Source of the DNA: Hyalangium minutum
Lineage (GTDB): Bacteria; Myxococcota; Myxococcia; Myxococcales; Myxococcaceae
Assembly (NCBI RefSeq): GCF_000737315.1
Contig: NZ_JMCB01000016.1
Span: 10,052 to 74,051 of the forward strand
DNA length: 64,000 nt
Direction of reading: 5' to 3'
This document shows positions 1 through 64,000 of the stretch, piece after piece. The notes under the pieces were generated by a model. It did not search any database, was not told where the DNA came from, and saw only the letters and a list, made by a program, of their open reading frames with translations. The translations under genes and the position numbers were made by a program. Position 1 is the first letter of the stretch, and each line of letters begins with the position of its first letter.

Positions 1-878
1 TGTGCGCCCAGGGAGGCCACCGTGAGCCCCAGGGTCGGCAGCAGGATGGCCCACGTGCGGGGCCGGGCGCCGCCACAGACGAAGACGGCCAGGAAGGCGA
101 GGGCCAGGTAGTACCGCGCGAAGATCAGCGTCAGGTCCAGCGGCTGCCACTCCTCCAGTGTCAGCGTGGAGGCCAGGCGCGAGTGCAGGATGGGATAGAG
201 GTAGATGCTGGGCCCGCTGGGAGACAGCGCCGAGGCGAGGTAGGCGAGCACCGCAGCCCCCATGGCCTGGGCACAGCGGCGTCGGTGCGCGGCGTCTCCG
301 CCATCGAGCCAGGCGCCCACGGCGGTAGAGCCCAGCAAGGCCGGGCCGAGGATCCAACTGCCGTGCAGGTTGGCCCACAGCGCGCACAGCGGGACGAGCA
401 GCCACGGTGCGAGCTGGCTCCCCCGGCGCCAGGCCAGCGTCAGCAGCACTGCGAGGGCGAAGAGCACATGGCCCAGGTGGTAGGGCCGCTCCTGGTACCA
501 GGTGAAGGCCTGCGACACGAGCGTGAGGCAGAGCACCGCCAGCTCGATGAGCCCGGGGGAGGGTGAGGCCGTGCGGATGGCGCGCCAGGCCAGCAGCACG
601 AAGGTGGCGATGAGGGTGGAGATGAGCAACTCGGGGCCCGCCGCGCCGAACACACGGAGGGAGAGCTCCGCGAGGATGCCGAAGCCCCACTCATGGGGAA
701 CCCAGCCCGCGGTGCCGGTGACGCTGAAGGGATCCTGGCGGGTGAAGCCATGCGCGAGCAGCCACCGGCCCCCGGCGAGGTGGAAGAAGAGGTCATAGTT
801 CTTCAGGGGCGACAGAGCGATGGGCAGCGTCACCAGGAACGCCAGCACCGCCGCCGGGCCGGGGAGGAGTCTTCTCAC
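1..878 (-). CDS. Polytopic membrane protein, possibly GT-C-like glycosyltransferase (partial; runs off the window start)
   Basis: Not in the ORF track. Read manually from GTG at 878: MRRLLPGPAAVLAFLVTLPIALSPLKNYDLFFHLAGGRWLL...HEWGF...ERPYHLG...LWANLHGSW. Many hydrophobic segments; the frame stays open to the window edge. Confidence 0.7.
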   Translation of the reverse strand, partial: MRRLLPGPAAVLAFLVTLPIALSPLKNYDLFFHLAGGRWLLAHGFTRQDPFSVTGTAGWVPHEWGFGILAELSLRVFGAAGPELLISTLIATFVLLAWRAIRTASPSPGLIELAVLCLTLVSQAFTWYQERPYHLGHVLFALAVLLTLAWRRGSQLAPWLLVPLCALWANLHGSWILGPALLGSTAVGAWLDGGDAAHRRRCAQAMGAAVLAYLASALSPSGPSIYLYPILHSRLASTLTLEEWQPLDLTLIFARYYLALAFLAVFVCGGARPRTWAILLPTLGLTVASLGA

Positions 879-989
879 GAGTCAGCACTCTAACCGGGGT
901 TGGCGCGAGGGCCGCTTGCATCTCCACGCTCATGCCTGTGGAGTGCCCCCCGGCGAGCCCGGGCTGGACTGGGACGCCCCGAGGGCCCC

Positions 990-1943
990 ATGGCGCCGCA
1001 GAAGATCACCGTCCCCCGAGAGGCCGCTGGAGAGCGGCTCGACAAGCACCTGTCGAAGCATGTGCCCGGCCTCTCGCTGGAGCGCGCCCGCACGCTGATT
1101 GCCCAGGGCCACGTGCGCATCCGCGGCAAGAAGTGCCAGCCCACCCGCAAGCTCTGGGGCGGAGAGGAAATCGAGCTGGAGCGGCCCCCGCCCCGCCGTC
1201 CGAACGCGAGGCGCTCCGTGGAGGGGCCCGAGCTGCCCGTGCTCCACGACGATGCGGACCTCGTCATCATCAACAAGCCCCCGGGCGTGGTGGTGGAGCC
1301 AGGGGGCCCCGAGGCCTCGGTGGTGGAGCTGCTCGCGGCCCGGCTGTCTCCCTTTGACGTGGAGGGCCTCGCGCGGCCCGGCGTCGTGCACCGGCTGGAC
1401 CGGGAGACGAGCGGCTGCCTTGCGCTCGCGCGCACCGACGAGGCCATGGCCGCGATCGACCGCGCCTTCCAGGAGAAGCGCGTGGACAAGCGCTACTGGA
1501 CGCTCGTGCTCGGCGAGGCCCCCGAGCAGGGCCGGTTGGAGGGCCCCTACGGCCGCGATCCCAAGGACCCGCGCAAGTACACCACCCGCGTCTCCTCCGC
1601 CCGCCGCGCGTCGCTGTCCTTCGAGGTGCGCGAGCGGCTCCGAGGCGCCACGCTGCTCGAGGTGAAGCTCGAGACGGGCCGCACGCACCAGATCCGCGTC
1701 CAGCTCTCCGAGGCGGGACTCCCCGTGCTCGGGGACGCCATCTATGGCCCGGCGGAGGCCCGCTTGCACCCGGCGGCCCAGGCGCTGGGACGGCAGGCGC
1801 TGCACGCGCTCCAGCTCTCCCTGCCGCACCCCTCGACGGGAGCCCTGCTCCGTGTGGAGGCGCCGCTGCCCGAGGACTTCCAGCGCGCCCTGGCGCTGCT
1901 GCGGAGCCCCGGCGGGGAGGGCGGCTCAGGCCTGAGCGGGTGA
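990..1943 (+). CDS. RluA-family RNA pseudouridine synthase with S4 domain
   Basis: ERLDKHL S4 start, INKPPG, HRLDRETSG catalytic motif, LETGRTHQIRV, LHALQL. ATG at 990 chosen over the upstream alternative start. Confidence 0.95.
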   Translation: MAPQKITVPREAAGERLDKHLSKHVPGLSLERARTLIAQGHVRIRGKKCQPTRKLWGGEEIELERPPPRRPNARRSVEGPELPVLHDDADLVIINKPPGVVVEPGGPEASVVELLAARLSPFDVEGLARPGVVHRLDRETSGCLALARTDEAMAAIDRAFQEKRVDKRYWTLVLGEAPEQGRLEGPYGRDPKDPRKYTTRVSSARRASLSFEVRERLRGATLLEVKLETGRTHQIRVQLSEAGLPVLGDAIYGPAEARLHPAAQALGRQALHALQLSLPHPSTGALLRVEAPLPEDFQRALALLRSPGGEGGSGLSG

Positions 1944-3557
1944 GCCCTGGTGGGGCAGGGCGAAGCGGAAGATCGTGCCCTGGCCCAGCGCGCTCTCCAC
2001 CGAGATCGTGCCTCCGTGGGCATCGACGATGGCCTTGACGATGGAGAGCCCCAGTCCCACGCCGTTGCGGCGGGCGGGCTCCACCTGAAAGAAGCGGTGG
2101 AAGAGGCGGGGCAGGTGCTCGGAGGAGATGCCCGGACCGGTGTCCCGGACGCTGAACACCACGCCCGCCGGGTGCGAGTCCACCGAGAGGATGATCTGCC
2201 CGCCCGCAGGGGTGAACTTGATGGCGTTGCCCACCAGGTTCGAGAAGACCTGCATCATGCGCTCGCGATCGCATCGCACGCGTGCTTCCTGGCCTGCGGG
2301 CTCCAGGTGCAACCGGAGCGCCTTCTCCGAGGCCAGCACCGCGTGGCTGTCGAGCACCTCCTGCAGCAGCTCCTTCGCCCCGTGATGTTCCTGCCGCAGC
2401 ACCAGCGTGCCCGCCTGGAACCGCGCCAGATCCAGCAGATCCTGGATGAGATGGTTCATCCGCTCGGCCGAGCGATCGATGGAGTTCAGCCGGGACTCGA
2501 GCAGGGGAGGCACCGCGATGGGCAGGGTCCGGCGGATGATCTCGGTGGACGTGGTGACCGCGGCGAGCGGGTTGCGTAAGTCATGCGCCACGATGGCCAA
2601 GAGCTCCTCTCGCGAGCGGGCCAGCGCCTTCGCCTCGGCGTACAGGCGCGCCCGGTCCAGCGCCTGCCCACACTGGTGCGCCAGCCCCATCATGAAGGCC
2701 CGGTCGTGCGCATCGAACGCGTGGAACTGGCGGAACGAGATCGCCAGACAGCCCCGCAGCCCCGTGCTCGTGGAGAACGGCAGCGCCACGCGCGAGCCTC
2801 CCACCGTGTTCACTTTGGCCACCATGGGGAAGGCGGCCTCCATCTCGGCCGTCTCGAGGTAGATCGGCTCGTTGCGGACAATCGACAGGCACATGGGCGT
2901 CTGCGCGGAGCTCGGCTGCCGGCGGAAGTTCTTGATGGAGAACTCGGGGTAGCCCCGGGTATTCACCATCTCCACCGTCTGTCCATCCTCGCTCCGCAGC
3001 GCCACACCGCCCGCCTGGGCCTGCAGCGCGTCCAGCCCCTGGTGGAGGATGACCGCCGTCACCTCCTCGGGCGTCACCGCGTAACACAGCGCGGCGGTGA
3101 CCTGCTGGAGCCGCAGCAGGCGGGTATGGCTGGCCATCAGCGTCTGGCGCGCGCGCAGCAGCGCCTTCACCCAGGCCAGCAGCTCCTCCGCTTCATAGGG
3201 CTGAGCGAGGTACCCATCCGCCCCCGCCTCGAGCCCCGTGGTGCGCGCCAGCACATCCACGTCATTGGCCGAGGTCTGCAGGATGGTGATGGAGCTCGTC
3301 TGCGGATCCTCCTTGAGCCTCGCGCACACCGCGTGGCCGCTCAGGTCCGGCAGCCGCACATCCAGCAGAATGAGGTCCGGCGCCTGGCGGGCCTTCTCGA
3401 GCGCTTGCGCGCCCGTCATCGCCTCGAGCACCTCATACCCCGCGCGCTGCAGCGTGAGCGTGGTGAGATAGAGCGACGCCGGGTTGTCGTTCACGTTGAG
3501 GATGCGCGCGCGTTCGTGAGACACGGCCGTATTCTCCCCAAGGGGCATGAGCCGCAC
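1926..3557 (-). CDS. Hybrid sensor histidine kinase (receiver-GAF-HisKA-HATPase)
   Basis: Receiver LILLDVRLPD, GAF-like middle region, AHDLRNPL H-box, NLVGNAIKF N-box, DTGPGI and GLGLSIV G-boxes. Confidence 0.93.
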   Translation of the reverse strand: MRLMPLGENTAVSHERARILNVNDNPASLYLTTLTLQRAGYEVLEAMTGAQALEKARQAPDLILLDVRLPDLSGHAVCARLKEDPQTSSITILQTSANDVDVLARTTGLEAGADGYLAQPYEAEELLAWVKALLRARQTLMASHTRLLRLQQVTAALCYAVTPEEVTAVILHQGLDALQAQAGGVALRSEDGQTVEMVNTRGYPEFSIKNFRRQPSSAQTPMCLSIVRNEPIYLETAEMEAAFPMVAKVNTVGGSRVALPFSTSTGLRGCLAISFRQFHAFDAHDRAFMMGLAHQCGQALDRARLYAEAKALARSREELLAIVAHDLRNPLAAVTTSTEIIRRTLPIAVPPLLESRLNSIDRSAERMNHLIQDLLDLARFQAGTLVLRQEHHGAKELLQEVLDSHAVLASEKALRLHLEPAGQEARVRCDRERMMQVFSNLVGNAIKFTPAGGQIILSVDSHPAGVVFSVRDTGPGISSEHLPRLFHRFFQVEPARRNGVGLGLSIVKAIVDAHGGTISVESALGQGTIFRFALPHQGSPAQA

Positions 3558-3701
3558 TGCCGAGCCCTCACCGCAACACGGTGAACAGCGTCAACTAGGC
3601 CACGAACCGGTATTCCTTACACCCTCTGGGGGGCCGCCTGCTCCCCCAGCGCTGGAGCGGAGAGCGGTGGGAGGGGAACATTTCATTGGAGTAACAAGGG
3701 C

Positions 3702-4658
3702 TCAGGGCTGGCGGCGGCCGTGCTCGTGGGGCTTGAGCAGTCCGTAGAAGGTACTCATGACCGGTGTAGGAGTGCCCGCCGCGCGGCCTCGGCGCACCAC
3801 CGAGCCCATCAGCGCCTCCACCTCGATGGGCTTGCCCTGCTCCAGATCCACGAGCAGCGAGGACTTCACCTCGGGGTTCACCGCATCCACGGTCCGCTCC
3901 AGCGCGTCCATGCGGGTGGTGATGGCCACGCCCTCGGCGGTGGCGACACGGGCCACCTCGGCCGCGCCCGCCAGGTACATCTCCCGCGAGGCCGGCACGG
4001 ACCACAGCCGGCCGAGCGGCAGGCGGGAGCAGCCGGTGATGCCCGCGAACGGCGCCAGGAAGATGAGCTTGTCCCAGAGCGTGACGCGCGCGTCGGGCAC
4101 GGCCTCCACCTGGATTCCAGCCCCCGCGAGCGCCTCCTTCAGGGCGGAGACGCGCGGCGAGAGGCGGGAGGTGTCCCCGAAGAACTCTCCCAAGGTGATG
4201 CGCTGATGGGTGCCCGTCTGGGTGATGACGCCCGGAGCCGTCACCGCTGTGGAGATGTAGGCCGAGCCGCCCAGCACCGCCCGCTCGCCCACCACGGCGG
4301 CAAGCTCGCCCGGGCTGTCCACGCCGTTCTGCAGGGGGAGCACGGCGGGCAGGCCCTCGGGGGATTGGGCGGACGCAGCCTGGGAGAGCAGCGTCTTCAC
4401 CATGGGCAGCGCGGTGACGTTGTCGTACGTCTTCACGGCCAGCATCACCACGTCCACGAGACCCACGCGCGTGGCCTCGGACTCGGCGCGGACGCGGACG
4501 GTGATGTCTCCGGCGGGGCCGCGGAGCTCCAGCCCCTTCTGGCGGAGGGCCTCCAGGTGCGCGCCTCGGGCGAGGAACGTCACCTCATGTCCCGCTTGGA
4601 CGAGCCGTGCACCGAAGTAGCCGCCGACTGCTCCCGAGCCCACGATGGCAAAGCGCAT
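3702..4658 (-). CDS. panE: 2-dehydropantoate 2-reductase (ketopantoate reductase, ApbA/PanE family)
   Basis: GSGAVGG Rossmann motif, LAVKTYD, PLQNG, WDKL, SSLLVD, IEVEALMG. Confidence 0.9.
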   Translation of the reverse strand: MRFAIVGSGAVGGYFGARLVQAGHEVTFLARGAHLEALRQKGLELRGPAGDITVRVRAESEATRVGLVDVVMLAVKTYDNVTALPMVKTLLSQAASAQSPEGLPAVLPLQNGVDSPGELAAVVGERAVLGGSAYISTAVTAPGVITQTGTHQRITLGEFFGDTSRLSPRVSALKEALAGAGIQVEAVPDARVTLWDKLIFLAPFAGITGCSRLPLGRLWSVPASREMYLAGAAEVARVATAEGVAITTRMDALERTVDAVNPEVKSSLLVDLEQGKPIEVEALMGSVVRRGRAAGTPTPVMSTFYGLLKPHEHGRRQP

Positions 4659-4684
4659 GGCCAGGCGAGGTACATTGCCCGCCC

Positions 4685-5377
4685 ATGAATGTCGAGCATG
4701 GCGCGGACCCAGGGCCCCGGTGGTTGTACTTGCATGGCTTCGCCTCGGGGCCGGAGTCCTCCAAGGGGGTGAAGCTGTCGGCCCACTACGCGCGGCAGGG
4801 CATTCACCTGGAGCGGCTGAACCTGCGCCAGCCCTCGCTGGAGCGCCTGCGCCTGCGCGCGATGATGCGCACCGTGCGCGAGGCCATGGGCGGCGAGCAG
4901 GATCGCTCCATCCTCTTCGGATCGAGCATGGGCGGGCTGACGGCGTGCCGGGTGGCGGAGGAGGACGCGCGGGTGTGCGCGCTGGTGCTGCTGGCCCCGG
5001 CGCTCCAGGCCATGGTGCAGCTGCGCCGCCGCGTCGGCGAGGAGGGCCTGAAGCGGTGGGAGCAGTCCGGCTGGCTGGAGATCCGGGACTACGCCGAGAA
5101 GCGGCAGACGCGCATCGACTTCGGCTACGTGCCGGACCTGGAGGCCATCGAAGCGCGCTCGGGCGGTTGGCCCAATGTGCGGGTGCCCACGCTGCTCATC
5201 CACGGCCGCCAGGACGACATCTGCGACATCGAGTTTTCGCGGCAGTGGGCGCGGGGCAAGCGCCACGTCCGGCTCGTCGAGGTGGACGATGGCCACGAGC
5301 TGGGGGCCTCGCTGGGCCTCATTGCCGCCGAGGCCGATGCCTTCCTGCGGCCCTTCCTGGGGCCAGCGGGGAAGTAA
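4685..5377 (+). CDS. YqiA/YcfP-like alpha/beta hydrolase (esterase)
   Basis: YLHGFASGP, GSSMGG nucleophile elbow, IHGRQDD, DDGHEL. Confidence 0.88.
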   Translation: MNVEHGADPGPRWLYLHGFASGPESSKGVKLSAHYARQGIHLERLNLRQPSLERLRLRAMMRTVREAMGGEQDRSILFGSSMGGLTACRVAEEDARVCALVLLAPALQAMVQLRRRVGEEGLKRWEQSGWLEIRDYAEKRQTRIDFGYVPDLEAIEARSGGWPNVRVPTLLIHGRQDDICDIEFSRQWARGKRHVRLVEVDDGHELGASLGLIAAEADAFLRPFLGPAGK

Positions 5378-5383
5378 GCGCGA

Positions 5384-5686
5384 TTACAGCTTGGGGGAGA
5401 GCGGATCCACCTCGGCCAGCAGCTTGGTCATCCGGGCCTCGTCGATGCGGGAGACGATGCGCTGCTGCTCGTGCACGTCGCGCACCGTCTTGGCCAGGCT
5501 GAAGGTGGAGCCCACGGTGAAGAGCATCCCCATGCCGAGGAACGCCTTCATCCAGCCATCCACCGGCAGGAACCACACGCCCATGGACGTGACGCCCACG
5601 GCGAGGACCCAGGAGAGCCACGTCTGAACGACCCAGGCGTTGCTGTGGGCGGACTGGATGGCTTGGGTGTGGGGCGTGCGGGACAT
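5384..5686 (-). CDS. YiaA/YiaB-family inner membrane protein
   Basis: Two hydrophobic helices followed by FSLAKTVRD. Confidence 0.85.
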   Translation of the reverse strand: MSRTPHTQAIQSAHSNAWVVQTWLSWVLAVGVTSMGVWFLPVDGWMKAFLGMGMLFTVGSTFSLAKTVRDVHEQQRIVSRIDEARMTKLLAEVDPLSPKL

Positions 5687-5788
5687 TGTTTTTCTCCGGG
5701 GTTCGGTTGCGTTGACGAGAGAGACAATGCCTCAGGCCTTCGAAAACTGCATGGAACGAATCGATTGGGTTTCGATAACCTGGAGTGA

Positions 5789-6667
5789 ATGATTCAGCTC
5801 CAGCGGCTCGAAGGTTTCTACTGGGTGGCGCGGTGCGAAGGGTACGCACGGGCGGCGCGCTCCTTCCCGTACCCCATCACCCAGCCCGGGGTTCACCAGC
5901 AGGTGAAGCGCCTGGAGGAGGAGCTCGGCGTGCGCCTCTTCGAGCGGGTGGGGAAGGATCGCGTCATCCTCACGCCCGAGGGCCGCACGCTCTACGACTA
6001 CGTGGCGCCCTTCCTGGACGGGCTGCCTGCGGTGGCGCGCTCGCTGCGCTCGGGCGAGATGGGGGGCCGGCTGCGCATCCACGCCTCGGGACACATGCTG
6101 CGCTACCTGCTGCCCCCGTGGCTGCGGCGGCTGCAGAGCCAGCGGCCCGACATCGAGGTGGAGCTCTTCGAGTCCAAGGTGCCCGCGGTGGCGGCGGTGC
6201 GCTCGGGCGAGGCGGACCTGCTGGTGGACCACCTGCCCGAGGTGCCGCCGGACTTCGAGGCGCGGCAGGTGGGGAAGACGCGCCCGTTCCTCGTGTTCCC
6301 CTCCAACCACCCGCTGGTGCGGAAGGGACCGGTGAACCCGAAGCAATTGGGGGACGAGCCCTTCATCACCTACAGCGCGGACCTTCAGCTGCGGGAGCTG
6401 CAGCTGTCCGCGCTCGCGCACCACGGGGTGACGCCCCGGCGGCTGCACGCGGCGGACTCGTCGGAGACCATTCTGGGCTTCGTGGCGGCGGGGCTGGGGT
6501 ACTCGCTGCTGGCGTCGCTGCAGCCCAAGGGGCCTCGGGTGCCCGGCGTGGTGGCGCAGCCCGTCACCTCACCGGCCCGCGAGTTCCCCATCTACGCGGC
6601 CTGGCGCAAGAGCGCCCACGCCCACCCACTGCGGACGGTGCTGCTCTCGCTGGCCCCGGAGCTGTAG
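5789..6667 (+). CDS. LysR-family transcriptional regulator
   Basis: N-terminal HTH (ITQPGVHQQVKRLEEELGVRLFER), LTPEG, substrate-binding domain; divergent from the yiaA-like gene. Confidence 0.93.
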   Translation: MIQLQRLEGFYWVARCEGYARAARSFPYPITQPGVHQQVKRLEEELGVRLFERVGKDRVILTPEGRTLYDYVAPFLDGLPAVARSLRSGEMGGRLRIHASGHMLRYLLPPWLRRLQSQRPDIEVELFESKVPAVAAVRSGEADLLVDHLPEVPPDFEARQVGKTRPFLVFPSNHPLVRKGPVNPKQLGDEPFITYSADLQLRELQLSALAHHGVTPRRLHAADSSETILGFVAAGLGYSLLASLQPKGPRVPGVVAQPVTSPAREFPIYAAWRKSAHAHPLRTVLLSLAPEL

Positions 6668-6671
6668 GCCG

Positions 6672-6962
6672 TTAGCTGCGCTCGCGGTCCTTCACCACGG
6701 CCGGGAGCTGCTCCGGTGCGAACTTCTGCAGGGGCGTGGAGGGGATGCGGTCCAGCAGCCCGTGCACCTCCAGCTGGTGCTCCAGGTGGGTGACGCGGTC
6801 GCGCAGCGCCTGCAGCTGGCCCGCGCCGAGCTGGGCCTCGCGCAGGCGGATGAAGGCTTCCACCAGCGGCTTGAGCGAGAAGCGGAGGGTCAGGCCCAGC
6901 AGCGGGATGCCGCACGTCATGCCCACCACCATGACGACGACGATGGCCTCGGTCGTTTCCAT
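6672..6962 (-). CDS. Small single-pass membrane protein with coiled coil
   Basis: METTEAIVVVMVVGMTCGIPLLGLTLRFSLKPLVEA, then LRDRVTHLEHQLE; host-like codon usage. Confidence 0.7.
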   Translation of the reverse strand: METTEAIVVVMVVGMTCGIPLLGLTLRFSLKPLVEAFIRLREAQLGAGQLQALRDRVTHLEHQLEVHGLLDRIPSTPLQKFAPEQLPAVVKDRERS

Positions 6963-7071
6963 GAATTGCGTCCTTTGTGGCCTGGCTCCGGAGCGCCAGG
7001 CCCTGGGAGTACGCAGCAATGCGGAAACCATTGCAAGAGGCCGCGGCGGGACAGGCACCTCGAAACGACGA

Positions 7072-7106
7072 GGGCCGGGGAGCCCTGGACTGCGGCTCCC
7101 CGGCCC
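7072..7106. terminator. GC-rich hairpin, probable terminator
   Basis: 13-bp perfect stem gggccggggagcc / ggctccccggccc just downstream of the minus-strand gene ending at 7116. Confidence 0.55.
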
Positions 7107-7115
7107 GGGCCTTCA

Positions 7116-7760
7116 TCACGGCATGTCGGAAGGCGTCGCCTGGGCCAGCGGGACGAGCTGGGTGAGCAGCTCGCTCGCGAGCACCGCGCGGCCCGCCTGG
7201 AGCTTCAGCGAGGCGTCATCGGCCAGCGGCGTGAGGCGCAGGCCGTCCTCGTCGTGGTGGCCGAGGAAGCTCAGGTTGAGGGCGGGGATGCGCACCTCGA
7301 AGAAGTCCGAGCCGCGCAGGCTGCGGGCCTTCATGGTGGAGCGGCGCTGCTTGTCCATGGCGCGGATCTTCTGGGCGCCCCCCATGCGGGCCACCTCCCA
7401 CCGGCCGTTCACCGACTGGAGCTCCACGGTGGTGCGGACCTGGCCCTCCACCTCGACAGGGTAGACGGCGCGCTGCACGTCGGTGAGCAGGCGGCCCGGA
7501 TCCTCGCCTCGGTACTGCTGGAGCGCGTCCAGGCGGATCATGAACACCGGGATGGCGTCGCCCAGCTTGCCAGCGCGGGCCTCCTCGGCGCTCTCGAAGC
7601 CCAGGGCGCGGTGGTTGTCCTTGGTGACGATGTCCGGCAGCTCCTGGAGGGCGCGGGCCGCCTTGGCGGCGCGGGCGTCCGAGGCTTGGGCGGCCTGAGC
7701 CTGGGCCGAGGTGGAGACGGAGAGAACAGCGAGCAGCGCGGTCAGCAGAAGGGTCTTCAT
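7116..7760 (-). CDS. Secreted hypothetical protein
   Basis: Signal peptide MKTLLLTALLAVLSVSTSAQA; same strand as and directly downstream of the peptidase. Confidence 0.8.
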   Translation of the reverse strand: MKTLLLTALLAVLSVSTSAQAQAAQASDARAAKAARALQELPDIVTKDNHRALGFESAEEARAGKLGDAIPVFMIRLDALQQYRGEDPGRLLTDVQRAVYPVEVEGQVRTTVELQSVNGRWEVARMGGAQKIRAMDKQRRSTMKARSLRGSDFFEVRIPALNLSFLGHHDEDGLRLTPLADDASLKLQAGRAVLASELLTQLVPLAQATPSDMP

Positions 7761-7813
7761 GGCGGTGTGTCCTGAATCAAAAGGGTTGGAAGTTCAGAGG
7801 AAAGCGCGGCGGG

Positions 7814-9097
7814 TTACTTCGTCCAGATGGCCGAGATCCGGTCGCCCAGGCCGCTGAGCTGCGAGAGCCGGTAGCCCGCGTTGAGGCTGCCCACGGAGTT
7901 GTAGGTGGACTGATACGTGGCGCTCGTCATGTTGTAGTAGTGGATGAAGCCGGTGGACGTGGGGTGCCAGATGGCGGCGTAGCGGGTGCCGTTGGCCGTG
8001 GGGTACGCGCTGAAGCGCACCGGCCGCAGGCCCTGGCTGGCGTAGTCGTCGAACTTCGTGTTGTAGCTGGCCTGCGTCATGCCCCAGTACGTGGCGTAGC
8101 CGCTGTGCGCCTTCTTCACCCAGGTGGACGCGAACTTGATGCCGTTGTCCTCGTACACGGCCATGTCCACCTGCAGGTACCCGGCGTTCCACATCTCGCT
8201 CCACTTCGCGGACATCTGCGCCTCGGTCAGCCCGAAGTGCGTTTGGAAGGCGCCCTCGGTCGGCGTCCAGATGACGGTGAAGCGCGGGCCATTCGAGGTG
8301 GACAGCACGCTGATCTGCTCCGGGCGCCAGCCCGCCGCCTGGTACGTGGTGAAGTAGCTCTGGAACTGAGCCCCCGTCATGAGCGTGCGCACTGGGCGGC
8401 TGTCCACGTCCTGGAACGAGCCCGCCATGAGCGTGCTGCCGCTGGGCGAGTACGCCGTCAGCGTCACCGGCCACCGGTCGCGCCAGGCCCAGTAGTCGAA
8501 GCAGCCCTGGAAGCTGCCCGAGGGCAGATCATGGAAGTCGCGCCCGCAGGGAGGGTTGTTCTTGATGTTGTAGTAGTCCGTCCAGTGCTCGTGGTCGCTG
8601 CTGCTCACGTACTCGGAGTAGGTGATGTAGTACTCGTCGCCCACGTTCGGAGCCCACGGATCATTGACGTGCACGTAGTTGTTGGTGCTCGTGGCCAGGT
8701 AGCCCTTGGCCACCATCATGTGGCCGCCACCGCCCGTCCATCCCCAGGAGAAGGCCACGGGCCGGTTGGCGTTGATCTCGCTCACCAGCGAGGCCCAGCT
8801 CAGCGTGCCGGTGGTGTTGTAGCTGAAGCCGTACTTCTCGAACTCGGGCCAGCCGCCCTCCACGCAGGCCGAGGGCGTGGGGCTGTTGCAGCAGTCCGAG
8901 CGGCCCAAGCGCCGGTTGGCCTCGTCACACTGCGTGACGCGCGAGGCGCCCATGTAGTGCATGATCATCGACCCGCTCGCGGCCCAGCACCACATGCTCG
9001 TCTGCTGAGGCTCGAGCGGCACCGGCAGGCTGCCCGCGCTCGCGGCGGACGCCGCGGTCATCAGGAAGGCCAGCGCGCTTCGCAAAAGGTTCTTCAT
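7814..9097 (-). CDS. Secreted papain-like (C39-like) cysteine peptidase with C-terminal tandem repeats of the polyglycine-hydrolase structural type
   Basis: Start MKNLLRSALAFL at 9097. QQTSMWCWAAS (Cys), GGGGHMMV (His), VNDP (Asp); about three ~50-aa repeats such as MTQASYNTKFDDYASQGLRP. Confidence 0.82.
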   Translation of the reverse strand: MKNLLRSALAFLMTAASAASAGSLPVPLEPQQTSMWCWAASGSMIMHYMGASRVTQCDEANRRLGRSDCCNSPTPSACVEGGWPEFEKYGFSYNTTGTLSWASLVSEINANRPVAFSWGWTGGGGHMMVAKGYLATSTNNYVHVNDPWAPNVGDEYYITYSEYVSSSDHEHWTDYYNIKNNPPCGRDFHDLPSGSFQGCFDYWAWRDRWPVTLTAYSPSGSTLMAGSFQDVDSRPVRTLMTGAQFQSYFTTYQAAGWRPEQISVLSTSNGPRFTVIWTPTEGAFQTHFGLTEAQMSAKWSEMWNAGYLQVDMAVYEDNGIKFASTWVKKAHSGYATYWGMTQASYNTKFDDYASQGLRPVRFSAYPTANGTRYAAIWHPTSTGFIHYYNMTSATYQSTYNSVGSLNAGYRLSQLSGLGDRISAIWTK

Positions 9098-9228
9098 GGC
9101 TTCGTTCTCCCGTGAGGTGTTCCGTGTCTCACTGGCAGAACGGCACCCCCCGGGGATCTTCCCGGCGGATTTTCCCGGGGCTTTTTCCGGGGACTCGGGC
9201 TGAGTGTTTTCGCGAAGTTGGCGCGCGC

Positions 9229-10671
9229 TCAGCGCAAGACTTCCCTCAGGGCCGTCTTCGCCGCGTGGTAGCCGGACATGCCATGGACCCCGCCTCCCGG
9301 AGGGGTGGAGGCCGAGCACAGGTAGAGCCCCTTCACGGGTGTCTTGTACGGGTTCATCCGGGGCGCCGGCCGCGTGAAGATCTGCGAGAGCATGTTGGCG
9401 CCGCCGGTGATGTCGCCTCCGATGAGGTTGGCGTTGTGGCGTTCCATGGCGGCCGGGCCCATGACGTGGCGGGCGACGATGGTGTCCTTGAAGCCCGGGG
9501 CGAAGCGCTCCACCTGTTGCTCGATGCGGTCCGTGACGTCCAGGTCTCCGCCGTGAGGCACATGGCAGTACGCCCAGGCGGTCTGCTTCCCGGCGGGGGC
9601 GCGGCTGGCATCGAACGGGTACTGCACCAGCAGCACGTAGGGCTTCTCGGCGTAGCGCTGCTCCCAGGGGGCCTGCTCGGAGGCGGCGAGCTCGTCGAAC
9701 GTGCCGCCCAGGTGAAGGGTGCCCGCGTCCCGGCAGGCAGCGGCCTTCCAGGGGATGGGCTCCGACAGCGCCCAGTCCACCTTGTGCACGCCCGGGCCGT
9801 AGCGGAACGCCTGGAGGTGCTTCCGGTAGCCTTCGGGCAGCCGGGAGCCGGCGAGCTTCAGGAGCTGCCGGGCGGTGACATCGCAGAGGATGGCCTTCGC
9901 CGGAGGCAGCTCGTCGAGGCTCTCGACGCGCGCGTTCAGCTCGATGTCGCCGCCCAGGGAGCGGAGGAGGGACGCCAGGGCATCGGCCAGCTTCTGGGAG
10001 CCGCCCTTCGCCACGGGCCAGCCTGCCGCGTGGGCGCTGGTGCCGAGCACGAGCCCGAACGCGCTGGTGGCCATCGAGTCCAGCGGCAGAATGGAGTGCG
10101 CGGCCACACCCGCGAACAGGGCCTTGGCGGGGTCTCCATCGAACCACGTGTGCGCGAGGCCCCGGGCGGAGCGCAGCGCCATGAGCCCGAAGCGGGCCAT
10201 GGCGAGGGGGTGCTTCGGGAAGGGATTGAAGGGGCCGAGCAGCTCCGGCACGAGCTTCTCCCAGTCGCGCACGAGGGGCCCATAGAGCTGCTTCCAGGCC
10301 TCTCCGTCGCGGCCCAGCGTGGCGGCCGTCTCCTCCAGGGAGCGATAAGCCACGGCGGCGGTGCCGTCGTCGAGCGGATGGGCGTAGGGGGCCTTGGGGA
10401 AGACGAGCTCCAGCCCGTGCTCGGCCAGCGGGAGGCTGCGCAGGAACGGAGAGGCCACGGCCAGGGCCTGGACAGTGGAGCAGATGTCGTGGATGAAGCC
10501 GGGCAGCGTCAGCTCGGCGGAGCGGCATGAGCCGCCGACCGCGTCATTCGCCTCGCGCACCAGCACCGAGCGCCCCGCCTGGGCCAGCACGATGGCTGCC
10601 GCCAGTCCGTTGGGGCCTGCTCCGATCACCACCGCGTCGTAGGACTTCGCCAAGGTAGCCCCCACTCTCAT
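9229..10671 (-). CDS. Phytoene desaturase-family FAD-dependent oxidoreductase
   Basis: YDAVVIGAGPNGLAAA, VGGSCRS, GLYLCSASTPPGGGVHGMSGYHAA. Confidence 0.9.
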   Translation of the reverse strand: MRVGATLAKSYDAVVIGAGPNGLAAAIVLAQAGRSVLVREANDAVGGSCRSAELTLPGFIHDICSTVQALAVASPFLRSLPLAEHGLELVFPKAPYAHPLDDGTAAVAYRSLEETAATLGRDGEAWKQLYGPLVRDWEKLVPELLGPFNPFPKHPLAMARFGLMALRSARGLAHTWFDGDPAKALFAGVAAHSILPLDSMATSAFGLVLGTSAHAAGWPVAKGGSQKLADALASLLRSLGGDIELNARVESLDELPPAKAILCDVTARQLLKLAGSRLPEGYRKHLQAFRYGPGVHKVDWALSEPIPWKAAACRDAGTLHLGGTFDELAASEQAPWEQRYAEKPYVLLVQYPFDASRAPAGKQTAWAYCHVPHGGDLDVTDRIEQQVERFAPGFKDTIVARHVMGPAAMERHNANLIGGDITGGANMLSQIFTRPAPRMNPYKTPVKGLYLCSASTPPGGGVHGMSGYHAAKTALREVLR

Positions 10672-10857
10672 GTGCTGCCTTCTCGCCTGTCCTACCTTAA
10701 AGGTGGGAGGCCTGAACTTCCCCTTAGGGGTTTTCCGCCGCTCGTGTTGAGGGCTGAAAATCGGCTCTCTGCGGCGCTCGTTCGATCGCCCGCCTGCTGG
10801 ACGTTCCCGCGTCCGGGGCTGTGCCGGGCCGGGGATCCGATCCTTACCTTGGGAGCC

Positions 10858-11793
10858 ATGAACGCGGAGGCGCTGGCCAACCTCGAGGAAGGCGCGAGCG
10901 GGGAGCGCACCCTGCGCATTGCAGGCCGCGAGCTGCGCCTGACCCACCTGGACAAGCCGTTCTGGCCGGAGCTGGGCATCACCAAGGGAGACCTGCTGCG
11001 CTACTACGCGCAGGTGGCGCCGGTGCTGCTGCCCCACGTCGCGGACCGGGCCATGGTGATGAAGCGGTACCCGAACGGGGCCTTCGGGCCGTTCTTCTTC
11101 ATGAAGCGGGCGCCGGTGCCACGGCCGGAGTGGGTGAAGACGTGCTCCATCACCCACGGCTCGGGCAACGTCATCGACTTCCCGGTGATTGGAGACCTGG
11201 CGTCGCTGCTCTGGGTGGTGAACCTGGGCTGCATCGACCTGAACCCCTGGTACGCGCGGTGCGATGACGTGCTGCGGCCGGACTACCTGCACTTCGATCT
11301 GGACCCGGGCCAGGCGCCCTGGGAGCAGGTGGTGGAAGTGGGCTTCATCCTGCGGGACGTGCTCAAGGGCCTGAAGATGCCGCCGCTGGTGAAGACCTCG
11401 GGCTCCAAGGGGCTGCACCTCTACATCCCCATTCGCCGGGGCCCGACGCAGAAGCAGGTGTGGACCATCGCGAAGGCGCTCGCGCAGGAGCTGGCCGCGG
11501 CGCACCCGGAGCTCGTCACCGCCGAGTACCGCATCGCCAAGCGCCCCGTGGGCCGCGTGCTCGTGGACTACAACCAGAACGCGCTGGGACGCACGCTGGC
11601 GTCCATCTACTCGGTGCGCCCCACGCCTGACGCCAGCGTGTCCACGCCCGTGACGTGGGAGGAACTGGAGAAGGGAGCGCGCATCGAGGACTTCACCCTG
11701 CGCAACGTGCCCGCCCGCGTGAAGCGCCGGGGAGACCTGTGGAAGCCGCTGCTGTCCGCGAAGGGGCGGGTGGACTTGGGGAGGTTCCTGTGA
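10858..11793 (+). CDS. LigD-type primase-polymerase (stand-alone polymerase domain)
   Basis: LTHLDKPFWP, KRYPNG, HFDLDP, KTSGSKGLHLYIP, VDYNQN, SIYSVRP. Confidence 0.92.
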   Translation: MNAEALANLEEGASGERTLRIAGRELRLTHLDKPFWPELGITKGDLLRYYAQVAPVLLPHVADRAMVMKRYPNGAFGPFFFMKRAPVPRPEWVKTCSITHGSGNVIDFPVIGDLASLLWVVNLGCIDLNPWYARCDDVLRPDYLHFDLDPGQAPWEQVVEVGFILRDVLKGLKMPPLVKTSGSKGLHLYIPIRRGPTQKQVWTIAKALAQELAAAHPELVTAEYRIAKRPVGRVLVDYNQNALGRTLASIYSVRPTPDASVSTPVTWEELEKGARIEDFTLRNVPARVKRRGDLWKPLLSAKGRVDLGRFL

Positions 11794-12881
11794 AGCCGCC
11801 ACGTACCGCCGGGCCTGCCTCGTGGGCAGCGCTGGACTTGCCGCTGACGCCGCCGTACCCGCCCATGGAGGCGGAGCTGGTGCGGGACATTCCCCCGGGA
11901 GACGACTGGCAGTACGAGCCCAAGTGGGACGGCTTCCGGTGCATCGTCTACCGGGACGGGGACCACGTGGAGCTGCAGTCCAAGGCGGGCCAGCCGCTGG
12001 GCCGGTACTTCCCGGAGCTCGTCGAGGCCGTGCGCGAGCTGTCGCCCCAGCGCTTCGTGCTGGATGGGGAGATCGTCATCCCGGAGGAGGGCGGGCTCTC
12101 GTTCGACGCGCTGCTGCTTCGCATCCACCCCGCGGCGAGCCGGGTGGCCATGCTGGCGAAGCAGAGCCCCTCGCGGCTGTACGTGTTCGATCTGCTGGTG
12201 GACGCGCGGAGGCAGCTCCTCACCGACAAGCCGCTGATGGTGCGGCGGGAGAAGCTGGAGGCGTTCGCCTCGCGCTACCTGGAGCCAGCGGGGCAGATCC
12301 GGCTGTCACCGGCGACGCACTCGCAGAAGGTGGCGCGGGCGTGGCTGGGCTCGCAGGGGATGGATGGGGTGGTGGCCAAGCGGCTGTCTTCCCAGTACAC
12401 GTCAGGCGAGCGCACGGGGATGGTGAAGGTGAAGCCACAGCGCACGGCGGACTGCGTGGTGGGAGGCTTCCGCTGGGCGGAGCGGCGGGAGAGTGGGGTG
12501 GGCTCCATCCTGCTGGGCCTGTACGGGAAGGACGGGCTGCTGCACCACGTGGGTTACTGCTCGAGCTTCTCGGCGAAGGACAAGAAGGAACTGGTGGAGC
12601 CGCTGGAGTCCCTCCGGGGTGCTCCGGGGTTCACGGGCAAGGCGCCGGGAGGCCCGAGCCGCTGGAGCAAGCGGGACGGGGCCTGGGAGCCGCTGCAAAC
12701 GCGGTTGGTGGTGGAGGTGGCGTACGACCACTTCAGCCAGGGGCGTTTCCGGCACGGCACCCAGTTCGTGCGCTGGCGCCCGGACAAGGCGCCGGAGCAG
12801 TGCCGCATGGAGCAGGTGCTGCGGCGGCGCTCGCGGGCCGAGGTTCCCTACGTGGAACCGGGTGACGTCCACGCCCCGTGA
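11790..12881 (+). CDS. ligC: ATP-dependent DNA ligase, LigC-like
   Basis: YEPKWDGFR motif I, LDGEIV, VFDLL, DGVVAK, MVKVK, FRHGT. The GTG start overlaps the previous stop codon. Confidence 0.88.
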   Translation: MKPPRTAGPASWAALDLPLTPPYPPMEAELVRDIPPGDDWQYEPKWDGFRCIVYRDGDHVELQSKAGQPLGRYFPELVEAVRELSPQRFVLDGEIVIPEEGGLSFDALLLRIHPAASRVAMLAKQSPSRLYVFDLLVDARRQLLTDKPLMVRREKLEAFASRYLEPAGQIRLSPATHSQKVARAWLGSQGMDGVVAKRLSSQYTSGERTGMVKVKPQRTADCVVGGFRWAERRESGVGSILLGLYGKDGLLHHVGYCSSFSAKDKKELVEPLESLRGAPGFTGKAPGGPSRWSKRDGAWEPLQTRLVVEVAYDHFSQGRFRHGTQFVRWRPDKAPEQCRMEQVLRRRSRAEVPYVEPGDVHAP

Positions 12882-12946
12882 GCTAGGGAGCGCGGACCCG
12901 CCTGCACCGCTGGAAGTCGTGGGTGTGATAACCCGTCTGCTGCTCT

Positions 12947-13079
12947 GGGAGCGAAAACACCGCCGCAGGCGTAACGCTGTGGAGGTAACGGCGGTACCGC
13001 GCTCTTGAGTGGGGGGAGGAGCGCGGTGCTGCTAGGGATACTTTACTCCGGGCAACGGGTTCGATTCCCACCGCCTCCA
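12947..13079 (+). ncRNA. Candidate tRNA-like structured RNA (TPsiC loop plus alanine-type acceptor end); not a canonical tRNA
   Basis: 5' GGGAGCG can pair with 3' CGCCTCC-A (G3:U70, one mismatch). Internal perfect stems ACCGCCG/CGGCGGT and ACCGCGCTC/GAGCGCGGT; GGG-TTCGATT-CCC T-loop. Confidence 0.4.
13056..13079 (+). other. tRNA/tmRNA-type 3'-end sequence, probable attachment (att) core
   Basis: CGGGTTCGATTCCCACCGCCTCCA has the T-loop and acceptor pattern of tmRNA/tRNA-Ala 3' ends and sits just before the IS and foreign DNA. Confidence 0.6.
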
Positions 13080-13085
13080 TTCCGA

Positions 13086-13124
13086 GAATCCCAGTAATCT
13101 TGAAGGGGTGCTGGGTTTCTCTTT
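13086..13124 (+). terminator. Hairpin with T-rich tail after the tRNA-like 3' end
   Basis: gaatcccagta / tgctgggtttc imperfect stem followed by tcttt. Confidence 0.45.
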
Positions 13125-13144
13125 GGCCTCGTTTTCATCATGTG

Positions 13145-13155
13145 CCCCAGTGTAC
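13145..13155. repeat. Target-site duplication, left copy (CCCCAGTGTAC)
   Basis: Identical 11-mer at 14799-14809, abutting the right IS end. Confidence 0.85.
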
Positions 13156-14798
13156 CAGGCCTGCTGCGTTCTCCTGGGTGAGGATGGGAAGAAGGCGCCT
13201 GGGAACGGGAGGTTACGCACAGAAGAGGGGGAACGGAATCGGAGACGACCTTCCAGGTCGCTGTTCTGATCGCTTCCCTGGTGGGTAGGAAGTGCTCGAC
13301 ACTGAGGGAGCGGACAGAGGAGGAGGGACGGGGCCGGCGAGCCCCATCCCCCCAATGCCCCGTTCTGCGAGGCACGCGGAAGCGGGGCAGGAGGAGTCGA
13401 GCATGAGTGGACTGGGAGGGGACAACAGCGCCGAGTGCTGCAGCAGGCGCGGGTGGCGTGGGACAAGGCAGTGAAGGACCCGAGGGATGGCCGAGGCAGG
13501 AGGCATGGGCACCTGGGGTTGTTGGGGCTGGTGGTGGTGGCCTTCGCGGTGGGAAAGAAGGGGCTGAAGCAGGTGGCGCAGTTGGCCCAGGACGTGGGGG
13601 CGAGGACGCGAAAGCGGCTGGGACTGCCGCAAGCGGTAGTAGGCTCGACGCTGTGGCGCTTGCTGGAGAAGCAGCCTGCGGCCGGGTTGCGGGAGACGAT
13701 GATGGCGCAGGTGCAGCAGGTGCTCAAGGACCCGAGGACGCCGCGACTGGCGTTTCCCATGGGCGTGTTGAGCCTGGATGGAAAGAGCCTGTGGACCACC
13801 CACCAGGGCGAGGTGAAGGGCTTGGAGTCGGTGGCCAACAACGAGGCGGGCCGCGAGTTGTGGAGCCAGGGGGCGCTGCGGGCGGTGCTCACCAGCGTGG
13901 TGGCCGCGCCGTGCCTGGACATGGAGTTTGTCAGCGCCAAGCAGGGAGAGTCCCCCGCCTTGCGGCAGTTGTTTCCTCGGGTGGTGCAGGCCTATGGCGA
14001 GCACTTCGGGGTGGCGACGGGGGACGCGGGACTGACGGCCGCACCAAACGCCGCGCTGGTGCGACAGTGGGGCAAGCACTACTGCTTCGGGCTGAAGGCC
14101 AATCAACCTACCCTCCATGAGTACGCGGTGCGTGTCATCGCCGCCAAGCAGTGTCCGGCTCGGGCGCGAACCCAGGAGCGGGCTCATGGCAAGACGGTGG
14201 TGCGTGAGCTGTGGACGCCCGCGCTTGAGCCGGGCGAGGTGGACTTCCCGGGAGCACGCATGCTGCTGCTGGTGCGCCAGCAGCACTGGGGCGACGACGG
14301 CACCTGCGAGGAGGAATACCGCTACTTTGTTACCTCCCTGGACACCACCCTCTTCACCTTCAAACAACTGCTGCGGCTCGTACGGGTGCACTGGGGCATC
14401 GAGAACCGGCACCACTGGACGCTCGATGTGGTGCTAGGCGAGGACGAGCACCAGCCCTGCCGCCCCACCCGCACGGCACTGGAGGTGGTGGCCTGGTTGC
14501 GTGCCATAGCCTTCAACCTGCTCTCCTTCTTCCGCGCGCGTCTTCCTCTGGAAGGCCGCCACCTCGTGCAGTGGGATCGAGCCTGCGAACTGCTCCGCGA
14601 CAGCCTCGTCCACGGGCGCAGGCTGGAGACTCTCCTCACTGCTGCCTGAGGGCTCGCCGGCCCTCCCTCCGCTCCTGGCCGCCACAGCCTTCGTTGCTCA
14701 CGGCGCTCCGGCCGAGCGGCGGAGCTTTGTCTCAGCGCTCCTCGCTCTCATACGGCGCCTTCACGCAACCGCAATCGCCCGACAACGCATCAGATCTG
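13156..14798 (+). mobile_element. Complete ISAs1-family insertion sequence (1643 bp)
   Basis: Imperfect terminal inverted repeats: CAGGCCTGCTGCGTT (left) vs CAGATCTGATGCGTT (right end, reverse complement), both with gaaggcgcc further in. Flanked by a direct repeat; encodes a transposase. Confidence 0.85.
13435..14649 (+). CDS. ISAs1-family DDE transposase
   Basis: LSLDGKSL, TGDAGLT, GLKANQPTL, RVHWGIENRHHWTLDVVLGED (ISAs1 signature). The RBS-preceded ATG at 13403 is one base out of frame with the GTG at 13435. Confidence 0.9.
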   Translation: MLQQARVAWDKAVKDPRDGRGRRHGHLGLLGLVVVAFAVGKKGLKQVAQLAQDVGARTRKRLGLPQAVVGSTLWRLLEKQPAAGLRETMMAQVQQVLKDPRTPRLAFPMGVLSLDGKSLWTTHQGEVKGLESVANNEAGRELWSQGALRAVLTSVVAAPCLDMEFVSAKQGESPALRQLFPRVVQAYGEHFGVATGDAGLTAAPNAALVRQWGKHYCFGLKANQPTLHEYAVRVIAAKQCPARARTQERAHGKTVVRELWTPALEPGEVDFPGARMLLLVRQQHWGDDGTCEEEYRYFVTSLDTTLFTFKQLLRLVRVHWGIENRHHWTLDVVLGEDEHQPCRPTRTALEVVAWLRAIAFNLLSFFRARLPLEGRHLVQWDRACELLRDSLVHGRRLETLLTAA

Positions 14799-14809
14799 CC
14801 CCAGTGTAC
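14799..14809. repeat. Target-site duplication, right copy (CCCCAGTGTAC)
   Basis: Identical 11-mer at 13145-13155, abutting the left IS end. Confidence 0.85.
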
Positions 14810-15121
14810 TCCTCGGGTGTCTCAAGCCCAGAACGGCGCGTGGCTGGGGGGGACGGGCCGATCCAACTCGTGCGCCGTGTGCTCTCTCTTGGGGGAACTA
14901 GGGAATAGTTCATGTTGCCCCAAAGAGGAGGTGGCTCCAGTGGCAGGTATAACCAAGGCGAGCAGGCTCTCTTACATGACCTGTCGTCCAAGAGCCGCGA
15001 CTGGGCGGTTATGCCGGTCGGAAGTGGGCACATTTCCCTACCTGTGCGTAGAATCTCTTCCCGGAGACTGCTTGGCCCATAGTAATCTGCACTTTTCGCA
15101 AACCTCCACCAAGATCAGCGC

Positions 15122-15946
15122 ATGCACTTCTCGGTCATCGCCCAGCAGGATACGCCACTGCCAGAAGCCCATCGCTGGGCAGCAGTAACGTGTGGGTGCA
15201 AGCCCGATGTCACCCTAGAAGAGGATGCTGCGGCAATGGTGCGGGCAGCCTACGGCGAGCAGGAATTCTTGGCTCAGCTTGGTCAGGTAGACCCTTCCGT
15301 TGCAGCAGACTTCGACCTCTCAAGCATCATGAAGGCATTTGGCCGAGGACTACCGGATCCAAAGGCCGAAGGAGACAAGCCTAGGCGGCTTTCAAACTTC
15401 CGGGCTGAGACGGCAGAGGTTCTTGCAAAGGCTGCTTTGGCAGACGTCTATGCAATTGATTTTCCTATTTCGGAGCAGGCCGGTAAGCAGAACGCGAACC
15501 AACCTGTCTTGGGATTCGACGGGTGCGGCTTCGTCACAATAGGCAACTCGACTGCTCTCGTGTTAGTGACCGTTAAAGGAAGTGACGATGCGAATCGGCC
15601 TCCTGCTATCGCTCAAGAACTCATCAAAGAGTGTACGAAAGCACCTAAGGAGCCAGACAAGCTGTGCCGCACTCTCACCGCGTTACTACTGCGAGTGAAG
15701 AGCGCAGCAGTGAAGGCTTCCATCATCAAGATGCTGGAACTTCTGGGGAAAGCTGTTCTCCCGAAGATTGTCGTTGCTCCAGTACTCGTTCGCGGAAAGA
15801 TTTCGGCCCATTTAGATGACCTCGGTTCAGTCATGAACGCGGTCGCCAACTTTTCCCCTGCCACGACGTATGGACTCGTATTAGGCGTAGGTATTACGCT
15901 CGGAGACTTTGGCCACTCAGTCATGTTGAAGGCGAGGGCTGACTGA
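15122..15946 (+). CDS. HamA-like / PD-(D/E)XK-like protein, putative defence nuclease subunit
   Basis: RAETAEVLA...KQNANQPVLGFDG...LVLVTVKGS resembles the GE-LL / K-x-G-x-D / E-x-K layout of HamA (DUF1837). AT-richer codon usage; TGATG overlap with the helicase. Confidence 0.55.
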   Translation: MHFSVIAQQDTPLPEAHRWAAVTCGCKPDVTLEEDAAAMVRAAYGEQEFLAQLGQVDPSVAADFDLSSIMKAFGRGLPDPKAEGDKPRRLSNFRAETAEVLAKAALADVYAIDFPISEQAGKQNANQPVLGFDGCGFVTIGNSTALVLVTVKGSDDANRPPAIAQELIKECTKAPKEPDKLCRTLTALLLRVKSAAVKASIIKMLELLGKAVLPKIVVAPVLVRGKISAHLDDLGSVMNAVANFSPATTYGLVLGVGITLGDFGHSVMLKARAD

Positions 15947-18900
15947 TGGACGAGTTCCTCCAACTTGCTGAAGCCCAAGAAGTATCCACCCTCCTGAGCA
16001 AGGTTGATACCGCCGAACTTGCTGTTCGTCTGGGCATTGACACAGTAACCACTCCACCAAAAGCCGAGGCTCGGCTGCGAGTAGCAGCAGTGACCGCCTT
16101 CGCTCAGCGAATTAACGAACTCGGCGGCTCTGACTTCCTTCGCAACGACACAGATGCACTCGACGCTGTACATGAACAGGCTTGGCGTGCGGTGTTCTAT
16201 AAGTGGACTGGGTACCTCAGTGCCATGGAGGCACAAGGAGCGTCTCCATCCATAGACGACCTCATCCTCGCAGTCGCTTCCGGCTTAGCAGCCCGGCGAC
16301 CAAGCGACGTACGCTTCATGCTCCATCGTCCCTTGGTTGGAACCGCGTTGGCGAGAGCTGCTACTGCGCAGCCCATGTGGGACCAGCGGGTACGTAACGA
16401 TATTGGACGGTCGTTAGTACATCTTGTGCGTCAGCGAGATCATGCTGATGTCGCAGAATCTGGCGAAGTCATTCGTCAACTAATGGTGAATCAGAAGACT
16501 GCTGAATCGCAGCGGTTTGAGCAGCAGAGCACGAAGTCAGGTGCATTCGGGCTACTTGGCTTATATCACCTTGCTGAAGCGACGATTCGAACATCCGAGT
16601 TCCTCCTCTCTGGCGCTGCAGGAAATGGGGAAAGAAAGAATCGAGACTTTGCCCCACAATTGCGACGCCTTCTCACGCGTGCCGAAGAGTACCTCGAACT
16701 TGCAGGAGACCCAGAGGCACTGCTTTGGCTGACCGGTGTGGCACTCGTCTTGGAATGCATCCGGAGCGATTCTCTCTGGACCCAGGCACGAGGCATTTCA
16801 GAAGGTCTCGATGCACTACTCGCAACAATTACTAGCAATGAACGCGAAAAACCGGTCTTCAGTCTTCTGCCTTCTCAGCAAGAGGCTTTACGTCAGCATC
16901 TTCTTGACCCAACCAGAGTCGCTGTTGTCCTTCAAATGCCGACTAGCGCGGGAAAGACCCTTCTTGCCGAATTCGCGATAGTTCAAGCTTTTGAGGCATA
17001 TAAGACTGGCACTCGCGCCATCTATCTCTGCCCCACTCGAGCATTGGCAACCCAAATTCGTCGGACACTTGGGGAAGACTTGGCGAGAGTGGGTATTCAG
17101 GTATCGGTCGCTGGGAGCGCGTTCGAAGAGGACCCCTTTGAACTCGAATTGCTTGAATCGTCCGATGGCGTAATTGTTGCCACTCCCGAGAAGCTCGATC
17201 TGCTGTTGAGAGCCCATCCTACATGGGCAGAAACACTGCGCCTCGTTATCGTAGACGAAGCACACCTCCTTAAAGACTCCGAGCGAGGAGTGCGGTTAGA
17301 ATTGCTTCTCGCGAACCTCCGTCGTGAGCATCCAGCGACACGCCTCCTATTACTCACCCCCTTCGTCGAAAATGCCTCTCAGATTGCAAGTTGGCTTGGC
17401 GAAAGCCGTGGGACACCCATTTCGGTCCATTGGCGCCCTTCTCGCGTCCTTTTAGGCCTCGCAACAATCAAGGGTGGAGGAAAGAATCGTGCACTCACAG
17501 TTGAATGGAAGGAACCGCACGAGAGCGCGCGAAAGCCGGACAACCTCAAAGTGCATGTTGACGTGCCCGCCGGCTTAGTCAACTCCGCTCAAGATCGTGT
17601 CGCCTATCTTTATGAACGCTTTAGCAAGCTTGGCACAGTTTTGACAATATGCAGCAATTCGCGTGTTGCTGCCGAACAAGTAGCCAGTAAGGTTGCTTTT
17701 GCTCAACCCGTGCTGGCTTCGACAACTCCGGCCCTCCGAGTTGCGATAGCACTAGCCCGCCATGACTATGGTGATGAGAGTCTCCTTGCAAATTGTCTTG
17801 AGCGGGGAGTTGCATTTCACCATTCTGCCTTGTCGCCCACTTTGAGGTATCTTGTTGAGGACCAGATCCGCGCTGGCACCATCAAGTTTGTGGCAGCAAC
17901 GTCGACCCTTGCACAAGGAATGAATTTCCCTGTGGCCGCAGTTCTTGTGCAGTCGGTTCACAAGCCCGAAGGCGCAGGTCCTCTGACGCCAGGAGAGTTC
18001 TGGAACATTGCTGGCCGTGCAGGCAGGGTTGGTGTTGCGGACCGTGGTGTTATTGTCTTCGTCAATCCCCAAGACCGCGAGCACTGGGAGAAATATTCCT
18101 CAAGCCTATCGGAGTCGCTCACATCGGCTCTTCTCTCAATTCTTGGGCAGTTAGGCGACGGGGCCTCGCTCAAAGAGCTTTATAAAAAGCATCCTGAACT
18201 CAGGCCTTTCATTCAGTACTTGGCGCATGCTGCCGCAACGTTAGGCCCAGCGAAGGCCACTGCCGACCTAGAGGAACTCCTCCAAGCAAGTTTGGCTAAC
18301 AGACAGGTAAAGTCTGGAGTACAAGCACAGCGGCTCAGAACCATTGCTCGATCCTATCTTAGGGAGATCGGCGGTAAGAATACCGGGTATCTGAAGATTG
18401 CGGATACTACCGGACTTGGTTCCTTCAGTTTCGACTCGCTCTTCGCTCAGATCACGCATGATGAGGTGCTGCGCAGCGGTCCTGGGGAGATTCTGCGCCA
18501 GCGGCAGAGAGGGCTTGACCACCTTGTCGATGCGCTCCAATGGCTACCAGAACTCAACCTAGCTATCGGGCTTGGTGAAGGCCAGATGGATGTGCAAGCC
18601 GTCGCACGCATCGTCCAAGGTTGGATGGACGGGTCCCCCATTCATAAGCTTGCATCCGAATTCAGAGGGAAAGACCTTCCTGAACAGACTCGCAAAGCGG
18701 GTGCTTACGTTTACAGCAAGGTATCACAGACCATCTCGTGGGGCGCGCACGCTTACCTTCGTGGCTGGAGCATGCGAGCAAATATCGACGTGGATAAGAT
18801 TCCACCCAAAGATGCCATGCTGCCTACCTATATTCAGTACGGCGTCCACTCTCCCGAGGCGGCGGTGGCCTCTCTTCTAGGAGTACCTAGAGCTTTTTCA

Positions 18901-19095
18901 CAAGCTGTGGGTGATGAATTCCGTCATGCGCACGGCGCACTCACGCCATCTGCGGCGTCCAAATTTAAAGCGTTCGTGGAAACGGCCGACGTCGCCCAAT
19001 GGGAGCGTATTGTGGCTCGGTGTTCGCTAAATGTCCGAGCTGAGGATGTACGCATCATCTGGAGGCAAATGCAGGGTATCGCAGAGCGAGGATAA
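15946..19095 (+). CDS. Ski2-like DEAD/DEAH-box helicase, HamB-like
   Basis: MPTSAGKT, PTRALATQ, ATPEKLD, VDEAHLL, FHHSAL, ATSTLAQGMNFP, NIAGRAGR; about 300-aa helical N-terminal extension; foreign codon usage. Confidence 0.9.
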   Translation: MDEFLQLAEAQEVSTLLSKVDTAELAVRLGIDTVTTPPKAEARLRVAAVTAFAQRINELGGSDFLRNDTDALDAVHEQAWRAVFYKWTGYLSAMEAQGASPSIDDLILAVASGLAARRPSDVRFMLHRPLVGTALARAATAQPMWDQRVRNDIGRSLVHLVRQRDHADVAESGEVIRQLMVNQKTAESQRFEQQSTKSGAFGLLGLYHLAEATIRTSEFLLSGAAGNGERKNRDFAPQLRRLLTRAEEYLELAGDPEALLWLTGVALVLECIRSDSLWTQARGISEGLDALLATITSNEREKPVFSLLPSQQEALRQHLLDPTRVAVVLQMPTSAGKTLLAEFAIVQAFEAYKTGTRAIYLCPTRALATQIRRTLGEDLARVGIQVSVAGSAFEEDPFELELLESSDGVIVATPEKLDLLLRAHPTWAETLRLVIVDEAHLLKDSERGVRLELLLANLRREHPATRLLLLTPFVENASQIASWLGESRGTPISVHWRPSRVLLGLATIKGGGKNRALTVEWKEPHESARKPDNLKVHVDVPAGLVNSAQDRVAYLYERFSKLGTVLTICSNSRVAAEQVASKVAFAQPVLASTTPALRVAIALARHDYGDESLLANCLERGVAFHHSALSPTLRYLVEDQIRAGTIKFVAATSTLAQGMNFPVAAVLVQSVHKPEGAGPLTPGEFWNIAGRAGRVGVADRGVIVFVNPQDREHWEKYSSSLSESLTSALLSILGQLGDGASLKELYKKHPELRPFIQYLAHAAATLGPAKATADLEELLQASLANRQVKSGVQAQRLRTIARSYLREIGGKNTGYLKIADTTGLGSFSFDSLFAQITHDEVLRSGPGEILRQRQRGLDHLVDALQWLPELNLAIGLGEGQMDVQAVARIVQGWMDGSPIHKLASEFRGKDLPEQTRKAGAYVYSKVSQTISWGAHAYLRGWSMRANIDVDKIPPKDAMLPTYIQYGVHSPEAAVASLLGVPRAFSQAVGDEFRHAHGALTPSAASKFKAFVETADVAQWERIVARCSLNVRAEDVRIIWRQMQGIAERG

Positions 19096-19503
19096 CCTTC
19101 CCGTGCATATGATCAGTAGGCTTAATCCAATTGCCTACAGCGGCAACCTCTACATGTCTGCAGCGGTTCGCACATTCGCAATTCTCTGGGACACCTCCTT
19201 TCTGGATGCTTGAAAGACAAAGTCGTCAGCGCTTGAGTCCTAAAGCAGAACCCAAGCATCGACTTTCTCATAGAGGTCATATGAAGCGGTCGTTCGGGGC
19301 GCAGTTGGAGTTCTGCTCATATGTTCCTTGGCATGGGCTCAAGACAGGCAGTTCCAAAGTTTCAGGTTAATTGGGCGACTGCAGACTGGGTGAACACTGG
19401 CCGATCTTGCCTCTCCTTGGAGGGTGATGGCTCCCTGCAAGGCAGAGCCAAAGAATTGGATGAAAGACACGGTCTTGCCTTGCTCACTGCTCCTGCTCCG
19501 CTT

Positions 19504-19832
19504 CTGGCGGTGCTCCTGAGAGATAGGAACCACCACCTGGACGAGAACGTGGAACCTCAGAACCCTCTGTTCGAGCTCGCGAGGACTGATCGATTCGATG
19601 TGGGCACCGCCGTTGACGACAGTCGGAGATACGACGACGTCGCCTATTGGCGGATTCGCGGAAGAGAGCAGCAATTGATTGATTTCCTCGGGGGAGCCCG
19701 CTCCGACACCGGAGAGCCCTACCAGACCGAGAACGCCGTGCGCGGCGTGGCAAAAGACAATCCGCAAGGCCGACGCTTCCACGATGCCGCCACGGAACTG
19801 TGGGCCCACTTCACCCTTACGCGGGATACTAG
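19504..19832 (+). pseudogene. C-terminal remnant of a URI-fold-like polymorphic toxin
   Basis: LRDRNHHLDE...YWRIRGREQQLIDFLGGARSDTG...DNPQGRRFHDAA aligns with the toxin at 61494-62615. N-terminus absent. Restoring one G at tgggccc gives WGPLHPYAGY-stop, matching WGQIHQYTGY-stop. Confidence 0.85.
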
Positions 19833-19834
19833 AG

Positions 19835-20240
19835 ATGCTGCGGATCTACAAGCCGGGCTCGTTCTTGAGAATACCTCTTGCCGACGGCTCTTGGGGGTAC
19901 GGCCGGGTGCTCAAGTTGCCGCATGATGCCTATTACGATTAATGGTTCGCCATATGGAGGAGAGAGCGTGGGAACTCATCGGGTGGAGGGAACTGGAGGA
20001 GCCGTTTTCTCAACCTATCCTCCACTATACCCAGGACATTGGGAACTTCCGCGACTGCAGGATCTTCGGCACCGCAGGCAATTCGAGGAGCGCGGAACCC
20101 CAAGAGGTATTGGGCTTGAGTACTCGGCTGTCTGGGAAGAGGTGGGAGTCGAGCAACGTCTGCTCGACTCCTTCATGGGGCGGCCCAACGCCTCGGTGGA
20201 GCGCTTGAAGGTGCGCCTGAAACTAGGAGGCTCCCCATGA
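19835..20240 (+). pseudogene. Disrupted Imm26-family immunity gene
   Basis: MLRIYKPGSFLRIPLADGSWGYGRVL then TAA at 19940-19942. The remainder (WELIGWRELEE...; AVWEEVGVEQRLLDSFMGRPNA) lies in shifted frames and is paralogous to 62619-63077. Confidence 0.85.
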
Positions 20241-21607
20241 AGCGCTGGGCGGTTGTGCTGCTGTTCGCATCCCTCGTGGGGTGCACCCCAACGAAGGTCG
20301 TCCGCCTGGACACAGGCCAGGGCAGGCCGATCATCCACGTCCCGCGCCGTGACTTGGGGCCGGTGGAGGTGAGCCAAGAGAAGTTCAAGGAAGCCGTAGC
20401 CGAGCACTCCCCCTCCGTGCCAGCCGTGGAGCGGCCTCTAGAATACGCCGGGCGGTTGTTCGATGTGCCGGAGCGAAGCGGTTGGTTCTGGTACGAAGGC
20501 AGGAGTCAGCGGCTCATGGCCTCGGAGCCGGGGAGTACCCCGAACCTGCGATTGCTGCCCGAGGACGGGGAACTGAAGCGCCGCTACCTGCTGTGGTGCG
20601 AGGAACTCTGGGGCGGCGGAGATTGCCTGCGGTTGCTGGTGGACAAGCCCTTCCTGGATGGGGATGCCAAGTACGCGCTGGCCATGGCCATTGCTCACAG
20701 CAAGGTGCTGGGGGCCATGAAAGAGGAACTCGCCCGGATGGTGAACCCCCAGGCGGTGGTGGCGACCGTAGTGGGCGGCCTGACCATGTACGCAATATTG
20801 CTCGCCCTGCCCGAGCCGGTGAGCAAGGGCGTGGCGGCGCTGTTGACGCTGGGGGCCATCGCCTACCTGGGCTGGGACACGGTATGGCGGCTCATGGATG
20901 GGTGGCTGGTGTTGATGAAGGAAGTGGATCAGGCCACCACCTTCGACGGCATCTCCGCGTCCGGAGAGAAGTTCGGGGACACAATGGGGGAGAAGGCGGC
21001 ACGAGCCTTCGTCATGTTGGGCACGGTGGCCCTGGGAAACACGGCTTCGGGGATGGCTGCGACATTGCCGAAGTTGCCAGGGGCCGGGCAAGCGGCGGTG
21101 GTGGCCGAGACGCAGCTGAACCTCCGCTTCACGGCCCCTTCTCTGGCCCAGGTGGAGTCGGTCGCCATCACTGCCGAGGGCGTCACCATCGCGCTGGCTC
21201 CCAATGCAGTCGCCATGGTGGCTCGCGACAGTTCAAGCAGCACCGTGGGAAGATTCAGGGCAGGCACTTACGGTGATCTCAAGAATGCTGGCATCAAGGA
21301 CGCGCACCATGTGATTCAAGATGCCGCCGTTCGTGAGCTGCCCGGATATGACAGTCGTGCAGCCCCTGCTGTTGAACTGAAGGGGCCAGCGACGCGCGTT
21401 GGCACTGCACACTATGAGGCGACTCAGGTTCAGCGTCAGGCTGGGGGAGGGACCTATGCGGACGAGCGCAGGATCGCCTATGAGGCCCTGCGACGCGCGG
21501 GACTGTCTCATGAGGAGGCGCAAACGCTGATTGGCCGCGCCGATGACTACTTCAAATCGATCGGTGTCACGCCATCAACACCGACCAGAATCCCTGGCAA
21601 CCGGTAG
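20237..21607 (+). CDS. SitA5-type lipoprotein polymorphic toxin with a putative HNH/EndoVII-fold nuclease tip
   Basis: Lipobox LVG-C then TKVVRLDTGQG; conserved myxobacterial core (CLRLL, DAKYALAMAIA, GWDTVWRLMDGW); C-terminal DAHHVIQDAA...TAHYEAT. Confidence 0.8.
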   Translation: MKRWAVVLLFASLVGCTPTKVVRLDTGQGRPIIHVPRRDLGPVEVSQEKFKEAVAEHSPSVPAVERPLEYAGRLFDVPERSGWFWYEGRSQRLMASEPGSTPNLRLLPEDGELKRRYLLWCEELWGGGDCLRLLVDKPFLDGDAKYALAMAIAHSKVLGAMKEELARMVNPQAVVATVVGGLTMYAILLALPEPVSKGVAALLTLGAIAYLGWDTVWRLMDGWLVLMKEVDQATTFDGISASGEKFGDTMGEKAARAFVMLGTVALGNTASGMAATLPKLPGAGQAAVVAETQLNLRFTAPSLAQVESVAITAEGVTIALAPNAVAMVARDSSSSTVGRFRAGTYGDLKNAGIKDAHHVIQDAAVRELPGYDSRAAPAVELKGPATRVGTAHYEATQVQRQAGGGTYADERRIAYEALRRAGLSHEEAQTLIGRADDYFKSIGVTPSTPTRIPGNR

Positions 21608-21618
21608 GAGGCCCCACC

Positions 21619-21954
21619 GTGGACATGAAATTGATGGGTCAGGTTCGGCGTCTGATAGAGGATCTGGCGGCAGGGCGGTATGCGGAGATCGCCGCGGATG
21701 GTCGAGCAGGGCGCCTCACTGAGGAGGAGTTGAGAACGGCTGTCGAGCAGTATGGGCGGACTCTCGTTCCCTTGCCAGTTGACGGTGAGATGCTTGTAGA
21801 TGTCTATGCGCAGACGTCTCAGCCGGGTGCGGTCACCCTAGATGTACCTCTGTGGACCCGGGAGGAAGGCCGCAGCGACCTGACACTTTCGGTGACGGCG
21901 ATCAAGCAGGGTGAAGCCTACACAGTCGAAGTGGACGATCTGCATGTTCTTTAG
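21619..21954 (+). CDS. Probable cognate immunity protein
   Basis: Small acidic protein directly after the toxin, with ggagg RBS; DVPLWTREEGRSDLTL motif. Confidence 0.7.
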   Translation: MDMKLMGQVRRLIEDLAAGRYAEIAADGRAGRLTEEELRTAVEQYGRTLVPLPVDGEMLVDVYAQTSQPGAVTLDVPLWTREEGRSDLTLSVTAIKQGEAYTVEVDDLHVL

Positions 21955-21969
21955 TGGCTGGTACTGAGG

Positions 21970-23364
21970 TTATCGGAAATCCGGAGGCGCGGACGTGGGC
22001 GGCGGTTTGCGGCGCGTGCCCATAGATGGTGCGTAGCAGCGGCCCTTGATGAAGACCAAGCTGTTCTTCTCGCACTCCTCGGCATCTTTGGTGGGAACTT
22101 CCACCCAGCAGCCTCCGTTGAGGGAAATCTGCTTGGAGCCAGGGCAGCGGCCTTTCGCATCAGGGGTGAGCTGTCCCGGAAAGGGCTCCGGAGGTGGGGC
22201 TTGGCTGATCGTCTTGGGCTGGGAGGAGCTTTGTTCCGGTGGCGGCTGGGGCTGTGGCGTCGTCTCGCCCAGGTTGGCGGTGTCTCTCTCTGTTCGTTTT
22301 GAGAGCGAGGCCACCGGCTCTTCCACGGACTCGATGTGGGATGGCGCGTGCACGGCCTTCCAGGCCCAAAGCACGAGGAGTGCTCCCGCGAGCACCCATG
22401 CGCTCCGGATGCTCCACGACCTCCCGCCCACTCGAGGAGGGATGCGAGAGCCTCCCGCCTGCTTCTCCACACATGACGCAGCGGCTTCCAGTGCTTCTGC
22501 GAGTTCTCTGGCGGTGCCGCGAGCCTCTGGGGACACTGAGAGCATGCGGACAATGAGCGCGCTGAGCTGGGCATCCAAGCGCGGATTGAGTTCCTGGGGA
22601 GAGGGCAGGGGGAGCGCATCCAAAGTCCAGGCGCCTGCGTCATCCTGTAGGAGCCCAGCGGTGAAGGGATACTCGCCGGTGACGAGCCGGTAGGCTGTCA
22701 CTCCCAGCGCGTACACGTCATCCGCGGGTCCGGCCACGTAATGAGCGTCCTGGGAGTGCTCGGAGCGGCGCTCGAACAGCCACGCTTCGGGAGAGCGGTA
22801 GGGCGGAGTCCCCGGCGGCAGGGGCTCCCACGTCAACCTCGCGGCACAGGGATAGTTGCCGGCGCCAAAGTCCGTCAGCACGGCCTGGCCATCCGAGTGG
22901 CGCACCAGCATATTGTCGCCCTTCACGTCCCGGTGCACCGCGCCGGCGGCATGGGTCGCTTCGAGCGCCCGTGCCAGCTGCGCCAGCATCTGGAGCACCT
23001 GCAGGTTCGTGGGGTGGTGCTCGAGCGCCCACGTGTACAGCGGCGTGCCCTGAATCCACTCCATGATGATGTACGGAAAGAACGTGCCCGATGGGTGCCG
23101 CCAGAAGCCATGGCCGAGCAGTCGCGGGATGCTCGGGTGGTGCACGAGCGACAGCAGCCCCACCTCCCGCATGAAGCGCGGATCCCACGGGCGCATGGCC
23201 ATCTTGAGAGCCACGGGGCCTGCGGACGCCTGGCCGATGCGGACGGCGCGGTAGACCACCCCATAGGCGCCGTGCCCGTGGTAGTCCACCAACAGCCAGT
23301 CGTGCACCCGGGTGCCCAGGGGAGGACCGAAGAGAAGACCCGTGGGCTCTGACGCGCGTTCCAT
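21970..23364 (-). CDS. Myxobacterial Ser/Thr protein kinase with TM helix and Cys-containing C-terminal tail
   Basis: GHGAYGVVY, VALKMA, HRDVKGDN, TDFG, GTPPYRSPE, DVYALG; TM segment AWVLAGALLVLWAW; GRCPG...GGCWV tail. Confidence 0.93.
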   Translation of the reverse strand: MERASEPTGLLFGPPLGTRVHDWLLVDYHGHGAYGVVYRAVRIGQASAGPVALKMAMRPWDPRFMREVGLLSLVHHPSIPRLLGHGFWRHPSGTFFPYIIMEWIQGTPLYTWALEHHPTNLQVLQMLAQLARALEATHAAGAVHRDVKGDNMLVRHSDGQAVLTDFGAGNYPCAARLTWEPLPPGTPPYRSPEAWLFERRSEHSQDAHYVAGPADDVYALGVTAYRLVTGEYPFTAGLLQDDAGAWTLDALPLPSPQELNPRLDAQLSALIVRMLSVSPEARGTARELAEALEAAASCVEKQAGGSRIPPRVGGRSWSIRSAWVLAGALLVLWAWKAVHAPSHIESVEEPVASLSKRTERDTANLGETTPQPQPPPEQSSSQPKTISQAPPPEPFPGQLTPDAKGRCPGSKQISLNGGCWVEVPTKDAEECEKNSLVFIKGRCYAPSMGTRRKPPPTSAPPDFR

Positions 23365-23483
23365 GGAGATGCCTCACAGCGCGGAAGGCCGTCGCCTCCC
23401 GCTTCTGTGGCATCCTACCTGATAGGTCGGCAGGGGGAACGGTTTGCTACGACACGGTCCGGTGGACCTAGAAGCCGAATGGC

Positions 23484-25715
23484 TCAGCGTGGACCGCCGA
23501 GGGTTCGGACGAAGAACAGCTGGATGTCGTCGAAGTAGTAGCGGTCCGCGGGCGGCCGGGGACCGTGGGGCTCTCCCGGCATGATGAGCATCTCGAAGTG
23601 CTTGCCTGCGCGGATCAGCGCGTCGGCCATGCGCATCGTCGTGGAGAGGGAGGCGTTCACGTCGCTGGAGCCATGCATCATCTTGAGCGGCCCTTGAAGG
23701 TTCCCGGCCAGGGCCATGTTGGACCCGGCCTGGTAGCCGGCGGGATTCACGCTGGGGAGGCCGAGGTAGGGCTCGTTGATGATCGCCTCCTCCTCCAGCG
23801 CGCCCGGGGCTCCCGCGTAGCCCGCCTTGAAGAACTCCGGAGCCATCAGCATGCCACGCAGGGCGAAGTAGCCGCCCCACGAGTGGCCGAAGATCCCGAC
23901 ACGCTCCATATCCATCCAGGGACGGGTGGTGGCGGCCTGCTTGAGGCCCGCGACGTAGTCGGGAATCTCGGTCTGGCCGACCCGGCCATAGGTCGCGTCC
24001 TGAAAGGCTTTGCTCCGGCCCGGAGTGCCCCGGGGATCGAGCACCATGACGATGAAGCCCATCTGCGCGAGGCCCTGTGCGTGGAGCGACGAGGCGGTGC
24101 CGATGAAGTTCCAGGGCACGACCGTCATGAATTGTCCTGCATAGATATAGGCGATGACCGGATAGCGCCTGGCCGGGTCGAAATCGCGCGGCTTGTAGAG
24201 CACGCCGTGCAGGGGCGTGGTGCCATCGGCGGCCAGGACGGTGAGTGCCTCCGGAGGCTTGTAGCCCAGCTCCTCGAGGGCGCTCGCATCGGCCGTCGTG
24301 AGACGAAAGCGGGTCTTGCCGTCCGTGGACACCATGTCCCGCAGCCGCGGCTGCGTCCGAGAGGACCAGGCGTCCACGTAGTAGCTGCCGGAAGGGGAGA
24401 AGGCGATCCGGTGGATGCCCGAGCCTGACGACATCCGCTTCAGCGCGCCGCCCTTGAGGCTTCCCCGGTAGAGCAGGTGCTCGTACGGCGCAGCGCTGTC
24501 GGCGGAGGCCAGCAGGAAGACCGCGTCGCCCTTCGGCGCGACGCCGGCCACTTGATGGATGGGGAAGGCGCCTCGGGTGACCTGGCGCACGAGCTTCCCT
24601 GCGAAGTCGTACAGGTAGACGTGCCGCCATCCGTCACGCTCGGACAACCAGAGGAAGCCGGTGTCGTCCGGCAGCGGTGTCACTTGGCGTGCCCAGCCCT
24701 CCTCGGCGAAGTCCAACCCGGCCACGAAGCTCTCCGGCCGCTCCTCGCGCAGCACCCGCCGGCGCTTCCCCGAGCCAGGCTCCACCGCGGAGAGGTCCAG
24801 CCGCTTGCCGTCGCGCGACATGTGAAGGATCAGCGCCTCTCCGCTGCCGGGGCGCCAGCCGGCGAACCAGTCATAGGTCTCTTCTTCCAGGGGAGGGATG
24901 GGGGTCACGCGGCCGGTGGCCGGTTCGATCACGTAGAACTCCGAGCGCCCCAGCGGCGTGCCCGTCTTGACGTAGGGAACCAGGGTCACCCGCTCGAGGG
25001 CACTCGAGTAGTCCACGATCGGAATCTTGTGAGCGCCGCGCAGATCGTTGCGCCAGACCATCAGGAAGCGGCTGTCGGGAGACCAGGCCCTCTCGGGAAG
25101 CTGCCAGCCGTAGTTCTCCTCTCCGCTGCGTTCGATCCGCGTGCGTCCGTCGCCACCCAGCACCGCGAAGCCACCATCGCGCTGCACCGCGACGGCTTGA
25201 CCATCGGGAGCGAGGAGGTTGCCTCGGGACGAGGCCAGGGCAGCCAGGTCCGTCGGAGCCAGCGCCGTGACGCGGCCATCCGACAGGCCCAGGCCGAAGA
25301 AACGTTCCTCGATCCGAAAGACGATCCCCCGCTGGTCCGGAGCGATGGCGAAGCCCAGCTGGTCCGGCAGCTGAACCGGCTTCCCCATCAGCCGTGAGAG
25401 CTGGGTCCGCAGCTCGGCGCTGGGCAGCAGCGGCTTCATGGCTCCGGTCCGAGCATGAACCAAAATCCAGGTGCCCGCGTCCGGCCCCACCGCCGACCAG
25501 AAGATCAGCTGGTCTCCCTCTCGGAGCCATTGCTGCGGGATCAGGCTGTCGCGAACGAGCTGCGGGAGCCGCAGGTACTGATCGGAGAGGTCCAGCCGCG
25601 CCTGCAGCTGCTTGTCCGGCGTGGCGGAGGCTGGAGCACCGGGCTCGAGCGCCAGCATGGGCGTACCCGCGAGGGTGGTGATCAGGATGCCGAAGCGGAA
25701 GAGGAGGCGTCGCAT
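23484..25715 (-). CDS. S9-family dipeptidyl peptidase IV-like protein
   Basis: Signal peptide, beta-propeller region, GHSWGG nucleophile, HGSSDVN, GEPH. Confidence 0.9.
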   Translation of the reverse strand: MRRLLFRFGILITTLAGTPMLALEPGAPASATPDKQLQARLDLSDQYLRLPQLVRDSLIPQQWLREGDQLIFWSAVGPDAGTWILVHARTGAMKPLLPSAELRTQLSRLMGKPVQLPDQLGFAIAPDQRGIVFRIEERFFGLGLSDGRVTALAPTDLAALASSRGNLLAPDGQAVAVQRDGGFAVLGGDGRTRIERSGEENYGWQLPERAWSPDSRFLMVWRNDLRGAHKIPIVDYSSALERVTLVPYVKTGTPLGRSEFYVIEPATGRVTPIPPLEEETYDWFAGWRPGSGEALILHMSRDGKRLDLSAVEPGSGKRRRVLREERPESFVAGLDFAEEGWARQVTPLPDDTGFLWLSERDGWRHVYLYDFAGKLVRQVTRGAFPIHQVAGVAPKGDAVFLLASADSAAPYEHLLYRGSLKGGALKRMSSGSGIHRIAFSPSGSYYVDAWSSRTQPRLRDMVSTDGKTRFRLTTADASALEELGYKPPEALTVLAADGTTPLHGVLYKPRDFDPARRYPVIAYIYAGQFMTVVPWNFIGTASSLHAQGLAQMGFIVMVLDPRGTPGRSKAFQDATYGRVGQTEIPDYVAGLKQAATTRPWMDMERVGIFGHSWGGYFALRGMLMAPEFFKAGYAGAPGALEEEAIINEPYLGLPSVNPAGYQAGSNMALAGNLQGPLKMMHGSSDVNASLSTTMRMADALIRAGKHFEMLIMPGEPHGPRPPADRYYFDDIQLFFVRTLGGPR

Positions 25716-25791
25716 GACCGCAGGGTAGGAAACGGGATCATGCACTACCAATATCTCTTTCACCCTGGATTCAGACGGATAGCGTCTGGAT

Positions 25792-26685
25792 ATGGAATTC
25801 CGCCAGCTTCAGCTCTTCGTCGCCGTAGCGGAGGAGCTGCACTTCGGCCGGGCCGCTGCCCGGGTAGGGATGGCCCAGCCGCCGTTCAGCCAGCAGATCC
25901 GCAAGCTCGAGGCCGAGCTGGGGGTGGAGCTGCTCACCCGGACGAGTCGCCGCGTGGCTCTGACCCCCGCGGGGAGCCGCTTCCTGGACGACGCCCGGGA
26001 GCTGCTGTCGAGGCGCGTGGAGGTGATCTCCACGGTCCGGCGGGCAGCCCAAGGAGAGACAGGGCCCCTGAGGGTCGGCTTCGGTGCGTCGTCGGCCTTC
26101 GGGATCCTCCCTCGCATCGTGCTCCGGTTCCGGTCACGGTTTCCGGAGGTGAAGCTCGAGCTCGACGATCGCGAGAAGCTGGACGTCGGTGTCGCGCTCA
26201 GCACCGGCGATCTGGATCTCGCCATCGTCCGGGCCCCTTTTCGGCATGACGGAGTGACGGTCGAACAGCTGCTCCGGGAACGGTTCGTGCTAGCGCTCCC
26301 CGCGCGGCACCCCAGAGCGCGCCAGAAGGTCGTTGCCCTGGCCTCGCTGGCGAGCGAACCCTTCATCCTCTTTCCCCGGCACGCGGCTCCAGGCCTGCAC
26401 GACACGATCACCAGCATGTGTCTCGGCGCGGGCTTCTCGCCGCTCATCCACCAGGAAGCCAGCTCCTGGCCGTCGGTCGTCGGCATGGTGGAAGCGGGGC
26501 TTGGGATCACCATCGCGCCGATGTCGGCCCAGGCGCTGCGGCCGCAGGGAGTGGTGTTCAGGGAGCTGAGCGGCGCCCCTGGATGGGCGGAGCTGGCGGT
26601 CGCCTTCCGAGGTCCGCAACTCATGCCTGCGGCGGCGCACTTCCGTGCGATCGCGCATGAGACCGTCACGCTGACCCGGGAGTGA
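25792..26685 (+). CDS. LysR-family transcriptional regulator
   Basis: LHFGRAAARVGMAQPPFSQQIRKLEAELG HTH; divergent from the S9 peptidase. Confidence 0.95.
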   Translation: MEFRQLQLFVAVAEELHFGRAAARVGMAQPPFSQQIRKLEAELGVELLTRTSRRVALTPAGSRFLDDARELLSRRVEVISTVRRAAQGETGPLRVGFGASSAFGILPRIVLRFRSRFPEVKLELDDREKLDVGVALSTGDLDLAIVRAPFRHDGVTVEQLLRERFVLALPARHPRARQKVVALASLASEPFILFPRHAAPGLHDTITSMCLGAGFSPLIHQEASSWPSVVGMVEAGLGITIAPMSAQALRPQGVVFRELSGAPGWAELAVAFRGPQLMPAAAHFRAIAHETVTLTRE

Positions 26686-26758
26686 CGTATGGACCGCGCG
26701 GCTCGTTTCATAGTATCCGGCGCGAGGCCAACGTCCTAGGTCCTTTCAGGGAAAAGAG

Positions 26759-29700
26759 ATGCGACAGGTCTTCAGGTGGATGATCGGGGTCCTCCTCTGC
26801 TGCGGCTGTGCGGCAGGACCGAAGCTCGGTGAGACGCAACCGGATGCCCTGCTGCTGGAGGCGCAGTCCGATTTTGACGAGGCGACGAAGCTCAAGGGGG
26901 CGGCCAGGTACTCCGAGGCCCTTGTCCAGGCCCAGCATGCGCTCACGCTCAGGGAGGCCGTCCTCGTCGCCACGCATCCAGACATCGCCAGCTGTCTGAC
27001 GCTGATGGGAGAACTGCAGGTACGGCAAGGGGAGATGGACGCTGCCGAGTCTCTGCTGAAGCGAGCACTCGCCATCCGTGAGGCCGCCCTGCGCCCGGGC
27101 CACCCGGACGTCGCCGAGCCCCTCCACCAGCTCGCCCTCCTCTACAGGCTCCAGGGGCTGTTCGACCAGGCCCGGCCGCTCTACCAGCGCGCGCTGGCCA
27201 TCCGCGAGGCCGCCCTGGGCCCGAACCACCCCGACGTCGCCCAGTCTCTCAACGGCCTCGCCGATCTCTACGAGAACCAAGGCTTGTACGGCCAGGCCGA
27301 GCCGCTCTACCAGCGCGCGCTGGCCATCCGCGAGGCCGCCCTGGACCCGAACCACCCCGACGTCGCCAGCTCGCTCAACAACCTCGCCATCCTCTACATG
27401 GACCTGGGCCTGCCCAGCCAGGCGGAGCCGCTCTACCAGCGCGCGCGGGCCATCCTGGAGGGCCGTCTGGGCAAGAGCCACCCCCACGTCGCCGTGATCC
27501 TCAGCAACCTGGGCGGCATCTACCTCCACCAGGGGTTGTACGGCCGGGCCGAGCCGATCCTCCAGCGCGCGTTGGCCATCCGCGAGTCAGTGCTCGGCGT
27601 GAACCACCCGGACGTCGCCGAGATCCTCTTCAACCTCGGCAATCTCTACAAGCGCCAGGGCTTGTACAGCCGGGCGGAGCCGCTCTACCAGCGCTCGCTC
27701 TCCATCGTGGAGAAGGTCCTGGGCCCGAGCCACCCCTTCTTCGCCAACTCGCTCAACAACCTCGCCAACCTCTACACGGTCCAGGGGTTGTACGGCCAGG
27801 CCGAGCCTCTCTACCAACGCGCGCTCTCCATCCAGGAGGCGGCCTTGGGCTCGAGCCACACCGACGTCGCCAGCTCGCTCAACAACCTCGCCAACCTCTA
27901 CACGGCCCAGGGCTTGTACGACCGGGCCGAGCCGCTCTATCAGCGCGCTCTCTCCATCCGAGAGGCGGTCCTCGGCAAGAGCCATCCCAATGTCGCGATG
28001 ACGCTCGGCAACATCGCCCTGCTGCGTGTGAAGCAGCAGCGCCTCCCCGAGGCCCTGCTGCTCTACACCCGCGCGTTGACCATCTCCGAGCAGCGTCTGC
28101 GGCACGAGGCGCTCGACTTCTCCGAATCGCGTCTGGCCACCTTCCTCCAGTACCTGCGCGACGACGAGCAGACGCTCTACTCCCTGCTGCGCGCACATTC
28201 CTCGGACGCCCGCGTGCAACGACTGGCGCTCAGCGCCTCGCTTCTGCTCAAGGGCCGCTCCGTCGAGGAGACGGCCCGGATCTCCCGCGCCCTGTACCGC
28301 ACCTTGGACTCCAAGGACCGCGAGACCTTCGAGCAGCTCCGGAGCCTGCGCACCCAGCTGGCCGCGCTCTCCTTCGAGGGGTCCGGCGGCCTCTCCCCGG
28401 AGGACTACCAGCTGCGCCTCAAGGCGCTGGCCGACGAGGGCGACGCGCTCGAAGCCGCCCTCGCCACACGCTCCGCTTCCCTGCGCGCGTTCGCTGCCCT
28501 GCCTCCCACCGCCGACATCGTCGATCGCGTCGCCGCTTCCCTTCCCAAGGACGGCGCACTGGTCGAGTTCATCGCCTATGAGGACATGTCCATCGACTTC
28601 CTCACGGGTACGCTGCCTGCGACGAGCGTCGGCCAGCCTCGCTACCTGGCGCTGGTGCTCTTCCCGGATGCGTCCACGCGGGCCTTGGACCTCGGACCCG
28701 CCGAGCGCATCGACGTGGCCGCCACGCGCCTGCGCGCCGCCCTGGCCAACCGCGATGCCTCCTTCCAGCCCCTGGCCCAGGAGCTCTACCGGCTCGCCTT
28801 CAAGCCCCTCCTGCCGCTGCTGGGCCGCACCCGCCGCCTCTGGCTATCTCCGGACGGGCAGTTGGGGTTGGTCCCTTTCGCCGCCCTCCACGATGGCCGC
28901 AGCTACCTCCTGGACTCCTTCGACTTCACCTGGCTCACCTCTGGCAGGGAGCTGCTCCCGCGTCCCCCCGGATTCTCTCCTTCCTCCTCCGTCGTCGTCC
29001 TCGCGGATCCGGACTTCACCGCCGCACCTCCCGCCACGGCCTTGGCCTCCGGCGACCTGCGTCTTTCGCCTTCCACGCGGTCCGGCGCGCTCGAGCGCTT
29101 CTTCTCCACTGTGGACCGGGCTCTGCCGGGCAGCGACTGGGTGCCTCTGCCGGGCACGCGTCAGGAGGCCCAGGGCATCCAGCGCCTCCTGCCCCAGGCG
29201 CAGCTCTTCCTCGGCCCCGAGGCCACCAAGCAGCGGCTGCTCGAGCTGCCCGCTCCGGGCATCCTTCACCTGGCCACCCACGGCTTCTTCCTGGCGGACA
29301 CCCCGGCAGTCTCCCCCGCGAACTCGCGCGCTGTGGTGCACTTTGGTGCGCTCGGAGATGATCCCCTCGCTCCCATCCCCCGGGATCCCCTGCTGCGCTC
29401 GGGGCTCGCGTTCGCGGGGGCGCGCGCCGTGGCGTCCGAGGCCTCTGCGCCTTCCGAGTCCTCGGCCCATGCGACGATCGCCACCGCGCTGGAGTTGGCG
29501 GGGCTGGATCTGTGGGGCACCCAGCTCGTCGTCCTGTCGGCGTGCGACACCGCCCGAGGCGATGTCCAACCCGGTCAGGGGGTCTACGGCCTTCGACGCG
29601 CGCTGGTGGTGGCGGGGGCCGAGACGGTGGTCATGAGCCTGTGGAAGGTGAGGGACGACTCCACCCACCTGCTCATGAGGGACTACTACCGCAACCTGTT

Positions 29701-29857
29701 GGCTGGCCAGGGGCGTGCCTCCGCCCTGCGCGAGGCCATGCGCTCGCTGAGGGCTTCCCGGCCTCACCCTCATGATTGGGCGCCCTTCATCGTCCTGGGC
29801 AGCGGCGCACCCTTGCGTGCCATCTCACCCCAGGCACCCCAGGCGCCGGGAAGATAG
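26759..29857 (+). CDS. TPR-repeat plus CHAT-domain (caspase-like) lipoprotein
   Basis: 42-aa TPR repeats (AEPLYQRALAIREAALGPNHPDVA); CHAT motifs LSPDGQL, HLATHG, LSACDT, VMSLWKV, HPHDWAPF. Confidence 0.93.
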   Translation: MRQVFRWMIGVLLCCGCAAGPKLGETQPDALLLEAQSDFDEATKLKGAARYSEALVQAQHALTLREAVLVATHPDIASCLTLMGELQVRQGEMDAAESLLKRALAIREAALRPGHPDVAEPLHQLALLYRLQGLFDQARPLYQRALAIREAALGPNHPDVAQSLNGLADLYENQGLYGQAEPLYQRALAIREAALDPNHPDVASSLNNLAILYMDLGLPSQAEPLYQRARAILEGRLGKSHPHVAVILSNLGGIYLHQGLYGRAEPILQRALAIRESVLGVNHPDVAEILFNLGNLYKRQGLYSRAEPLYQRSLSIVEKVLGPSHPFFANSLNNLANLYTVQGLYGQAEPLYQRALSIQEAALGSSHTDVASSLNNLANLYTAQGLYDRAEPLYQRALSIREAVLGKSHPNVAMTLGNIALLRVKQQRLPEALLLYTRALTISEQRLRHEALDFSESRLATFLQYLRDDEQTLYSLLRAHSSDARVQRLALSASLLLKGRSVEETARISRALYRTLDSKDRETFEQLRSLRTQLAALSFEGSGGLSPEDYQLRLKALADEGDALEAALATRSASLRAFAALPPTADIVDRVAASLPKDGALVEFIAYEDMSIDFLTGTLPATSVGQPRYLALVLFPDASTRALDLGPAERIDVAATRLRAALANRDASFQPLAQELYRLAFKPLLPLLGRTRRLWLSPDGQLGLVPFAALHDGRSYLLDSFDFTWLTSGRELLPRPPGFSPSSSVVVLADPDFTAAPPATALASGDLRLSPSTRSGALERFFSTVDRALPGSDWVPLPGTRQEAQGIQRLLPQAQLFLGPEATKQRLLELPAPGILHLATHGFFLADTPAVSPANSRAVVHFGALGDDPLAPIPRDPLLRSGLAFAGARAVASEASAPSESSAHATIATALELAGLDLWGTQLVVLSACDTARGDVQPGQGVYGLRRALVVAGAETVVMSLWKVRDDSTHLLMRDYYRNLLAGQGRASALREAMRSLRASRPHPHDWAPFIVLGSGAPLRAISPQAPQAPGR

Positions 29858-29935
29858 GCCCACGGCCGCAAAGAGCGAGGTGCCGGATTGCCAGTGAGGC
29901 ATGGGCGCCCCAGCCTTGATGCAAGGGGGTGTGCC

Positions 29936-30409
29936 ATGGCTGCACCATCGACTGCGGAGGGCCTGCTTCGGGCGCTCGAGCAGAAGGACCCGGAGGGCTT
30001 CCTGTCCTTCTTGGCCGACGACGTCGAAATGTATGCGGAGGACGACGAGCAGCCGGTTCGGGGCAAGGAGAGCCTGCGGCGCCTCTTCCAGGGAGCCATG
30101 GCGGCGATGGACGCGGTGAAGCTCGAACCGCGGGAGCTGGTGCAGGACGCCAGACACGCGGCGGTGCTAGCGGACACCCGGGTGCGGTTCGGGCGGGATT
30201 TGCCGCTGCCCGACGGCAGCAGCCTACCGCTTGCCGGGAAGGCCCTTGCCGGGCGCGTCGCGTTGTTCCTCGACCTGGACGCGAACGGCAAGGTCACCCG
30301 CATGTACCGGATGCGCGACAGGCTGAACGCCCTGCGCCAGCTCGGTATCTCCCCCGCGGAGATGGAGCGGCTCAGGAGCAGCCTTGAACCGATGCTGCAC
30401 GCCCACTGA
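29936..30409 (+). CDS. SnoaL-like / NTF2-family protein
   Basis: FLSFLADDVEMY...PVRGKESLRRLF...GKVTRMYRMRD. Confidence 0.75.
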   Translation: MAAPSTAEGLLRALEQKDPEGFLSFLADDVEMYAEDDEQPVRGKESLRRLFQGAMAAMDAVKLEPRELVQDARHAAVLADTRVRFGRDLPLPDGSSLPLAGKALAGRVALFLDLDANGKVTRMYRMRDRLNALRQLGISPAEMERLRSSLEPMLHAH

Positions 30410-30419
30410 GTGGGCCCTC

Positions 30420-30465
30420 GGCCAGGGGAGGTGACGGGGATGGGCCCCGCCACTCCCTGCTGGCC
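30420..30465. terminator. Long imperfect hairpin between convergent genes
   Basis: ggccag-gggag-gtg-cgggg pairs with ccccg-cac-tccc-ctggcc; lies between stops at 30409 (+) and 30484 (-). Confidence 0.5.
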
Positions 30466-30483
30466 GTGTTCCGCTTGAAGGGA

Positions 30484-33400
30484 TTACGGAGCGAGGAACC
30501 AGACACCAACGGTGTTGGTGGTGCAGAGGTTGGCGCCGTCATCCCGCCGGATGACGATGTACCGCTGATAGTAGCCTTCGAGGCCAGGGTAGTTGCCGAC
30601 GAGGTATGAGAGCGTGGTCTGGTCGTAGGAGAGAGAGCCGTTCTCATCCTGCACCCAATTCTTCGAGCCATACACGTAGGCCCGCGAGCTGCCGAGGGGG
30701 CCCGATGCAGAGAAACCGAAGGTTCCCGTGCCACCGCTGGGGACCGAGGTCGTGCTGACCCAGGCCGAGCACGTGACCGCGGTGCAGGATTCGTCGACGG
30801 AGCCGTTGCAGTTGTTGTCCTTCCCGTCGCACACCTCGAGAGCTCCAGAATACACATAGCGGTTGCGGTCGTCGCAATCCAACCTGTTGTAAGAGTAGCC
30901 AGCGGGCGGTGAGCATCCATACGGAGCGGGGCCAAAGACAGCCCCCGAGGTGCCGTACCCATCCCCATCCGAATCCTGGGTGAAGTACCGAGGCAGGGTG
31001 GCGTCATTGTCGTTGCAGTCACTGGAGTCGGCGACGTAGCCAGAGGGGGCGGGGCAGGCATAGGCCGTCACCGAGGGATTGCCCTTCCCATCCCCGTCCG
31101 CGTCCCGGTACCAGGTCTGGGGCGTCACACCCTCATCGATGGACCCATTGCAGTTGTTGTCCAGTCCGTCGCACAGCTCGGGGGCACCGGGCCTCACGGA
31201 GGAACGGGTGTCGTCGCAGTCCAAGGAATTGTTGGAGTAGCCCACGGGCGCGGAGCACCCATATGGAGCGGGGCCAAAAACAGCCCCCGATTTGCCGTAC
31301 CCATCCCCGTCCTGATCCGTGGCGAAGTACCGAGGCAGGGTGGCGTCACTGTCGTTGCAGTCACTGGAGTTGGCGACGTAGCCGGTCGGCGCGGAGCAGG
31401 CCTGGGCCGTCACCGAGGGGTTGCCTTTCCCGTCTCCATCCGCGTCCCGGTACCAGGCCGTGGTCATTCCCTCGTCGATGGAGCCATTGTTGTTGTTGTC
31501 CAGCCCATCACACAGCTCGGGCGCACCTGGGTACAGGGTGGGGTTGGCGTCGTTCCAGTCACCGGCAGTGGCGACGTAGCCCGCGGGCGCGGAGCAGGCC
31601 TGCACGCTCACCGCCGCATTGCCGTACCCGTCTCCATCCGCGTCCCGGTAGAACGTGCTCTGGCCCCCCGTCTCATCCGTCTGTCCGTCGCAGTCGTTAT
31701 CCTGGCCATCGCAGACCTCGGCGGAAGGCCCCCGGGTGGGAACGCACTGAATGGCTCCACTCGTGCAGTAGGTGACACCCGCGGCACACACGCCCACGCC
31801 CCCGGTCGAGCACGACACGGCGCCCCCCGGGTTCCCCTCATCCACGGCCCCCGAGCAATTGTCATCCACCCCGTTGCACGTCTCCGTGGCTCCGGGCTTC
31901 ACGTTGGGGTTGTTGTCGTTGCAGTCTCCGCCAGTGGCGATGTAGCCCGCGGGCGCGGAGCAGGCCTGCACGCTCACCGTCGTACTGCCATACCCATCCC
32001 CATCCGCATCCCGGTACCAGAGGGAGCCCACTCCCTCGTCGATGGCTCCATCGCAGTCGTCATCCACGGCACCCGAGGTGTTACACACCTCCGTGGCTCC
32101 GGGATTCACAAGCCCGTTTGCGTCGTTGCAGTCCGTGGCATCCAGCACCCGGCCCGGAGGCTGTACGCAGGCCTGGACCGAGTCTGCCGGATTTCCATAC
32201 CCATCCGCGTCGCCATCGAGATGGTAGAAGTCGCCCGCATCCTCGTCCGTCACCAGGTCGCAGTCGTTGTCCAACCCATCGCAGACCTCCGAAGCCTCGG
32301 GATTGACGAAGAAGTCGAAGTCATCGCAGTCCAGGCTGTTCTCCACGTAGTCCAGGCCGGGAGCCTGGCAACCTTCCACGGGAGAGAGCAGCTCCGCGCC
32401 ATATCCATCTGTGTCGTTGTCGAAGAAGTAGATGTTCACGAGCTGCGTCTGGGTCAGCGTCCACCGGCCGGTCAGGGTGCCGTCTCCCAGCTGCCCTTTG
32501 TCATTGGCGCCCCAGCCCCAGAATGGGCAGTCGGAGCGCAGCGCCAGCGCGTGGAAGCCTCCCGCGGAGACCGCCACCGCATCCGTCAGTCCCTGCACGG
32601 GCACCGGGCTGGTGCGCTGGGTGATGGTTCCATCCCCCAGCTGGCCCGCGGTGTTCCGTCCCCATGACCACGCTGCACCGAAGGCGTTGATGGCCAGCGA
32701 GAAGTCAGCTCCCGCGGAGATGGCGGTCACAGGTGCCGCCAGCCCCGATTGCACCGGCACTGTCTGCGGAGTGGCAGTCGTCCCAATCCCGAGCTGGCCA
32801 AAGTTGTTATTTCCCCACCCCACCACCGTCTGGTTGGACAGCAGCGCCAGCGAGTGGGTACCGCCCGCCGCAATCGCAGTGGCTCCCTGCGCCAGGCTCA
32901 CCTGGTACGGCGTCATCTGGGTGGAGATGTTTCCGTTGCCAATCTGCCCAGCGGAGTTACGGCCCCACGTCCACACACTCCCGTTGGTTCCCAGCGCCAT
33001 CGAGTGATATTGGCCCGCGGAGACAGCCCTGATGCTGACAGGCAGGTTGATCCTCACGGGCGTGGAGCGGTTCGTCGTCGTCCCATCACCCAGTTGCCCC
33101 GAGACGTTGTAGCCCCAGGCATAGACGCTGCCATCGGCCGCGACCGCCAGCGAGTGGCTGAGCCCTGCGGCGATGGCCACGGCCCCCCCTGGGATTGTCA
33201 CCGCCACGGGAGCCAGGCGCAGCGTGGTCGTTCCATCACCGAGCTGCCCGAAGGAGTTCATTCCCCAGGCCCACACCCTGCCATCCACTCCCAGCGCCAG
33301 CGAGTGGGAGTTCCCCGCAGCGATGGCCTTGATGGCAGGAAGCCCCGCCACCCGCAGCGGCGTGGAGCTGTTGGTTTGCGTCCCGTGACCCAATTGCCCG

Positions 33401-33675
33401 CTGTTGTTGAGCCCCCACGTCCACACCGAGCCGTCGAGGCGCAGCGCCAACGAGTGGCTGTTGCCCGCGGCGATGGCCTTCGTCAGCGGGCTGGGCGCGG
33501 CGGCCGTGGCCACGAAGTGCTCATCGGCCGCCTGGGCTTGCAGCCCTTGGCGCTCCTGCGACAGCACCTCGCTCTCGGGAACGGCTCCTTCCGAGAGGTC
33601 TCCCCCACAGGCTGTCACCCATAGGCACGAGAGTACTGCCCACAGCATCCACCCACCCGATTGCTGCCTCTGCAT
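30484..33675 (-). CDS. Secreted lipoprotein with RCC1 repeats and multiple putative metal-binding (MopE-like) repeats
   Basis: Lipobox VTA-C; AIAAGNSHSLAL...WTWGLNNSGQLG repeats; WYRDADGDGYG...DCND...PGA-E-CDG-DNNC repeats. Confidence 0.9.
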   Translation of the reverse strand: MQRQQSGGWMLWAVLSCLWVTACGGDLSEGAVPESEVLSQERQGLQAQAADEHFVATAAAPSPLTKAIAAGNSHSLALRLDGSVWTWGLNNSGQLGHGTQTNSSTPLRVAGLPAIKAIAAGNSHSLALGVDGRVWAWGMNSFGQLGDGTTTLRLAPVAVTIPGGAVAIAAGLSHSLAVAADGSVYAWGYNVSGQLGDGTTTNRSTPVRINLPVSIRAVSAGQYHSMALGTNGSVWTWGRNSAGQIGNGNISTQMTPYQVSLAQGATAIAAGGTHSLALLSNQTVVGWGNNNFGQLGIGTTATPQTVPVQSGLAAPVTAISAGADFSLAINAFGAAWSWGRNTAGQLGDGTITQRTSPVPVQGLTDAVAVSAGGFHALALRSDCPFWGWGANDKGQLGDGTLTGRWTLTQTQLVNIYFFDNDTDGYGAELLSPVEGCQAPGLDYVENSLDCDDFDFFVNPEASEVCDGLDNDCDLVTDEDAGDFYHLDGDADGYGNPADSVQACVQPPGRVLDATDCNDANGLVNPGATEVCNTSGAVDDDCDGAIDEGVGSLWYRDADGDGYGSTTVSVQACSAPAGYIATGGDCNDNNPNVKPGATETCNGVDDNCSGAVDEGNPGGAVSCSTGGVGVCAAGVTYCTSGAIQCVPTRGPSAEVCDGQDNDCDGQTDETGGQSTFYRDADGDGYGNAAVSVQACSAPAGYVATAGDWNDANPTLYPGAPELCDGLDNNNNGSIDEGMTTAWYRDADGDGKGNPSVTAQACSAPTGYVANSSDCNDSDATLPRYFATDQDGDGYGKSGAVFGPAPYGCSAPVGYSNNSLDCDDTRSSVRPGAPELCDGLDNNCNGSIDEGVTPQTWYRDADGDGKGNPSVTAYACPAPSGYVADSSDCNDNDATLPRYFTQDSDGDGYGTSGAVFGPAPYGCSPPAGYSYNRLDCDDRNRYVYSGALEVCDGKDNNCNGSVDESCTAVTCSAWVSTTSVPSGGTGTFGFSASGPLGSSRAYVYGSKNWVQDENGSLSYDQTTLSYLVGNYPGLEGYYQRYIVIRRDDGANLCTTNTVGVWFLAP

Positions 33676-33896
33676 GGCTCAACCTCTCCGCTTGGCGAAA
33701 ATGGCGGCGGAGACTACGGGCGGTTCACTCTTAGTAAAGTATTTGGGAGCTTGCTGGTGACAAGCGTCACCCTCCTGGTGATTGCAGTCACCGCCGGGAC
33801 GCTGGAAGCGAGCTCCCCGGAGCAGTCCTGGCCTTGAGAGATCCATGGGTTGCGGAGCCCTCTAGGGTGGCATGTGCGCTGCAGTAGGGAAGCGGC

Positions 33897-34856
33897 ATGA
33901 TCGACCTCAAGGCCACGGCCCTCTCGTATTCCAGGATGCGTCCGGACGTTGCTCAGTCCTCTCTCGTCAACCCGAAGCAACTGCTCTCGCCGGGCCCTGT
34001 TCAGGACACGGGGGCTCGGGGGCTCCAAGGCACCCTGGGCGCGCCCGCGCGGGGCCACAGCCTGGTGGATTCGTTCGAGCCCGGTGTCATCAACAAGAGA
34101 CAGCCTCCGCAGGCCTCGGGTTCTGGCATCCCGAGCGCCAACGACAAGCGGCCGCAGGGGGATAACCGGTCGGCGGCGCAGATCGTCGACGAGACCCCCG
34201 TGCTGAAGAACCTGGGCCGCCAGAAGGACATCAAGTTCGAGCAGCTGTGCAAGCAGACGGGCATCGATCCCAAGCTCGACCTGAAAGACTCGAAGCAGAA
34301 CCCCGACGCCGTGTACCGGCTGGCCAAGGTGCTGGAGCACATCGACAGCTCCAAGTCCTCCAAGGGCGGGGATCGGTCGAGCAAGGTCCAGAACGGACAG
34401 GGAGACGGCAACATCGAGGGCATCACCAAGGATGGCGATGCGCGGCACGGCACGGAGGCCGGCATGGTCAAGGACTTCGCCGAGCAGGGGTACGCCTCGC
34501 TGGGCACCGATCACCAGCTGCCGACCACGAATGACACCCACGTCAAGGAGGACGGGAGCAACAAGGACAACTTCCAGTGGTTCGCCGGGGAGGTGGGCAA
34601 GAAGCTCTGGTTCCTGCCGTTGGTCAGCAACGTGCTGACGGGGGTGGGCAACTCGGAGGGGGGCTTCAAGGGAGTCCTCGAGGGTGCCGCGACCGGTTAC
34701 CTCAACACCGTGAAGGGAGCCGCGGAGGGCATCATCGGGTCCATCACGAAGGGCCGCCCCAACCCGGCCTCGATGATCTTTGGAGGCGTCATGGGCGCGC
34801 TGGGCAACACCGAGGCCGCTCCGAAACCGGTAAAGGATCTCGCCAAGCTGTTCTGA
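33897..34856 (+). CDS. HrpF/NolX/PopF-like protein (type III translocator C-terminal region-like)
   Basis: DAVYRLAKVLEHIDS...GDGNIEGITKDGDARHGTEAGMVKDFAEQGY...TNDTHVKEDGSNKDNFQW recalls the HrpF/NolX family from memory. Ser/Pro/Gln-rich N-terminus; Gly-rich hydrophobic C-terminus. Confidence 0.6.
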   Translation: MIDLKATALSYSRMRPDVAQSSLVNPKQLLSPGPVQDTGARGLQGTLGAPARGHSLVDSFEPGVINKRQPPQASGSGIPSANDKRPQGDNRSAAQIVDETPVLKNLGRQKDIKFEQLCKQTGIDPKLDLKDSKQNPDAVYRLAKVLEHIDSSKSSKGGDRSSKVQNGQGDGNIEGITKDGDARHGTEAGMVKDFAEQGYASLGTDHQLPTTNDTHVKEDGSNKDNFQWFAGEVGKKLWFLPLVSNVLTGVGNSEGGFKGVLEGAATGYLNTVKGAAEGIIGSITKGRPNPASMIFGGVMGALGNTEAAPKPVKDLAKLF

Positions 34857-34920
34857 TGCTTTCTCGCTTGCGGCGGCTCGGAGTGTCCCGGCAGGCTTTG
34901 CCCTCCTGAAAGGACACTCC

Positions 34921-36585
34921 ATGCACGCCTCGCTGCGCCGCACGGTCATCGGACTCGTCGGCTTCATGGCGGCGCTTCCGGCCCTTGCCGCCACGCCCTT
35001 GCCCGTTCGCATCAACCCGGCCCGCATCGACGCGGTGTTCAAGGACTACAACAGCCCTTCGAACCCTGGCTGTGCCCTTGGCATCTACCAGGACGGCCGG
35101 ATCCTCTACTCCCGGGGCTACGGCATGGCCGACCTGAACCAGGCCACGCCCATCACCCCCACGACCCTGTTCGACGTCGGCTCGGTCTCCAAGCAGTTCA
35201 CCGCCGCGAGCGTCGTGCTGTTGGCCCACGAGGGGAAGCTCGCGCTCACGGATGACATCCGGAAGTACCTGCCCGAAATCCCGGACTACGGGACGCCCAT
35301 CACCCTCGACCACCTGCTCCACCACACGAGCGGGCTGCGCGACTACAACCAGCTCCTCTTCTTCAAGGGCTATCACTACGAGGACGTCACGGACGATGAC
35401 GACGCCCTGGAGGTCATCGCCCGCCAGCGGGGCCTGCGGTTCAGGCCAGGAACGCGTTTCGAGTACAGCAACACCGGCTACTTCCTGGCGGCGCTCATCG
35501 TGAAGCGCGTTACCGGCAAGCCCCTGTCCGAGTTCGCCAAGGAGCGGCTCTTCCAGCCCCTCGGCATGACCCGGAGCCACTTCCGCGACGACCACACGGC
35601 CATCCTGCCCGGCCGCGCCACGGCCTACGCCCCTTCGGGGAAGGAGGGCTATCAGCTCGACATGTCGAACTGGAACCAGCTGGGGGACGGGCAGGTCCAG
35701 ACCAACGTCACCGAGCTGGTCAAATGGGAGGAGAACTTCTACAGCGCTCGCGTGGGAGGGCGTGCCCTCATCGACGCGCTGCAGGAGCGGGGTGCGCTGG
35801 ACACGGGAGGCAGCACTTCTTACGGCCGGGGGCTCTTCCTGGACTCCTACCGCGGCGTGCAGCGCATCCATCATTCCGGGGGATGGGCGGGCTATCGCGC
35901 ACTGCTGCTGCGCTTCCCCGCGCAGCGCGTCTCCATCGCCGTCCTCTGCAACCGGGGGGATGCGCGGCCGGACCTCGCCGAGAACGTGGCGGACGTCGTC
36001 CTGGGCGACGTCTTCCGAGCGGCCGAGCCGCGGCAGGAGGCGAAGGCTCCCGCGCCCGTCACGTCGAGCGCGCCGGAGACCCCCACGGGGGACGTCGGCC
36101 GGTATGCGGGGCTCTATTACGATGAGGTTGCGCAGCGCACGGTGCCCATCCTTCAGCAGAGCAACCAGCTCTTGTTCCGCTACAGGGGGAGCAACCGTCC
36201 CCTGCGGTCAGTGGGTGGCGAGCGCTTCGAGATGGAAGGCACCCCGCTCAGGTTCGCCTTCGCGGACGGGCAGCTGACGCTGTCGCGCGGTGAGGAGACG
36301 GTGGGGGTTCTCAAGCGGGTGCAGCCGGCCACGCTCGCGGACGGCGACTGGAAGCCGCTGGTGGGGACGTATTACAGCCCCGAGCTGGAGACCACCTGGC
36401 GCATCGAGCTGAAGGACGGGAAGGCCGTGCTGAAAGGGCGGGCCGTGGGGACCCATCCGCTCGAGCCCGCCTTCGCCGATGCGTTCACCACGGCCCCCGG
36501 CCTCCTGCGCTTGACCCGGGATGGAGCCGGGCGGCTGACGGGCTTCGTCTTCAGCGACCTGCAGTTCGAGCGCAAGGAGCCGTAG
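34921..36585 (+). CDS. Secreted serine hydrolase (class C beta-lactamase-like)
   Basis: Signal peptide, GSVSKQF (SxxK), LLHHTSG, FEYSNTGY (YxN), HHSGG. Confidence 0.92.
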   Translation: MHASLRRTVIGLVGFMAALPALAATPLPVRINPARIDAVFKDYNSPSNPGCALGIYQDGRILYSRGYGMADLNQATPITPTTLFDVGSVSKQFTAASVVLLAHEGKLALTDDIRKYLPEIPDYGTPITLDHLLHHTSGLRDYNQLLFFKGYHYEDVTDDDDALEVIARQRGLRFRPGTRFEYSNTGYFLAALIVKRVTGKPLSEFAKERLFQPLGMTRSHFRDDHTAILPGRATAYAPSGKEGYQLDMSNWNQLGDGQVQTNVTELVKWEENFYSARVGGRALIDALQERGALDTGGSTSYGRGLFLDSYRGVQRIHHSGGWAGYRALLLRFPAQRVSIAVLCNRGDARPDLAENVADVVLGDVFRAAEPRQEAKAPAPVTSSAPETPTGDVGRYAGLYYDEVAQRTVPILQQSNQLLFRYRGSNRPLRSVGGERFEMEGTPLRFAFADGQLTLSRGEETVGVLKRVQPATLADGDWKPLVGTYYSPELETTWRIELKDGKAVLKGRAVGTHPLEPAFADAFTTAPGLLRLTRDGAGRLTGFVFSDLQFERKEP

Positions 36586-36587
36586 CA

Positions 36588-39500
36588 TCAATGGGGTTGA
36601 GTCCGCGCCGGACGCACGAGGGGCCTGGCTCCTGGCGCCACAGGGCAGATGCGGTGATCATTCAGGGCATTGATGTGGCCCTCGGCGTTGCCCGTGAACG
36701 AGCGGGCATAGATGCCGCCATCGAAGCTCCCATTGCTGAAGTCGATGGCGGCCTTCGGTGCCAGCACTGTGCCCCAGAAGCCATAACCGTTGGCGGTGAC
36801 GCTCGTGGCATCCACGAAGTGATAGAGGATGCCGCGCTGATCGATCCCCCCGCTGAACGCGTGCCCAAAGCCCGTCAACTGGGCCGACGCTCCGCGGATG
36901 TTGAGGATCGCCAGCGAGCCCGCGGGCGCTTGAACGGACAGCAGTACGGCCCCGGTGAAGGCGCTGGCATCCACGTCGAACACATTCACGCCCGGGTCGG
37001 AGCCGCTGAGCATGACGCCGCCCCAGCTCTCGCGGACCGTCGCGCCGTTGGCAGGCAGCGCGGCCAGCCGGGACGACAGCGTGCGAAGTTGGGCACCCCG
37101 GGCCGCGAAGTCGATGGGGGTGCCTTGAGACACAGCCCCCCGGATGACGCTCACCGATGGATCCGAGGAGTAGTTGCCGCCATACCACGCGTCTCCCCAG
37201 ATGCCGCCGCGTGAGAGGCTCAGGTTGCCTCCCGCAACCAGCGTCTGGGCGATGGACGTGTCTGGGACTCCAGCGCCCACGGCAAAGTCAGTCATCGTGA
37301 TGTTGCCGCCGGCCGCTACCTTCCCCTGGACATCGTGCCCACCCGAGTAGTCCTCCAGCAGGAAGAGGTTGAAGTCGCTCAGCTGGACATCCAGGCAACC
37401 GGTATCCCCGCCGCCATCCTCCCCGCCGCCGCAGGTGAATGAGCAACTGGCACCGTTGCCCGACGCGTCCGTCGCGGTGCACGCCACCTGGTTCCCCGTG
37501 GTGGTGCACGTCACAGTGGGCGGAACCCCACAGGAATCCGAGGCCGTTACTCCCTCGGCCAGCGCTCCCTCGGCCGGACAGGTTGGCACCGAGGCGGGGC
37601 AGTGGAGGACCGGGCCTGTCGTGTCCAGGACCGTCACCTGGGCCTCACACGAAGAGGACAGCCCCGTCGAATCCGTGCACGTGAGCGTCACCCGCCGCGA
37701 GCCCACGCCGTAGGGGCCCTCGGGAGACTGCACACACGTCACCGTGTCTGCCGGGTCGGGATCGAGCGAGCCATCGTTGATGGAGGCGTTCACGGTGCCG
37801 CACGCTGGCCCCGTCGGGGCCGTCACGCTGCGGCAGCGGGCCACCGGCGGGTGGTTCACGCAGTACGCGCCGGAGCAACTCGGCCCGTCTGCGGGGTCAT
37901 CCCAGACGAGCTGCTGAGTGCTGACTGCGGGCTCTGGCATTCCCTCGGTGAAGGCAAACACCTCCACCGTGTTCCCACAGGCCAGGAGCGGCGCGGTGAA
38001 CGCGAAGGTGGGATCCGTGCCGCAGGACTGGCACAGCGTGATCTCGGGGCCGCCGTTGAGCCGGTACCAGACGCGGTCCACTTGGCTGGGGGCGCTCCGC
38101 ACCACTCCCGCCACCGTGGCCGAGGGGGATTGCGCGCACCCAGGGGTGGGGGAGATGGACACCGTGAGCGGAGGCACCACCTTGGTGCGCTGCCCGCAGC
38201 CAAGCTGCATGGAGATGGGAGCGAAGTTGGCGCTGTTCACCTGGCCCGCCGCGTTGACCATCAGGGCGCTCGGCGCCAGGGTATAGCTCCCCTGCGGGAG
38301 CGTCAGGCGGATCGAACCTCGGGCTGCGGCCGTCTCGTAGGTGCGCGGAGTCCCGCGCGAGGCGCCCGAAGTCGTGTAGGAGGTCTGCTGCCCGCGCCAG
38401 TCCTGCCCCGTGAAGCTGCCGGTCACCGAGACGGTGGGCGCAAAGAAGCGCGCCTGCGTGTTCCAGTACTCCAGGGAGATCTCATTGAAGCAGTACTCAT
38501 GATCGACGCGGAAGCGCTCGCCGCCCGCCACCCGCGCGCTGTTCTGCGCCTGCTGAAGCGTGAGCTCGCCATCGAGGAAGCGGGCGGGATCGTTGCTGTC
38601 CGCCGGTGAGGAGGCGAAGTTCAGACGCAGGTAGTCCTGGGTCCACTGCCGCGGCTCACTGTAGGGGGTCAACAGGATCTGATCATAGACAGACACGAGC
38701 TGGCCGGTGGTGGGCTCGAAGCTGCCCCGGAACGCAGTCGCGCTGCCTCCGCCGTTGGGGTTGGAGGCGCTGAGCATGGAGCCACAGGAGATGCAGTTCG
38801 GGCTCCCCGGGGAATCGGAGTCGCTGACCCTGAAAAAGAGGGATTGCAGCGCGCTCCGAGCTCCCGGGTGCTGCGAGACATAGGGATCCACCAGCCGGAG
38901 GGCGCCATAGGCATACGCGGGCCGCATGACGAAGGGGTAGCGTGTCTCTCCGTCGATGACCCGCGTGACGGGCGTCGTCGCGTTGCCCACCACCACGCCA
39001 TCATTCGCATATTCGGTGGTGACCGATTGCGCATCGAGGCCCGTCCGAAAAGCCGCGGACGTGCGCAGCCCGTAATCGCCCTCGAGCAGATCCCCGATGG
39101 TCCACCACGAGCTGGGATCGCTGATGGGGGCCAGCGGAGTGGTGTCGACCACGGAGCCATACCGGAGGTACCCCGGGTTCGCGGCCAGGGTGTCTTGCCG
39201 GTAGGCCGTCTCCCCGATGACCTCCCAGGGCCCCGTCAGGGCGCCTCGGGGAGGAGGAGGCGGCGGCGGGGGCGGCGGGGGCGGCATCGGGAGGCAGAGG
39301 GTCCGGATCTCATCGCAGGCCACGCTCAGATCCGTGTAAAAGAACGAGTAGTGGAGCCCCTCTTCCGTGCTGAGCCAGTAGATGACCGTCTTCAACGGGT
39401 GAGCTCCCGCCGGGAGATAGGCAATGTACGAGCGGCCCTCGGGCTCTGTCTTCGGGTATCCGGCAAAGCCCCCCACCCACGCTTGGTAGACATCCCGCCG

Positions 39501-40022
39501 GGTCGCGCACGTCTCATCCGTTCCGCCAATGAGCCGGATGACGCCCATGCACTGCTCCAGGGTGACGGTGGACGGATCCGGCTGCTGGCTCCTGGTGCGG
39601 ACCGTGACCCCCGAGGCCGCGAAGTTCAAGCCGGAGTGGTTCGCGTCGAGCGAGTACGTCACGCCAGCGTCCCCTCCGGCGCCCGCCTCGACGAGGATCT
39701 CGAAGGTGTACTCCCAGGGATGGGTGAACGTGACGGTGCTGGTCGAGGCGCTATACCCGGACGGAGAGGTGCTGGCTGCGGACACGGAGCCGATCTCCCA
39801 CCCATCCTCCGCCAGCAGCGTCTGGATCGCCGGGTTCTGGTTGGTGAAGCGGACCGTGCCCTGGATGCTGTTCGTGGTCAGCTCCACGCCTCCGCTCGCG
39901 AGCGGCACGGCCGCGCGCTCTGAGGCCGACTCCAGCGCGTGCTCCTCGATGGGGCTGCACGCCAGCAGCCCCAGAATGCCTAAGATTGCCCACCCACAGC
40001 TTCGGTATGGCTGCATCATCAT
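36588..40022 (-). CDS. Large lipoprotein with Ig-like/HYR-like modules and a C-terminal choice-of-anchor A domain
   Basis: Lipobox LLA-C; NHPPVARC...DGSLDPD...VTLTCTD module; C-terminal FNLFLLED...DVQGKVAAGGN...GTVLAPKA...GHIN. Confidence 0.8.
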   Translation of the reverse strand: MMMQPYRSCGWAILGILGLLACSPIEEHALESASERAAVPLASGGVELTTNSIQGTVRFTNQNPAIQTLLAEDGWEIGSVSAASTSPSGYSASTSTVTFTHPWEYTFEILVEAGAGGDAGVTYSLDANHSGLNFAASGVTVRTRSQQPDPSTVTLEQCMGVIRLIGGTDETCATRRDVYQAWVGGFAGYPKTEPEGRSYIAYLPAGAHPLKTVIYWLSTEEGLHYSFFYTDLSVACDEIRTLCLPMPPPPPPPPPPPPRGALTGPWEVIGETAYRQDTLAANPGYLRYGSVVDTTPLAPISDPSSWWTIGDLLEGDYGLRTSAAFRTGLDAQSVTTEYANDGVVVGNATTPVTRVIDGETRYPFVMRPAYAYGALRLVDPYVSQHPGARSALQSLFFRVSDSDSPGSPNCISCGSMLSASNPNGGGSATAFRGSFEPTTGQLVSVYDQILLTPYSEPRQWTQDYLRLNFASSPADSNDPARFLDGELTLQQAQNSARVAGGERFRVDHEYCFNEISLEYWNTQARFFAPTVSVTGSFTGQDWRGQQTSYTTSGASRGTPRTYETAAARGSIRLTLPQGSYTLAPSALMVNAAGQVNSANFAPISMQLGCGQRTKVVPPLTVSISPTPGCAQSPSATVAGVVRSAPSQVDRVWYRLNGGPEITLCQSCGTDPTFAFTAPLLACGNTVEVFAFTEGMPEPAVSTQQLVWDDPADGPSCSGAYCVNHPPVARCRSVTAPTGPACGTVNASINDGSLDPDPADTVTCVQSPEGPYGVGSRRVTLTCTDSTGLSSSCEAQVTVLDTTGPVLHCPASVPTCPAEGALAEGVTASDSCGVPPTVTCTTTGNQVACTATDASGNGASCSFTCGGGEDGGGDTGCLDVQLSDFNLFLLEDYSGGHDVQGKVAAGGNITMTDFAVGAGVPDTSIAQTLVAGGNLSLSRGGIWGDAWYGGNYSSDPSVSVIRGAVSQGTPIDFAARGAQLRTLSSRLAALPANGATVRESWGGVMLSGSDPGVNVFDVDASAFTGAVLLSVQAPAGSLAILNIRGASAQLTGFGHAFSGGIDQRGILYHFVDATSVTANGYGFWGTVLAPKAAIDFSNGSFDGGIYARSFTGNAEGHINALNDHRICPVAPGARPLVRPARTQPH

Positions 40023-40156
40023 CCCCTCGCGTACCTCGTCCGAGACACTATACGGAGACGGAATTCTCGAAGACCGCCGTCATCTTCGCAGTGAACTTTA
40101 GGGCAGGGTCAGGTTGAATGGACAAACCCCTGCGGATGTGTACTCGCTATGCGCCC

Positions 40157-40705
40157 ATGGAACTGCTCACTGCCCGCCTGCGTCTGCGCGAGTTCGAAGA
40201 GGACGACTGGCGCGTCACCTGGCCCTACGAGTCCGATCCGGAGGTCGTCCGCTACCAGTCCCACGGGGTCCGCACGCCCGAGGAGAGCTTGAAATACATC
40301 CGGGACTCCAGGGCCACGGCCACGGAGAGCCCTCGGCGCATTCATGACTTGGCGGTGGTGCTTCGCGAGGACGGACGCCTGGTGGGCCGCTGCGGCTTGA
40401 AGGTGGTGGACCTCGAGCAGCGCGAGGGCGCGCTCTGGTATGTGCTCGACCGCTCGCAGTGGGGCAAGGGCTACATCTCCGAGGCCGCCGAGGCGATGCT
40501 GGACTTCGGCTTCCAGACGCTGGGCCTGCATCGCGTGTGGGCGGACTGCGATCCGCGCAACGAGGGCTCCGTGAAGGTGGTGCGGCGGCTCGGCTTCCGG
40601 CTGGAGGCGCACTTCCGCGAGAACGTGTTCCTCAAGGGCGAGTGGTGTGACTCGCTCATCCACGCCATCCTCGACCGGGAGTGGGCGGCGCGCCCGAGGA
40701 AGTAG
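40157..40705 (+). CDS. GNAT N-acetyltransferase (RimJ/RimL type)
   Basis: LLTARLRLREF, QWGKGYISEA, LGLHRVWA, NEGSVKVVRRLGF. Confidence 0.93.
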   Translation: MELLTARLRLREFEEDDWRVTWPYESDPEVVRYQSHGVRTPEESLKYIRDSRATATESPRRIHDLAVVLREDGRLVGRCGLKVVDLEQREGALWYVLDRSQWGKGYISEAAEAMLDFGFQTLGLHRVWADCDPRNEGSVKVVRRLGFRLEAHFRENVFLKGEWCDSLIHAILDREWAARPRK

Positions 40706-40860
40706 AAGAGCGCGGGAGCACCGGGCTGCCACGAAAATTCCAGGGAGCCTGGTGCACGTAGGGAAGCCAGAAATTCAGGCGTAAGTTTTTTATGCGGATT
40801 TCTGGGATGTCGGCCGGTTCGTCCCCTCTCATGACTGGGTGACGAAGTCCGGAGGAATCG

Positions 40861-43005
40861 ATGAAGAACAGGCCGGGAATTGTAGTGCTCGCTGCCTCGC
40901 TGGCGCTGACGCAGGCGTGTGGCACGAACGAGCAGCAGCCGCAGCAGGAGTCCGCAGCCCCCACCGTGCAGGTGGACGCGCCCAGGACGGAGGACTCCGC
41001 TCGCGAGGATGAGTCCTTCGATGCGCTCTTCCAGGAGGCCGGGGAGGAGTTCGATGTGCCGCCCGCGCTCCTCAAGTCCATCTCCTTCGTGCAGACGCGC
41101 TACCAGATGGTGGAGAGCGCCGAGGAGTTCGAGGGCCGCCCGGTCGTCTACGGACTGATGGCGCTCACGGGGGCTCAGCTCGACGAGGGCGCGAAGCTGG
41201 CCGGCGTCACGGCGGAGCAGGCGAGGATTGACGCGCGCTCCCACGTTCGTGCAGCTGCGGCGCTGCTGTCGCGCCACGCGGATGCGCTGAAGGTGGATCG
41301 GACGCAGGCGGTGAAGTGGGCACCGGCGGTGGCCGAGCTGTCCGGCATTCAGAACGAGGAGGGCCGTCGCAGCTTCGTCCACAACGAGGTCTTCCGCGTG
41401 GCCCGCCTGGGACTCGGGGCGCTCTCGCAAGAGTGGGGCGTGAGTGGACAGGGCTTGGCCGTCGAGGAACTGGGGCAGCAGCGCCAGGGGCTCGCCGGTC
41501 CGGACTACGCGCCGGCCGTGTGGCGGGCCTCGCCCAACTACAACTCCCGGCCCATGGGGGTGAAGATGGTGATCATTCACACCTGCGAGAGCAGCTACTC
41601 GGGGTGCTGGAGCTGGCTGACCAACTCCAGCTCGCAAGTGAGCGCGCACTACGTGGTGCGCGAGGATGGCGGGGAGATCAGCCAACTCGTGCGCGACGGG
41701 AGCCGGGCCTGGCACATCGGCGCCACGTACCAGTGCAGCAACAACAGCGGGGTGGAGTGCGGGCTGAACGGGAGAAGCTCCAACGACTTCACCATCGGCA
41801 TCGAGCACGGCGGGTATGCGTCGACGGTGAACTGGCCGGTGGGGCAGATCGACGCCTCGGCCCGGCTGCTGTGCGACATCACGCGTGACCACGGGATTCC
41901 CCGTGACCGTTACCACGTGGTGGGGCACGGCAAGCTCCAGCCTTACGACCGCACGGATCCCGGGTCCAACTGGCCCTGGACGGACTACCTCAACCGAGCC
42001 AATGCGCATTGCGGCACGGCGTGCGTGCTGATGGGGGACATCAAGGCGAAGTACGACGCGGTGAACGGCCCGGTGCTGCTGGGGAAGTGCCAGGCCGGAG
42101 AGCTGTCCACGCCGGATGGGGTGGGGCGCTACAACCACTTCGAGCGAGGCAGCATCTACTGGACGCCGACGCTGGGAGCGCACGTGGTGGTGGGTCAGAT
42201 CAAGATCAAGTGGGAGCAGCTGGGGTGGGAGCGCAGCGTGCTGGGCTATCCCATCACCGACGAGCTGGCGGCGCCGGACGGGAGGGGCCGCTACAACCAC
42301 TTCGAGCGAGGCAGCATCTACTGGACGCAGGAGTTGGGGGCCTGGGAGGTGCACGGGAACATCCGTGCGAAGTGGGAGCAGCTGGGGTGGGAGCGCAGCG
42401 TGCTGGGCTACCCGAAGACAGGAGAGCTGACGACGCCGGACGGAGTGGGGCGCTACAACCACTTCGAGAACGGAAGCATCTACTGGACGTCGGCGACGGG
42501 AGCGCACGAGGTGCGGGGACAGGTCTATACAAAGTGGGCGGAGCTGGAGTGGGAGCGCAGCGTGCTGGGCTACCCGCTGACGGACGAGCAGGGAACGCCA
42601 GATGGGGTGGGGCGCTATAACCACTTCCAGAATGGAAGCATCTACTTCACGCCGGCGACGGGAGCGCACGCGGTAGTGGGTGACATCAACGCCAAGTGGG
42701 TGGCGCTGAGCCGGGAGGCAGGGCTACTGGGCTACCCGCTGACGGACGAGACGAAGACCCCGGACGGAGTGGGGCGCTTCAACCACTTCCAGAATGGAAG
42801 CATCTACTGGACGCCGACGACGGGAGCGCGCGAGGTGCATGGCCCCATCCGGGCCAAGTGGGAGTCGCTGGGCTGGGAGAGGAGCGCGCTGGGCTACCCG
42901 GTGCGAGACGAGTACGCCGTGACGGGTGGCCGTGAGAGCGAGTTCCAGAAGGGCTTCCTCACGCTCAACACCGCCACCAACACCGTCACCGTGCGCATGA
43001 AGTAG
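40861..43005 (+). CDS. Lipoprotein N-acetylmuramoyl-L-alanine amidase (Amidase_2) with N-terminal lysozyme-like region and six LGFP repeats
   Basis: Lipobox TQA-C; IIHTCE, SAHYVV, AWHIG, IGIEHGG, VVGHG, RTDPG; 54-aa LGYP...[11 protein letters not shown] repeats. Confidence 0.92.
42022..42489. repeat. 468-bp near-identical direct repeat, copy 1 (LGFP units 1-3)
   Basis: Matches 43851-44318 with only scattered substitutions and no indels. Confidence 0.9.
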
Positions 43006-43052
43006 CAGTCCTGGCGGACTCCTGAAGTCCGCCTCGGACGATTGAAGTCCAC

Positions 43053-43088
43053 TTGCGGCGGGAGAGGACCCATCGCCTCCCGCCGCAA
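43053..43088. terminator. Intergenic hairpin between the two LGFP genes
   Basis: 12-bp perfect stem ttgcggcgggag / ctcccgccgcaa. Confidence 0.5.
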
Positions 43089-43130
43089 GGCCACACCTCC
43101 GCCGGTTCCTCCCTTTCCCCGAGAAGACGC

Positions 43131-44510
43131 ATGCGCCTGTCACGCCCTTGGCTGTTGTTGTGCGCCCTGACCGTCATCAGCTGTGGTGTTCCCGATGAAG
43201 AACCCCGTCCTGTGGATGAGCTGACCGGCCAGGTTCTGCTCGATCTGGCCGGGGCCTACGACATGCACCGGCTGATGGAGGATGCCGACCTGACGGGTGG
43301 AGGTTGGATCACTCCCGCGCAGGTGCAGCAGTTCCTCCAGCAGAAGGGCTCTTTTCTGGCCGGGTACAGGGACCCCGTGTGGGGCAACAAGACGGCCGCC
43401 ACGCTCATCGTCGAGCGCTCCCGCGCCTCTGGCATCAGCCCGCTCTACATGCTGGCGCGCATCCAGATCGAGTCGGGCCTCATCCAGAGTGGAACCTCGA
43501 GCAACCTGGACAAGGCCACCGGTTGTGGGTGTCCGGACAGTGGGGGCTGCAACACGAGCTACGCGGGTTTTGGCAACCAGGTGGAGTGCGGTGCCGCGAA
43601 GATCCGGGGCTACCTGAGGGCGCTGGACGCGGGCGGGACCACGGTCAGTGGATGGAAGGTCGGCCTCACCAAGCAGACGTCGGACCCCTGCACGGTGACG
43701 CCCGCCACCAAGGCCACCGCCGCGCTCTATACCTACACGCCGTGGGTGGGCGCGTATGCCATGCAATGCGGAAGGACCACCGTAGGGGGTTCCTCGCTCG
43801 TGGCCGCCGTCTTCAGCCGTTACAGGACCGATTACAACTGGGGCACCGGTTGCGTGCTGATGGGGGACATCAAGGCAAAGTACGACGCGGTGAACGGCCC
43901 GGTGCTGCTGGGCGCGTGCCAAGCCGGGGAGCTGTCCACGCCGGATGGGGTGGGGCGCTACAACCACTTCGAGCGAGGCAGCATCTACTGGACGCCGACG
44001 CTGGGAGCGCACGTGGTGGTGGGGCAGATCAAGATCAAGTGGGAGCAGCTGGGGTGGGAGCGCAGCGTGCTGGGCTACCCCATCACCGACGAGCTGGCGG
44101 CGCCGGATGGGCGTGGCCGCTACAACCACTTCGAGCGAGGCAGCATCTACTGGACGCCGGAGTTGGGGGCCTGGGAGGTGCACGGGAACATCCGTGCGAA
44201 GTGGGAGCAATTGGGTTGGGAGCGCAGCGTGCTGGGCTACCCGAAGACAGGAGAGCTGACGACGCCGGACGGAGTGGGGCGCTACAACCACTTCGAGAAC
44301 GGAAGCATCTACTGGACGCCGACGACAGGAGCGCACGAGGTGCACGGCGCCATTCGGGCCAAGTGGGAGTCGCTGGGCTGGGAGAGGAGCGCGCTGGGCT
44401 ACCCGGTACGGGACGAGTACGTCGTGACAGGCGGCAGTGAGAGCGAGTTCCAGAAGGGCTTCCTCACGTTCAACACCGCCACCAACACCGTCACCGTGCG
44501 CATGAAGTAG
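43131..44510 (+). CDS. Lipoprotein with putative lysozyme-like catalytic domain and four LGFP repeats
   Basis: Lipobox VIS-C; SPLYMLARIQIESGL (possible catalytic Glu), ATGCGCPD, ALYTYTPWVG; LGFP tail shared with the upstream gene. Confidence 0.8.
   Translation: MRLSRPWLLLCALTVISCGVPDEEPRPVDELTGQVLLDLAGAYDMHRLMEDADLTGGGWITPAQVQQFLQQKGSFLAGYRDPVWGNKTAATLIVERSRASGISPLYMLARIQIESGLIQSGTSSNLDKATGCGCPDSGGCNTSYAGFGNQVECGAAKIRGYLRALDAGGTTVSGWKVGLTKQTSDPCTVTPATKATAALYTYTPWVGAYAMQCGRTTVGGSSLVAAVFSRYRTDYNWGTGCVLMGDIKAKYDAVNGPVLLGACQAGELSTPDGVGRYNHFERGSIYWTPTLGAHVVVGQIKIKWEQLGWERSVLGYPITDELAAPDGRGRYNHFERGSIYWTPELGAWEVHGNIRAKWEQLGWERSVLGYPKTGELTTPDGVGRYNHFENGSIYWTPTTGAHEVHGAIRAKWESLGWERSALGYPVRDEYVVTGGSESEFQKGFLTFNTATNTVTVRMK
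43851..44318. repeat. 468-bp near-identical direct repeat, copy 2
   Basis: Matches 42022-42489 at an offset of 1829 bp. Confidence 0.9.
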
Positions 44511-44542
44511 TTTCGTTCGGTGGACCTCAGAGCCGGAAGTCC

Positions 44543-44641
44543 TCACGGCGCAGGCTGTACGCGCGCATCCTCCGGAACCGCACGCCGGAAGAGCAGACGC
44601 TCGGTCTCCAGGAAGGTCTCGGGTGGCAGGCGGGGCCTCAT
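44543..44641 (-). pseudogene. Possible N-terminal remnant of a RimJ-type GNAT
   Basis: MRPRLPPETFLETERLLFRRAVPEDA then an early stop. Confidence 0.4.
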
Positions 44642-44761
44642 TGAATTCCACCTCCTCGCGGAGCGGAAGTCCGGCGGCTCAGCGAGCGGGGGGACGCAGG
44701 CTTGCATCGCACTGGGCTTCCGGGGAACCCCTGGCACTCGAATCATGTTGCCGGTGCCGGA

Positions 44762-46606
44762 ATGCGCAAACCTCTCCTCTTCGTCTCAGGTCTTCTGGCG
44801 GCGTGGCTCTTCTCGGCATGCGAGGACGCGGCCCTTTCGGCGCAACCTCCCGCCGCCGAGGCACTGTCTCCGGAGCCTCAAGGTCCTCCCCAGCCACTGA
44901 CGGCGGCGAACTGCCGCACGCTGATCACGCCGGTAGTGCGCGCGAGCGGGGATGATGGCGCGGGCAGCGTGGCGTCCAATACGCAGGATGACGACCTCGT
45001 TACGCGCTGGAGCGGCTACGGCAAGGGAGCGTGGCTGCTGCTGGACCTGGGCGAGGTGCAGCCGCTGACGGGGGCCGCCGTGGCGTGGCACCTGGGCACG
45101 GTGCAGCGCAACACCTTCACGCTCTCCATCTCGGAGGACGGAACGAACTACACGCAGGCGTACTCGGGCGTCAGCGCGGCAAACACCACGCCGCAGACCT
45201 ACCTCTTCAGTGCCCCACGGCAGGCGCGCTACGTGCGCATCAATGTGTATGGCAACACGCTCAACGACTGGGCCTCCATCACCGAGGCTCGCGCGTGCGG
45301 CGAGGAGCGGTCGACGGCGCCCGCCGAGGGGGACTCGGGACCGGTGCTGCCGCGCCAGCCCTACCTGCAGAGCGTGGGCCAGACGAGCGCCATCGTGGCG
45401 TTCCGGACCAGCGTGTCGTGCACGCCCTTCGTGCGCTACGGCCAGGGAACGGACCTGTCCAAGACGGCGACGGCGTCCGCGGCAGGCTGGCGGCACGCGG
45501 TGAAGCTGACGGGCCTGACGCCGGGGCGGACGCACAGCTACGTGGTGGAGGCGTGTGGCTCGGTCACCGGTGTGCGGCAGTTCCGCGCCGCCCAGCCCCC
45601 GACGAACACGAGCCTGCGATTCACGGCGATGGGGGACTTCGGTACGGGCGGCTTGAGGCAACAGCAGGTGGTGGATCGTCTCGCGCAGCCGGGCAATGCC
45701 GGCGAGCTGCTGCTGGCGCTTGGGGACAACGCTTACTCCTCGGGCACCGAGCAGGAGTTCCAGGACCGGATGTTCACGCCCATGGCGGCGCTGCTGCGCA
45801 AGGTGCCGTTGTTCCCCAGCCTGGGCAACCATGAGTACGTGACGAACCAGGGGCAGCCGTATCTGGACAACTTCTACTTGCCGGCCAACAACCCGGCGGG
45901 CTCGGAGCGCTACTACTCGTTCGACTGGGGCCCCGTGCACTTCGTGGCGCTCGATTCCAACTGCGCCATCGGTCTGGCCTCCTCGGATCGCTGCACGCTG
46001 GCGGCGCAGAAGAGCTGGGTGGCCCAGGACTTGGCCGCCACGCAGCGGCCGTGGAAGGTGGCCTTCTTCCACCATCCGCCCTGGTCCAGCGGCGAGCACG
46101 GCTCTCAGCTGACGATGCGGCGCGAGTTTGGCCCGATCTTCGAGCAGTACGGGGTGGATCTGGTGCTCACGGGGCATGACCACAACTACGAGCGCTCCAA
46201 GCCGATGAGGGGTGATGGCTTGGCGGGCTCGGGGACGCGGGGCATCACCTACGTGGTGGTGGGCAGCGGCGGCGCGAACCTGCGGGCCTTCCTGGTCTCG
46301 CAGCCGAGCTGGACGGCGTACCGCAACAACACGGACGTGGGCTACCTGGAGGTGGCGGTGAGCGGAGGGACGCTGAGCGCCAGGTTCCTCACCCCCAATG
46401 GCGCGGTGAAGGACAGCTTCACGCTGACGAAGACACTGCCGGCCTCGGTGGAGCACCCCACGGATTTCTCGGCCTCCTCGCTGGAGACGCCTCCGGGGCC
46501 GGCGGACGATCCGGCGCACGAGCCCGCCGGGCTGCGCTTCGAGAAGGTACTGCCCCCTGCGAACAGCCCGGAGGCGGTGGCGGACGACGATGTGCCGGCG
46601 CGCTGA
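44762..46606 (+). CDS. Secreted metallophosphoesterase (purple acid phosphatase-like) with discoidin/F5-8 type C domain
   Basis: Lipobox FSA-C; DDDLVTRWSG discoidin region; MGDFG, LGDNAY, GNHEY, FHHPPW, GHDHNYER. Confidence 0.92.
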   Translation: MRKPLLFVSGLLAAWLFSACEDAALSAQPPAAEALSPEPQGPPQPLTAANCRTLITPVVRASGDDGAGSVASNTQDDDLVTRWSGYGKGAWLLLDLGEVQPLTGAAVAWHLGTVQRNTFTLSISEDGTNYTQAYSGVSAANTTPQTYLFSAPRQARYVRINVYGNTLNDWASITEARACGEERSTAPAEGDSGPVLPRQPYLQSVGQTSAIVAFRTSVSCTPFVRYGQGTDLSKTATASAAGWRHAVKLTGLTPGRTHSYVVEACGSVTGVRQFRAAQPPTNTSLRFTAMGDFGTGGLRQQQVVDRLAQPGNAGELLLALGDNAYSSGTEQEFQDRMFTPMAALLRKVPLFPSLGNHEYVTNQGQPYLDNFYLPANNPAGSERYYSFDWGPVHFVALDSNCAIGLASSDRCTLAAQKSWVAQDLAATQRPWKVAFFHHPPWSSGEHGSQLTMRREFGPIFEQYGVDLVLTGHDHNYERSKPMRGDGLAGSGTRGITYVVVGSGGANLRAFLVSQPSWTAYRNNTDVGYLEVAVSGGTLSARFLTPNGAVKDSFTLTKTLPASVEHPTDFSASSLETPPGPADDPAHEPAGLRFEKVLPPANSPEAVADDDVPAR

Positions 46607-46656
46607 GTACCGCAGGAGCAGGGATGCGCTTGGCGGAGCAGTCCCCCTTAGATGAT

Positions 46657-47274
46657 TCAATCCCGCCGGTGTGAGCCGGTCCCGCGAGCGTTGTAGACGG
46701 TCGCGCCCGAGCGGCCATATTCGGCGAAGACGGCGATCGCTTCGTCCCGCAGCACTCCGGAGGAGACCCGGATTCCACGGGCCTCGAGCGCTGCTCTCCA
46801 GTCCGCGGGCATGGGCCCTTCATCGAAGCCCGTGAGTGCTTCGCACTCTGGGCCGTCGCCAGCGATGAGCAGGTGCTTGACTCCCGACCAGATGAGCGCG
46901 CCGTAGCACATCGTGCACGGGCGCCAGTTGACGACGAGCTCGAGCTCGCGGCCCCCCGCAGAGCCCAGGTCCCAGGTGCCGAGGCGGGTCTGGGCGAGCG
47001 AGAGCGCCATGACCTCCGCATGCACGGAGGAGAGGCCCGAGCTCAACACGACGTTGACGCCGATGGAGACCAGCTCGCCCGTCGCAGGGGCAACGACGAG
47101 CGCGGCGAACGGCCCCCCGTTGCCTTCCTTGTAGTTGCGCGCCGCGAGCGTGTGGGTGAGGCGCACGCGCGCTTCGGCGGTCGGCAGGGGCGTGTTGTAG
47201 GTGTGCAACTCCTTCACGAGCCAGTCGGGGAGTTGGGCGTTCACGCGGGTAGCAAAGGGGTGTGTGGCGTTCAT
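46657..47274 (-). CDS. Zinc-dependent nucleoside/nucleotide deaminase (CDA fold)
   Basis: GGPFAA, VHAEV, RPCTMCYGA. Confidence 0.9.
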   Translation of the reverse strand: MNATHPFATRVNAQLPDWLVKELHTYNTPLPTAEARVRLTHTLAARNYKEGNGGPFAALVVAPATGELVSIGVNVVLSSGLSSVHAEVMALSLAQTRLGTWDLGSAGGRELELVVNWRPCTMCYGALIWSGVKHLLIAGDGPECEALTGFDEGPMPADWRAALEARGIRVSSGVLRDEAIAVFAEYGRSGATVYNARGTGSHRRD

Positions 47275-47412
47275 GATCGCTCCTTCCTGGGGTGCTCACG
47301 ACACTTCCGGCAATAAATGGATTCTGGACGGCCCTCCTTCATGGCTTCTTGAAGGAAGGATGGAAGGCTTGTTGAGGGGTGGCAAGCTGGTGCGCGCACG
47401 CCGGACACCGCT

Positions 47413-48729
47413 TCATGGAAGAAGTGGCATCGGCTCGGGCGCTTGGAGCAGCACCCGCCGCAGCTTGCTGGCGGCTTGTTCGAGCGTGTGAGGAAGACTC
47501 AGGAAGTAGACCTTTCTTGCACCATCTAGAGCCCAGGGGTTGCCCGACTCTGCTGGGGGCGTGCCTGGCTCATCGGGATTGTAGGGATAAGCCAGTGCAC
47601 CCCAGCTCAGGCTCCCTGGCTGGCCGTAGCGCGAGAGGTACGCCGCCATCTGGTACAGATCTTCGCGCTGCGGGCCTCGCCGCGAGGCCTGGCTGGGGTG
47701 TAGCCGCTTGTACTTGGCGTCGAGGATCCCTAGCACCGATGCTTTCTTGAGGACGAGGGCATCGGGCTTGAGCATGCCCAGGGGCTCAGCGGTGAGTTCA
47801 CTGCGCAGGAGGGCATCCCAGGCGCTGAAATCGAGAGTCCCGTGGCGTACCTCGAAGCTCTCGGCAGCACGGCGGAGTGCGGCCAGTACATAGAGTTCCC
47901 AGAGCTCAGCCACGTCGAGCAGCACCCCTTGGCAGGTGCCATCGGCTGAGGAGGAGGAGAGCCCTCGGCGCAAGGCAATCCGCCGGGAGAGCTCCGCGAC
48001 TGGCTTGAACGCTGCCGTCAGGGGAGTGTAGCGGACGCGCGCCAACTCGGCGCTGGAGGGCACCTGGGGGTTCGAGCCGGTGACAGCGATGAGATGCGGG
48101 AGCAACTCCGCTGCTCGCGAAGGGAGCCAAAAGCTCTCTGGAACCGGGGCCATCCAGCGCCTCAGCGCCGCGTAGGCCGAGACGATGGCGCGGGCGGTAG
48201 CGTTGTCGAGCGAGCGCTCGCGGCGGAGGGACGCCACCTGGGGGCTGTTCGCAGCCCGGAGGCGCACGGTCCCGGCAACGTCCAACCGACCACGGACCAC
48301 CAAGCCTACGCTGGCGCGCTCCGTTCGGAGCGCGGGGAGGCCGTGGCGGGAAGCATCCACGAAGCCTCGGACCCACAGCGCCGCGAGGAGCTGGACGATG
48401 AACGACGCATCCGCCTGCACCTGGCCTGGTGTCTCCACCAGAACCAGATTGAAGACATGAGCGAGCCAAGTGCGCAGCGTCTCCATCCCAAAGCGAGGGA
48501 GGATGGTCAGGCTGTGGCCCTCGAATAGCAGCTCTCCCACGTAGCGCCCCGCCCACCAGGTTCCATCCCGCTCGCAGTAGACGATGGGCTCGTCCTCATC
48601 GCGCGCCCCGCCCAACGGCATCACGTGCGCCTGCGGCTGGGCCTTGCTCGCGAGCCGCTGCAGCCAGGTCACTTCGTCCGCCGTGGGCGGCGGATCAAAG
48701 GGCGAGCAGTCCTGGACGGAGAGCTTCAC
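47413..48729 (-). CDS. mcrC: McrC-family restriction subunit
   Basis: WWAGRYVG, LLDVAELWELYV, LKPDAL, LDAKYKRL, REDLYQMAAY. Confidence 0.88.
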   Translation of the reverse strand: MKLSVQDCSPFDPPPTADEVTWLQRLASKAQPQAHVMPLGGARDEDEPIVYCERDGTWWAGRYVGELLFEGHSLTILPRFGMETLRTWLAHVFNLVLVETPGQVQADASFIVQLLAALWVRGFVDASRHGLPALRTERASVGLVVRGRLDVAGTVRLRAANSPQVASLRRERSLDNATARAIVSAYAALRRWMAPVPESFWLPSRAAELLPHLIAVTGSNPQVPSSAELARVRYTPLTAAFKPVAELSRRIALRRGLSSSSADGTCQGVLLDVAELWELYVLAALRRAAESFEVRHGTLDFSAWDALLRSELTAEPLGMLKPDALVLKKASVLGILDAKYKRLHPSQASRRGPQREDLYQMAAYLSRYGQPGSLSWGALAYPYNPDEPGTPPAESGNPWALDGARKVYFLSLPHTLEQAASKLRRVLLQAPEPMPLLP

Positions 48730-50582
48730 TCAGAGAGCTCCGGCCGAGCAGTGAAGGTCGTCTCCAGCCCTTCGAGGGCCTGCTTCCGAACCGAGGCGTC
48801 GAGTCCGGAGAGGTACTGTTCCAACAGGGGCTTCAGGGACAGCTTCCAAAGGAGCCTGACTGGCCAGGTGGGCTCCTTGTCTTTCCAGAGGAAGTACTTC
48901 TTTTTCTTCGGTCGGGGCCCCAACTCGTCGAGCAGGAAGGAGACGGCATCGAGGAAGTAGGTGTGGCCCACTTCGTACTGCTCACCCAGGGCGGGATCCT
49001 GACGGATGCGCTCATTCAGCGCGGATGCGGCCGCCTCGAGCAGCTTGAAGTCCCCCTCAACCTTTTCCCAGGAGAGCCGATTCTGGCCTCCCCGCTCTCT
49101 CCAGCGATGCTCCGCTGCGGAGAGCAGCATCTCGCCATCGAATGGGCAGGGGAGCCACAGGAAGCGGCGGCGCAGCGCGAAGTCAAACTGCTCGACCGAC
49201 TGGTCGATGAGGTTCATTGTTCCGATGACATACAGATCTCCCGGGATCCGTAGCTGCATCGGCTCATCATTCTCATCGAGCCCGGGCAGCTCCACCGGCT
49301 GCTCGCGGTCTTCCAAGAGGGAGAAGCACTCGCCCAGCATGCGACTCAGGTCCGTGCGGTTGATCTCATCGAGAATGAGGACGTACGGGAGCCGGGAGGT
49401 GAGGGTTGGTTTCTGCCGGTGACGCTGTATCTCATTGATCAAGCGAAGCAGGTAACCAGGACGGTACTCGGTGGCGCCTTCCGGTGTGAGGTGCAGTCCC
49501 CGGATGAATTCCTCATAGGAGTACGCCGGGTGGAGCTGGAGCCGACGCACGTGGGTCTTCATCGCGGCGTCGATGAGCTCCTGCTGCGAGAAGTAGTCAG
49601 CTGGGCCCAGCTGCTCGAGGGCGGCGGCTCGGATGATGCGTGCTGCGTACTCCTTGGCGCGGAAGGTCTTTCCCGTTCCAGGGGGACCGTAGAGGACAAG
49701 CTGCTTTTTGTGACGGATGACGTCGAGGGACGCCCCCTCGTCCTCGTCCCCCTCCAGGCCACTGATCCAGGTGGCATCCAGGGGGCTGTCGTAGAAGTCG
49801 AGCCGCTGCCCCGGCAAAAGCTTCTCCAGGGCCTTCCGGATGAGGAAGAGCTTCCAGTCTGGCTCGTCCTTGAGCTGCAGAGCCGGGTCATTCTGGAGCT
49901 TTTGATCTGCGTCATCCTGAGGCTGGGCCAGCTTTTCGAAGGCCTCGCCGATCAGCCATTTGTCCCGAAGGCTGGTACTGCGCTCGAACTGATCTGGAAA
50001 GAGGAGGTGGAGAAGAATGTGCCGCAGCTGGCGGTTCCCTATGTCCTCCAGCCCGTCGACGAACTTCATGAAGGCCCAGGGCTCCTGGAGCAGCTTCTCC
50101 TGTTCGGGTCGAGGGAGCTTCTTCCAGTCGATCATGAACCGGATCAAGAAGCCGAGTTCGGCCGGACGGCGGGTATTGTAGTTCTGCCCAGGATTGCCGA
50201 TGCCGTACTCGAACGCTGTTAGCAACCAGTGCCCTTGGGGGATCGAGTCACCTGCCCAGCCCAACACCTGGTTGACGAGCTCTTCCTTCCGGGGACGCCC
50301 CACTTTGGAGTGGAACAAGAAGTAGACGGCGATGGCCTCGGCCATGAGCCGGATGACCTCCGGCTTCTCCTTGCCTACCTGATCCTCGAGTTTCTGTTCG
50401 AACCTACGCTGCGTGCCATCCCACGCCTCCACAAAGACGGTGCGCAGCCTGTTCAGGTTCCCGGTCGACCAGACCGTGGCACCCTCAAAGAGCAGGGAGC
50501 CATCTTGAAGCAGGCACTTGTCACGGAACTGACGCGCGGCTTCGTAGATCGGGCCTCGGTCCTCTTCGTAGTAGCGAGCCAT
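48726..50582 (-). CDS. mcrB: McrB-family AAA+ GTPase with an unrecognised N-terminal domain
   Basis: GPPGTGKT, QLHPAYSYEEFIRG, LILDEINR, GTMNLID (NxxD), FALRRRF, VGHTYF; 4-bp overlap with mcrC. Confidence 0.9.
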   Translation of the reverse strand: MARYYEEDRGPIYEAARQFRDKCLLQDGSLLFEGATVWSTGNLNRLRTVFVEAWDGTQRRFEQKLEDQVGKEKPEVIRLMAEAIAVYFLFHSKVGRPRKEELVNQVLGWAGDSIPQGHWLLTAFEYGIGNPGQNYNTRRPAELGFLIRFMIDWKKLPRPEQEKLLQEPWAFMKFVDGLEDIGNRQLRHILLHLLFPDQFERSTSLRDKWLIGEAFEKLAQPQDDADQKLQNDPALQLKDEPDWKLFLIRKALEKLLPGQRLDFYDSPLDATWISGLEGDEDEGASLDVIRHKKQLVLYGPPGTGKTFRAKEYAARIIRAAALEQLGPADYFSQQELIDAAMKTHVRRLQLHPAYSYEEFIRGLHLTPEGATEYRPGYLLRLINEIQRHRQKPTLTSRLPYVLILDEINRTDLSRMLGECFSLLEDREQPVELPGLDENDEPMQLRIPGDLYVIGTMNLIDQSVEQFDFALRRRFLWLPCPFDGEMLLSAAEHRWRERGGQNRLSWEKVEGDFKLLEAAASALNERIRQDPALGEQYEVGHTYFLDAVSFLLDELGPRPKKKKYFLWKDKEPTWPVRLLWKLSLKPLLEQYLSGLDASVRKQALEGLETTFTARPELSE

Positions 50583-50737
50583 AGTGGTGAATGCAGTGAA
50601 GACTACCCGAGGTGACGGTGTCTGGCGCGTGCTTCCTCACTAGCCCCTCCTCAGTCACATCCCTCAAACTCGGACGCGAGCTGGCCATCGTTTCCAAACC
50701 CTGGGGTGAACCGCTTCCGCTGCGCGCCTTCAGGCGC

Positions 50738-51193
50738 TCAGTCAGGATCGGTGGAACTCAGGGCATCGGCGCACTGGGCCAGCAGCGTGGCGATTCGCGC
50801 CGCTTCCGCTGTGCCTAAAGAGGAGATCATGGCGTTCTCGACCTCCTCGACGGCCCAATGGGCCCTCGCGAGCACTGCTTTCCCGCGAGAGGTCAGCTCG
50901 CTGCGCAGGATGCGGCCGTGCTCGGGGTCCGCCTGTCGGACAAGCAGACCGTCGCGCTCCAGGTTGGCGAGGATGCCTTGCATCGTCTGCGGCGTGACGA
51001 AGGCGGCGCGCGCCAGGCGGGCGTTCGACATACCGGGCTCCAGCTCGACCGCCGAGAGGACCGCGTACTGGGGCGAGGTCAGCCCGAGTGGCCGCAGCGC
51101 ATCGTCCATTCTCGTGCGCAAGGCGTGCTGCGCTCGCTTGAGTGCATAGCCAAGCCGCTTGGCCATCGGCTCCGGCATCGATGTCGTGGACAT
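50738..51193 (-). CDS. MarR-family transcriptional regulator
   Basis: LTSPQYAVL, SNARLARAAFVTPQTMQGILANLERDGLLVR, LTSRG. Confidence 0.93.
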   Translation of the reverse strand: MSTTSMPEPMAKRLGYALKRAQHALRTRMDDALRPLGLTSPQYAVLSAVELEPGMSNARLARAAFVTPQTMQGILANLERDGLLVRQADPEHGRILRSELTSRGKAVLARAHWAVEEVENAMISSLGTAEAARIATLLAQCADALSSTDPD

Positions 51194-51246
51194 GTCAGCT
51201 TCCTGATATTATATCAGCCTCCTGATATTAACGGAGGAGAGGACCC

Positions 51247-51957
51247 ATGGCCAAGCTGATTGGACCCGGCTTCATTGCGCTCCAGGTGCGTGACCTGGAG
51301 GCGTCTCGGCGCTTCTACACGGAGCACCTGGGCCTCACCTCGGCTCCCCAGAGCCCGCCTGATGCGGTCGTGTTCGATACCCAGCCCATCCCTTTCGCGA
51401 TCCGTCGGCCGCTGGTCGACCTGGCGCTCGTGAACCAGCTCGGATGGGGGCTGTCCCTCTGGCTCTCGAGTGACGATGCTGACGGCCTGCATGAGCGGCT
51501 GGTGGGCGCGGGAGTGCCCATCCTCTTGCCACCCGCGAATGGACCTTTTGGACGCTTCTTCAGCTTCCGCGACCCGGACGGCTATGCCATCACGGTCCAC
51601 ACGGCGCGTCAGGCGAATCCGCGCACGAGCCTCGATCCAAGTGCGGGCCACCTGACTTTGATCAACACCTTCACGGTCGAGCCGGATCGGGCGGACGAGC
51701 TCCTGAAGCTCCTGTCCCGGGCGACCGAGGAGACCATGCGCCACCTGCCCGGCTTTATCTCCGCCAATCTGCATCTCAGCGGAGACCGCCGCCACATCGC
51801 CAATTATGCACAGTGGCGCAGCCGGGAGGACTACGACGCCATGCTCAAGAACCCCGAGGCGCAGACTCACATGCGCGAGGCGGCTGCGATCGCTCAATCC
51901 TTCATGCCCGTGTTGTACGAGCTGCGCGAGGCGCACGCGGCCGGCAGCGAGCGCTGA
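51247..51957 (+). CDS. VOC (glyoxalase-like) domain fused to an antibiotic biosynthesis monooxygenase (ABM) domain
   Basis: LQVRDLEASRRFY...GPFGRFFSFRDPDGY (VOC), then LINTFTVEP...PGFISANLH...NYAQWRSRE (ABM). Confidence 0.85.
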   Translation: MAKLIGPGFIALQVRDLEASRRFYTEHLGLTSAPQSPPDAVVFDTQPIPFAIRRPLVDLALVNQLGWGLSLWLSSDDADGLHERLVGAGVPILLPPANGPFGRFFSFRDPDGYAITVHTARQANPRTSLDPSAGHLTLINTFTVEPDRADELLKLLSRATEETMRHLPGFISANLHLSGDRRHIANYAQWRSREDYDAMLKNPEAQTHMREAAAIAQSFMPVLYELREAHAAGSER

Positions 51958-51979
51958 CCCGCGAGCGGAGATGTCCCGC

Positions 51980-52681
51980 TCAGCCCATCGGCTGCGCCGA
52001 GGCCGGATGCAGCGCACAGGCGGCGGTCCCCGCCAGCACGAGCACACCGGCCAGAATCAGCGGGATGACCAGCCCGCCATGGAAGACCAGCGCGGCGCCG
52101 ATGGCAGCGCCCGCGAAGATCGCGGCGACACTGCCCAGCCGACGCGCCCAGTTGGGATTGGTTCCTCCCGCCAGCGTTGAATCCGCCGCAAGGCCCGTCA
52201 GGGTCAACGTGAGGACGGTGGTGGTGACCTCGGGGAACTTGAGCTGGCGAACCGTGGCATTGCGGAAGCCCATGGCGAGCGCCGTCAGCGCGATGATCGC
52301 GTAGAGGGCGGGTCTGGGCGACTGCGACGCGATGTCGAACCCGGTGGCGATGATGGCCGCGAGCCAGAGCGACAGCGCCTCGATCATTGCCGCGAGCAGG
52401 AGCCAGCGCCGCAGTGGCCTGCCGCTTTGCGCCCTGCCGATCTGCCCAGCGAGTACGGCGCCGGCCAGGAAGAACAGCATCGCGGAGAGAGAGGGCGTGA
52501 AGTGGAATCCCGGCGTTCCGACAACGGCGAAGCCCAGGAACACGATGTTGCCCGTCATGTTGGCGGTGAAGACCTTGCCGAGTCCGAGCACGCTGACTGC
52601 GTCGACCAGGCCCGTCGTCACGGACAGCAGCAGGAGCAGCCAGATCAGCGGCGGGGCAGCGGGGCGGGTGGGAGGGGACAT
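51980..52681 (-). CDS. YoaK/DUF1275-family membrane protein
   Basis: TGLVDAVS, FTANMTGNIVFLG, AMGFRNATVR, TTTVLT. Confidence 0.9.
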   Translation of the reverse strand: MSPPTRPAAPPLIWLLLLLSVTTGLVDAVSVLGLGKVFTANMTGNIVFLGFAVVGTPGFHFTPSLSAMLFFLAGAVLAGQIGRAQSGRPLRRWLLLAAMIEALSLWLAAIIATGFDIASQSPRPALYAIIALTALAMGFRNATVRQLKFPEVTTTVLTLTLTGLAADSTLAGGTNPNWARRLGSVAAIFAGAAIGAALVFHGGLVIPLILAGVLVLAGTAACALHPASAQPMG

Positions 52682-52693
52682 GTCCAGTGCCTC

Positions 52694-54541
52694 TCAGACG
52701 GCCCAGCAGCCGCAGCCGAGCGCGCCCCAGAAGCCCTGGACGTCGGCGGCGGGAACAGGGCTTCCTAGAGCCACGGCATGATCATGGCCATGGAGTGTGC
52801 ACGCACGCTGGCAGCCGCAGGCCGAGGCCTGCTTCGTGTGCGCCTCGGGCGCCCGCCAGTAGCCGCCGAAGGTCGCGACCGGCGACCAATCGGGCATCGG
52901 CTTGGGCATCGGCGGCGCGAGCTTCGCCTCATCGCCCTCCGCGAAGACGATCCTGCCGCCAAGCATGGTCAGCACTGAGCGCAGCGTCGCGATCTGGTCC
53001 TCGGGCACTGAGAAGTAATCGTCGGACAGCAACGCCAGGTCGGCGAGCTGGCCGGCCTTGATCTGGCCTTTCTTCCCCTGTTCGTTCGAGAACCAGGTGT
53101 TGGCCTCGGTCCACAGCCGCAGCGCGGTCTCACGGTCGAGCCGGTGGGCCACGGGGGAGAGGCGCAGGCCACCTACCGTCTTCGAGGTGACGAGCCAGGA
53201 GAGCGATACCCAAGGGTTATAGCTTGCGACACGGGTTGCATCGGTGCCCGCGCCGACTGGCAACCCGGCCGCCAGCATCCGCTGGATCGGCGGCGTCGCC
53301 TCGGCGGCCCTGGCGCCATAGCGCTCGACGAAGTATTCGCCCTGATAGGCCATGCGATGCTGGATGGCGATGCCGCCGCCGAGCGCGGCAATCCGGTCGA
53401 TGTTGCGCTCGCTGATTGTCTCCGCATGGTCGAAGAACCAGTGGAGGCCGCTGAGCGGGATGTCGCGGTTCACCTTCTCGAAGACATCCAGCGCGCGTCC
53501 GATCGTCTGGTCGTAGGTGGCATGAAGCCGCCAGGGCCAGCGCCGCTCGGCCAGCAGGCGGATGACGGGCTCGAGCTCGGCCTCCATGCTGGGCGGCATA
53601 TCGGGCCGGGCGACCCGGAAGTCCTCGAAATCCGCCGCCGAGTAGACGAGCATCTCGCCCGCGCCGTTATGGCGGTAGGTATCGTCGCCGTCGCCGGGCT
53701 TCACTTTCGTCGCCCATGTCGCGAAGTCCTTGAGTTCTTCCTTCGGCTTCTGCGTGAACAGATTGTAGGCAATGCGCAGGGTCAGCTCGCCGTCCCGGTG
53801 GAGCTTCTCGATGATCTGGTAGTCCTCGGGGTAGTTCTGATAGCCGCCGCCAGCGTCGATCACGCTGGTGACGCCGAGACTGTTCAGCTCGCGCATGAAG
53901 TGCCGGGTCGAGTTGAGCTGATACTCGGGCGGGAGCTTGGGGCCCTTGGCGAGCGTCGCATAGAGGACCGTCGCGTTGGGCTGGGCGAGCAGCAGGCCCG
54001 TAGGGTTGCCCGCCGCATCGCGAACAATTTCGCCACCTGGAGGGTTTGGCGTGTCCTTCGTGTAGCCCACGGCGCGCAGCGCTGCGGCATTGAGCAGCGC
54101 GCGATCGTAGAGGTGCAGGATGAACACCGGCGTCTCGGGCGCGGCGGCGTTGAGCTCCTCGAGCGTTGGCAGGCGCTTCTCGGCGAACTGGTGCTCGGTA
54201 AAGCCGCCAACGACGCGCACCCATTGAGGAGGCGGAGTGGTCTCGGCCTGCTTCCGGAGCATGGCCATTGCGTCGGCCAGCGTCGGCACGCCATCCCAGC
54301 GCAGCTCCATGTTGTAGTTGAGCCCGCCGCGAATGACGTGGATGTGGCTATCCATCAGCCCGGGGATCAGCCGACGTCCCTTGGCGTCGATCACGAGCGC
54401 CTGCGGGCTGGCTGCGGCGCGGACTGTCCTCTCGTCTCCCACCACGAGGAATGTGCCGTCGCGGATCGCGACCGCCTCGGCCGTGGGATGGGTGCGATCG
54501 AGCGTCGTGATCTTCGCGTTGATGATCAGGGTGTCGGGCAT
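52694..54541 (-). CDS. YtcJ-like metal-dependent amidohydrolase
   Basis: IPGLMDSHIHVIRGG, RLHATY, FDHAE, GAGTDAT, GQLADLALL. Confidence 0.92.
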   Translation of the reverse strand: MPDTLIINAKITTLDRTHPTAEAVAIRDGTFLVVGDERTVRAAASPQALVIDAKGRRLIPGLMDSHIHVIRGGLNYNMELRWDGVPTLADAMAMLRKQAETTPPPQWVRVVGGFTEHQFAEKRLPTLEELNAAAPETPVFILHLYDRALLNAAALRAVGYTKDTPNPPGGEIVRDAAGNPTGLLLAQPNATVLYATLAKGPKLPPEYQLNSTRHFMRELNSLGVTSVIDAGGGYQNYPEDYQIIEKLHRDGELTLRIAYNLFTQKPKEELKDFATWATKVKPGDGDDTYRHNGAGEMLVYSAADFEDFRVARPDMPPSMEAELEPVIRLLAERRWPWRLHATYDQTIGRALDVFEKVNRDIPLSGLHWFFDHAETISERNIDRIAALGGGIAIQHRMAYQGEYFVERYGARAAEATPPIQRMLAAGLPVGAGTDATRVASYNPWVSLSWLVTSKTVGGLRLSPVAHRLDRETALRLWTEANTWFSNEQGKKGQIKAGQLADLALLSDDYFSVPEDQIATLRSVLTMLGGRIVFAEGDEAKLAPPMPKPMPDWSPVATFGGYWRAPEAHTKQASACGCQRACTLHGHDHAVALGSPVPAADVQGFWGALGCGCWAV

Positions 54542-54655
54542 CGTGGAGCTCCTGGCCGAGGCAAGTGGAGGCAGAACGCGGGCTTCGTCGGCGAGAGGGG
54601 CGCAGGTCGGCCGCCGAAGGTCGAGCGGAGGAGCGGCCGGCTTGCGGAGCGGCGC

Positions 54656-55327
54656 TCAGCCCTTGTGAGAGTGGCCACCTTCCGAGGCACCGAACATCGT
54701 CTTGGCGTAGATGATGCCCAGGCCGTAGGCGCCACCATACTTCTTGGCGATGCCGGTGGTCAGGTCATAGGTCTCGCCGCGCGCCCAGTCGCGCTGCAGC
54801 TCGAGCATGTACTGGAGCGAGGTCAGGGGCCGGACACCCGCCTGGATCATCCGCTCCATCGCGCGCTCATGCGCCTCGACGGAAACGTCGCCGCAGGCAT
54901 CGGCGATCACGTAGACCTCATAGCCCTGATCGAGCGCCGACAGGGTCGGGCCGACGATGCAGACCGAGGTCCACAGGCCCGCGAACACCAGCCGGTCCTT
55001 GCCGATGGCGTTGACGCGCTTGATCACATGGGCGTCCTCCCAGGTGTTCATGGAGGTGCGGTCGGTGACCTCGGCGCCGGGGAAGGCCTCGGTGATCTCG
55101 GAGAAGATCGGGCCGGAGAAGCTCTTCTCGGCGACCGTCGTCAGGATGGTCGAGACCCCAAAGCCGGCGGCGGCGTACGCCACGAGCGCGGTGTTGTTGC
55201 GCAGCTCGGTGGCTGAGATCGAGTGTGTCGCGAACGACATCTGCGACTGATGGTCGATCAGGATCAGCGTATGGTCCTTGGGGGAGAGCAGGCCCTTGGC
55301 GGGCGTCGGGGTGGCGGTGATCGGCAT
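54656..55327 (-). CDS. YcaC-like isochorismatase-family hydrolase
   Basis: LIDHQSQM, DRTSMNTWED, AGLWTSVC, DACGD, ELQRDW. Confidence 0.92.
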   Translation of the reverse strand: MPITATPTPAKGLLSPKDHTLILIDHQSQMSFATHSISATELRNNTALVAYAAAGFGVSTILTTVAEKSFSGPIFSEITEAFPGAEVTDRTSMNTWEDAHVIKRVNAIGKDRLVFAGLWTSVCIVGPTLSALDQGYEVYVIADACGDVSVEAHERAMERMIQAGVRPLTSLQYMLELQRDWARGETYDLTTGIAKKYGGAYGLGIIYAKTMFGASEGGHSHKG

Positions 55328-55518
55328 GGTCTTTCTCCTTCGATGTGGACGGGCAGCAGTGCGTGCCTCTACCGCATACGAAGGAGTGGTGCTTGAACAA
55401 AAGGGTGAACTCACTTGTGCGCAACCTTCGCGTTGTTCACCTTCAAGCGGAGAAGGGCACCCTCAACATGAGGGGCCTGGGCGGCCAGCCCTGAGACGTC
55501 GAGGGCTCAGGCGGCGGC

Positions 55519-56277
55519 TCAAGCCGGCTTCGGGAGGATGACCAGATCCTCATCCTGCCACAGGCGATACAACCCGTCGGCACTCCGGCAGCGCTCGGCG
55601 TGTGCGCGGATCTTCTCGTCGATCTTGCGCACCTCATCCTGGCTCATGGCCGCGATCTGTTCGGCCGTGTAGCTGCCCTCGAACACGAAGAAGCGGCAGA
55701 GCGTGTACATCTCCTCGTAGGTCTTCGTGGAGAAGCCGCACAGCAGCGGCACCACCTCGTGTGGCAACTGCTTCTGCCGCACCGCTTCGACCACCTGATG
55801 ACTGAAGAGCTGGGTGTCCGTGAAGTCGCGGCACAAGTCGTACGTCGGCCCTCGGGCGGCGGCCATGAGGATCAGGCAGTACCCGCCGGGGCGCACGAAG
55901 GCGAGCAGCCGGTCGATGAACGCTCCCCAGCTGGGGAGTGGCACGTGGTACATGACGTGCGAGCACAGGACGACGTCATACTGCTCGCCCAGCGGGTAGC
56001 GCTCCAGGGGCTCGATGAAGATCTTCGCCTTCTCGTGTTGGAACCCGGCGATCTGGCTCGGGTTGGGCTCGAGCAACGTGATCGAGCCGAAGAGGGGCGC
56101 GAGCCGCTCGACGACCATGCCCGAGCCCGAGCCCACGTCCAACAGCGAGGGCCGTGGAGGCAACCTGGGGACGATTCGCTCTTCGAGGAGCTTTCGGAGG
56201 AGCTCGGGATGACGGGCGGTCGCCGCGAGGATGCGGAATGCCGTGGCGTAGTCCTGCGGTGACAGGGTGATGGCCAT
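55519..56277 (-). CDS. Class I SAM-dependent methyltransferase
   Basis: LLDVGSGSG, YDVVLCSHVMYH, VRPGG. Confidence 0.88.
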   Translation of the reverse strand: MAITLSPQDYATAFRILAATARHPELLRKLLEERIVPRLPPRPSLLDVGSGSGMVVERLAPLFGSITLLEPNPSQIAGFQHEKAKIFIEPLERYPLGEQYDVVLCSHVMYHVPLPSWGAFIDRLLAFVRPGGYCLILMAAARGPTYDLCRDFTDTQLFSHQVVEAVRQKQLPHEVVPLLCGFSTKTYEEMYTLCRFFVFEGSYTAEQIAAMSQDEVRKIDEKIRAHAERCRSADGLYRLWQDEDLVILPKPA

Positions 56278-56345
56278 GCCTGGAGTCTCTCTCCGGCACC
56301 ACCGAACCTGGAAGAGAAATTGCCCACCATGATAAGCGCGCGGCC

Positions 56346-57227
56346 ATGATTGAGAACGCACAGCCTTCCATCCTTGCTGATCGCCCGCCGGTAGGCCGCA
56401 CACTCACGTTCTGCATCGCCCCCGAGAGCGACGTGCCCGGTGCGCTCCGCCGCCTCCGCGAGGGGCACTCGGTCGACTGTGGCGTCATCGGCATCGGCGA
56501 GCCGGTGGTGCTCGCGCTGAAGAAGACCCTCCTCGGGCTGCGCACCTTTCCGTCCATGTCCGGTCCGGCCTGCAGCGTCCCGTCCACCCAGGAGGCGCTC
56601 TGCTTCCTGCTGCGAGGGTCCGATCGCGGCACCGTGTTCGATCTCACCCAGCAGATCCGCGAGCTCCTGGGCGACGCGTTCCTGCTCGTCGACTCGAACG
56701 ACACGTTCATCTACCGCGAGGGCCGCGACCTGACGCGCTTCGAGGACGGGACCGAGAACCCTCAGGGCGAGCTCGCCGTGAAGGCCGCCCTGGTCTCCGA
56801 GGGCGAGCACCTGCGTGGCTCCAGCTTCCTCGTCGTGCAGCGGTGGGTGCATGACCTGATGCGCTTCCGCCGGTTCAGCGAGGAGCGCCGCGAGCTGTTG
56901 ATCGGCCGGCGCGCGGAGTCGAACGATGAAATTGAAGAGGCCCCCGAGTCCGCTCACGTGAAGCGGACCGCCCAGGAGAGCTTCGAGCCCCCCGCCTTCA
57001 TGGTGCGCCGCTCCATGCCGTGGGCCACCGCGACGCAAGAGGGGCTCGAGTTCATCGCCCAGGTCGAGTCGCTCGACCGCTTCGAGGTCATGATGCGCCG
57101 GATGGCGGGCCTCGAGGACGGAGTGGTTGACGGACTCTTCACGTTCTCGCGGCCCGTGACGGGGGGCTACTACTGGTGCCCCCCCGTCCAGAACGGCAAG
57201 CTCGATCTGGCCCGCCTCGGCCTCTGA
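56346..57227 (+). CDS. Dyp-type peroxidase
   Basis: FEDGTENP (GxxDG-like), VVQRWVHD, IGRR, SAHVKR, MVRRSMPW, DGLFTFSRP. Confidence 0.93.
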   Translation: MIENAQPSILADRPPVGRTLTFCIAPESDVPGALRRLREGHSVDCGVIGIGEPVVLALKKTLLGLRTFPSMSGPACSVPSTQEALCFLLRGSDRGTVFDLTQQIRELLGDAFLLVDSNDTFIYREGRDLTRFEDGTENPQGELAVKAALVSEGEHLRGSSFLVVQRWVHDLMRFRRFSEERRELLIGRRAESNDEIEEAPESAHVKRTAQESFEPPAFMVRRSMPWATATQEGLEFIAQVESLDRFEVMMRRMAGLEDGVVDGLFTFSRPVTGGYYWCPPVQNGKLDLARLGL

Positions 57228-57238
57228 GGGCGGAGCGG

Positions 57239-58039
57239 CTACCCGCCGCAGCCAATGGGCTGCGTGCCGATGATGAGATCGTCGTACCAGAGCTCCGCCT
57301 GCTCGCCGTGGTAGGTCTCGAAGCCGAACCACGCCTTGGCGTACTGCGGCGACCACTTGGACAGGCCGACGTTCCAGTTCGTCACGTGGAGGCCGGTCAT
57401 CTCCGTGCCGTCCAGCCACACGCGCAGCTCGTGCTGGGCCCCGTTGAAGAAGGTCTCCACGCAGTGCCATTCGTTGGGCTGGAGCTGGACGCCCTGAGAG
57501 GGCTGGCCCCACGGCCCAGAGAGCTGCTCGTATTCCTTGTCGGGGTGGATGAGGTTCGTCTCGAACACGTGCTGGTGGAAGCCTATGCGCACCATGCGCT
57601 GGTTGTCCGCCGAGCCCGCGCCGAAGTATGTGCTGTGGCCCTCTGCCATGGGCAGCTTCGCGCGCAGGAAGACGCGCGTGTAGAAGCTGTTGTTCTGAGG
57701 AGGGAAGGGCTGCGTGGTGGTGAAGAGCACGGAGCGGTAGCTCTCCGTCCCGGTGCCCACCACGTGCACGGACTTCGTGCCGGAGTGCGCCTGGCTGCTG
57801 TCGATGGAGATGCTGCCCAGCTGGTTGAAGACCTGCACCTGCCACGTCGCCGGGTCGGGTGCTCCGCCCACGGAGGCCTGCTCGAAGCCGTCACAGAGCA
57901 GCACCCCGTTGGCGCCACACTTGCTCTCGCCCGGCCCGGTGCCGGGCAGGTCCGTGTCGGGCTCGTCCGAGCCGCCGCACCCCAAGAGCACACTCAGCAC
58001 ACAGCCGCACCACCATCCGAGTCCACGTCGTCGATGCAC
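57239..58039 (-). CDS. Lipoprotein with a Cip1/polysaccharide-lyase-like beta-sandwich
   Basis: Lipobox LLG-C; LLCDGFEQ, IDSSQAHSG, FYTRVFL, WHCVE, LWYDDLIIG. GTG start is estimated. Confidence 0.7.
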   Translation of the reverse strand: MHRRRGLGWWCGCVLSVLLGCGGSDEPDTDLPGTGPGESKCGANGVLLCDGFEQASVGGAPDPATWQVQVFNQLGSISIDSSQAHSGTKSVHVVGTGTESYRSVLFTTTQPFPPQNNSFYTRVFLRAKLPMAEGHSTYFGAGSADNQRMVRIGFHQHVFETNLIHPDKEYEQLSGPWGQPSQGVQLQPNEWHCVETFFNGAQHELRVWLDGTEMTGLHVTNWNVGLSKWSPQYAKAWFGFETYHGEQAELWYDDLIIGTQPIGCGG

Positions 58040-58202
58040 GGTCCACCCCTCTCTCGAATCAGGGAGGCCCGAGCGTAGCGCCTCTGCTGGGGGGAGGGGT
58101 GTCACCTTCCTCGCAGCAGCGGTGACGAGCGGCCCGCGTCTCGCACGGGGTGTGCTAGACGCCGTACGGCAAAAGTGGGGAAGACCCCAGCCTGGGAGGG
58201 AC

Positions 58203-58484
58203 ATGATGAAGGGAAGGTTCTCGGCGGTGCTCCTGATGGCCTTCGGCCTGGTGGGCCTGAGCGGCTGCAAGAGCGAGTGCCGCGCCTACTGTGAGCGCTA
58301 CCAGCAGTGCGTGGAGGATGACATCAACGTGAGCACCTGCACGAACACCTGTCAGGACGCCTCGGACAGCAACCGCGACCATGAGGCGAAGGTCCGCGAG
58401 TGTGCGAACTGTGTGGGTTCACGTTCCTGCGCGGCCACGTTTGACGACTGCATCGACGACTGCTTCGGCGTCCAGGGGCCGTGA
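58203..58484 (+). CDS. Small Cys-rich lipoprotein
   Basis: Lipobox LSG-C followed by many Cys in CxxxC/CxxC spacing; ggagg RBS upstream. Confidence 0.75.
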   Translation: MMKGRFSAVLLMAFGLVGLSGCKSECRAYCERYQQCVEDDINVSTCTNTCQDASDSNRDHEAKVRECANCVGSRSCAATFDDCIDDCFGVQGP

Positions 58485-58529
58485 GCCCGGCAGGTCCTCC
58501 TCGCCGAGGACCTGCGCGGTGCCAGCGCC

Positions 58530-59036
58530 TCACAGGTTGTTCTGCATCCGCTGGCGCATGGCCTCGTGTCGGCGCTGGTGCTGCTCACGCTCCTGGGCGA
58601 TGAGCTCCTGGGCACGGGCCTTCTGGCTGTCGCTCAGGAGCTTCTCCGCCTCGGCATAGGCCGCCTCATCGTTCGCCCGGAGCTGGGTGAAGAGGGGCTC
58701 CACCTGCTGCCTGAGCGCGCGCATCTCCTCGGTGTCGGGCGGTGGCCCCTTCATCCGCTCCGCGTCACTGGGCGGCGGCCCCGGCGGACGCGGCGGGCGC
58801 AGGGCCTCCAGCTGCTCCTGAATCGGCGCGTTCTGCTGCTCCAGTGCCGCTTGTAGCGCCTCCACTTGAGCCACCTGCTCGGCCGTCAGCGCCAGCTCCT
58901 GCTGCTTCCAGAGGAGAAGATTCAGGGACGACGGGGGCCCGCGGGGGTGGCCACCCTCGTGCTTCGGGTAGCCCTGAGCACTGGCCAGCAGCGGGGCAAC
59001 CAGCATCACCACGAGTGACAGCTTCTTCAGAGACAT
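58530..59036 (-). CDS. Spy/CpxP-like periplasmic protein
   Basis: Signal peptide, LALTAEQ and LLSDSQ (LTxxQ-like) motifs, helical and charged. Confidence 0.75.
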   Translation of the reverse strand: MSLKKLSLVVMLVAPLLASAQGYPKHEGGHPRGPPSSLNLLLWKQQELALTAEQVAQVEALQAALEQQNAPIQEQLEALRPPRPPGPPPSDAERMKGPPPDTEEMRALRQQVEPLFTQLRANDEAAYAEAEKLLSDSQKARAQELIAQEREQHQRRHEAMRQRMQNNL

Positions 59037-59241
59037 GGATCTTCCTCCTGGGTTCGCGTCCCTGGGAATCCTGCTGGCCCGTCAGCGGCCTGGCAGGCGT
59101 CCCTGACGCCTTGGGATTCAATATGGCCGGAGGCCCATTTCCGCGGGTGACGCCCATATTTCTTTTTGTGTTAGGGCAGGGGCGCTCATGAGACGGCTCC
59201 TCAGGTGTGAACCATCGCAAGGGAGTGGTATCTAAAGCCGC

Positions 59242-59547
59242 ATGCCCAACAGTTTCTTCTTCGTTCGTCTCGTAACGCATCGTCCCAACTTCGCGACGAC
59301 CATGACCCCTGAAGAGCAAGCCACGATGGGTGCGCACATCGCGTTCCTCCAGACGCAGCTCGCCGCCGGCAAGCTGGTGGTGGCGGGACCGGTGATGGAT
59401 CCCGCGGGACCCTTCGGCATGGCGGTGTACGAGGCGGAGTCACTGGAGGAGGTTCAGCGCCTGCTCGAGCGCGATCCCGCGAAGGCGATCGGCCGGTTGG
59501 AGGTGATGCCCTATGCCGCTCCCCCCGTCGTGAGGCCTGCCCGCTGA
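59242..59547 (+). CDS. YciI-family protein
   Basis: HIAFL, VAGPVMD, GPFGMAV, LERDP. Confidence 0.85.
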   Translation: MPNSFFFVRLVTHRPNFATTMTPEEQATMGAHIAFLQTQLAAGKLVVAGPVMDPAGPFGMAVYEAESLEEVQRLLERDPAKAIGRLEVMPYAAPPVVRPAR

Positions 59548-59658
59548 GCGGTCAGGCGTAGCAGGGGCTCGGTGGCGGCTCCGCACGGATGCCAGATGGC
59601 GGGAGTGGATCCACCCTCTTGAAGCACGGGTTTATCGCCTTCGAGGGGAGGAGCGCGC

Positions 59659-60165
59659 ATGTTCGCAGCCGCACTGACCGAGCAACCTGGCATCCTGAAG
59701 TCCGCAGCCCTGGTACCGCCTCGGCTGTCCCTGGGCTCCACGATGATCTTCCACGGGTGGAGCAAGCTGAAGAAGGAGGGCATGGAGCAGACGGTGCCCT
59801 TCTTCGAGCAGATCGGATTCAAGCCCGGGAAGCCGTGGGTCCTGGCGCTGGCCATCACCGAGCTCGCCGCAGGCGTGAGCGCCATTCTGGGCGTGGCCAC
59901 GCGGCTCTCCGCGCTGGCGGTGCTCGGCACCCAGGCGGTGGCCATCCGCAAGGTGCACGCCTCGAAGGGATTCGACAACACGAAGGGCGGCTACGAGTTC
60001 AACCTGGCCCTCATGAGCGATGCACTGGCGTTGCTGCTGCGCGGGCCCGGCCGCTTCTCGGTGCACAGCCTGCTGGAGCGCGGGGTGAAGCGCCGCGAGC
60101 TGCGCCGCCTCAAGCTGCTGCGCCGCCAGCGCACCGGCTCGCGGCTGTTGGATCTGCTGGGCTGA
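59659..60165 (+). CDS. DoxX-family membrane protein
   Basis: PRLSLGSTMIFHG, TELAAG, KGGYEFNL, GPGRFSV. Confidence 0.9.
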   Translation: MFAAALTEQPGILKSAALVPPRLSLGSTMIFHGWSKLKKEGMEQTVPFFEQIGFKPGKPWVLALAITELAAGVSAILGVATRLSALAVLGTQAVAIRKVHASKGFDNTKGGYEFNLALMSDALALLLRGPGRFSVHSLLERGVKRRELRRLKLLRRQRTGSRLLDLLG

Positions 60166-60183
60166 CGGTGCACGGGCTGGGCG

Positions 60184-61095
60184 TCAGCTGCCCCAGACCT
60201 CGGTGAACAGCCGGGCGAAGTTGCCGCCGAGGACCTTCTCGATGCGCTTCTGCGACCAGCCTCGCCGCGACAGGTCCTGCGCCAGGGTCTCCATCCGGCG
60301 CGGGGCGTTGTACTCGGCGACGATGTTGAAGACGTCCGCCGCTTTGCCCGGGGCCGCGATGCCCTGGGCCTTCCGGTCCTCGTAGAACTGGCGCTGCCGC
60401 TCGCGGGCTTTGTCGTCCATGACCAGGGCCGAGAGCCCGCCGTCCGTGCCGATGCCCACGTTGTCCTCGCCGCACACCTTCACCGCGTGCTCCAGGTGGC
60501 GGATCACGTCCTCGGCGTGGGCCATGCCGCTCTCGCGCAGGAATGGCATGAAGTAGATGCCCACCACGCCACCTTTGTTGGCCAGGGCGCGCAGCTCCGA
60601 GTCGTAGACATTGCGCGGGTTGTCCACGAGGTCGCGGCAGCCAGTGTGAGTAATGGCTGGTGGGGCCTTGGCCTCCGCGATGGCGTCCGCGCGGGTCCGC
60701 TGGCCTCCGTGGCTGAGGTTGAGCAGCACCTTGTGCTTCTCGAGCTCAGCGATGACCTGGCGGCCGAAGTCGCTCAGCCCCGCGTTTGCGGGCTCGAGCG
60801 CACCGTCGCCGCACAGGTTGCGCTTGTTGTAGGTGAGCTGGATGACCCGCACACCCGCTCGCCGCAGCGTGAGCACCCGTGAGAGGTCTGTCTCCAGCGC
60901 GGTGGTGTCCTGCAGGTTGTAGATGATCCCCAGCCGCTTGCTTCGCTTGGCCACCCCCAGATCGCTCCCGCGCAGGATGGTCATGAGCAGGTCGGGGTTG
61001 TTGGCGATGATGCCACTGCAGAGCGCGAGGACTTCGAGCGCTTCGGTATAGCGACCCTGCCCGTTTCCCACCTCGGTTCCGACCAGTCGGAAGCG
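60184..61095 (-). pseudogene. 5'-truncated membrane dipeptidase (M19 family)
   Basis: IQLTYN, GLSDFG, NLSHG, THTGC, HPRN-like NPRN, VGIGTD, VLGGNF are present. The signal peptide and first metal-binding segment are missing, replaced by unrelated sequence beyond about 61095. Confidence 0.7.
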
Positions 61096-61225
61096 TCGTT
61101 TCACGGTACCCACCGGTTGGCAGCAGCCACGGGCCACCTCGCCTATCGCTGGCACCTGGAGGACCTGTCTGGGCAGGGCCCCCGGGTGGCCGGACAGCTT
61201 GTGCGGCACAGCGAACTGCTGGCTG

Positions 61226-61377
61226 GAGCGCAAGGGCCCCAAGGTGGACGCCGGGGACATCTCCTTCGAGGAGGTCTATCACCACGCCCCGAGGACACAG
61301 CCCTCGAGTCCCTGGAACTGCCCGCCGGTGTCACGCTGGAGCAGATGATGGAGCGGCTGGAGCGGCAACTCATCGAG
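61226..61377 (+). repeat. Degenerate copy of a sigma54-activator gene segment (direct repeat of 63259-63411)
   Basis: gagcgcaagggccccaaggtggac...ctcatcgag aligns with 63259-63411, with substitutions and a 1-bp deletion in a C run. Confidence 0.85.
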
Positions 61378-61493
61378 ATGAGCCCAGGGGAGGAGTGAAG
61401 CGGTCGCTGTCCCTTGGTTGACTCGGCTGCACGGCCTCCCTGTAATCTCGAGTGGGGCTCCTCGCGAGCAGAGCCCATTCCAGGAGGCGCTGG

Positions 61494-62615
61494 GTGCCAA
61501 GAGGGGCGGTTCTGCTGACATGCCTGTTGCTCGTGGGATGTAGCGGCGCCACTCGGAGCGTTCTGCCTGTCACTGGACAAGCAAGGTACTGCGTCTACAT
61601 CCCGAGCAGCGTCTTTGCGCAGGCTGAACAAGGTGGAGCAATTGCCGCCATTCCTGCGCCAGGGGCGGGTTCGCCGACAGCTCCACTCCCCCCTTCCCCA
61701 CCACCGCTGAGAGGGCTTCCTGGGGGAGGCGCAGGAGATGGGGTACCCCGCGGCATGCTCCGCCCGGTGCCGCAAGGCGCCACGGCCGCAGCAGGAGCAG
61801 GCACTGGCGCTGCGGCAGGAGAAGCCCTGGTCACGGGCGGCGCGGTGGTTGCGGCTGCGGGCAGTGTGCTGCTGCTTTGCTTCACCGTCAAAGCGGTTGT
61901 GGCCGGGGATCGGACCCCCATCGACATTGCGGACAGATTCTACGGCACACACTTCGGCGATGTTTCTGGATGGGTTCGAGGTCGCTATGCCCCAAAGGGC
62001 TCTGCGAATTCACGCACCCTCGAGATGGAAATCCTCATTCAACAGGCGCCTGATGGCACAGTGTCTATAGAGACAAGCGCGCCCACGCCCCAACCTGAGT
62101 CGGTGTCTTCTCCCCGTGCTCCGCCCAGCGAACGGCCAAATGCGGAATCCGCCAGAGAAAGCAAAAAGAAACGCGGCCGCCTCTATGCAACCTATAGAAA
62201 GCTCAATGAGGCAACCCACCTTTATTACTCTGGCCGGACCAGCATGGTCGTTGACCTCAGCCTGCCTCTCAGACTCCAGGCGCAGTTGGCAATCAAGCTC
62301 CGTGACATGAACCATCACATTGACGAGATTCAAGATCCGAGGGAGGTTTCATTCGATGACGCACAACTTGATGTGTTCGACGTTGGAGCCGCCATCGATT
62401 ACGATCAGAGGTATGATGACCCTGCGTATTGGCGGATCCGCGGAAGAGAGCAGCAACTGATAGACTTCAGTGGAGGCGCGCAATCCGATACTGGCAAGCC
62501 TTATCGAACCGAGAACATCGTGCGCGCAGTGTCAAAAGACAACCCTCGGGGTAGACGATTTCATGATGCTGCGGCAGCCCGTTGGGGCCAGATTCATCAG
62601 TACACAGGATATTAA
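61494..62615 (+). CDS. Lipoprotein polymorphic toxin (SitA-like) with a URI/GIY-YIG-like nuclease tip (Tox-URI2-like)
   Basis: aggagg RBS plus GTG; lipobox LVG-C; Pro/Gly/Ala linker; hydrophobic helix; C-terminal LYATYRK...YYSGRTS...NHH...RIRGREQQLID. Confidence 0.78.
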   Translation: MPRGAVLLTCLLLVGCSGATRSVLPVTGQARYCVYIPSSVFAQAEQGGAIAAIPAPGAGSPTAPLPPSPPPLRGLPGGGAGDGVPRGMLRPVPQGATAAAGAGTGAAAGEALVTGGAVVAAAGSVLLLCFTVKAVVAGDRTPIDIADRFYGTHFGDVSGWVRGRYAPKGSANSRTLEMEILIQQAPDGTVSIETSAPTPQPESVSSPRAPPSERPNAESARESKKKRGRLYATYRKLNEATHLYYSGRTSMVVDLSLPLRLQAQLAIKLRDMNHHIDEIQDPREVSFDDAQLDVFDVGAAIDYDQRYDDPAYWRIRGREQQLIDFSGGAQSDTGKPYRTENIVRAVSKDNPRGRRFHDAAAARWGQIHQYTGY

Positions 62616-62618
62616 GGC

Positions 62619-63077
62619 ATGCGGTCAACATACAAACCAGGTTCAATCTTGAGAATTCCCCTGGCAGACGGTTCCTTCGCCTATGGCAGGGTGCTTGAAC
62701 CGCCGTTTGATGCCTTCTACAACTACAGAACTACCAACCCGGATTCGGACTTGGAGAGGATCGCATCTAAGCCCATCCTTTTCAGAATTGTCGTCCACTC
62801 TCCATACCCGAAGTCATGGGAAGTCATGGGGTGGAGAGAGATCGAAGAACATCTGACTCAGCCTGTTGTTCAATTCAGCATGGAGGTGGGTCCGTTCCGC
62901 CGCTGTACGATCTTCGATAGTCTTGGCAATGAGAGGGAAGCGACCCCCAAAGAATGCATTGGGATTGAGCCAGCGACTGTTTGGGAACCGCACGGTGTCG
63001 AAAAACGTCTGCTTGATGCATTCATGGGACGTCCCAACGCAGTCCTAGAGCGCATCAAGAGGGAATTGGAGCAGTAA
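62619..63077 (+). CDS. Imm26-family immunity protein
   Basis: YKPGSILRIPLADGSFAYGRVL; directly follows the toxin. Confidence 0.85.
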   Translation: MRSTYKPGSILRIPLADGSFAYGRVLEPPFDAFYNYRTTNPDSDLERIASKPILFRIVVHSPYPKSWEVMGWREIEEHLTQPVVQFSMEVGPFRRCTIFDSLGNEREATPKECIGIEPATVWEPHGVEKRLLDAFMGRPNAVLERIKRELEQ

Positions 63078-63078
63078 A

Positions 63079-63504
63079 GCGCCGCCGCTGCGCAACCGGC
63101 GCGGAGACCGGCGGGGGCTGACCGAGCACTTCGTGCGGAAGCATGCGCCGTGGGGGCAGACGCCGAAGTTCACGCCGGCGGCGTGGGCGCGGCTTCAGCG
63201 ACACACCTGGCCGGGCAACGTCCGAGAACTGCGCAACGTGGTGCGCCGCGCCCTGTTCGAGCGCAAGGGCCCCAAGGTGGACACCGGGGACATCTCCTTC
63301 GAGGAGGCCTATCACCGCGCCCCCGAGGTCAGGAACCTCGAGTCCCTCGAGCTGCCCGCCGGTGTCACGCTGGAGCCGATGATGGCGCGGCTGGAGCGGC
63401 AGTTCATCGAGAGCGCGCTGCGCCGCTGCCAGTACCACAAGGAGCGCACCGCCAAGGAGCTGGGCCTGGCCCGCTCTTCGCTCTTCAAGCGGCTCAAGCA
63501 GTGA
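63079..63504 (+). pseudogene. C-terminal fragment of a sigma54-dependent activator (end of AAA+ domain plus Fis HTH)
   Basis: PPLRNRRGD...HTWPGNVRELRNVV...KERTAKELGLARSSLFKRLKQ; begins right after the Imm26 stop; no Walker A or GAFTGA. Confidence 0.85.
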
Positions 63505-63647
63505 GGCCTGAGCTCAGGCGAGGAGGGTTGACTGTCACCGCCCACTCGCTGAGGCGCGCCTCCGGGCGCACTCGCTAACGCTCTGCTCGGGGCGCACTGT
63601 GCGGGCGCGGGCGATGGTAGCGTGCCCATCCAGGAGGTTACGCACCA

Positions 63648-64000
63648 TTGCCCCAACCTGATAGATTGTTCCTCGCGCTGGCGTTTGTATGGGCCGCTGT
63701 CGCGCGGGGAGAAGCGGATCCGAGTCGAGCGAAGCGAGAACGAGCCGTCACAGTCGCCGGCACTTCCACCGAGCCGCTGCCCGAGATCCACATCGCGGCC
63801 GACGTGCCGACGCTGCTGTGGTTTCCCGCCGACATCCAGCGGAACACGCTCACGGTGGACGCGCCGCGCATCCGAGTGCTGGACACAGGCGCACGCTCGA
63901 TCGTAACCGTTCACCGGGAGGGACTTGGTTGGGGAGAGAGCAGCCGGAGTAGAACCCTATTGAGCAGGTAGGCCGTGCCGTGTTCTACCTGCTGAGTGAG
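63648..64000 (+). pseudogene. DUF2381-family gene, frameshifted or truncated
   Basis: aggagg RBS; LALAFVWAAVARGE...LPEIHIAADVPTLLWFPADIQRNTLTVD..RIRVLDTGARSI, then a stop at 63971; AVFYLL appears in another frame. Confidence 0.7.

Follow-up and report, generated by a model that had tools for sequence, protein, structure and literature searches.

A 23-nt block 3' of ligC in Hyalangium minutum is probably an att-type fragment of the tmRNA gene ssrA rather than the end of a tRNA-like RNA gene

Downstream of the DNA ligase gene ligC, the genome of the myxobacterium Hyalangium minutum contains a short block, GGGTTCGATTCCCACCGCCTCCA (13057-13079), which we take, with a probability of roughly 0.8, to be an att-type fragment of the tmRNA gene ssrA and not a tRNA-like gene. 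This 23-nt block is the sole tRNA- or tmRNA-like portion of a 133-nt segment (12947-13079) that had originally been predicted to form a cloverleaf-like RNA with an alanine-identity acceptor end and oversized arms. Three readings had been offered for that segment. The one placed first, an undescribed tRNA-mimic ncRNA charged by AlaRS, finds no support, since its acceptor is a chance match and its U70 is common to every tmRNA. The last one, an att scar lying beside unrelated hairpins, agrees with the data, since similarity to tmRNA or tRNA is confined to the final 23 nt, which corresponds to the last ~24 nt that the prediction itself had associated with an att remnant. The segment is therefore best read as an ordinary scar that holds no new RNA gene, a further example of a familiar type of feature. 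All positions given below are those of the window, i.e., the whole 64-kb stretch of DNA that was analysed, and the features discussed are collected in Table 1.

Table 1. Features at and around the ssrA block, in window coordinates, with the orphan fragments from other loci in the last line
Feature	Position	Strand	Remarks
Source of the window			Hyalangium minutum, contig JMCB01000016.1, assembly GCA_000737315.1
ATP-dependent DNA ligase, ligC-type, 363 aa (P0001)	11790-12881	+	Pfam DNA_ligase_A_M, DNA_ligase_A_C
Three exact copies of GAGCGCGGWNCNGC	12888-12901, 12991-13004, 13019-13032	+, -, +	Cluster 12888-13032
GGGAGCG, proposed 5' acceptor strand	12947-12953	+	Chance match, not part of a gene
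Two adjacent inverted repeats (I1-I3 in the repeat scan)	12959-13033	+	Folding; no tmRNA similarity
Orphan tmRNA (ssrA) 3'-end fragment	13057-13079	+	Exact tmRNA-gene match; probable att-type identity block
Decayed terminator-like hairpin, T-rich tail and GGCC	13086-13128	+	Homologous to the Myxococcus dinghuensis ssrA terminator
ISAs1-family insertion sequence	13317-14680 (ends approximate)	+	Transposase 13435-14649
Candidate defence pair, PDC-M23A (274 aa) and PDC-M23B (1049 aa)	15122-19095	+	PADLOC; GC 54.6%
SitA5-family polymorphic toxin (Tox-SHH), then DUF7668 protein	20237-21954	+	NCBIfam SitA5_escort, 329.9 bits; Pfam (L121)
Orphan ssrA fragments at other loci	L018 (two), L042, L048, L056, L066, L069, L070, L100, L107, L130 (second fragment)

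The block comprises the last 3 nt of the T-stem 5' strand, the T loop, the 3' strands of the T stem and of the acceptor stem, and the discriminator A. In a scan with one genome per species, GGTTCGATTCCCACCGCCTCCA has exact matches at at least 120 loci from many phyla, and 95 of the 122 occurrences of the inner 22-mer among the matches listed coincide with the 3' ends of tmRNA genes called by ARAGORN; at one of the listed loci, L073, the tmRNA is seen by Rfam alone. Among the 95 are three tmRNA genes of Myxococcus/Myxococcaceae (L014, L029 and L079), which encode the tag peptide ANDNVELALAA. Its location at the 3' ends of called tmRNA genes identifies 13057-13079 as the T-loop-to-discriminator end of such a gene. 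As in the Islander definition of an att fragment, the block is a copy of the 3' part of a tDNA, identical to Myxococcus ssrA (L014, L029, L079) at 23/23 positions and to the host ssrA at 22/23, where CCCAC stands against CCCGC. BLAST comparison of the window locus with all matched loci listed never yields more than 23-25 nt of similarity, and the identity with Myxococcus and Hyalangium ssrA starts at GGGTTCG (position 13057), with none 5' of it; this start is the canonical T-stem/T-loop crossover sublocation of the same definition. To judge from these sequence comparisons, the block exceeds chance, being an exact copy of a tmRNA-gene 3' end. A tRNA-Ala gene as the source of the 23-mer is hardly credible. 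Two of the listed occurrences of the 22-mer (L026, L055) do form the 3' end of a tRNA-Ala gene called by ARAGORN, but both come from unrelated MAGs and stand against the 95 in tmRNA genes, and the flank that follows the fragment in the window is significantly similar to a Myxococcus ssrA terminator.

The elements from which the cloverleaf had been assembled are found in the sequence. These are the GGGAGCG of the proposed 5' strand, the 3' CGCCTCC (13072-13078) followed by A at 13079, the T-loop TTCGATT (13060-13066), and two perfect stems of 7 bp (12959-12965 with 12989-12995) and 9 bp (12996-13004 with 13019-13027). The irregularities that the prediction had conceded are equally there: the acceptor forms 6/7 pairs with an A:C mismatch, the T stem 3/5 (ACGGG/CCCAC), and there is no analogue of a D-arm, the places of the D- and anticodon arms being filled by two long hairpins. 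With an acceptor at chance level and an incomplete T stem, the region falls short of the normal acceptor/T/D/anticodon geometry of a tRNA. ARAGORN calls zero tRNA or tmRNA genes in the window and reports no tag, and neither a tmRNA tag reading frame nor the tmRNA pseudoknots were found. Rfam likewise returns no tRNA or tmRNA at gathering thresholds. Under permissive settings Rfam gives local tmRNA matches only, with 11.1 and 7.2 bits to RF00023 (gathering score 47) and 11.6 bits to the permuted tmRNA RF04321 (gathering score 47); the 7.2-bit match, which is the one seen aligned, covers the T arm only (GGGUUCGAUUCCC). The tRNA family RF00005 has no match to the locus even at E <= 10.

The pairing of the two ends, on which any tRNA-like reading depends, is at chance level. 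Within the 175 nt upstream, eight 7-mers pair at 6/7 positions with CGCCTCC, among them another GGGAGCG (12886), and at least one such partner is present in 83% of the 175-nt stretches drawn at random from the window sequence. This also qualifies the G3:U70 element of AlaRS recognition that the original prediction had emphasised: the pair is present, but it consists of the ordinary U70 of tmRNAs facing the G of a chance-level 5' match. The cloverleaf thus combines an ssrA fragment with the two inverted repeats next to it and with a 6/7 complement that happens to lie 110 nt upstream. A functional ~133-nt tRNA mimic or mini-tmRNA-like ncRNA 3' of ligC, matured with CCA and recognised by AlaRS, SmpB or EF-Tu, would account for several features of the region. 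In the minimum free energy structure computed by RNAfold (-64.4 kcal/mol), the two ends pair as proposed, and the whole 133 nt fold better than shuffles (z = -3.2); G3:U70 and the discriminator A are present, and just 3' of the segment lies a hairpin with a T-rich tail. That no CCA is encoded is no argument against such an RNA, since the host ssrA has none either. Nevertheless, we consider it very improbable in view of the chance-level 5' acceptor strand, the mismatch and the defective T stem, the missing D-arm analogue, the negative ARAGORN and Rfam results, the absence of the segment from this locus in five congeners, the lack of homologues in the collections searched and the degraded state of the downstream hairpin relative to real ssrA terminators. 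In addition, the promoter/terminator scan of the locus found no sigma-70-like promoter. Very improbable, too, is a domesticated att scar serving as a tRNA mimic, in which the foreign ssrA 3' module, from T loop to terminator, and the structured 110 nt before it would be transcribed, for instance by a promoter of their own or as the tail of the ligD-ligC mRNA, and processed to a stable RNA with a tRNA-like end that engages AlaRS, the CCA-adding enzyme or SmpB.

The inverted repeats that occupy the 5' part of the segment are real structure beyond chance and unrelated to tmRNA. The stretch 12959-13033 folds with -45.5 kcal/mol (z = -5.07), none of 200 shuffles being as good, and can adopt either the separate 7-bp and 9-bp stems or a single 17-bp hairpin (12990-13033). 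This longer hairpin is built by two copies of the 14-nt motif GAGCGCGGWNCNGC, whose only exact matches in the 64 kb are the three of Table 1, two direct and one inverted and all within 145 nt; the cluster may represent a set of candidate protein-binding sites. The 5' part is not conserved: it is absent 3' of ligC in five Hyalangium relatives, and searches of sequence collections were negative. BLAST of the 5' part against phages and plasmids gave no match, nor did a search of viral contigs with four exact-word patterns (5' strand, junction, hairpin and terminator), a kind of search that diverged homologues could escape. A metagenome scan with an exact 20-mer of the 5' part gave one match, a chance one within an unrelated coding region and with no further similarity. 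No second copy of the 5' part occurs in the window or in the host ssrA locus (L130), and its comparison with L107, a Myxococcaceae orphan ssrA fragment, aligned only a weak 14/19 patch that was taken as chance.

Directly after the block lies a hairpin in which CCCAGTA (13090-13096) pairs with TGCTGGG (13109-13115). The terminator scan returned nothing, the hairpin loop being larger than the limit of the scanner. The stretch 13086-13128 aligns with the flank of the M. dinghuensis ssrA gene (L029) with a Smith-Waterman score of 31, a value reached by 0/2000 shuffles (mean 12.8, sd 2.2), and among the 117 ssrA downstream flanks compared with the window hairpin, L029 is the top outlier; the flank of the host ssrA scores 17. 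The terminator of the host gene, GGCCCCGGCC...GGCCGGGG, is unrelated to the window hairpin. Folding energies of -14.3 kcal/mol in the window, -26.7 in L029 and -28.3 in the host indicate that the window hairpin is, as predicted by folding, weakened relative to real ssrA terminators. The CCCAC variant together with an M. dinghuensis-like terminator, unlike that of the host, makes fragment and terminator look foreign, and the window fragment is hence not a displaced fragment of the host gene. In M. dinghuensis itself (L029:2785-4760), this ssrA terminator, which resembles the decayed hairpin of the window, is unlike those at two other Myxococcus ssrA loci (L014, L079), and genes for a DUF2380 lipoprotein and a Gmx_para_CXXCG protein follow it directly as a toxin-like cassette; terminator and cassette suggest a related ssrA-associated element.

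The intact ssrA of H. minutum is located on another contig of this draft assembly (JMCB01000032.1; L130 1893-2252, minus strand), 1.9 kb from the end of that contig. It is recognised by ARAGORN, with the tag ANDNVELALAA, and by Rfam (183 bits), and it lacks an encoded CCA. It has the T stem GCGGG/CCCGC, which H. rubrum and Hyalangium sp. share, whereas the CCCAC of the window is of the Myxococcus type. Because ssrA adjoins an M16 peptidase gene in Myxococcus, orthologues of this peptidase were used to locate the Hyalangium ssrA loci; the M16 peptidase gene is absent from the window, and tblastx of the window against the Myxococcus ssrA loci gave noise only. A degenerate 23-nt direct repeat of the gene end, GGGTTCGATTCCTGCCGACTCCA, follows the host ssrA after 997 nt (L130 897-919), with 2 mismatches to the intact 3' end at L130 1894-1916, and it begins at GGGTTCG as the window block does. 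With an intact ssrA and a 23-nt repeat of its end, L130 bears the classical footprint of such integration, which shows that in H. minutum the 23-nt block serves as an att identity segment. The gene and its repeat bracket an islet of ~1 kb with a single 190-aa ORF (L130 897-2252), which resembles an ssrA island that is small or has decayed.

Similar fragments occur elsewhere. Besides that of the window, 11 ssrA blocks outside tmRNA genes were found among the matches listed together with L130 (Table 1). In all 11, tmRNA similarity ends at the (G)GGTTCG junction and is followed on the 5' side by unrelated DNA, often with inverted repeats; Rfam, run on most of these loci, finds no tmRNA gene in them. 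Two families of arms of ~150 nt lie directly 5' of the fragments, one at L018:3849, L042:1080 and 2264, L048:5600, L066:1759, L069:3390 and L070:4455, and the other at L018:466, L056:1686 and L100:2099. Both families are conserved in MAGs of different lineages, L042 carries two tandem copies, and one family has a perfect 10-bp inverted repeat, AGCGATACGC...GCGTATCGCT. The conserved arms are probably attP-derived arms of widespread elements that target ssrA. According to the Islander survey, the attP of an island carries part of the tDNA, by which the target gene is made whole again, no integration target is more enriched than the tmRNA gene, and the attP crossover lies in the T-stem region in 1836 of 3919 islands, the commonest class (PMC4383910).

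The common junction also bears on whether the block could be the remnant of a second, foreign ssrA gene, brought in complete with the island, whose ~340-nt 5' part was lost or scrambled by deletion and mutation and not by site-specific recombination. Fragment and terminator are indeed foreign (M. dinghuensis-like) and degraded in look, and GGGAGCGA at 12947 is one base off the tmRNA 5' end GGGGGCGA. However, matches of the GGGAGCG kind are common, one more lying at 12886, and the 175 nt upstream of the block (12882-13056) gave local alignment scores of 16-18 with three myxobacterial tmRNAs that encode ANDNVELALAA, from which the last 23 nt had been removed, against shuffle means of about 18.4-19. 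Scores below the shuffle mean imply that no residual tmRNA is present upstream of 13057. Moreover, a break exactly at the T-stem/T-loop junction, shared with the orphan fragments and the second fragment of the host, points to integrase-type recombination. A pseudogene of this kind is therefore improbable, and the decayed or miniaturised tmRNA of the original prediction fails for the same reason, with an intact host ssrA elsewhere in the genome.

The genomic position of the block fits an att fragment. The genes for the LigD Prim-Pol and ligC precede a breakpoint, and ligC is the last gene syntenic with other Hyalangium genomes: synteny ends at 12881 in the comparison with H. gracile, which is exactly the ligC stop codon, and at 12856 in that with H. 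versicolor. The DNA between 12882 and 30000 has nothing in common with the ligC-downstream regions of five relatives, namely H. gracile, H. versicolor, Hyalangium sp. and H. rubrum (10 kb each) and a JGI metagenome contig (~2.6 kb). In all six Hyalangium genomes compared, synteny breaks off at the 3' end of ligC (12881/12882 in the window, at about 11092 in L122-L126), the right-hand neighbours being a Fic gene, a GntR gene, an adhesin gene, an alcohol dehydrogenase gene, an unknown gene and the island of the window. Since each relative has different DNA after ligC, none of them offers an empty-site allele. The GC content, 65% in 12882-13056, drops to 58.6% in 13080-13330 and to 54.6% in 15122-19095.

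This DNA has several foreign features. The ISAs1-family transposase carries the Pfam domains DDE_Tnp_1 and DDE_Tnp_1_assoc and matches NCBIfam transpos_ISAs1 with 92 bits (cutoff 70), and the element has imperfect terminal inverted repeats of ~26 nt (about 13317-13344 and 14650-14680), in which 13331-13344 pairs with 14650-14663. It is inserted about 240 nt 3' of the ssrA fragment. The 13 nt GCCCCAGTGTAC recur in direct orientation at 13143 and 14797, possibly by chance. The PADLOC assignments of the defence pair have E-values of 1.3e-10 (PDC-M23A) and 4.8e-177 (PDC-M23B), the latter protein being a HamB-like (Hachiman-type) DEAD-box helicase. The SitA5 lipoprotein toxin and the DUF7668 protein, which is probably its immunity partner, form a kin-discrimination cassette of the myxobacterial type. 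The end of synteny and the foreign features on the right place the fragment precisely where conserved chromosome gives way to accessory DNA, so that foreign DNA adjoins the block, as the Islander definition has it (synteny end, GC drop, insertion sequence, PDC-M23 pair and SitA5 module). No tyrosine integrase was found in the Pfam annotation of the ORFs between 13.4 and 23 kb, and a second copy of the 23-nt block, with up to 3 mismatches, or of either of its halves, does not occur in the 64-kb window.

The block at 13057-13079 probably corresponds to the identity block that ssrA-targeting islands with a tyrosine integrase carry in attP and leave at their borders. In the explanation that we favour, it would mark the left edge of the acquired DNA (ISAs1 element, defence pair of 54% GC and SitA5 module) just 3' of ligC, and block and terminator would together be a half-site borne by the island, which in the usual case restores ssrA upon integration and provides it with a terminator. 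The island might have reached a position other than ssrA either by integration at a secondary site or by a later rearrangement. An origin as an island-borne half-site is the most likely one; an attL-like polarity of the fragment, favoured by its non-host type and that of the terminator and by the lower-GC DNA on its right, is a proposition that we hold to be evenly balanced.

The opposite polarity has to be weighed as well. The fragment could be a displaced native-type one, an attR or an intact attP, with 12882-13056 as the P arm of the element, the DNA on the right as flank of a donor and illegitimate recombination as the way in which the whole segment was acquired; the three GAGCGCGG motifs would then be putative arm sites for integrase or excisionase. 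All exact copies of the 14-nt motif in the 64 kb, three in number and in both orientations, are clustered in 145 nt on the left side of the core, which is consistent with this arrangement, as are the conserved arms with inverted repeats that precede other orphan fragments. However, the left segment has a host-like GC content (65%) and the right one a lower one (58.6%), no integrase was found on either side, and with 175 nt between the core and the conserved ligC nearly the entire element would be missing. This arrangement is thus unlikely, if less so than the remnant of a foreign gene discussed above.

Read as an att-type fragment, 13057-13079 pinpoints where a defence and toxin island of H. 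minutum begins on its left side. It also indicates that a foreign-type ssrA half-site can lie away from ssrA, by secondary-site integration or by rearrangement, both of which are missed by island finders based on tDNA. A word of caution for screens that work from sequence alone follows from the same observation: a T loop and an acceptor 3' strand with U70 are the standard footprint of elements that target ssrA, and in a genome of 66% GC a matching 5' strand is nearly always available nearby. Better candidates than 12947-13079 for genuine mini tRNA-like-domain RNAs are two short tRNA-like units with a tmRNA-type 3' block, one of 84 nt in a Fimbriimonas sp. MAG (L115:2822-2905, plus strand) and one of 70 nt in an Opitutales MAG (L010:3503-3572, minus strand). 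Both have a perfect 7-bp acceptor, in which GGAGGCG or GGGGGCG pairs with CGCCTCC, and a T stem with all of its 5 bp (GTGGG/CCCAC), and both are left uncalled by ARAGORN and by Rfam at gathering scores; the L115 unit has an encoded CCA and a strong terminator upstream.

What the window block has in common with the tRNA-like domain of tmRNA (RF00023) and with tRNA (RF00005) is the T loop, the 3' strands of the T stem and of the acceptor, the latter with U70, and the discriminator A; it lacks a 5' acceptor strand beyond chance, a 5-bp T stem, a D-loop analogue, the tag frame and the pseudoknots. The ssrA-specific genomic islands of Dehalococcoides are reportedly located at ssrA itself, unlike the window fragment. 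With respect to the tDNA islands of Islander, the window differs in that the fragment is an orphan, with the intact ssrA on another contig, no partner in the 64 kb and no integrase nearby; like them, it has a copy of a tDNA 3' end that starts at the T-stem/T-loop junction and lies at the border between conserved and lower-GC DNA. The closest comparison is offered by the host ssrA locus, in which the boundaries of the 23-nt block are identical to those in the window: there, an intact gene is accompanied by a repeat in the classical manner, whereas the window has the repeat alone and in another sequence variant.
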